NCBI GenBank assembly: GCA_964648855.1
Contig: CAZYLT010000015.1
Span: 28,682-60,681 of the forward strand
Length of the DNA: 32,000 bases
Source of the DNA: an uncultured archaeon
GTDB lineage: Archaea > Asgardarchaeota > Thorarchaeia > Thorarchaeales > Thorarchaeaceae
Direction: 5' to 3'
How positions within the stretch are numbered: the stretch's first letter is position 1; every line of letters starts with the position of its first letter. The notes under the pieces were generated by a model. That model was not told the origin of the DNA and ran no database searches. It worked only from the letters and a program-made list of their open reading frames with translations. The translations under genes were made by a program, and so were the position numbers. This document shows positions 1-32,000 of this stretch, one piece after another.

Positions 1-4
1 AGTC

Positions 5-346
5 CTAGAACAGCCCCTGTAGGAACCCAAAGAGAGCTGCAAACGCTAAAACAAAGAGCGAGGACATAAGCACAGATCTCCCAATCAATGCGATTTTCCA
101 TGATTGAACAGGATTTCCTTCATCATCATAGCGTTTCGCTTCGTCTAATGGTTGCCTAGACATTAGGAGAGCACCAAGAATCAGCATTATTCCAAACTCT
201 AGGATTAGAAGGGTGCTAATGACGTAGAATGCTGAATAGTTGATATAAATGAGAAGCATGACGAATGCAATTCCAATGTCAACTGATACTAGGATTGTGG
301 CGATTGCCAAGGAGAATTGAATCTCTGAGAGCCTACCGGATTCCAA
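5..346 (-). CDS. Small integral membrane protein (about 3 TM helices), last gene of the opp operon strand
   Basis: 113-aa ORF with a TTG start preceded by AGGTTGGGG; three hydrophobic segments; co-oriented 16 nt downstream of the 75-aa ORF. Confidence 0.7.
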   Translation of the reverse strand: MESGRLSEIQFSLAIATILVSVDIGIAFVMLLIYINYSAFYVISTLLILEFGIMLILGALLMSRQPLDEAKRYDDEGNPVQSWKIALIGRSVLMSSLFVLAFAALFGFLQGLF

Positions 347-362
347 GCACGCCCCAACCTAT

Positions 363-590
363 CTAGAAAAATATGCCGAAATAAAGACCCAATATGAGTA
401 ATAGCACTGCCAAAATCACGAGTGGGAGAAAGATGGTTTGGAGGGATGCGAGAAACAAAGCGACATAATCCGTCGCATCGAGAGGAATCGCTGGTTTTGT
501 CCTTTGGGTTTCTTGATACGCGTATTCAGCCCAATCAATATCTCTGTCAGGATCATCTGTTGCTCCTTTACGCTCGGGGTCTATTGCCAT
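363..590 (-). CDS. Small membrane protein downstream of oppF
   Basis: 75 aa; charged N-terminus followed by a hydrophobic C-terminal hairpin (DYVALFLASLQTIFLPLVILAVLLL); co-oriented with the operon. Confidence 0.65.
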   Translation of the reverse strand: MAIDPERKGATDDPDRDIDWAEYAYQETQRTKPAIPLDATDYVALFLASLQTIFLPLVILAVLLLILGLYFGIFF

Positions 591-641
591 CTTTAATCCC
601 AGCTTTCATTCATTCGAGCGAATTTTAATCACACGGTTCGC

Positions 642-1682
642 CTATGCTTTGGCTTTTTCTTTTTCGCCCATGGCGTCTGCATAGGTTTGTTGAGCGCTTG
701 AACCAAAGTCCAATTCTCCAGCAAAGTGACAAGCAACAAGGTGTCCATCACCCATATCACGCAGCTCAGGCTGATTGGTTTCACAGATATCTTCGGCGAA
801 TATACAGCGCGGATGAAATCTGCAACCCGTGGGAGGACTAATCGGACTGGGTACCTCACCACTCAGAATCTGAGCCTTACCAGCAAACTTGGGATTCGGA
901 ATAGGAACAGCTGATACGAGAGCAAATGTGTACGGATGTAATGCGCCTCTGAAAATGTCATGGGGAGTAAGCTCAACAATCTGTCCCAAATACATCACAG
1001 CTATTCGATCGCTCATGTGTTTCACAACACTCAAGTCGTGTGAGATGAACATGTATGTGAGGTTCAATTCCTCCTGAAGGTCCTTCATTAAGTTCAGCGT
1101 CTGTGCCTGAACAGACACATCCGTACTAGATGTGGGTTCATCCATTACGACAAACTTCGGATTCAGTGCAAGTGCGCGAGCAATGCAGATTCGCTGGCGC
1201 TGCCCACCACTGAATTCGTGAGGAAAACGATTGAGGTGGTCCTCAGTCAATCCTACTTTCTGCAACAAGTCCAGAACTATTCGTCTCATTTCAGGGCCCT
1301 TTGCAATCCCGTTGACAACAAGTGGCTCCCCTACTGAATTCTTTATGGTAAGTCGGGGATCTAGAGACGCCATGGGGTCCTGAAAAACTATCTGCATCTC
1401 TCTGCGGATTTTTCTCAGATCTCGACCACTGATTTCTGAGATGTCCTCTCCCTCAAAAATGATCTGCCCTTCTGTAGGTTCAATCAGTCGGAGAACAGTT
1501 CGTCCAAGTGTTGTCTTGCCACAGCCGCTCTCTCCCACTATACCCATTGTTTCGCCTGTTCTGATGTCCATATCTACACCATCGACGGCGTGAACCTGTC
1601 CAATGACCTTTCTGAAGACTCCACCAGTAAGTGGGAAATACTTCTTGAGCCCTCGAACTTTGAGCAATATATTATCTGACAT
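642..1682 (-). CDS. oppF: Oligopeptide/dipeptide ABC transporter ATP-binding subunit (OppF/DppF type)
   Basis: Walker A GESGCGKT, Q-loop FQDP, signature FSGGQRQR, Walker B VVMDEPT, H-loop ISHD, C-terminal HPYT and CRFHPRC..C..C motifs. Confidence 0.95.
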   Translation of the reverse strand: MSDNILLKVRGLKKYFPLTGGVFRKVIGQVHAVDGVDMDIRTGETMGIVGESGCGKTTLGRTVLRLIEPTEGQIIFEGEDISEISGRDLRKIRREMQIVFQDPMASLDPRLTIKNSVGEPLVVNGIAKGPEMRRIVLDLLQKVGLTEDHLNRFPHEFSGGQRQRICIARALALNPKFVVMDEPTSSTDVSVQAQTLNLMKDLQEELNLTYMFISHDLSVVKHMSDRIAVMYLGQIVELTPHDIFRGALHPYTFALVSAVPIPNPKFAGKAQILSGEVPSPISPPTGCRFHPRCIFAEDICETNQPELRDMGDGHLVACHFAGELDFGSSAQQTYADAMGEKEKAKA

Positions 1683-1697
1683 GTTTTGTCTCTCCTG

Positions 1698-2855
1698 TTA
1701 TTTGAGTGGATGATGGCATGCAACCCAATGCTCAGGCGCCAGCTCCATTAGGTGGGGCTTTTCCCTACTGCATACTTCAGTGGCATATTCGCATCTCGGG
1801 TGAAATCGACAGCCTGATGGAGGTGCGATGAGATTGGGAACACTTCCAAGAATCTGAGGCAGACGTTCTTTTTCTTCGTGCAATTTGGGAACTGCTATTA
1901 ATAATCCAGCGGTGTAGGGATGCAAAGGATTATTGAACAACTCCTTGGTTGCACATGTTTCTACCGTAGTTCCTGCATACATTACATTGGTCCAGTTACA
2001 GGTCTCCGCAACGACGCCCATATCATGTGTAATGATGATTATTGATGTTCCAATTTCCTTCTTCAACTCATTCAGCAGATGCAGCACTTGTGCTTGAACA
2101 GTGACATCGAGGGCAGTGGTCGCCTCATCTGCTATGAGGACGCTAGGATTACAAGCCAATGCCATTGCGATGAGCGCTCTCTGTCGCATTCCGCCAGACA
2201 ACTCATGTGGATACTGATCAATGACCTGTTCAGGAGCAGGCATCTTGGCTAGTTTAAGCATCTCCACTGCTCGCTTCTTGGCAGCCTTCTTTGCATCTTT
2301 TTCATCAGGCTCAGGCGGATCATCAAGCTTGGATTCATAATACTGGATTTTTTCTTTGATTTTAAGTTCCCTCTCACCTCCTACATCTTCCTTCAGAGAA
2401 TTCTCCAACTCTTCAATTTTCATCTCTATGACATCACGACTCAAGTCCTGATGCATTTGAATGACTTCCGCAATCTGCTCGCCAACCCTGAACACAGGAT
2501 TCGGATATGTTGCGGGATCTTGGAAGACGATGGCAATCTTGCCACCCCTGATATCGAGCATTTCCTCGGGGCTTAAGCTGAGAATATCTACTGGTTCTTC
2601 TTTGCTTCCATTATCCGTCCTCGGACTGAACCAGACTTTTCCATCATCAATCTTCCCAGGAGGCTCAACAATTCGAAGGATGGATCTTGCGGTCACAGAT
2701 TTCCCACAGCCCGTCTCTCCCACAAGACCCATAGTATCGCCACGTCGTAGAAACATCTCTACGCCATCGAGGGCTTTTACGATTCCTTCATACGTGTAGA
2801 AGTTCGTTTCGAGGTTCTTCACATGTAGGACTAGGTCCAAGTCTTCTATAGCCAT
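1698..2855 (-). CDS. oppD: Oligopeptide/dipeptide ABC transporter ATP-binding subunit (OppD/DppD type) with a charged helical insertion
   Basis: GETGCGKS, FQDP, LSGGMRQR, IADEATTALD, ITHD, HPYT, CRFHPRC. Start re-placed at ATG 2855 (MAIEDL), preceded by GGAGG and adjacent to the oppC stop; the ORF-track start at 2972 overlaps oppC. Confidence 0.95.
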   Translation of the reverse strand: MAIEDLDLVLHVKNLETNFYTYEGIVKALDGVEMFLRRGDTMGLVGETGCGKSVTARSILRIVEPPGKIDDGKVWFSPRTDNGSKEEPVDILSLSPEEMLDIRGGKIAIVFQDPATYPNPVFRVGEQIAEVIQMHQDLSRDVIEMKIEELENSLKEDVGGERELKIKEKIQYYESKLDDPPEPDEKDAKKAAKKRAVEMLKLAKMPAPEQVIDQYPHELSGGMRQRALIAMALACNPSVLIADEATTALDVTVQAQVLHLLNELKKEIGTSIIIITHDMGVVAETCNWTNVMYAGTTVETCATKELFNNPLHPYTAGLLIAVPKLHEEKERLPQILGSVPNLIAPPSGCRFHPRCEYATEVCSREKPHLMELAPEHWVACHHPLK

Positions 2856-2856
2856 G

Positions 2857-4179
2857 CTATCGCCTCCGAATTCGGGGATCCATAATATCGCGTATCCCAT
2901 CTCCCACGAGATTGAATGCAAGCGCCACGAACAAGATGGCGAATCCAGGGAAGAAGACCGCCCAAGGAGCAATCATGAAGAAGTTCTGAGCCTTGGAGAT
3001 CATCAAACCCCATTCAGCTACTCCCGCTCTTGGTCCAAAGCCAATAAAGGCAAGACCTGCCGCAACAAGTAGTACTGAACCTGTATCCATTGTTGCTTGG
3101 ACTATGAGAGGTTGAATTGTGTTTGGAATAATATGATAGGCCAAGATGCGGCCATCCGTTGCACCAACAGACCTAGCAGCTTCAACATAGAGTTTTTCGC
3201 GCTCGCCGAGGACTTGACCCCTCACCAAACGCGCATATGACGGCCACCATGTCACCATCAAAGCCAGAGAGATGCTTTGCAAACTTCGCTCACCAAGTGC
3301 CATTACGATGGCCATAGCAAGAACGAGACCAGGGAATGCAAAGAATACATCAGTAACTCGCATGACTACCTCATCAATCTTTCCGCCATAGTATCCAGCA
3401 ACTGCTCCAATGAATGTTCCAATAAGAACCGCTACCAATACAACGGTAATCGACACATACAAATCAGTTTGAGCGGCGTACAAAATCCTGCTGAATATAT
3501 CGCCGCCAGTATCATCTGTACCCCAGAAGTGTATGGGATTGCCTTCTATCGTACTGGGAGAACCTGGGGGAAGATTGTTGTCACGCCAAACCCTTTCTTC
3601 AGCCCCATATGGAGCGATATAGGGAGCAAGAAAAGCCAATGAAAGAAATGTGACAAGAATAACAATACCAACGACAACAAGTGGGCTCTTTCTCACCAGA
3701 TATAAACTATATCGAAGCTCCTTGATTCGTGGTGACATATCTTCTTTGAAACTCGGATACCAGTATGCCCGCACATTGGGTTGGAAGAGAGATACAATAG
3801 AAACGAGGGATAGGACTGCTAGTGGGATGCCATAGGCACCGATAGTCAAGTATACGACAGCTAAGAAGATGTTTGAATAGAGTGCTGTTGTGAATGCCCA
3901 CAGAGACTCTTCATGTATCGCTAGTCCAGCTCTCAGTATTATATACGCCATCACTAGTGCAGCAAGTCCTTGTAGCAACCAAAGGGTCATATAGATCGGT
4001 AGTTCAACGGTTGCACCCACCACAGAGGTAATTGCTCCGACGAAATTTCCCGCTAGTATTAGCCCGCCGAATAAGAAAGCACCAATGGCAACAATGTAGT
4101 TGATAGCAGCAGATATGCCAAACTGCATTCCACCACGGATCTCGATGAACTCGGTATTCTGTGTGTCTGTGTTGTTCAA
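2857..4179 (-). CDS. oppC: Oligopeptide ABC permease OppC/DppC with an extra N-terminal multi-TM domain
   Basis: HFWGTDDTGGDIFSR, EAA loop YVEAARSVGA, FNLVGDGIRDIMDPR. Likely start is TTG 4179 after GGAGGTG (alternative GTG 4188). Confidence 0.93.
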   Translation of the reverse strand: MNNTDTQNTEFIEIRGGMQFGISAAINYIVAIGAFLFGGLILAGNFVGAITSVVGATVELPIYMTLWLLQGLAALVMAYIILRAGLAIHEESLWAFTTALYSNIFLAVVYLTIGAYGIPLAVLSLVSIVSLFQPNVRAYWYPSFKEDMSPRIKELRYSLYLVRKSPLVVVGIVILVTFLSLAFLAPYIAPYGAEERVWRDNNLPPGSPSTIEGNPIHFWGTDDTGGDIFSRILYAAQTDLYVSITVVLVAVLIGTFIGAVAGYYGGKIDEVVMRVTDVFFAFPGLVLAMAIVMALGERSLQSISLALMVTWWPSYARLVRGQVLGEREKLYVEAARSVGATDGRILAYHIIPNTIQPLIVQATMDTGSVLLVAAGLAFIGFGPRAGVAEWGLMISKAQNFFMIAPWAVFFPGFAILFVALAFNLVGDGIRDIMDPRIRRR

Positions 4180-4191
4180 CTCATACACCTC

Positions 4192-5226
4192 CTATCCAAA
4201 TCTAATCCGCGGGTCCAATGTTCCGTAGACTAGGTCGACGAGGAGATTGGCTGTCACGAATATGAAGGCAACCAGTAATGTGAATCCATTAATTGCTGCC
4301 AAATCGGAATTCAAAATTGCTCGTACCGCCCATCTACCAAGTCCCGGCCATTGGAATATGGTTTCGGTGAGAACAGCACCAGTGATAAGGCCGCCAAAAG
4401 CTAGTCCAATGACGGTCACTGTAGGAATCAAGGCATTTCGTAGTGCATGCTTGTAGATCACTGTTCTTTCTTTCAGACCCTTCGATCTGGCAAGGGTGAT
4501 GTAGTCTTCAGTCAAGACTTCGAGCATGCTGGACCGCATCATCCTCGTGATGATTGCAAGTGTTAGATACCCCAGACAAAACGCTGGCATCGCCAAGTGC
4601 AACAATGAGTCTATGAAGAGACGAATATCGTGAGCAAAGACTAGTGAATCAATGAGCATGAAGCCTGTCACAGGCGTAAAGCCTCGGTAGGTAGAAATAG
4701 AATATCGCTCACCAGGGGGAAGAGCGGGCAGTCCCATGATCTTGAACTGGTAGAAGAGGATATACTTCAGCATAAGAGCAAACCAGAATATAGGCATGGA
4801 TACTCCTGCTAGGGAGAAGATGCGTGTGAAGTGGTCGACCATCTCGTCTTTTCTAGTGGCTGAAACAATGCCAAGGGGGATGCCAAGAACCACTGCAAAT
4901 ATCATTGCGAATATAGACAGCTCAATGGTTGCAGGAAACTTTTCAGCAATCACCTCGAGGACCGGTCGATGACTCGACGATGCACTCTCACCCCAATTGC
5001 CTTGCAGTAGATTGGAAACATATAGAAAGAATTGGAGGTGGGGAGGTTCATCTAGACCGTGAGCTTGACGGATTGCGGGTATCGCAGCCTGAGGCGTATT
5101 CTCATTAATATAAAGCGTCACAGGGTCGCCGACAATATATGCCAAGAACCATGTGATAGTTAGGACGCCAATAATGACAGGAATGGCTAGGACTAGTCTC
5201 CTGAGAATAAAATCTCTGAGCTTCAT
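4192..5226 (-). CDS. oppB: Oligopeptide ABC permease OppB/DppB
   Basis: FILRRL N-terminus, GDPV, GLDEP, FPATIEL, EDYITLARSKGL, ETIFQWPGLG, LDPRIR. Confidence 0.95.
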   Translation of the reverse strand: MKLRDFILRRLVLAIPVIIGVLTITWFLAYIVGDPVTLYINENTPQAAIPAIRQAHGLDEPPHLQFFLYVSNLLQGNWGESASSSHRPVLEVIAEKFPATIELSIFAMIFAVVLGIPLGIVSATRKDEMVDHFTRIFSLAGVSMPIFWFALMLKYILFYQFKIMGLPALPPGERYSISTYRGFTPVTGFMLIDSLVFAHDIRLFIDSLLHLAMPAFCLGYLTLAIITRMMRSSMLEVLTEDYITLARSKGLKERTVIYKHALRNALIPTVTVIGLAFGGLITGAVLTETIFQWPGLGRWAVRAILNSDLAAINGFTLLVAFIFVTANLLVDLVYGTLDPRIRFG

Positions 5227-5523
5227 TTTTTGTATTCTCCATCAGATGGGACTATGCGCGTTATAAGTTCATAATTCTGAACCTACAATGAGCGGATTTT
5301 CAGACAATACTTAAGGCTTTGGATGCCCTTTGAAGATTCTGATTACAGCATGCCGGGCTCACTGGACGGTTTACCAGCCCAAGTTGAGCAGAATCACAGT
5401 TAGGCACAATCTATATTAGTGCGACTTAGCTCTATTTGTATTTGTTCGCGTAGAGCGACTCTTGAGTAGTGATGCCATTTGTGCATAATGACTCAAGGAA
5501 ATATAGAGAAGGAGGAACACACA

Positions 5524-7398
5524 ATTCAAAGAAACCAAATCATAGCGGTCGTCGTGATCGTGGTGATTGTTGGTGCGGCAGGAGCCTATCTTTTAATGAC
5601 TCCACCCAGGCCGACTGGTCAGACCCTTGTTTGGGAAACGATCGGAAACCCTGATTACATGGACCCGCACAACAACTATGAGTCATTTGGCTCATGGGTG
5701 CACTACAACGTGTACGAAACATTGTACACGTATGAATTCGACTCGCTATCTACAGACCCCACTGTGCCGTTATTGGCAGAGGACCTGACGATTTCTGATG
5801 ATGGGCTGAACTATACCTTCACCCTTCGGCAAGGAATCACGTTTCACGATGGAACGCCATTTAACGCATCCTCTGTCCAATACAACTTCGAGAGAATGTT
5901 AGCTACATTCGATCCGAGTGGCCCAGTTTGGATGGTTGCAGAACCTATTCTTGGTGGAGCCGCCATTGAGAATGCTGTCTACGGCTCAGGCCCAGGCAGC
6001 GATGATCATGTTGGCAACTTCACAGAATGGGCAGATGCGAATGAAGACGGTACCGGTGCCGTTCTGGTTCTAGACACATATACTGTAAGAATCAGACTAG
6101 CCTATCCATACGTGCCATTCTTGGCATCCATCACATACGCTGTTGGATCCATGATTAGCCCCACCTGTGTTGAGGCTAATGGCGGTATTGAGATAGGATC
6201 GCACAACGACTACCTAGACGAAAACACATGCGGAACTGGACCATATATGGTCACAGAATGGACTCCGGATGTCAATATTGTACTGGCTCGCAATGAAAAC
6301 TATTGGAGAGCTGATTCTGCTAGGGCGAACTTCCCGAACGCAGGAGCCATTGATGAAGTCATCATCAAGACCAACGAGGATGTCAACAGCAGGATTTTGA
6401 ATATCCAGGCTGAAGAGGCCGATGTCGTATATTGGCCGACAACTCACGCGACACAGGTCTACAACAATGTATCTGCACCAGCATTCAGCGCTAATGACGG
6501 TACACAGCAGAGCTTGACCCCCAATACTCTGAAGGTATGGGCTCAGTATCCGACTTTCAACATCGCGTCAATACACTTCACGATGTCGGAGACCATGAAC
6601 GAGACTACTCTCGGCAGAGTGGTCGAGAACCCATACAAGGTCATTAACTTCCGGAAGGCTCTTAGTCACGCGTTTGATTATGAAACCTTGATTGACACTG
6701 TCGCTAATGGCTTTGGCAATCAGTTTGCCGGACCGATTCCAACAGGAATGTTCGGATACCCGGAGGATGCAAGTACCTACGCATATGACATCGAAGAGGC
6801 TGTTTCTTATTGGAACGATGCCATGAACAACAATGGTCTAGACGATATCCTGGCTAACAACTCCTATACATTGGTCTTCTACTACAACTCTGGAAACACA
6901 GTGCGTGAGAACGCTCAGCTACTCTTAGCCGACGGTCTCAGAGCAGTTATAGACCATGATGATGCAGAACAGCCTGGTGAAGAGCTCGCGATCCAAGTTC
7001 AGGGTCTTGAGTGGTCCAACTACCTCCACGCCGCTATTGCTGGCGAGGTTGGTTGCTGGATGATTGGATGGGCACCGGACTATGCTGACCCAGACAACTA
7101 CGTCGCACCCTATGCCAAGTCCACTGGTACTTTCGGCTACTGGGCACGACTTGGAGACTCTCCTGGTTGGAACACAGCGGAAGTTGACGGCTGGATTGAA
7201 ACCGCAGCACAGAGCCTTGATGAAGAAGAGCGTGAAACACTCTATGCACAGATCACAGAGGCTGTGTATGAACACGCAGCATACATCTGGGTCTATCAGG
7301 GAACAACTCTGTTTGTTACCGGTTCCAATGTCTACGATGGTCAGTACGCTTGCAATCCAATGCATGGTGCGTACTTCTACCACATGTACAAGACATAG
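5524..7398 (+). CDS. oppA: Family-5 ABC substrate-binding protein (OppA/DppA-like), N-terminally membrane anchored; start uncertain (ATT 5524, ATG 5488 or TTG 5479)
   Basis: N-terminal TM helix; YETLY, PLLAE, YTFTLRQGITFHDGTPFNA, GTGPY, FRKALSHAFD, GWAPDYADPDNY; divergent from oppB. GGAGG at 5511-5515 sits 8 nt before the in-frame ATT at 5524. Confidence 0.92.
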   Translation: MQRNQIIAVVVIVVIVGAAGAYLLMTPPRPTGQTLVWETIGNPDYMDPHNNYESFGSWVHYNVYETLYTYEFDSLSTDPTVPLLAEDLTISDDGLNYTFTLRQGITFHDGTPFNASSVQYNFERMLATFDPSGPVWMVAEPILGGAAIENAVYGSGPGSDDHVGNFTEWADANEDGTGAVLVLDTYTVRIRLAYPYVPFLASITYAVGSMISPTCVEANGGIEIGSHNDYLDENTCGTGPYMVTEWTPDVNIVLARNENYWRADSARANFPNAGAIDEVIIKTNEDVNSRILNIQAEEADVVYWPTTHATQVYNNVSAPAFSANDGTQQSLTPNTLKVWAQYPTFNIASIHFTMSETMNETTLGRVVENPYKVINFRKALSHAFDYETLIDTVANGFGNQFAGPIPTGMFGYPEDASTYAYDIEEAVSYWNDAMNNNGLDDILANNSYTLVFYYNSGNTVRENAQLLLADGLRAVIDHDDAEQPGEELAIQVQGLEWSNYLHAAIAGEVGCWMIGWAPDYADPDNYVAPYAKSTGTFGYWARLGDSPGWNTAEVDGWIETAAQSLDEEERETLYAQITEAVYEHAAYIWVYQGTTLFVTGSNVYDGQYACNPMHGAYFYHMYKT

Positions 7399-7430
7399 TG
7401 GAATGGCATTCGCATAATAGAACAAGAAAT

Positions 7431-7467
7431 GCAGAGAGCTCTTCTCTCTGCCCTTTTACTTTTTTTT
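7431..7467 (+). terminator. Hairpin plus poly-T terminator after oppA
   Basis: GCAGAGAG-ctctt-CTCTCTGC (8-bp stem) followed by CCTTTTACTTTTTTTT, 32 nt after the stop. Confidence 0.75.
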
Positions 7468-7577
7468 GGCTATTAGAAAGATAGCGTTGATGGCATAGTT
7501 TAAAGAGAATATAGTGACAATACCCCTAAATGGGGTCAAAAATGCCAGCAACCCAAGAGAGACCCAGCCTGTCAACA

Positions 7578-8411
7578 ATGAGCTCTGAGGATATGTTCTC
7601 ATTATGGTGGAGCGAGAAATGGGTAAGAGGCTTAGTAATATCTCTCTCGCCAATTGGACTTGTGGATGCCCTCTTCACCTATCTCTTGTTCGTCACTCAC
7701 GGTCCGGAATATGAGTATAATCCCATAGTTCGTTTCGCCCTGACTAGCAATTGGTGGTTTCTCTGGATACTTGTGGACATTCTTTCATTTGCACTCTTTG
7801 CAATGATAGCCGGATCGTACTACCTACACACGAGGTCAAATATACTGGGAAATCATGTCAACTGGTTTGCAGCACTCATTGCGTTAAGAGTTGGAGCAGC
7901 TCTATACAATGTTTTGCTATATTTTGGAGATGTTAATCCCATTTTTTGGAGTTTCGTCATGGGACTGATGACATACTGGATGGTCAAAGGTCTCCTCTCC
8001 CGTGAGAGGGATATATCAATCGAAGGATTCAAGAGGTACTGGAGAGCGAAATACGACAGGCTCCACGACAGATTGCTGACTCGGGGAATTGAAAAGAAGA
8101 TGAATGAAGAAAAGAAGGAAATTCCGGAAACTAAAAAGAGTGAACCTAAGGACAGAATGACTACCTGGCTCAAGCGAGCAGGTTACCTTTCAATAACGGT
8201 TCTGTTAGTAGTAAGCGCCCCGTACATTCTCACTGCAATCGGTATGGCCACCGGAGCTATCAACTGGTCAGAACAATATGGGGGACAGGTATTCTGGACA
8301 AATCTATCCGGAACTGCCTTTGTGATTGCCTTTGGTGCAATTATACTTCTGGTCGGACTGATGGTTTACTTCATTATGAAGGCATTCCACACGACTGAAG
8401 GTGGCTGGTGA
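7578..8411 (+). CDS. Multi-pass membrane protein with an N-terminal DUF5658-like motif
   Basis: D-x3-T...E-Y-N-P motif (DALFTYLLFVTHGPEYEYNPIVR); about 4 TM, then a basic/charged linker, then 2 TM. Start ATG 7578 or upstream ATG 7530/7542. Confidence 0.7.
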   Translation: MSSEDMFSLWWSEKWVRGLVISLSPIGLVDALFTYLLFVTHGPEYEYNPIVRFALTSNWWFLWILVDILSFALFAMIAGSYYLHTRSNILGNHVNWFAALIALRVGAALYNVLLYFGDVNPIFWSFVMGLMTYWMVKGLLSRERDISIEGFKRYWRAKYDRLHDRLLTRGIEKKMNEEKKEIPETKKSEPKDRMTTWLKRAGYLSITVLLVVSAPYILTAIGMATGAINWSEQYGGQVFWTNLSGTAFVIAFGAIILLVGLMVYFIMKAFHTTEGGW

Positions 8412-8476
8412 AGAAGATACGTGACATTCCGCTTGGAGCACTGAAGAAGATGCCACTATCTAGCAAACACAAGTTC

Positions 8477-9505
8477 CTACTTTATCCCCATTGTTAGAGC
8501 CATTATTGCCTTTTGTACATGAAGCCTGTTTTCCGCAACATCATAGACGATGCTCTTTTCACTGTCGACCACGTCATCCGTGACTTCAGAGTTCCTGTCA
8601 ACGGGCCCGCAGTGAGTGAAGAATGCATCGTTTGTCTTTGCCATCCAATCCTTAGTGGTTATCCAATCATCGTGCTTCATTGCCCGCTCAATTTCTATCT
8701 TCTTCGAGGCATCAACGCCATGCTTATTCATATTATCATAGAAGTCAGCCGTCATCCAATTACGAGAGTAGACAAAATCAGCGCCATCATATCCCGTCTC
8801 CAAATCATGAACAATGTCGAATCCTCCTCCAGAAGCATCCGCATTTTCTTCACACCACTTAATCACTTCAGGGTCCAAGTCGTATCCTTTAGGGTGTGCT
8901 AATGTCACATCCATGCCGAGCCGAGTATTTATGAGAATACTTTCCTGTATTGAACACCAAGATCGAACAAGGGCGCCCTTTCCCCATACTTGGAGGATCT
9001 TTTTCCCTTTCAGGTCCTTTCCACCGTGCATCCGCATACCCATAACATCTGCGAATCCTTGGCATGGGTGAAATCTATCATGAGCCATTGATATGATTGG
9101 CACAGAGGCATATTTCGCGTATTCCTCAAGGAGTTCATGTCCCTGCCCATATTCTTCAACTGCGGTCTCCAAAACTCTGAGACCTATTCCGCAAGAATAT
9201 CTGCTCATGACTTCTGCTGCATCCTGAACAGTTTCACCTGCACTTTTTGAAGTCTTGAGTCTCATGCTTTTCGGTTCAAGAAACTGAGCATGACCTCCCA
9301 GTTCAGTTGCGGCAGCTTCAAAGGATTGTCGAGTTCTAACAGAGGGATTATAGAAGAACATCATGAAGGTCCTTCGATCCAAACAGTTCCTCAGTGGATG
9401 GTTGAATCGGTTCTTCTTGAAATCGAAAGAGAGGTCGAGCGTTTTCTCAATCTCATCAACACTCCAGTCTTGCGTAGTAAGTAGGTCGCGGCCGTGTAGA
9501 TTCAT
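8477..9505 (-). CDS. Transcarbamylase of the N-acetylornithine carbamoyltransferase (ArgF'/knotted) type, atypical active site
   Basis: FFYNPSVRTRQSFE carbamoyl-phosphate motif, HPCQ, HCGP in place of HCLP, AENRLHVQKAIM. The N-terminal TQDWS and the TRLGMDVTL segment resemble AOTCase. Confidence 0.85.
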   Translation of the reverse strand: MNLHGRDLLTTQDWSVDEIEKTLDLSFDFKKNRFNHPLRNCLDRRTFMMFFYNPSVRTRQSFEAAATELGGHAQFLEPKSMRLKTSKSAGETVQDAAEVMSRYSCGIGLRVLETAVEEYGQGHELLEEYAKYASVPIISMAHDRFHPCQGFADVMGMRMHGGKDLKGKKILQVWGKGALVRSWCSIQESILINTRLGMDVTLAHPKGYDLDPEVIKWCEENADASGGGFDIVHDLETGYDGADFVYSRNWMTADFYDNMNKHGVDASKKIEIERAMKHDDWITTKDWMAKTNDAFFTHCGPVDRNSEVTDDVVDSEKSIVYDVAENRLHVQKAIMALTMGIK

Positions 9506-9555
9506 ACGCTAAGAGAAGAGGAGCTTCTCTATAACTCTTTCAGTCGCGAAAAGCA

Positions 9556-9828
9556 TCATGCGTAACGTGTAACATGAGGTATAGTTGGGCGAGGGTTGAA
9601 CTCTGATGGAGGACGATGGGGTTCATTACGAGAACTCCAAAACCTGCGAATCTCATCTCTTATACGATTGCGTAGAAGCAGATTCCCGTCTTCGTCGGTA
9701 CAATTGGCGCAATTCCTATTGTCCATATCTCTGCCACCGTAAAGCTCAATCTTCACCATGGCTTTTCCACATAACAAACAGTAGGTTACGCGCTAAAATT
9801 TGCTATCACCTACCAAGTAGGTCACCAT
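9556..9828 (-). pseudogene. Zinc-ribbon protein (CxxC...CxxC) interrupted by an in-frame TAG at 9793-9795; pseudogene, non-canonical start or read-through
   Basis: The frame reads MVTYLVGDSKF*RVTYCLLCGKAM...NRNCANCTDEDGNL. The ORF-track start (TTG 9777) would cut off the first Cys of CLLC. Confidence 0.5.
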
Positions 9829-9939
9829 TGGTAAATTAAGCGTCGTTACTAACACAACCAGATTACGTTGTTTTTCGCAGTATCTCGATATCAGTTATCT
9901 ATCTCGACTAAGAAATTGCGTTAAATTGTACGACCAGTT

Positions 9940-10245
9940 TCAATAGGAAATATTGAAGCCTGAGTAGGGCTTCCAAGCTTCTGAATATTCGGGTTCACCC
10001 TTGTAAGCAATCTTCAGAGAATCAACACGAGGGCGAACACCTAACGTCGTTCGTTCAAGATTTTTCAGTCGGCTGGCCAGCTGATTGATTTTTTCCTCAC
10101 TGCCCTCGCAGAACACTTCAACATCGCCGTTCCTAAGATTTCGCACTAGCCCCTCCAATCCCAACTCGTTAGCAATTTTCCTTGTAGTTGCTCTAAAACC
10201 AACGCCTTGAACCTTTCCACTAATTATCATCCTTGCTTTTGTCAA
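9940..10245 (-). CDS. acyP: Acylphosphatase
   Basis: ISGKVQGVGFR and GLVRNLRNGDVEV signatures; TTG start after GGAGG. Confidence 0.93.
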   Translation of the reverse strand: MTKARMIISGKVQGVGFRATTRKIANELGLEGLVRNLRNGDVEVFCEGSEEKINQLASRLKNLERTTLGVRPRVDSLKIAYKGEPEYSEAWKPYSGFNISY

Positions 10246-10317
10246 ACGTATACCTCCTCTTGGAACTGCAAATCATTAATCCACTGCAGAAGCTAATCAA
10301 AACATTCAGTCGGTCAC

Positions 10318-10566
10318 TCATTTTTCTTTTGATATCTCAATGAATGCATCAACAGCCATTTTGGCGCACGGTATGCGTACCCGTGATTTAGTAAATCTAT
10401 TTAGAATTACGTCATCTTCAAGCCAATAGAATTGCTGGTGAGCTAGATATTCTATTAGAAGATGAACAATATCCAACGCCTGCACCCAATAATCAATGGC
10501 ATACGCCCCTATTTTAATTATGAAAATGGTGAGCCCAAAAAGAACAATAAGATTACCCCATTCCAT
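10318..10566 (-). CDS. Hypothetical small protein with an N-terminal hydrophobic helix
   Basis: 82-aa ORF filling the gap between two co-oriented genes; no recognisable motif. Confidence 0.3.
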   Translation of the reverse strand: MEWGNLIVLFGLTIFIIKIGAYAIDYWVQALDIVHLLIEYLAHQQFYWLEDDVILNRFTKSRVRIPCAKMAVDAFIEISKEK

Positions 10567-10594
10567 TCGGGCTCAATTGTCAAGTGCATGCAAC

Positions 10595-11641
10595 CTAGCG
10601 CATCGTTAATGCCATTACGGCCTTCTGAGCGTGCATCCTGTTTTCTGCTTGATCGAAGACAATAGATTGTGGTCCATCAACGACTGAATTGGTGACCTCA
10701 AATCCGCGATCACAGGGCAGGCAATGCATGTAGTAGGCATTGGGTCCTGCAATCTTCATCTTCTCATCATCACAAATCCAATCCTTGTTTTTATCAAAGA
10801 CCTCTTGAGATTTCTCAAGCTCTGGCTTGTCATTAAATGGTGGAATGAACTCCTTGCAGGTCCAAGCCTTTGGATACACAACTTGGGCACCCTCAAAGGC
10901 CTCGTCCATATCATTCATGATTTCAAAGCTCGAGTCGTTCTTTTCAGCGTTCAGCTTGCAATGTTTGATGATCTCATCATCGAGTTCCATACCCTTGGGA
11001 TGAGCAAGAACAGTTTCCATCCCCATCTTCGTAGCTGCAATGATTGCGCTCTGTGGGACAGCAAGTGGTTTGTGAACTGATGGAGAATAAGCCCAGCTCA
11101 TAACAAATTTGACATCCTTGAAGGTACCGAACTTCTCCTTCACAGTCATGACATCTGCCAATGCCTGACATGGGTGGTATTTGTCATCTTCCATGTTAAT
11201 TACTGGACAATCTGCCCAGTAGGCAAAGTTGTTTATGATTTCGTTTGCCTTGCCATAAATCCATCCGACGGGGTCGCCATAACATCTGATGGCTATGCCT
11301 TGTCCCATTCGGGATAGAACCCGAGCTACATCCGAAACACGTTCTGTAGAATATGCTTCCTCATCGCCCTCAAGTGCAGGAGCATAGATCTTGCTTGGGT
11401 CGAGAAAGTGTGCATGGCCCCCGAGTTGTGTCATTCCAGCCTCGAATGAATTCCTGGTTCTGAGACTTGAATTGTAAAATATCATGAATAAGGTCTTAGC
11501 ATCTAGAAGCTTATGCGGTTCCCAGAGCGCGTATTTCTTTTTCAAATCAATAGCTACATCAAGGAGGGTTTCGATTTCCTCTTTCGTATAGTCTAGCAGA
11601 TTGATGTAATCTCTGCCTCTAAAACTCTCGGTCTTTACCAT
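10595..11641 (-). CDS. Knotted-type transcarbamylase (AOTCase/YgeW-like)
   Basis: FYNSSLRTRNSFE, HPCQALAD, WAYSPSVHKPLAVPQS (compare YgeW WAYSPSYGKPLSVPQG), VYPKAW, HCLP, QAENRMHAQKA. Confidence 0.9.
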   Translation of the reverse strand: MVKTESFRGRDYINLLDYTKEEIETLLDVAIDLKKKYALWEPHKLLDAKTLFMIFYNSSLRTRNSFEAGMTQLGGHAHFLDPSKIYAPALEGDEEAYSTERVSDVARVLSRMGQGIAIRCYGDPVGWIYGKANEIINNFAYWADCPVINMEDDKYHPCQALADVMTVKEKFGTFKDVKFVMSWAYSPSVHKPLAVPQSAIIAATKMGMETVLAHPKGMELDDEIIKHCKLNAEKNDSSFEIMNDMDEAFEGAQVVYPKAWTCKEFIPPFNDKPELEKSQEVFDKNKDWICDDEKMKIAGPNAYYMHCLPCDRGFEVTNSVVDGPQSIVFDQAENRMHAQKAVMALTMR

Positions 11642-11774
11642 TGTGACTCACAACAAAAATAGTGAAAAAACCACTTGCTGAAAAACCTTCCCAAGTGCCA
11701 CAATAGAGGAAGCCTGCGAAGACTTAAGAGAGGTGACATGGTTTATTCCTAATTTAATGCGGTCGTGAGCATAG

Positions 11775-14384
11775 ATGAAGAGGAAGATAGCGCATCTGGG
11801 TTTGAGCCTAATTGGCCCTGTCACTCTAATCGTTCTATTGAGCATTCCAATCGGTCCACTTGCAGGCGGCCTAGGAATCATTCAACCCCTTGGAGGAATC
11901 TTCGATGTTGGTATTGGTCTTGATAATAAGGCAGACCAGACAATTGTCTTGGACGGGATTGATGATGAAGTAGAAGTCATTATTGATAGATACGGAATTC
12001 CTCATATCTATGCACAGTCGGCTAGAGATGCCCATATGGCACTGGGCTATATGCATGCAAAAGAACGGCTTTTCCAGATGGTTTTGCAGAATAGCCTCGC
12101 AGCAGGGAGAATCAGTGAAATCGTTGGCTCTTATGCAAGCAGCAGTGACAAATTCTATCGGGCCATTGGACTAGCTCGTTCCGCTCAGGCAACTTACGAC
12201 TGGTATCTAGATAACAACGATAATCCAGATGTAGCCTATGCTTTGGAACTTGTGAATGCGGAAGTGGATGGAGTAAACGCATTCATTAGATCGATGACGA
12301 GTGCCTCGACACCTATCGAATTCAAGCTTCTAGGCGTAACACCTGAGCTTTGGCAACCAGTTGACATCTTCATCTGGGCAAAGATGATGACGTGGGGCCT
12401 GTCAGGGGGCATTCGTGATTTCACGCGAGAGTATATGAGAGCCACACTCCAAAACGATTCGATGCTGAACGAGGTGTATTTTGATGCTCAACCATATTCA
12501 GTCCCGATTATCCCAGAACAGACGAATCTGAGCCTGGGAGAATACCCAAATGCACCTGGAGATGTTCCAATAGGTTCATTGTCCACCGAAGTCCTTGATA
12601 GTTCCAAACTGGCTCTAGCAAGAATAGAGCCGCAAAAGACGAGGAGAATCATTGACACTCTGAAAAATGTCATACAACCCTTCGGTACAGAAGACCTTGT
12701 TGGAAGCAATAGTTGGGTTGTTGATGGAACCAAGTCATCAACAGGGTTTCCAATCCTTGCAAATGACCCTCATCTTGGGTTGCAAGCGCCTTCTCTATGG
12801 TATGAAGCACATATAGTAGTGCCGGGTCTGCTTGACGTGTCAGGCGTTTCATTTCCTGGACTGCCCGGGTTTGTATTGGGCTACACGAATCATATTGCGT
12901 GGGGTCTCACAAATGTCGGAGCAGATGTCCTCGATATCGTAGTTGAGAAGATAAATCCAGAAAATTCGAGTCAATACGAATACAATAATGAATGGAAGGA
13001 CTTCACGATTCATGATGAAACAATTCACACCAAAGAGGGCACGGAGATTCCATTCGAAGTAAAATGGTCCGTACATGGCCCCTGCATCGATTCAGTTGTT
13101 GAAACTCATGACAAGGATACCGATGCAGAGCCCAATCTCGCAATGATGTGGACTGGAAATCAAATTACGCATGAACTCTTGTCAATGGCGATATTAAACA
13201 AAGCGACTGGCATCGAGGATTACCATAAGTCGATGTACTGGTGGGACTCGCCGCCTCAGAATATTGTATATGCCGACGATGCAGGGAACATTGCAATGAC
13301 AGTAGCAGGTAGGTTTCCAATTCGATCCGGTTACACCGGTGAATTCCCGGTTCAGTTGTTGAACAACTCTGTAGGCTGGACCGGATACATTCCATTCGCC
13401 CATAATCCACGATCTGTGAATCCAGCACAGCACTATCTTCAGAGCGCAAATCAACAACCAATTAACTTCGATGATTATGGTTATCAGTTGCTTGGACCAT
13501 TCGCCTCTGGCTATAGAGGAAGACGAATAAATCAGCTCCTCAAAAATGATGAAAGTGTGACTATGGAGGATATGATGAGGTACCAAGCTGACTCCCTCGA
13601 CATTTCAGCAAGAGAAATTGTGCCCATTGTACTCGATGACTGGTCATCCCTTAACAACACGAATAATTCAATACAAGACCTTGTTGATGGACTTGAAGAT
13701 TGGGACTTTGTGATGAAGACAAATAGCACGGCTCCCACCATCTGGCTCTATCTTCAAAGTGCTCTCAACTACGAGGTGTTTGATGAAATCTGGACGGCGG
13801 GCTCTGACATAATGATGCCATTCATTCCAGTCTTAGAAAAAATGCTTAAAGAAAATAATACTTACTATCTGGATGATCATAGAACACAGAGCGTTATAGA
13901 AACACGTGATGACATTGTGCTCCGGGCTCTTCATCGGACCCTCAATCATCTTGTTTCGGAACTCGGAGTGAATGAAATCAATTGGCAATACGGAGAACAG
14001 CATATCATCGTCTTAGAGCATCTAGCAGGCCTGACCTATATTGGAGGAGGACCTCATCGAGGAAGTGGCTTCACTCTTAATGCAGCCTATGGTCGCAGGT
14101 CATCCGGTTGGCAGGAGAGATTTGTTGTTACATCGGGCCCGTCTTGGAGAATGGTGGCAAATCTGGGTGATATCGAGAATTCATACGGTGTGTATCCAGG
14201 TGGTCAGAGTGGTGTTCCATTCAGCGAACATTGGGCTGATTTATTCGATCTCTGGTATTCATTTGATGAATTTCTTGGATATTATGCATATCACAGGATG
14301 TACTACTATTCCACGCCAGCTGACTTCAGAAACAATGATATTGACGATAACTTGATTGAACGAACTATAACATTCGTCCCATAG
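11775..14384 (+). CDS. Penicillin acylase family (peptidase S45, Ntn hydrolase), membrane anchored
   Basis: N-terminal TM; DRYGIPHIYA, GYMHAKERLFQM, autoprocessing site GSNSW (Ser codon 12705-12707), LANDPHL, QNIVYAD, SANQ, GPSWR, PGGQSG. Confidence 0.93.
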   Translation: MKRKIAHLGLSLIGPVTLIVLLSIPIGPLAGGLGIIQPLGGIFDVGIGLDNKADQTIVLDGIDDEVEVIIDRYGIPHIYAQSARDAHMALGYMHAKERLFQMVLQNSLAAGRISEIVGSYASSSDKFYRAIGLARSAQATYDWYLDNNDNPDVAYALELVNAEVDGVNAFIRSMTSASTPIEFKLLGVTPELWQPVDIFIWAKMMTWGLSGGIRDFTREYMRATLQNDSMLNEVYFDAQPYSVPIIPEQTNLSLGEYPNAPGDVPIGSLSTEVLDSSKLALARIEPQKTRRIIDTLKNVIQPFGTEDLVGSNSWVVDGTKSSTGFPILANDPHLGLQAPSLWYEAHIVVPGLLDVSGVSFPGLPGFVLGYTNHIAWGLTNVGADVLDIVVEKINPENSSQYEYNNEWKDFTIHDETIHTKEGTEIPFEVKWSVHGPCIDSVVETHDKDTDAEPNLAMMWTGNQITHELLSMAILNKATGIEDYHKSMYWWDSPPQNIVYADDAGNIAMTVAGRFPIRSGYTGEFPVQLLNNSVGWTGYIPFAHNPRSVNPAQHYLQSANQQPINFDDYGYQLLGPFASGYRGRRINQLLKNDESVTMEDMMRYQADSLDISAREIVPIVLDDWSSLNNTNNSIQDLVDGLEDWDFVMKTNSTAPTIWLYLQSALNYEVFDEIWTAGSDIMMPFIPVLEKMLKENNTYYLDDHRTQSVIETRDDIVLRALHRTLNHLVSELGVNEINWQYGEQHIIVLEHLAGLTYIGGGPHRGSGFTLNAAYGRRSSGWQERFVVTSGPSWRMVANLGDIENSYGVYPGGQSGVPFSEHWADLFDLWYSFDEFLGYYAYHRMYYYSTPADFRNNDIDDNLIERTITFVP

Positions 14385-14395
14385 GTGGAGATTAT

Positions 14396-14842
14396 TTGAG
14401 CAGAATTGATGACTTGTTTCCAAACATCGGAATCATACCAAGTGCCATTATTGTGGCCGTGGTAGGAGCAGCCCTTCAGTTAAGTGGGCAATGGATACTG
14501 ATGCTATTGGCTGGTTTTGTAGGAGCGCTATTTACAAGAAAATACTTACATTCCTTTGCTGCAGGATTCATTGGTATTGCCTTAGCTTGGTCTGGTATCT
14601 TTGTATTTTTGATTGTCGCAGCACAGGCATTGGAGATTGCAGATTTCTTCATTGGGCTCCTTGGATTTTCAGGCCTTGGCTTCATAGTGATACTGATTAG
14701 TGTCCTGATTGGAGCTCTTCTCGGTGGTTTTGGTGGAATATTGGGCAGAGCAGTTTTGGAGTTAGTTGACGAAATAATTACAAGCGAGGGTAACGGAACG
14801 AAAATCGAGGCAGTCCAGAGTAAGAAAAACATTCAAGCGTGA
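14396..14842 (+). CDS. Gly-rich small membrane protein (about 4 TM, DUF5518-like)
   Basis: TTG start after GGTGGAG, 11 nt downstream of the acylase; glycine-zipper helix IGALLGGFGGILG. Confidence 0.75.
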   Translation: MSRIDDLFPNIGIIPSAIIVAVVGAALQLSGQWILMLLAGFVGALFTRKYLHSFAAGFIGIALAWSGIFVFLIVAAQALEIADFFIGLLGFSGLGFIVILISVLIGALLGGFGGILGRAVLELVDEIITSEGNGTKIEAVQSKKNIQA

Positions 14843-14932
14843 GAGTCTTTGCATACCATCGTTATAGGGCAGAGCTTTTATTCTCAATGACAAACCAAGA
14901 GCAAAGAGTGCGTGTACAAGGAGTAAGAAGTC

Positions 14933-16117
14933 ATGCATAGAGAATTGACCAAAGGTGTGTACTACGTAGGCGTTGATGACCACCATACTGAATATTTTGA
15001 GAATCTATGGAAATTACCCTTCGGGGTGTCATACAATAGCTATTTGATTGTGGACGAGAAGATAGCTGTTGTTGAATTGGTCAAGGGTCCATGGGCACAG
15101 GAATGGATTGACAATATTAGAGAAATTGTTGATCCGAAGGATATTGACTACATTATTATGAACCACATGGAGCCAGATCACACAGGAGCACTTCCTGAGA
15201 TAGCCAAGATTGCCACACACGCTACCATGGTGTATACCAGAATCGCATCTGGAATGCAGGAATCATTCTATGATGTTTCAAACGAAGAAAGGATTGTAGA
15301 TGACCTTGAAGAAATCAGCCTTGGACAAAAGACTCTAAAGTTCGTTCATGCCAAGTTTCTACACTGGCCTGAAACAATGATGACCTACCTGATGGAAGAT
15401 AAGGTCTTGTTTTCATGCGACGCCTTTGGTTCATACGGAGCCTTAAACGGGAAACATTTCGACGATGAGATTGATCTGCGAATGGTGGAACACGAGAGTA
15501 GAAGATATCTCTCCTCAATAATCACAAGTTATTTGAAATTCATTCAAAGAGGGATACAGAAAGTAAAGGATCTTGGGATTGAAATTGAGATGATTGCACC
15601 AAGTCACGGCCCGATATATCGGAATAATCCTATGTGGATTATTGAACGCTACGACCGTTGGAGCAGCCCCGAGCTTGAGAATAATTGCACCATTGTATAT
15701 GGTACGATGTATGGGTTCACTCACAGAGTCGCACACAAACTCAAGAAGGCAATAGAAAGCCATGGCGTTAATGTCAAGATTCACAACATCACATACAGCG
15801 ACATGAGCGACATAATTGTAGACACCATGCGGGCTGGTGTGATAGTTATTGGTTCACCAACGTATGATGCCTACCCGTTTCCACCGATTGGAACCTTCGT
15901 AGATGAACTCCAGGGCAAGAGATTTGCCCAGCGTTTCATTGGACTGTTTGGAAATTATGGGTGGGGCGGTGGCGCAATAAGGAAGCTCAAGCCAAGGCTT
16001 CGTGATGATGGATTCGAAATCCTCGAACCAGTAGTACGCGTCAGAGGAAAAACAAACGAAGAAGAAGAGAAACAGATCAAGCAGCTGGCGAAAGCGATTG
16101 CGTCTAAACTGGATTAG
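14933..16117 (+). CDS. fprA: Flavodiiron protein (A-type flavoprotein; O2/NO reductase)
   Basis: GVSYNSYLI, NHMEPDHTG, LHWPET, SCDAFG, PSHGPI, then flavodoxin-domain motifs YGTMYGFT, GSPTY and YGWGGGA. Confidence 0.95.
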   Translation: MHRELTKGVYYVGVDDHHTEYFENLWKLPFGVSYNSYLIVDEKIAVVELVKGPWAQEWIDNIREIVDPKDIDYIIMNHMEPDHTGALPEIAKIATHATMVYTRIASGMQESFYDVSNEERIVDDLEEISLGQKTLKFVHAKFLHWPETMMTYLMEDKVLFSCDAFGSYGALNGKHFDDEIDLRMVEHESRRYLSSIITSYLKFIQRGIQKVKDLGIEIEMIAPSHGPIYRNNPMWIIERYDRWSSPELENNCTIVYGTMYGFTHRVAHKLKKAIESHGVNVKIHNITYSDMSDIIVDTMRAGVIVIGSPTYDAYPFPPIGTFVDELQGKRFAQRFIGLFGNYGWGGGAIRKLKPRLRDDGFEILEPVVRVRGKTNEEEEKQIKQLAKAIASKLD

Positions 16118-16150
16118 TCGTTAATTACGACAAATACTGTTGAGAGAGTA

Positions 16151-16681
16151 GTGAGGCACACCCAAGTGACGGAAAATCAAGAAAAAACGGAGGGGGAAGA
16201 GATTGTATTTCAACCGCCTCAATGGAATAGAACGCATGAGATAAAAGAAACGATCCATATGCTCATCTCGCATCATCCTCCTTCTCTCTATGCACATTGT
16301 CTGAGGTTAACGATTCTCGGAAGATCAATCTACTTTTGTTCCAGATGCACCGGAATCTACGGGGGTATGGGATTAGGAATTGCGTTCTTCGCGACCCTAA
16401 ATATAGCTATGGAACCATCTTGGCTATGGTTTCTCATTGCTTTACTCTTCGGACTCTCAACTGTTGTTGATTGGATGACACAACGCCTCTCACCAAGAAA
16501 AACGAGAAACTCAATAAGATTCTCAACAGGATTGTTGAGTGGGCTGGGACTTGCGATCATATTTATGCTAGCTAACCTGCTCTATGTATTAGTTGCATTG
16601 GCTGTAATGATGGTTTCAGTTGGAGTAGTAGGGTACTTCGAAAACAAAAAGAGAGAAGATACAGATACCTCCAATCAATAG
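16151..16681 (+). CDS. DUF2085-family membrane protein
   Basis: CSRCTGIYGG motif, DWMTQ, N..RFSTGLLSG. Start may be GTG 16176. Confidence 0.8.
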   Translation: MRHTQVTENQEKTEGEEIVFQPPQWNRTHEIKETIHMLISHHPPSLYAHCLRLTILGRSIYFCSRCTGIYGGMGLGIAFFATLNIAMEPSWLWFLIALLFGLSTVVDWMTQRLSPRKTRNSIRFSTGLLSGLGLAIIFMLANLLYVLVALAVMMVSVGVVGYFENKKREDTDTSNQ

Positions 16682-16742
16682 ACCAATATGCCACATTTAT
16701 CCATGAAAATGGTTTTAACATAGTCGATTTCTACGAAACGCA

Positions 16743-17888
16743 GTGATTCACTTGATACCCTTTGCCAAGCCCATAATTGACCACGAAGAACTCGAAGCCG
16801 TAGAGAAGGTCCTGAAGAGTGGAATGCTAGCTGAAGGAAAGGTCTCTCGTGCATTCGAAGAGGAATTCAAGGAATACCTCGGAACGAAATACGCCACAGT
16901 CACTTCAAACGGGACCACAGCTCTGAGTACAGCATTAGAGGCAATGGATATCCAACCTGGAGATGAAGTAATAACTACTCCATTTACATTCATAGCGTCA
17001 GCCAATACAATCTCAATGATTGGGGCCATACCCATCTTTGTGGATATTGAGCCTGAAACATACAATATCAATCCCGAAAAAATCAGAGAAGCAGTCACGG
17101 AGAAGACCACTGCAATCATGCCCGTTCACATCTTCGGAATGCCATGTGACATGAAGCATATCATGGATATAGCTGAAGATGAGGACCTTATGGTCATAGA
17201 AGACGCCTGTCAGGCTCATGGTGGGACTATTGACCGACAGAAAGTTGGAACATTCGGCGATGTTTCGTCCTTCTCATTCTATGCAACGAAGAATATGATG
17301 ACTGGAGAAGGAGGGATGATTGCTACTGATAATGAAGAAATTCTGGAAAAGGCATTGATGATCAAGAATCATGGTAGAGGAAAAGGTGGAGGCTATAGTC
17401 ACTTCAGAATTGGATACAATAACCGTATGATGGACCTTGTAGCAGCCCTTGGTCGAGTCCAGCTAAGCAGACTACCCGAAAACACAGAGGCCAGAAGAGC
17501 CAATGCCGCAAGATACAACAAATTTTTCGAGGATATTAGCGGTATTCAGATTCAGATGGAACCTAAGGGGTTCCGATCCTCATATCACGTCTATGCTCCA
17601 AGAGTCATCTCCCATGAAAAAGATAGAGATGAGATAATTCAAGATCTGCGAGAGAAAAATGTGGGCGCACGAACAGTATATGCGTTGCCCTGTCACAAAC
17701 AGGGGACATATCTCAATATTGATGATTGGAGATGGGCTAGGTACGTTGATTATCCAGATTATTCATCCATCAAACTTCCAATCTCTGAGGATGTTGGACG
17801 CTCACATTTTGATATTCCAGTACATCCTCTAGTTACCGATGAGGACATGAATATGATTCTAGGAGCACTAGAAGAGATTCTAACCTAA
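16743..17888 (+). CDS. DegT/DnrJ/EryC1/StrS PLP-dependent sugar aminotransferase
   Basis: SNGTTAL, GDEVITTPFTFIASAN, IEDACQAHG, SFYATKNMMTGEGG (PLP lysine), GYNNRM. Likely start is TTG 16752. Confidence 0.93.
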   Translation: MIHLIPFAKPIIDHEELEAVEKVLKSGMLAEGKVSRAFEEEFKEYLGTKYATVTSNGTTALSTALEAMDIQPGDEVITTPFTFIASANTISMIGAIPIFVDIEPETYNINPEKIREAVTEKTTAIMPVHIFGMPCDMKHIMDIAEDEDLMVIEDACQAHGGTIDRQKVGTFGDVSSFSFYATKNMMTGEGGMIATDNEEILEKALMIKNHGRGKGGGYSHFRIGYNNRMMDLVAALGRVQLSRLPENTEARRANAARYNKFFEDISGIQIQMEPKGFRSSYHVYAPRVISHEKDRDEIIQDLREKNVGARTVYALPCHKQGTYLNIDDWRWARYVDYPDYSSIKLPISEDVGRSHFDIPVHPLVTDEDMNMILGALEEILT

Positions 17889-18547
17889 AGAACACCTTTG
17901 ATGAAATGAGGGAGTATTGACTTCAAATCTTTTGATAGAATCGTGAGGGTTGCAGCCTCGCTCACTGCTGGAGATTCGGGGTTAAACGCTATGCTGAATT
18001 CACTCATATTGAATAACGGAATATCATTTTCTCCGTCGCCAACACTGGCGAGAACCTCCCTCGTGTAGCCATATTCCGACAGAACCTTTTGAGCAGCTTC
18101 TGCCTTCTGAGATGCACCCATTACGTACTGAACAGAACCGTCATGCCTACCGTCAATCTCTCCAAGCATATTCGAGTATGCAAAGTCTAGATCAAGTCTT
18201 CGTTTCAGCGGCCTGAGAAAGAACTGACTGACACCGCTTGAGATGCAGCCAACCGTATATCCCCATTCTTTCAAAGTAGATACTGTTTCTTCAGCACCCT
18301 TCATCAAAGACATCTCCTCAATAATATGATCAAGCGTGCCATCAACCGGGATTCCCTCCCAAATCCTCGCACCCTCTCGAATTGATTCAGATAGCGGCAA
18401 CTCTTTCTCAGTAACTTTCTGGAGAGTAGACATAAACTGCTTCTCTAGTCCTAGTTCTTTTGCTACTGGGTAGACTGCGCTTGGCCCGTCATATAGCACA
18501 CCGTCTAGATCTAATGATACGACCTCTATGTTTCTCTGCATTCTCAT
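17885..18547 (-). CDS. HAD-IB phosphatase, phosphoserine phosphatase SerB-like
   Basis: DLDGVL motif I, ISSG motif II, conserved Lys, GDGEND motif IV; 4-nt convergent overlap with the DegT gene. Confidence 0.85.
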   Translation of the reverse strand: MRMQRNIEVVSLDLDGVLYDGPSAVYPVAKELGLEKQFMSTLQKVTEKELPLSESIREGARIWEGIPVDGTLDHIIEEMSLMKGAEETVSTLKEWGYTVGCISSGVSQFFLRPLKRRLDLDFAYSNMLGEIDGRHDGSVQYVMGASQKAEAAQKVLSEYGYTREVLASVGDGENDIPLFNMSEFSIAFNPESPAVSEAATLTILSKDLKSILPHFIKGVL

Positions 18548-19021
18548 CGCCAGTCTGCAATATACTACATCTTGGATAACATATAACGTAATTATCGCTT
18601 TCGTTATGCATCTCGGGAATGAATATGAACATTATTCGAAAAAGGCAAATTGCATTACCTAATTCAAGGATAAGAACTACCTACGCGATAAAAGAGCAAC
18701 ACTTGCTGAAATCAGTTATGACATCGGAATGATCCCGCGTCGAGAGCTTTCTAAATTGCTCATCATATGCGGTAATGTTGGATTATGATGAAAAAGAATC
18801 ATCCAGAATAGAGCTGATGAGATTCCCGCCAAGTTGATTCATGTCTAATCCAGGAGCTGGTAGGAAACTCGTGAGACCAGGAGCAATACCGAAGAATTTG
18901 ATAATTGGAAAACGTGTCCTGTCTCGGATGGATGGTTCATGACGATTTATTACGTAGAACAACAGTCGGGCCGTATGCTGATTCGGATAGGGAAAAATTC
19001 TAGTTGATACATTACAAAGCC

Positions 19022-19408
19022 TCAGGAGATTCTTCTCCTCAAGAGAAATCCAAGATATCCACCTAGAAAACAAAGAGAGGCGAGAAGCACAGAAGATGTG
19101 ATGAGTTGAAGATAGATGTTTGCTAGATTTTGTTCAATTTCACTTGCGGAGTAGAACCCTTCGTCAATGAGATATTGAATATAGGTGGGCGCAGTTAGCA
19201 ATTGCAGAGGCAGATAGGCGATAATTCCTGAAAGGAATGAACCCAGAACAACCTTCCTTAAATTAGGGACTAAATATCCTACAACAGCACCGGCAACAAT
19301 TGGAGCAATGAAGAACAAAATGAAATACAGACCAAGGTTGAATAAAGCTCCCGCAACAATTATGCCGATGATTGCGAAATTGCTTAGTTTCTGTTCAGAT
19401 GACACCAT
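19022..19408 (-). CDS. Small membrane protein (DUF5518-like)
   Basis: 128 aa; 3-4 TM helices with a PIVAGAVVGY motif and a C-terminal GGYLG...RRR. Confidence 0.7.
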   Translation of the reverse strand: MVSSEQKLSNFAIIGIIVAGALFNLGLYFILFFIAPIVAGAVVGYLVPNLRKVVLGSFLSGIIAYLPLQLLTAPTYIQYLIDEGFYSASEIEQNLANIYLQLITSSVLLASLCFLGGYLGFLLRRRIS

Positions 19409-19532
19409 TGAGATCTAGTCCAGTACGCATAACAATGATAATATGTTTTAACAGTGCTGCTGATGTCGTGTCATCCAAAAACGCATAAAAGGCTGCAGAC
19501 AATGGTTTGCAAGAAAGACTTGGTGAGTATCT

Positions 19533-20681
19533 GTGTCAGCTGGTGAAAATGGGAATACGAAGTTCTGGAGAATACGGTCGATGTTTCTCAAGGAACTCAG
19601 ACTCATTCAGAATGACAAGTTTGCTCTTCTTTTGGTCTTTGTATTGCCTGGCATGATTATGGGTACAATGTACTTTGCAATTAACCAAGGTAATGTAGGA
19701 CAGGGCATGGGACAAACGAGCGCCGACGTAATATCGCTTGGTGTAGTTGATATTGACACCACAAATACATTTCCAGATGAGGACCTATCAGAAAACTTCA
19801 CTTGGTATCTTGAACAGAGCCCTGATTTTCTTGTCATAGAATATGAAACTGAAAAGGAAGCCCTTGATGCGCTCTACAGAGACGCAATTGATGCATATGC
19901 GGTCATCCCGTATGGTTTCGAGGGGAACATAACTGGCGACATTCCAGCCTTTGTCGATATACATATCAGTAGTACAAATTTCGATAGCCAATCAACTGTG
20001 TTCTCAGCATTTTCTGAGGTGGTAGAGGAATTCAGATATGATCATGGGTGGATCAAGGGAGAGATAGCCTATGAACGAGTTGGTGAATTTCAACCAACTG
20101 GAAACAGAATTGCATCTACATTTGGAGTCTTTCTACTGGTCTTTGCGGTCTTTATAGCGGTGTCTGCCACAGCAGCTCAAGCAATCGTTGGTGATATTCC
20201 TCTCAACAGAATGTTATTAACTCCAGCAACAAAACTAGAAGCAATTCTTGCCAAAGTTGCAGGCTACTTTGTCATAGGCGTTATTCAGGCTCAATTCCTA
20301 CTAATTCTGTGGATGACCCTATTTGGCGTAGTACCAAATACAGACTATCTGACGCTTAATATTATCTTAGCGCTAATGTCCATATCAGGGTCCTCTCTGG
20401 GCGTCTTGATATCAACGCTCGTTTCAACTCGACTGCAAGCAAATCAATCATTTCTATTTCTGCTGTTTGGTTCTCTAATCGTGGGAACCGGGTTCCTGAA
20501 TGTTGGCATTGTGGATGAACTCTATCCTCTGAATCTCGGGAGGATAATGATTATTGATACAGCGTTCAAGGGCATATCTATCTTTGATTTCCTCCGAGAA
20601 ATAGTGTTGATTCTGGGCGTTTCAATTGTAATGATACTTGCTGCTTGGGGTGTCTTCACGAAGAGGACTACATTGGCATGA
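19533..20681 (+). CDS. ABC-2 type exporter permease (orphan)
   Basis: KELR N-terminal motif, TM1, extracytoplasmic domain (GVVDID...AYAVIPYGF), LNRMLLTP...KV, 5 C-terminal TMs; GTG start after GGTGA. Confidence 0.88.
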   Translation: MSAGENGNTKFWRIRSMFLKELRLIQNDKFALLLVFVLPGMIMGTMYFAINQGNVGQGMGQTSADVISLGVVDIDTTNTFPDEDLSENFTWYLEQSPDFLVIEYETEKEALDALYRDAIDAYAVIPYGFEGNITGDIPAFVDIHISSTNFDSQSTVFSAFSEVVEEFRYDHGWIKGEIAYERVGEFQPTGNRIASTFGVFLLVFAVFIAVSATAAQAIVGDIPLNRMLLTPATKLEAILAKVAGYFVIGVIQAQFLLILWMTLFGVVPNTDYLTLNIILALMSISGSSLGVLISTLVSTRLQANQSFLFLLFGSLIVGTGFLNVGIVDELYPLNLGRIMIIDTAFKGISIFDFLREIVLILGVSIVMILAAWGVFTKRTTLA

Positions 20682-20770
20682 ATCGCTGAATTCTCTTTTC
20701 TCCGAAATTCATGCAACAGAATATAAGCAAGAATGACACTGATTGAAGCAAATATCGGAGGAACTGAAAC

Positions 20771-20974
20771 TTGAGCGTAGTCAAAGTCATTGAACTAATA
20801 GGCGAGAGCCCCAAAAGCTGGGAGGATGCAACTGAGAAGGCCCTTGAAATAGCCTCAAAAACTCTAAGAGGTATAAAGGGCATAGATGTTGATCATTTCA
20901 CAGCTAAGGTAAAGGACAACAAGATTGTCGCATATAGAGCGAATGTCAAAGTTGCATTTGAGTACGAGGTCTAA
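20771..20974 (+). CDS. Dodecin family flavin-binding protein
   Basis: KVIELIGESPKSWEDA...ASKTLRGI...YRANVKVAF; TTG start after GGAGG. Confidence 0.92.
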   Translation: MSVVKVIELIGESPKSWEDATEKALEIASKTLRGIKGIDVDHFTAKVKDNKIVAYRANVKVAFEYEV

Positions 20975-20992
20975 GTCTGTCCAGTGATAAAT

Positions 20993-21033
20993 GGGAACGA
21001 ACGTGAGAGTATATCGTTCCCTCTCTTTCTTTT
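20993..21033 (+). terminator. Hairpin plus T-rich tract after dodecin, between convergent genes
   Basis: GGGAACGA-13 nt-TCGTTCCC followed by TCTCTTTCTTTT. Confidence 0.6.
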
Positions 21034-21842
21034 CAGAATCCCAGACTTGCCAAAATGACCACTGCTGCATTATTGAATCCATGAGCGACAGTAGGGCCCA
21101 ACACTGAATAGTTTCTTCTTTGACATAAGTAGCCTAGAAAAATCCCAAGCACAAATCTAGCAACAAAACCCACAAATTCAAGATGAGCAAACGAAAATAT
21201 GAGCGAGGTTATCGCTAACGATGCTATCCTATAGTAATCTGTTTTGGGTCGCAAATACAAATCCATTCGCTTTTGAAGAAATCCTCGAAAAAGGACCTCT
21301 TCGCTGAAACCGACAATTCCAAACATAACGAGAACCCAAGCAATTGTTTCAAGAGTGCTGTTTGGTGTGAAAAAGCCCGCCGCTTCATCTTCTATTGGAA
21401 TTCCGCTATAAGTCACCACAAGGTAAGTGATGATTAGATTCGCAATAAGCATAACCACCCCAAATGCAAGACCCAAAAGAACTTCCTTTGCAGGCCGCCC
21501 AATCTTGATGCCAATGGAATGCAGTGAGAAGCCGTGTTTGCGGGCATAGTAGATTGGAGGGATGAGAAAACCCAGTTCAGTGAATGTTAGTACAAGAACC
21601 GACCAAGGCTGAAATACGATATCCATTGTTACCAAGTCCACTGTTACCAGTCCAGCAGCCAGCATGGGAATAAGGGTCACAAAAGTGAGAGCAATGGTCA
21701 GAGCAAATCCTGCACCAACGTATACTAATACACGAAAAAGTTGGTCCCAATCTACTTCTCTCTCGATGTCTTTGCCTGGCTCAAAAATATCAATTGACTC
21801 TGATTCCTTGAGTTCATGAATATCGGGGTCATCAATTACCAA
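21033..21842 (-). CDS. CPBP family (CAAX/Abi, Rce1-like) intramembrane glutamic endopeptidase
   Basis: EEVLFRG, FSFAH and HGFNN motifs; about 8 TM. Start re-placed at TTG 21842 after GGGAGG. Confidence 0.92.
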   Translation of the reverse strand: MVIDDPDIHELKESESIDIFEPGKDIEREVDWDQLFRVLVYVGAGFALTIALTFVTLIPMLAAGLVTVDLVTMDIVFQPWSVLVLTFTELGFLIPPIYYARKHGFSLHSIGIKIGRPAKEVLLGLAFGVVMLIANLIITYLVVTYSGIPIEDEAAGFFTPNSTLETIAWVLVMFGIVGFSEEVLFRGFLQKRMDLYLRPKTDYYRIASLAITSLIFSFAHLEFVGFVARFVLGIFLGYLCQRRNYSVLGPTVAHGFNNAAVVILASLGF

Positions 21843-21976
21843 TAAGGTGGCCTCCCGGAAATCTAAGGCGAGTAGGAGATAAGATTTTGGATTCATGTCT
21901 TGCTCCATTAACATAGGCTTTATGTGCAGATGCATATTCTTGCATAGAAAACAGATAGCCTTGGCGGCACCAAGAG

Positions 21977-23971
21977 ATGGAGAATCCAGATAGAGTTCCG
22001 ATTCGAAAGCGAGGTACGGTGATCTTGCTAATCACAATTGTCGTTCTTTCTAGCACGTTTGTTTTCCTCATTATTCCAAAAGCTTTCATTGGAGCAGATC
22101 TCACAGAAAGAGTAGCTGTAATAGACTCCGGTTTGGACGAAAATTCCATTCTCTCATCACGAGTAGTAGCACAAAGGAGCTTCATAAACACAACATATGG
22201 ATATAGAACGGATGACCCATCAGTAAGTGATAGCGAACCCAATGGTAGAAAACATGGAACATACGTCGCATCCATAATAGCCCAAGAAGCACCTCATGCA
22301 GCCATAGTCAACGCAAAGGTGATAACTGCTGACGATATTGCAACTACACGAGGGATTATTGCTGCAATTCAATGGAGCATTGAACAGAATTGTACAGTCA
22401 TCAATCTTAGTCTCGGCGGAACTCCTCAATTAACAAGCACTCTGCGCGATGCTATAGTGCGAGCTTTTCATCAAGGGGTTTCAATCGTAGCAGCCGTGGG
22501 AAATGGAGGGTTGAACGGGATATCCGGAACCAGTGTAGAAGCACCTGCTGCATATCCAGAGGTCATTGGAGTTGCCGCACTAAATGAGAATAATGAACCC
22601 TTCTCATTTTCTGGTCGCGGACCCTATTATGCCAGGTCACTAAAGCCTGACATCTCTGCAAGGGGATTTTACACTTCAGGTTCAACTACGGTTTTTGGAA
22701 CGAGCTTTGCCGCACCCATAGTATCTGCGGGAGTTGCTAGAATCATTCGATATTGCCGGGTGAAGAACTGGGATTGGACACCCGGTATGATAAAAGCAGC
22801 ATTGATGATGGGAGCTCACTATTCTCCTTTTGAGTACTGGGAAGTTGGGTCAGGAGTTATCGATGTTGACCCTGCATTAAGATTCCTCGACTCATCACAG
22901 AAGGATGGTGATTTGCCGCTCATCGCTTGGTCAGTGCCCAACATTAGACCGTTCAGCTTTGAGAGATGGTTCGTAAATACGACTACACGGATAACCATTC
23001 CTATCTTTTCAAGCACAAATACAAGTTTCGCCCTTTCCATCCAAGGTGATGCTAAACCGTGGACAGACAATCCTAGCCTATTCCAAATAAATCAGGCAGG
23101 AGAGATTGAGCTTGAGATCGAGGTTATTGCAGGGGAGAAAACAGAAGACATCACTGGCCGGATGGTTCTGGATTCACAAGGTTACATGCAAGTTTGGTCC
23201 AATATCAGATTTGATGTGTCGGTACCTTTTGCCAAGATTGCTTTCGATACATCACATTCCTTATGGATGATAGATTCCATTTTTGGTCAATTTAGAACAT
23301 TTTATGAAAAAGTAACAAGCATAGGAATTGCAATTGAGGAAATCAGAATAGGCGACTCTATTACAACATCAACTCTGATGCAGTATGACGCAATTTTCGT
23401 GCTGGATCCTTGTTCATGGCAGTTCCAAGAGGTTGACGGTCAAATAAAGCCGGGCAATTCAATCAGATACAGCGATTCCGAGATTCAAGCATATCGTAAA
23501 TACTGGTCTCAAGGAGGAAGCATCATGCTTGTGGCAGGATACAATCAAAGCTTTGACATTGAAGGAGCCAATGAGCTGTACTCTGTATTCAATTTCACTC
23601 TAAACTATGATCAAATTCCTAGCGTTACATTCTTCACCAATGGAATCCCATCAACCAAGGAAATCACCGATATTCAGAACCATCCTATTACAGAAAGAGT
23701 TGAATCATTTGACTATAACGGATGTTCAATAACCATGGTAGGAGCTGCGGTAGCCCTCGCTTGGGCCACCGTAAATGAGGTTGATGAGGCTGGAGAGGCC
23801 CATGAGATTGTTCGTCCGATACTTGCCGCCGCAAACACTGGAGATTCCCGCATCATAGTATCCGGGAGTAATTTTTTCCTAGATAATTATGCCCTCAACG
23901 GATACTATCATTCGGATCAAAATTCGAAAATCATGCTTCAATCAGTATTCTGGCTGATAGGACTCATCTGA
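21977..23971 (+). CDS. Membrane-anchored S8 subtilase with a long C-terminal region; Site-1 protease (MBTPS1)-like architecture
   Basis: N-terminal basic stretch plus TM; catalytic D (VIDSG, 22124), H (HGTYVA, 22253), oxyanion N (AVGN), S (GTSFAAP, 22703); then a beta-rich domain and a GATase-like/DUF4350-like alpha/beta domain. Confidence 0.9.
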   Translation: MENPDRVPIRKRGTVILLITIVVLSSTFVFLIIPKAFIGADLTERVAVIDSGLDENSILSSRVVAQRSFINTTYGYRTDDPSVSDSEPNGRKHGTYVASIIAQEAPHAAIVNAKVITADDIATTRGIIAAIQWSIEQNCTVINLSLGGTPQLTSTLRDAIVRAFHQGVSIVAAVGNGGLNGISGTSVEAPAAYPEVIGVAALNENNEPFSFSGRGPYYARSLKPDISARGFYTSGSTTVFGTSFAAPIVSAGVARIIRYCRVKNWDWTPGMIKAALMMGAHYSPFEYWEVGSGVIDVDPALRFLDSSQKDGDLPLIAWSVPNIRPFSFERWFVNTTTRITIPIFSSTNTSFALSIQGDAKPWTDNPSLFQINQAGEIELEIEVIAGEKTEDITGRMVLDSQGYMQVWSNIRFDVSVPFAKIAFDTSHSLWMIDSIFGQFRTFYEKVTSIGIAIEEIRIGDSITTSTLMQYDAIFVLDPCSWQFQEVDGQIKPGNSIRYSDSEIQAYRKYWSQGGSIMLVAGYNQSFDIEGANELYSVFNFTLNYDQIPSVTFFTNGIPSTKEITDIQNHPITERVESFDYNGCSITMVGAAVALAWATVNEVDEAGEAHEIVRPILAAANTGDSRIIVSGSNFFLDNYALNGYYHSDQNSKIMLQSVFWLIGLI

Positions 23972-23972
23972 G

Positions 23973-24356
23973 TTACAGCATTGGAGCTATCTTCTCGCTG
24001 GCAGTCTTTGCGGCATACACAAGTAGACCAGTTTTCATGTCCTTTCTAGCGGCAAGAACTAATATCGCCTTTTCCCCAGCACCTCTAAGAATGATGAGAC
24101 CCTGATCGTTTGTAATGAGAACTTCTTCTAGAGTACCTTGATCCAATCGTTCAGCAGCCAAGTCTGCTACTCCTAGTATAGAAGCGGACATTGCAGCAAT
24201 TTCAGCTTCCTCGAGTCCATGAGGAACTGCAGAAGCAATTGGAAGCCCCTCTTTAGAGAGTAGTAACCACGCTCTGATACCAGCGGCAAGGGAGGTTGCT
24301 TCTTCCATAATCTCCCTCAGTTTACCCTGAAGTTCATCGAAATTTGGGTCAAACAT
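23973..24356 (-). CDS. Roadblock/LC7 domain protein
   Basis: LLSKEGLPIAS, IAAMSASIL, LEEVLI...GLIIL, KTGLL pattern. ATG 24356 follows GTGGTG (alternative GTG 24365). Confidence 0.92.
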   Translation of the reverse strand: MFDPNFDELQGKLREIMEEATSLAAGIRAWLLLSKEGLPIASAVPHGLEEAEIAAMSASILGVADLAAERLDQGTLEEVLITNDQGLIILRGAGEKAILVLAARKDMKTGLLVYAAKTASEKIAPML

Positions 24357-24566
24357 AGACACCACTCTCTTGAATCGGAGCCGTTCGTGTTGCTGGAGAT
24401 AAGTTGCGCATTAATAAAGCTTCACTGCAGGGTTAAAGAAAACAATTAGTACTACCAGAGCAATACACATAGAGTAAATTACAAATGCTCTAGGAACCAA
24501 AAAGCGTCAACATTCAGATTGCTCAATGCTTAATTTGCCTTCTGAATAGACACTGGATGAATAGCA

Positions 24567-25178
24567 ATGAATGAGCATATAGACCTCGGCAGTGAAGAAG
24601 GCAATGAGGAGAATCTTCAATGGAAAAAGGGAGTAAGGGTACTGGGAGTGGCTGAGAGTTTTGAAAAAAATGAGCCAAAAAGCCATGTTAGCGGGGTTAT
24701 TATGAGGGGGGACCTGCGAGTAGATGGTTTTGGATTTTGCATGCCCACGGTTGGAGGAAGAGATGCATCGCAAGAGCTATTGAGAATGTTCAATCAGATT
24801 GCCCGTGATGATATCCGCGCATGGATGCTCGGAGGAAGTGTAGTTTCATGGTTCAACATAATAGACATAAACCTGCTCTATTCTGAAACCGATGTTCCTG
24901 TGGTATGTGTTTCTTACGAAGATTCAGAAGGGATTGACGAATACATCAGAGAATACTTCCCAGATGATTATCCAGATAGAATAGAGATCCTAGCAAGTAT
25001 GGGCGATAGGACCAGGATCGGATTAGAGAGTGGCTTTGATGTGCATGTATTGACTGCGGGAATGAGCACAAAAAGCGCAAATAATCTGCTTAACATCTTT
25101 ACCTTGGACGGAAAAGTCCCAGAGCCTATCAGGGTTGCCCGGTTGCTCTCTGCAACATTTAGAGAATATATGCATTGA
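24567..25178 (+). CDS. DUF99 family protein (endonuclease V-like / endonuclease dU)
   Basis: KKGVRVLGVAESF, GVIMRGD..VDG, TVGGRDA, SWFNIID, GKVPEPIRVARL. Confidence 0.88.
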   Translation: MNEHIDLGSEEGNEENLQWKKGVRVLGVAESFEKNEPKSHVSGVIMRGDLRVDGFGFCMPTVGGRDASQELLRMFNQIARDDIRAWMLGGSVVSWFNIIDINLLYSETDVPVVCVSYEDSEGIDEYIREYFPDDYPDRIEILASMGDRTRIGLESGFDVHVLTAGMSTKSANNLLNIFTLDGKVPEPIRVARLLSATFREYMH

Positions 25179-25197
25179 TTGGGCTCTTCTAGTCTTA

Positions 25198-25803
25198 TTA
25201 TCGTGATTTTTGCCTCAGATGCTGGTTGTGCATTTCTTCAAGGCGGACATAAATAGCATCGGCAAGATCTATCTCTAATTGGCTAATTGCATTTCGGGAA
25301 TTGACAAAGAATTCATCTAGCAGTTTTGGATCAGCACCCGCCGTCTCAAGTGAAATGGCATGAAATAGCATATCAAGCAAATCGGCAGCACGAACCACCC
25401 GCTCTTCTAACGACATGTCTTCAGGCTGTACGTCAATTTCAATAGGCAATAGGGTCATAACAGGTTCTATAATTCTCCTAAATGCCTTTGCCTCGGCCTT
25501 ATCTTTTCCTGCTCTCATTTTTGCACCGCCTAGTGCTACAGCCCTTTTTGGAATGTCAGAAATCTCAGCCTCTGATATGTCATGCAAGAGTGACATCGTC
25601 AGAACCCGATCGACACTGATATCTGCTCCCGATTCAAAAATGCTTCTTGATATGAGCAGTGCAACCAGAGATGAGCCCCACGAGTGAGCTGCCACTGACT
25701 CGTAGTCAGCCACATGGACACCAGCAATCTGCCATCCTGAACGGTGGATTCGTTTCAGAGTCTCCGCCTTCAGAAGGAAATCAATAATGTTGTCTTCAAG
25801 CAT
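25198..25803 (-). CDS. HD-domain hydrolase (YfbR/HDDC2-like 5'-deoxynucleotidase)
   Basis: LKRIHRSGW, ESVAAHSW, LLHDISEA..SDIP, ADLLDM. Start ATG 25803; the upstream extension in the ORF track overlaps a hairpin. Confidence 0.88.
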   Translation of the reverse strand: MLEDNIIDFLLKAETLKRIHRSGWQIAGVHVADYESVAAHSWGSSLVALLISRSIFESGADISVDRVLTMSLLHDISEAEISDIPKRAVALGGAKMRAGKDKAEAKAFRRIIEPVMTLLPIEIDVQPEDMSLEERVVRAADLLDMLFHAISLETAGADPKLLDEFFVNSRNAISQLEIDLADAIYVRLEEMHNQHLRQKSR

Positions 25804-25817
25804 TTGGAACAATCCCA

Positions 25818-25850
25818 AAAGTAATAGAAGGGGAGATGAATTTCTCCCCT
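25818..25850 (-). terminator. Hairpin after the BMP gene (terminator or mRNA-stabilising stem)
   Basis: Minus strand AGGGGAGA-aattca-TCTCCCCT (25829-25850) followed by TCTATTACTTTT, 16 nt after the BMP stop. Confidence 0.6.
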
Positions 25851-25866
25851 GAAATCCCATATTGAC

Positions 25867-26982
25867 CTATGGAGTGACTTCTATTGTGCCTTCTACTATC
25901 AAATCTTTATAGCCACTAATTGCTGCGATAGATGCCTTACTAATGTATGTGTTACTATACGTGAATTGAGTAATGTTTGCTCCACCATTGGAGAGGTCAT
26001 ATTCAAAGACCTCTCCACCAGGGAACCTATCCCAGAGCGTGGCATTCACAATTTCGTAAACCGCCCAATCGAAGTGTGGTACTACGCTAGTCGCAATATA
26101 CGAGGGTGCGGTGGGAATTTCTGGATCTGCCGTGCCATAGTAATCTAGGTTTGCTCCTGAAGCAATTACCAGTGGTAATCTGCCAGCGTTTCTTTGCTGA
26201 ATTGGAAATGCAGCTTCTGCACGAAACATAGCAGCTCGCACGCCAGGCATACTAGCTCGTACAGGTGCGAAAATCAAAGATATATTGTTCTGAACGAACA
26301 TCGTGTAAGTACGAGATTCCGCAGTACCAGTATCATTCCATGACCCCACATAGAGATTTTGTGTGATTCCTACATTCAAATCATAGGTTTCATTTGCTGC
26401 TTCCACACCCTGTATGAATCCAGCTACCAGATTGTCAGTAATTGGATCACCTACGACACCAGATAGAATTCCTATTTCCCCTGTGAAATTTGTGCTTCCA
26501 AAATATGGTTGCTCATTGGCCAAAAAGGCTGCTAAGACGCCGCCCAAAAAGGCAGCCTGCTCCGTAGCGAAAGTTGCTGATGCAACATTGTCCGCATTGA
26601 CTGCAGCGCCTAATATTGCAAATTGCTGGTCAGGGTACTGTGCTGCAACTGACTCTACAGCGGATTCCAAGTCAGAACCGATAGCCAAGATAAGCATGTA
26701 GTTCCCACTTTCTGCTAACTCTTCCATTAGTGTTTCTGCTTCAGCTACTGTAGAGGGTAATTCCTCAGGAATGTAATACTGCACTGTATAGTTTACAGAT
26801 ATATCGTCCATTCCTTGTCGGGCATTATCATCTCTATTCAAATCACCGAATCCAGGTTCTAGAGTCACAACTGCGATTCTTGGGGGCTCATACTGATTAG
26901 TGGTCAATAAAATGCCGCCCACTGCTCCAAAGACAATAACGATAATAACCAAGGACGTAATTATACCAGATTTTGAGCTCAA
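25867..26982 (-). CDS. BMP-family (PnrA/TmpC-like) ABC substrate-binding protein, membrane anchored
   Basis: N-terminal TM; GFGD, AAQYPDQQFA, NVASATFATEQAAFLGGVLAA, GFIQG, VGSWND, YDLSNGG. Start re-placed at TTG 26982 after GGAGG. Confidence 0.88.
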   Translation of the reverse strand: MSSKSGIITSLVIIVIVFGAVGGILLTTNQYEPPRIAVVTLEPGFGDLNRDDNARQGMDDISVNYTVQYYIPEELPSTVAEAETLMEELAESGNYMLILAIGSDLESAVESVAAQYPDQQFAILGAAVNADNVASATFATEQAAFLGGVLAAFLANEQPYFGSTNFTGEIGILSGVVGDPITDNLVAGFIQGVEAANETYDLNVGITQNLYVGSWNDTGTAESRTYTMFVQNNISLIFAPVRASMPGVRAAMFRAEAAFPIQQRNAGRLPLVIASGANLDYYGTADPEIPTAPSYIATSVVPHFDWAVYEIVNATLWDRFPGGEVFEYDLSNGGANITQFTYSNTYISKASIAAISGYKDLIVEGTIEVTP

Positions 26983-27166
26983 TGTGCTTCCTCCAGCGTC
27001 AATAATGGCATCTCGATGTCGCGCTGATTTAAACCTATTGGCTTGAGAAATCCAGTATGCCATGGTAGTATCATAAGCTTTCTCATAGCAAAAATTCTCT
27101 AAATCAAGAGCTATAAATACGGCGGAGTCTGATTACATATGCAACTAAGTATTGTAGGTGTTTGTA

Positions 27167-27883
27167 TTGATTGAAGATACACTGGGAGAGGTTACTAGTC
27201 TGCTCAAAGAGGCCCTTCAGTTACACCGAGCAATAAGGTGTGTAGTTCTTGCCACAAAAGAAGGAGTTGTGGTTGCTTCTGTTTCGCGAGATGAAGAAAA
27301 CGACCCTCGATTATTGTCAACGGTTTCAGCGGCACTTAGTTGGGCGGGATCTACAACCTTATCGCAGATTGGAAACAAGGTTCCTTCGTATCTTATTCAC
27401 TCAACCCCTGTCGAGAGAATACTCACATTTATCCAACCACATTACCACCTTGTGCTTGTTGTTTCACGGGCGGATGATTCAGGTTTTGTTATGAATCAAT
27501 TCAGAACGAGCTTTCAATCACTTTTGACTCGAATTGAAATTCTCATGGGCGCGCATAGCGAATTTGGTAAAGAAACAATTCTAGGCAGAATAGTAAAGTC
27601 AATACCCCAAATAAACCAAGCCATGGTATTGACACAGGAGGGGATGCCCCTTGGTTCAGTTGGATTTGATAATGATATTGAGGTCGCCGCTTTGGTCAGT
27701 TCAATATTCTCAAATGGGCTCACATTCTCTCCTCAGACGAATTACATTTCAATAAATGCCGAAGACATCAACTTGTTAGTCATGAGAATTGACGAAAAGC
27801 GACTTCTGGTTGCTGTATGCAAAGGACCCAGCCCAGAAATCTTATCCTCAAGAGTAAGGGATTTCGTCACCGAGATGATCTAG
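27167..27883 (+). CDS. Tandem (double) Roadblock/LC7-like protein
   Basis: Two repeats of the roadblock core: IRCVVLATKEGVVVAS...LLSTVSAALS and INQAMVLTQEGMPLGS...VAALVSSIF. TTG 27167 after AGGTG (alternative GTG 27158). Confidence 0.75.
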   Translation: MIEDTLGEVTSLLKEALQLHRAIRCVVLATKEGVVVASVSRDEENDPRLLSTVSAALSWAGSTTLSQIGNKVPSYLIHSTPVERILTFIQPHYHLVLVVSRADDSGFVMNQFRTSFQSLLTRIEILMGAHSEFGKETILGRIVKSIPQINQAMVLTQEGMPLGSVGFDNDIEVAALVSSIFSNGLTFSPQTNYISINAEDINLLVMRIDEKRLLVAVCKGPSPEILSSRVRDFVTEMI

Positions 27884-27885
27884 GC

Positions 27886-28587
27886 TCAGTCAGTGTCATC
27901 CGGTTCCGATTCTGATTCTTGTATATCTTCTTCGTCCGACAGGAAGTCAAGCTGCCAATCCTTCAGATTGATTCTAATGAAGCAGTCTCTACCCTTCTCA
28001 GGACAGTCTATCCTTATCAAAACCTGATCTTGGCTTGACTCACGAATCTGAGGATTCAAACAGCCCTCCTCCAGTTTTTCCATAAGAAATAACACATATG
28101 CCTCAGTTATTGTATTGAGGCTTCCCTCTAGGAGGTCCTCACCAAGTTCATCAAGGTAGTGCCTCTTCTTTCTTCCTTCTCTCTTTATTTTTACAAGGCC
28201 GACCTTTCGCATGCGAGATACGTGCCACCGAATCGTATCATGATGAACACCAAGAGCTTCTGCCATCTGTTCTTGGTAGCATCCGGGGTTGTTAACTACA
28301 AAGGAAAAAACCCTCTTGGCAGTATCACTGCGCATAGTCAGATACGCCTTCTCCGCTTGAGTGGAACGTAACATTTTTGGGTAGTAAATTCGTTTGCCAG
28401 CAAATTTCATGGAGTTAATCAAGCCCTCTCGCTCTAGAATCCTAAGATGCCATGTAAGAGTACCCAGAGGGCTTTCCAGAAGATCAACTAAGTTCAGAAG
28501 GTACGTCCCTGGGTTCTCACATAGAACCTGATATAATTCCCGTCTGAAGGGGTGTAGCAACATTGTTAGTCGCTTCTGCCGGCTCAT
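27886..28587 (-). CDS. Transcriptional regulator with two winged-HTH domains (ArsR-like, archaeal double-wHTH type)
   Basis: Repeated ENPG/NNPG, WHL..LEREGLI / WHV..MRKVGLV and G.R.YY / GRKKRHY; C-terminal domain with 3 Cys and an acidic tail. Confidence 0.85.
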   Translation of the reverse strand: MSRQKRLTMLLHPFRRELYQVLCENPGTYLLNLVDLLESPLGTLTWHLRILEREGLINSMKFAGKRIYYPKMLRSTQAEKAYLTMRSDTAKRVFSFVVNNPGCYQEQMAEALGVHHDTIRWHVSRMRKVGLVKIKREGRKKRHYLDELGEDLLEGSLNTITEAYVLFLMEKLEEGCLNPQIRESSQDQVLIRIDCPEKGRDCFIRINLKDWQLDFLSDEEDIQESESEPDDTD

Positions 28588-28737
28588 CAGCTTATCCTCG
28601 CTTCTCTCTCCAGCTCAGTTTTATCCTAACAGCGATAAAAGGGCTTCGAAAGCATTCCGAGCGCCCATTATAGGAGAAGTCTTATTACCGGACTGGTATG
28701 AACACAACACCCAAATGCTAAGAATCGAGGGAGCGCT

Positions 28738-30570
28738 GTGTGTGGCATAACAGGAATTGTCAGCCGAAATAGAACTGATATCGGTCGAATTCTAGTGGAA
28801 TGTAGTAGCAAGCTGACATACAGAGGCTATGATTCAGTTGGGGTCGCCACTGTTGTTAATGGACAAGTTCATCTTAGAAAAGATGTTGGCAAGATAGAGG
28901 ACGTAAATGAAGAGCTTGGATTATCCGAGATGAAGGGAAACAGAGGAATAGCTCAACTTCGATGGGCGACTTACGGAGCGCCCACAAAAGTCAATGCCCA
29001 ACCACACTTTGGGTGTACTCGAGATTTTTATGGTGCACACAACGGGAATCTACACAATTACTATGAGTACAGACAAGAGTTGATAGAGGCCGGTCACAAA
29101 GTCAGGTCAGAAAACGATGGGGAACTGTGTGTTCACGCAGTTGACAAATACTATGAGCAAAATGGTGACATGTTTGAGTCAGTCCGCCTATCTACGAGAG
29201 ATTTGCAGGGTGCATTTGCTTACGCAGTCGGAAGAGCTGATGAAAACAAAATCTACGCAGTAAAGATGGGTTCTTCTTTAGTAGCAGGGATAGCAGACAA
29301 CGAATCTATCGTTTCAAGTGACCTTCCATCAATACTTCCTTTGACCAAGAATGTGGTGTATCTTCAAGATGGAGAAATGGTAGAGCTTACGCCTGACTCT
29401 GTTCGTGTCTTTCGAGTAGAAGATGGAAAGGAGCTGCATCGCGAAGCAGAAATTACAAATGTTGATGCATCTGCAGCTGAAAAAGGCGGTTATCCCCATT
29501 TTATGCTAAAGGAAATCAATGAACAACCACAAGTGGCTGAAGATGTCCTTGGGATTCTTGAAGGCCCTGAATCAGACAAATGGATTCAAATGATTGAGGA
29601 CTCTAGCCGTCAATATCTTGTGGCCTGTGGTTCATCGTACAATGCGGGGATTGTTGGTTCGTACTATTTCAATCGACTCGCAGGAATTCCAATAATCCCA
29701 GCCATTGGAGGGCAATTTGAACCTCTATACGGAAAGACATTAGACGAAGATAGCTTGTGTATTCTAGTTTCCCAGAGCGGTGAAACAAAAGATATCATCA
29801 ACGTGCTCAATCATGTGAAAAATGATGAGCTAGGGAAAACTCTGGGAGTTCTAAATGTAATCGGTAGCACATTGATGTTCAATGCCGACGCGTATATTCC
29901 AATGGCGTGTGGTTACGAGGTCAGCGTTCCAGCCACAAAGACGTACTTCTCGCAGACAATTATCTTCGCGTATCTGGCAGCAAAACTGGGAATAAGAAAC
30001 GGGCACCTTGACCCAAAAGAAGGGGATGAATTCATCACCTCACTAAGAAATGAGCTCCCTCGGCTCACTCGAGATACAATGAATAAGACGGGCATACTTG
30101 CAAAGGAACTGGCGAGAACACTGATTGACGATCAGGACCTCTATTGCTTAGGTTATGGTCTAACAGATGGTGTTGCGCGTGAAGGCGCACTGAAAATCAA
30201 GGAAATCTGCTACAATCATTGTGAAGGAATGTACAGTTCAGAATTTAAGCATGGTCCACTCAGCATCGTTACGGATGGATATCCTGTAATTTTCGTGACT
30301 ACCACAGAGGATTCATGGATGATTATCAATCACGTGAATGAAGTCACTTGTAGAGGAGGGAGAGCGATAATTGTTGGAGAAAAGGAGGATAAGCTGCTAC
30401 CTTATGTTGATGACGAAGGAGATTATTTGGCAGTTCCAAAATCATCTTCACTTTTAAACCCGATAGTCGATGTGATTCCGCTTCAGCTCCTTAGCTATTA
30501 TCTGTCCGTCGATAAGGGGATTAATCCTGATTTGCCAAGGAATCTATCAAAGACGCTAACAGTGGATTGA
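28738..30570 (+). CDS. glmS: Glutamine--fructose-6-phosphate aminotransferase (isomerizing)
   Basis: N-terminal (M)CGI, YRGYDS, RWAT, NAQPH, HNG, EKGGYPHFMLKEI, SQSGET, VPATK, EGALKIKE, EFKHGP, PRNLSK. Confidence 0.95.
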   Translation: MCGITGIVSRNRTDIGRILVECSSKLTYRGYDSVGVATVVNGQVHLRKDVGKIEDVNEELGLSEMKGNRGIAQLRWATYGAPTKVNAQPHFGCTRDFYGAHNGNLHNYYEYRQELIEAGHKVRSENDGELCVHAVDKYYEQNGDMFESVRLSTRDLQGAFAYAVGRADENKIYAVKMGSSLVAGIADNESIVSSDLPSILPLTKNVVYLQDGEMVELTPDSVRVFRVEDGKELHREAEITNVDASAAEKGGYPHFMLKEINEQPQVAEDVLGILEGPESDKWIQMIEDSSRQYLVACGSSYNAGIVGSYYFNRLAGIPIIPAIGGQFEPLYGKTLDEDSLCILVSQSGETKDIINVLNHVKNDELGKTLGVLNVIGSTLMFNADAYIPMACGYEVSVPATKTYFSQTIIFAYLAAKLGIRNGHLDPKEGDEFITSLRNELPRLTRDTMNKTGILAKELARTLIDDQDLYCLGYGLTDGVAREGALKIKEICYNHCEGMYSSEFKHGPLSIVTDGYPVIFVTTTEDSWMIINHVNEVTCRGGRAIIVGEKEDKLLPYVDDEGDYLAVPKSSSLLNPIVDVIPLQLLSYYLSVDKGINPDLPRNLSKTLTVD

Positions 30571-30593
30571 TGATTCATATCAAGAACATGAGG

Positions 30594-31043
30594 CTACTCC
30601 TTTTCTCCCCCGGTTTCACCGATTCGCAAGGCTCTCATGGCAGAAGATGCGACGTTCGCTGAGTCAAAACCCTCCCTGATGTTAACAACTTCATCCTCAT
30701 CTATTTCAAATAGGCCGATGAGCTCGTTGAAATCTGCTAGAATCCATTGACCATATAGCGAAGTGCCCGTCTTTGTATCACATTCTAATAATCCCATTTG
30801 ACCTGCGCTTGACCACCAGCTGATGCAAGACTCTTGATTAATCACTCCGTCAAGCGACTTGAGCCATAGTTTTCTTAGACGGGTGGGTCCGTGTTTTTGC
30901 CTAAAGGTTACTAAAATGCTATTTTCCGAGTTGCCAATGAAGTCGCATATTCTCTGCATCTCTGATTCGGAAAACAGCCTCATCTTGAATCCAATTTTGG
31001 TGTGTGCTCCGATCCATAAAAGACGCTCGTTATGTATGTGCAA
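30594..31043 (-). CDS. Hypothetical protein (start 31043 or ATG 30983)
   Basis: The only long ORF filling the gap between glmS and the RimK gene; no motif recognised. Confidence 0.5.
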   Translation of the reverse strand: MHIHNERLLWIGAHTKIGFKMRLFSESEMQRICDFIGNSENSILVTFRQKHGPTRLRKLWLKSLDGVINQESCISWWSSAGQMGLLECDTKTGTSLYGQWILADFNELIGLFEIDEDEVVNIREGFDSANVASSAMRALRIGETGGEKE

Positions 31044-31091
31044 TGCGAATGGATATAATAAGGTGGCCTTCTTTCATCATCAGTATAGAAA

Positions 31092-31979
31092 ATGAACATC
31101 GGTTTATTCTCATCAGATCCTTGGTCCAGAAGGATGAATCGTCTAAAAGAGCTAATAGAAACCCGTGGCGAATCTGCGGTTCGAGTGATTCCATGGAAAG
31201 TATCTCGCGAAGGTGCAACAGATAAACATCGCATTATGCTAGGGAATAGTGACCTTTCAAAGCTTCACGCTCTTGTCGTGTTGGACCTCGGAGCCAACGA
31301 CATAGGTGCTTTCTTCAATAGAGTCGGTTTACTCTCTGCATTGACAGAGATGGGTGTAGAAGTGATTAACTCAGTTTCATCCATCCTACTGATGCGAAAC
31401 AAGTCCGAATCTATGAGAAAGCTCATTTCTGCAGGACTCCCAGTTCCTCGAACGCTAATCACAGAGTCTATTCAAACTGCCGCTGAATTTGTGCTTGAAA
31501 ATCATCCCTGTGTTTTGAAACCAATCACAGGATTTGGAGGATTGGGCGTTCAGCTCATCAATCAACCTTTCGACCTTGAAAATGTATACGACTATCTGAA
31601 ATTCCATTCACAGATATTCGGAAAAGGAGCATATATCCTTCAAGAGCTTATCGCGGGACCCGGCTTTGATATTCGAGCTCTCGTATTAGATGGTGAAGTG
31701 GTGGCTACCATGCAAAGATACTCTGACGAGGGATTTGTCACCAATATCCACTCAGGAGGTATGGCACGAGAGAACGATATTGATGTTTCCGAACTAGCAG
31801 TAGCCGCGGCGAAATCCGTATCAGGACGTATTGTTGGGGTGGATATTATCCCAGACAACAACGGTGATCTCTTCATTCTTGAAGTGAATGCAACTCCAGG
31901 ATGGAACGCACTACAACGAGTTTCGAATGTTGATGTTGGCGGTCTTATAGTTGAGAGTGTCCTAGAAATGGACCTGTGA
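31092..31979 (+). CDS. RimK/LysX/MptN-family ATP-grasp alpha-L-glutamate ligase
   Basis: RNK, GLPVPRT, VLKPITGFGGLGV, ILQELI, DIRALV, TNIHSGG, GVDII, LEVNATPGW. Confidence 0.92.
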   Translation: MNIGLFSSDPWSRRMNRLKELIETRGESAVRVIPWKVSREGATDKHRIMLGNSDLSKLHALVVLDLGANDIGAFFNRVGLLSALTEMGVEVINSVSSILLMRNKSESMRKLISAGLPVPRTLITESIQTAAEFVLENHPCVLKPITGFGGLGVQLINQPFDLENVYDYLKFHSQIFGKGAYILQELIAGPGFDIRALVLDGEVVATMQRYSDEGFVTNIHSGGMARENDIDVSELAVAAAKSVSGRIVGVDIIPDNNGDLFILEVNATPGWNALQRVSNVDVGGLIVESVLEMDL

Positions 31980-32000
31980 GCCATTTAATTGAGCTTCATG

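Follow-up and report, generated by a model that had tools for sequence, protein, structure and literature searches.

Two divergent carbamoyltransferases of the AOTCase/YgeW group in a Thorarchaeaceae archaeon and their possible role in reductive purine-type catabolism

Gene content of the locus

The locus lies within a 32,000-nucleotide stretch of DNA (the window) from a Thorarchaeaceae archaeon and contains two carbamoyltransferase genes, hereafter TC1 and TC2, with an acylphosphatase gene, acyP, between them (Table 1). Both carbamoyltransferases carried the OTCace_N and OTCace domains (Pfam search, E 1e-32 to 1e-39) and were 39% identical in a pairwise alignment, which corroborates the initial annotation of two co-oriented paralogs bracketing an intact acyP. 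The motifs read at that stage, FYNSSLRT in TC1 and FYNPSVRT in TC2, were found as described. The window was likewise free of carbamate kinase and arginine deiminase genes, and a carbamate kinase gene was located on another contig, C3.

Table 1. Features of the carbamoyltransferase locus, with positions in the window.
Feature	Position	Strand	Evidence
TC1 carbamoyltransferase, 348 aa	10595..11641	-	OTCace_N + OTCace
82-aa ORF, truncated gene remnant, between TC1 and acyP	10318..10566	-	similarity to relatives
Acylphosphatase acyP, 101 aa	9940..10245	-	PF00708
434-bp spacer upstream of TC2	9506..9939		part kept in relative G008
TC2 carbamoyltransferase, 342 aa	8477..9505	-	OTCace_N + OTCace

The acyP product matched PF00708 with 71 bits (cut-off 22.5) over positions 2-62 of the 85 in the profile, and its catalytic Arg and Asn motifs were legible as GKVQGVGFR and VRNLRNGDVE. 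It is the sole stand-alone acylphosphatase of the genome, the other PF00708 match being the N-terminal domain of a 796-aa HypF-type ORF. The 82-aa ORF had no Pfam match and is probably non-functional: it retained a 44-residue segment that is 41-45% identical to a gene of related Thorarchaeal loci (matches in L009, L014, and L024), and other Thorarchaeota carry the full-length version of that gene (~200-260 aa) next to the two transferase genes or in between them. Within the spacer, the small ORFs had no support as genes, and a 73-aa ORF had no Pfam match. A stretch at ~9626-9811 matched the equivalent TC2-upstream stretch of L009 (genome G008) at 48% over 62 codons, and this conservation suggests that TC2 may have its own upstream control region.

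Family assignment of TC1 and TC2

Both proteins showed the two Pfam domains and the SxRT, HPxQ, and HxLP motifs that define the transcarbamylase superfamily (Shi et al., 2015, PMC4581275), with HxLP altered in TC2. The carbamoyl-phosphate motifs of TC1 are complete (SLRTR, HPCQ, and HCLP), and TC2 has kept SVRTR, HPCQ, Arg110, and His298..Pro301..Arg304 as invariant columns, its HxLP motif reading HCGP with the Leu replaced (HPMP in bacterial TC2). The acceptor loops differ between the paralogs: TC1 has WAYSPSVHKPLAVPQ, YPKAW, and KDWIC, while TC2 has WGKGALVRSWCSIQ and YSRNW, the former an insertion similar in length to the proline-rich loop of TC1 but without prolines. An extended 120s loop was present in both, 9-10 residues longer than that of P. 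furiosus OTCase, and in TC1 it equalled the AOTCase loop in length in the alignment.

The best structural match of both models was the AOTCase of X. campestris (PDB 3kzc/3kzk; rmsd 1.9-2.3), with a TM of 0.88 and an rmsd of 1.9 for TC1 against 3kzk and a TM of 0.87-0.88 for TC2, while OTCases were less near (TM 0.78-0.83). Loop lengths equal to those of AOTCase (extended 120s, proline-rich-loop insertion, KxW-type 240s) and a common FxNxSxRT motif point the same way. In a tree without AOTCase and SOTCase sequences, TC1 and TC2 grouped with E. coli YgeW and an enzyme of a C. botulinum plasmid (SH-aLRT 99), to the exclusion of ArgF, ArgI, and putrescine carbamoyltransferase (PTCase); clade support was 98 for TC1 and 96-100 for TC2. 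Judged by structure and sequence, TC1 and TC2 belong to the knotted-type AOTCase/YgeW group and not to the OTCases, as had been proposed from the sequence, with the knot itself predicted from the fold likeness of the models.

In public databases, at least ~240 of the best-matching protein clusters are named (N-acetyl)ornithine carbamoyltransferase wherever they are named at all. Such names would make the pair anabolic N-acyl-ornithine carbamoyltransferases of arginine synthesis, and the best NCBIfam model (NF003384, AOTCase; TC1 287.6 bits, just below the cut-off of 288, and TC2 253.9 bits) as well as the top structural match lend this some support. However, TC1 carries T99/P192/E315 at the positions of AOTCase E92/N185/K302 (X. 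campestris numbering; specificity-residue criteria from PMC4581275) and has not kept Trp77; Pro192 and Glu315 are invariant and Thr99 is at least 90% conserved in the TC1 clade. Scores with the OTCase models TIGR00658 and NF001986 were 253 and 212-217 bits against cut-offs of 281 and 306, and the DxxxSMG ornithine loop is missing from both proteins, its position being taken by YPKAWT in TC1 and YSRNWM in TC2, in agreement with the initial annotation. A canonical ArgF is encoded on another contig of this genome (429-442 bits), with PyrB likewise elsewhere, so TC1 and TC2 are not the cell's ornithine enzyme. Carbamate kinase is the usual neighbour, and arg genes were found neither in the window nor in any of the ~100 related loci examined. 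On these sequence grounds, neither TC1 nor TC2 is taken to be an ornithine or N-acetylornithine enzyme, a role in arginine synthesis is extremely improbable, and, in contrast to AOTCase, the role would be catabolic. The database names therefore make for misleading arginine-synthesis reconstructions in these lineages.

Relation to the urate pathway and gene neighbourhoods

Anaerobic urate breakdown was worked out as recently as 2025, and the published accounts place it in bacteria, with a single transferase and a single hydrolase: a di-ureido intermediate is cleaved by YgeW and carbamate kinase (yielding ATP), and then by YgeY (PMC12507026; PMC12990295). In this reductive urate pathway, E. coli YgeW serves as the carbamoyltransferase for 2,3-diureidopropanoate (PMC12507026; bioRxiv 10.1101/2025.04.24.650524; PMC12990295). 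This enzyme (YTCase), which belongs with the carbamate kinase YqeA to the reductive urate / 2,8-dioxopurine pathway, fell into the same superclade of the tree as TC1 and TC2. Its acceptor loops closely resemble those of TC1: the proline-rich loop WAYSPSYGKPLSVPQ is identical to the TC1 loop at 12 of 15 positions, and YPKSW and KDWHC correspond to YPKAW and KDWIC, which gives a common pattern of WAYSPSxxKPLxVPQ, YPKxW, and KDWxC that TC2 does not follow. Nevertheless, TC1 and TC2 are no plain YgeW. Identity was only 31-32%, and the YgeW models TIGR03316 / NF005538 scored 130-161 bits (TC1 151-161) against cut-offs of 453-500. TC1 is ~50 residues shorter than the ~396-aa YgeW, lacks its extra terminal helices and long 240s insertions, and has an extended 80s loop like AOTCase. 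The systems differ as well, since two transferases, rather than one together with the hydrolase YgeY, are found here in an archaeal host, with their genes unclustered with the rest of the pathway.

Two further enzymes are instructive. A 327-aa 'ornithine carbamoyltransferase' on the C. botulinum plasmid pCN1 (NZ_CP063818.1) is 44% identical to TC1, compact and not of YgeW length, and takes the place of ygeW in a complete urate-type cluster (xdh-dpaL-hydA-ygeY). Its loops WAY..KP.SVP and PKNW are of the same type as those of TC1, but it is a single transferase accompanied by the YgeY hydrolase, and it grouped with YgeW outside the TC1 clade on a long branch of uncertain placement. DPTCase of viomycin and zwittermicin biosynthesis interconverts L-2,3-diaminopropionate and albizziin, its 3-ureido derivative; one of the two enzymes is proposed below to catalyse this reaction in reverse. 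DPTCase itself is anabolic and a member of the unknotted OTCase branch, where the motifs read (T/S)RWQTTG and HDLP, neither of which is present in TC1 or TC2 (PMC4581275).

TC1 and TC2 are orthologous to a bacterial operon with the recurrent order TC1-TC2-carbamate kinase, with orthologs in many anaerobic bacteria that are 55-76% identical (55-66% for TC2). TC2 was present in 33 of the 40 bacterial loci with sufficient downstream sequence, directly adjacent to TC1 in 24; loci such as L080 and L097 had TC1 and carbamate kinase without an adjacent TC2. A carbamate kinase gene (431 bits) lay next to the TC genes in 24 of 36 bacterial loci. The operon is associated with SsnA, hydantoinase (HyuA), Xdh, and YgeY genes, and adenine deaminase and purine permease genes also recur: 6 loci had a true YgeY (454 bits), 12 the FAD subunit of Xdh, and 10 an adenine deaminase. 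One locus (L060) runs from a MoCo subunit through PreT-like, PreA-like, and SsnA (554 bits) genes and a PLP-dependent enzyme (Pfam PALP, 348 aa; the second such enzyme at the locus) to TC1, TC2, carbamate kinase, a ThrC-like gene, and a xanthine/uracil permease; others have XdhD-like and SsnA genes upstream of TC1 (L076) or HyuA (L070). Among five operon-bearing bacterial genomes, SsnA scored above its cut-off in four (vs one of 14 control genomes) and D-hydantoinase also in four, while a true YgeW was present in one, YgeY in two, and YgeX in none. TC1 and TC2 are anciently duplicated genes that have been kept together across phyla.

The corresponding genes of the archaeon are scattered. Its true carbamate kinase (C3:238504-239430; 385 bits vs a cut-off of 358) is 69% identical to the kinase of the bacterial operon, and a genome search for the arginine deiminase family PF02274 gave only weak matches (~30 bits). 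An SsnA-like gene (375-389 bits) and a hydantoinase/dihydropyrimidinase-like gene (307 bits), both below their cut-offs, are located on other contigs, and all three are unclustered amid unrelated neighbours. PreA-like and PreT-like genes were also present, and no xanthine-dehydrogenase Mo/FAD subunit, YgeY ortholog, or YgeX ortholog was found in this genome with the queries used. A further family member (G014) lacks TC1, TC2, and the carbamate kinase, SsnA-like, and hydantoinase-like genes all together. The conserved Thorarchaeal neighbours of the pair (a peptide ABC transporter, a membrane protein, and an exported penicillin-amidase-type hydrolase) suggest no purine link, and in one Asgard genome (G035) the pair abuts two amidohydrolases, both with orthologs in the present genome. 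Of 29 Asgard loci, only 12 had TC1 and TC2 no more than 8 kb apart, and in several relatives the gap was 112-132 bp.

A candidate pathway and its alternatives

I consider it probable, from loop similarity and gene neighbourhood, that TC1 and TC2 are two distinct carbamoyltransferases with catabolic roles, acting phosphorolytically on ureido acids from a ring-opened reduced purine-type heterocycle. Amidohydrolases would open the reduced ring to yield the ureido acids, and TC1 would convert 2,3-diureidopropanoate (or a close analogue) and phosphate to mono-ureido-diaminopropanoate and carbamoyl phosphate, a step assigned to it because its acceptor loops are those of YgeW, for which phosphorolysis of a ureido group of 2,3-diureidopropanoate is the known chemistry. 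TC2, with its distinct acceptor site, may then remove the second ureido group, which in E. coli is left to the hydrolase YgeY. Carbamate kinase, encoded after TC1-TC2 in bacteria and on contig C3 here, would turn the carbamoyl phosphate into ATP, and with two transferases feeding it two ATP per ring would therefore be possible instead of one. One reading offered by the initial annotation was that two carbamoyl groups are taken off a di-ureido compound one after the other, and this fits the comparative evidence, since the orthologous pair and carbamate kinase sit in reductive urate pathway clusters.

No description of a two-transferase variant was found in the literature. More tentatively, and with slightly less than even confidence, Thorarchaeia and many uncultured anaerobic bacteria may run such a reductive purine-type fermentation at two ATP per ring, with TC2 as a new mono-ureido-diaminopropanoate phosphorylase and with a Thorarchaeal entry step that would do without xanthine dehydrogenase and may rely on tungsten enzymes or begin from a different heterocycle. 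If true, a widespread two-transferase version of the anaerobic urate pathway would double its ATP yield, a well-studied superfamily would gain a new enzyme specificity, and the fermentation would extend to Asgard archaea of anoxic sediments. Published accounts disagree on which ureido group YgeW removes first, and a system with a separate enzyme for each group could help address this.

The two enzymes may instead act in parallel, TC1 on a purine-derived ureide like YgeW and TC2 on a different mono-ureido acid such as N-carbamoyl-beta-alanine or N-carbamoyl-beta-aminoisobutyrate from reductive pyrimidine breakdown, with both feeding carbamate kinase. Five near-complete Thorarchaeal genomes have TC2 without TC1, all five with a beta-ureidopropionase-type hydrolase beside or near TC2, and in eight other relatives this hydrolase adjoins a second dihydropyrimidinase paralog. 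The hydantoinase/dihydropyrimidinase-like, PreA-like, and PreT-like genes of the present genome would suit such a role too, and a catabolic beta-alanine transcarbamylase has been proposed and never found (PMC4581275). However, in nearly all bacterial cases TC2 follows directly after TC1, in surroundings of purine type, and a hydrolase and a transferase side by side for one substrate would be redundant; at successive steps they mirror the published logic of E. coli and C. difficile, where both types are mixed. Parallel action therefore appears rather unlikely. A mixed TC1/TC2 trimer with a single substrate, also raised by the initial annotation, is less likely still: the adjacency, common orientation, and joint retention of the pair, the location of superfamily active sites at subunit interfaces (PMC4581275), and the altered HxLP motif of TC2 would agree with a heteromer, but every carbamoyl-phosphate-binding residue is kept in TC2 and the distance between the genes exceeds 8 kb in most Asgard loci. 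The TC2-only genomes, together with the bacterial loci in which TC1 and carbamate kinase lack an adjacent TC2, are evidence against an obligate heteromer, which is unlikely.

For acyP, a role in pulling decarbamoylation forward without ATP, by hydrolysis of the released carbamoyl phosphate, had been suggested at the outset. Acylphosphatases hydrolyse carbamoyl phosphate in vitro, the gene is intact and co-oriented, and four genomes from two genera have kept it between TC1 and TC2 (63-83% identity). In g6, one of these genera, the carbamate kinase gene of G006 contains an in-frame TGA, and none was found in G021, which is 87% complete. Against this, intact carbamate kinase is present in this genome and in G001, and discarding carbamoyl phosphate would defeat the use of a transferase rather than a hydrolase. 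The suggested linkage did not hold among relatives: acyP orthologs (at least 63% identity) were found only in G001, G006, and G021, the closest genomes, always between TC1 and TC2; the gene lay between the pair in 3 of 33 Asgard loci and none of 47 bacterial loci, and in the present genome the gene sits among decayed remnants. A pull by acyP is thus highly doubtful; such a pull would come from carbamate kinase, the partner that is conserved. From its distribution, acyP appears as a recent, lineage-specific local insertion outside the conserved module.

Family, fold and acceptor loops of the paralogous pair

The window lies in a Thorarchaeota-type Asgard genome (G000; 3.1 Mb, 95% complete), whose carbamoyltransferase family has four members: the co-oriented paralogs TC1 and TC2, which are 39% identical, and, on other contigs, the canonical enzymes ArgF (442 bits) and PyrB (371 bits). 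TC1 and TC2 are not the arginine or pyrimidine enzymes of this genome. The best model for both was AOTCase, with 287.6 bits for TC1 and 253.9 bits for TC2, both below its cut-off of 288 bits, and both stayed far under the cut-offs of the OTCase and YgeW models. The initial annotation had quoted FYN(P/S)S(V/L)RT motifs for the pair and claimed that neither protein has the DxWxSMG loop of OTCase; the motifs were found in both proteins, and the loop (DxxxSMG) was indeed missing from both.

Features of the window at and around the carbamoyltransferase pair
Feature	Position	Strand	Description
TC2	8477-9505	-	342 aa; both carbamoyltransferase Pfam domains
acyP	9940-10245	-	101 aa acylphosphatase; PF00708 match
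TC1	10595-11641	-	348 aa; both carbamoyltransferase Pfam domains
Penicillin-amidase gene	11775-14384	+	membrane-anchored Ntn hydrolase; divergent from TC1
Nucleoside-binding lipoprotein gene and neighbour	25198-27063	-	PnrA/Bmp-type; adjoins HD-domain 5'-deoxynucleotidase-like gene

AlphaFold models of TC1 and TC2, based on 35 and 32 aligned orthologs, were confident (pLDDT 94-95) and superposed best on the AOTCase of X. campestris (TM 0.87-0.88, rmsd 1.9-2.3 Å). The fit to OTCases and putrescine carbamoyltransferase (PTCase) was poorer (TM 0.77-0.83, rmsd 2.6-3.9 Å). TC1 is predicted to be knotted on the two sequence features that Shi et al. give for this type, an extended 120s loop and a proline-rich loop; TC2 has insertions at these loops, with the prolines missing. 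A profile-to-PDB alignment showed that TC1 shares the loop architecture of AOTCase, and placed Thr, Pro and Glu at the positions of the AOTCase-defining residues Glu92, Asn185 and Lys302 (PMC4581275). Throughout the TC1 clade the Pro and Glu do not vary, while conservation of the Thr is at least 90%.

Aligned with E. coli YgeW (sequence from NC_000913.3), the acceptor loops of TC1 turned out to be nearly those of YgeW. The HxLP motif, which is superfamily-wide, is altered in TC2 (alignment A2), and no member of the TC2 clade has the Leu by which the carbamoyl-phosphate site is normally lined. Despite this alteration, every carbamoyl-phosphate residue is retained in TC2.

Acceptor loops and HxLP motif in TC1, E. 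coli YgeW and TC2
Element	TC1	E. coli YgeW	TC2
Proline-rich loop	WAYSPSVHKPLAVPQ	WAYSPSYGKPLSVPQ	WGKGALVRSWCSIQ
240s loop	YPKAW	YPKSW	YSRNW
After 240s loop	KDWIC	KDWHC	
HxLP motif	HCLP	HCLP	HCGP in Thorarchaeota, HPMP in bacteria

Orthologs were found in Anaerolineae and other Chloroflexota, Eisenbacteria, Caldisericota, Gemmatimonadota, Myxococcota, Actinomycetota and others, at 67-76% identity for TC1 and 55-66% for TC2. In a maximum-likelihood tree TC1 (SH-aLRT 98) and TC2 (96-100) formed separate clades, each with archaeal and bacterial sequences mixed, and the TC1 of the window branched from within bacterial sequences, a position suggestive of inter-domain transfer. TC1, TC2, E. coli YgeW and an enzyme of a C. 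botulinum plasmid grouped apart from ArgF, ArgI and PTCase (99) in this tree, which was built without AOTCase or SOTCase sequences, no named ones having been found in the plasmid collection. That plasmid, pCN1, carries a complete urate-type cluster (NZ_CP063818.1 8939-27898; L124) with xdh subunits, dpaL, hydA and ygeY, in which the relative of TC1 occupies the exact position of ygeW. It is a compact protein of 327 aa rather than one of YgeW length, is annotated as an ornithine carbamoyltransferase, and is 44% identical to TC1.

Bacterial operons and the urate pathway

The urate pathway was solved in two studies of 2025, accompanied by a commentary (PMC12507026; bioRxiv 10.1101/2025.04.24.650524; PMC12990295): urate undergoes two successive reductions, the first giving 2,8-dioxopurine; SsnA and HyuA open the ring to give 2,3-diureidopropanoate; YgeW uses phosphate to cleave one of the ureido groups, and carbamate kinase makes ATP; the second ureido group is hydrolysed by YgeY, and YgeX degrades diaminopropanoate. 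C. difficile has a hydrolase in place of YgeW. Any PF00185 protein is coloured 'YgeW' in these papers, in which archaea and a second transferase go unmentioned (PMC12507026; bioRxiv 10.1101/2025.04.24.650524; PMC12990295).

Bacterial neighbours were counted at 47 loci. Of the 40 loci whose sequence extends far enough downstream of TC1, 33 had TC2, directly adjoining TC1 on the same strand at 24 of the loci, and carbamate kinase came next at 24 of 36 (431 bits, over the cut-off). Nearby genes encoded the FAD subunit of xanthine dehydrogenase (Xdh; 12 loci), adenine deaminase (10), a threonine-synthase-like PLP enzyme (10), a GntR regulator (6) and a true YgeY hydrolase (6; 454 bits). A xanthine/uracil permease and ABC transporters for nucleosides were also among the neighbours. 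In the Gemmatimonadota locus L060 the gene order is MoCo-binding subunit, PreT-like, PreA-like, SsnA (554 bits), a second PLP-dependent enzyme (Pfam PALP, 348 aa), TC1, TC2, carbamate kinase, ThrC-like, permease, MobA-like and Xdh FAD subunit; at L076 an XdhD-like gene and SsnA lie upstream of TC1, and L070 includes HyuA. In a myxobacterial locus, the HEAT-repeat and uncharacterised genes that lie upstream of TC1 had no homolog in G000.

Marker families were then scored in five bacterial genomes carrying the TC1-TC2-carbamate kinase operon. SsnA exceeded its cut-off in four of the five, as opposed to 1 of 14 control genomes, and D-hydantoinase likewise in four; YgeY did so in two, true YgeW in one and YgeX in none. 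The PLP enzyme downstream of carbamate kinase was ruled out as a YgeX-type diaminopropionate ammonia-lyase, being threonine-synthase-like (~417 aa, NF006050 308 bits); it follows TC1-TC2-carbamate kinase at ten loci (L060, L062, L063, L069, L072, L073, L076, L079, L081 and L098) and might stand in for YgeX as a non-orthologous substitute.

On the simplest reading, TC1 would carry out the step of YgeW and TC2 that of YgeY, by phosphorolysis where YgeY hydrolyses, so that both carbamoyl groups would pass to carbamate kinase.

The acylphosphatase and alternative roles

The initial annotation had proposed that hydrolysis of carbamoyl phosphate pulls decarbamoylation forward, and had named a lack of acyP synteny in relatives as one part of what would refute its reading; on this part the result went against it. 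The gene is intact and the sole stand-alone acyP in G000, but its linkage is lineage-specific, because orthologs (63-83% identical, always between TC1 and TC2) occur only in the related genomes G001, G006 and G021, and acyP is found at 3 of 33 Asgard and 0 of 47 bacterial loci. TC1 and TC2 are separated by a gap of 112-132 bp in G003, G010, G018 and G024. An 82-aa ORF between TC1 and acyP retains only a 44-residue stretch of a ~200-260 aa gene that occupies this site in other Thorarchaeota, and is therefore a remnant. Local disposal of carbamoyl phosphate by acyP is conceivable within this lineage: in the acyP-bearing genus of G006 and G021, the carbamate kinase gene of G006 has an in-frame TGA (C31:27969-28910), and carbamate kinase was not found in G021 (87% complete).

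Five near-complete genomes (G004, G009, G013, G019 and G023; loci L019-L023) have TC2 without TC1, and all five carry a beta-ureidopropionase-type carbon-nitrogen hydrolase gene (N-carbamoyl-amidohydrolase type, 187 bits to PDB 2vhh) that either adjoins TC2 or is no more than 2.2 kb away, so that again one transferase would be combined with one decarbamoylating hydrolase. A strict either/or of TC1 and this hydrolase was rejected, since eight genomes with both TC1 and TC2 also have it, and there is thus no clean swap. In these eight it lies next to a second dihydropyrimidinase paralog, and TC2 may have a pyrimidine link.

Pathway genes and gene neighbourhoods in Asgard genomes

For Thorarchaeota, the substrate of TC1 and TC2 can be assigned only by orthology, because the pathway genes are scattered across G000, Xdh subunits and orthologs of YgeY and YgeX were not found there with the queries used, and the genes conserved around the pair suggest a link to the uptake of peptides or acyl-amides, not to purines. 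A true carbamate kinase, 69% identical to that of the bacterial operon, is encoded on contig C3; its neighbours are a DNA ligase and a Mo-oxidoreductase-like protein, not a purine cluster. The SsnA-like amidohydrolase (best model SsnA, 375-389 bits, under cut-offs) likewise lies outside any purine cluster, among ABC ATPase, HEAT-repeat, DUF362 and radical SAM proteins. No obvious pyrimidine genes surround the hydantoinase-like gene (307 bits, under cut-off), which has two tungsten aldehyde:ferredoxin oxidoreductases nearby instead.

Nearly all genomes of the family hold TC2 (with or without TC1), carbamate kinase, SsnA-like and hydantoinase-like genes, and G014 (91% complete) lacks all of these together with TC1; this joint absence is a single event among related genomes and so only suggestive. 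The hydantoinase-like and SsnA-like genes are adjacent in G029, and in G035 two amidohydrolase genes, orthologous to the two of G000 (49% and 51% identical), directly adjoin a TC1-like and TC2-like pair.

Two genes at locus L127 (G000 C6:94000-113000), the hydantoinase-like one and a PreA-like (DHO_dh) one, each have as neighbour an aldehyde:ferredoxin oxidoreductase of the tungsten type (628 and 645 aa) with a small partner of ~160 aa. These tungsten enzymes could be candidate heterocycle reductases in a genome without Xdh.

At 22 of 33 Asgard loci the divergent penicillin-amidase-type gene keeps its position. On the other flank of TC2, genes for a membrane protein of 293 aa and a peptide ABC transporter of Opp type are conserved in Thorarchaeota, and this block might supply the transferases with substrate. 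PnrA-type transporters, represented in the window by the nucleoside-binding lipoprotein, also flank TC1-TC2-carbamate kinase operons of Eisenbacteria.
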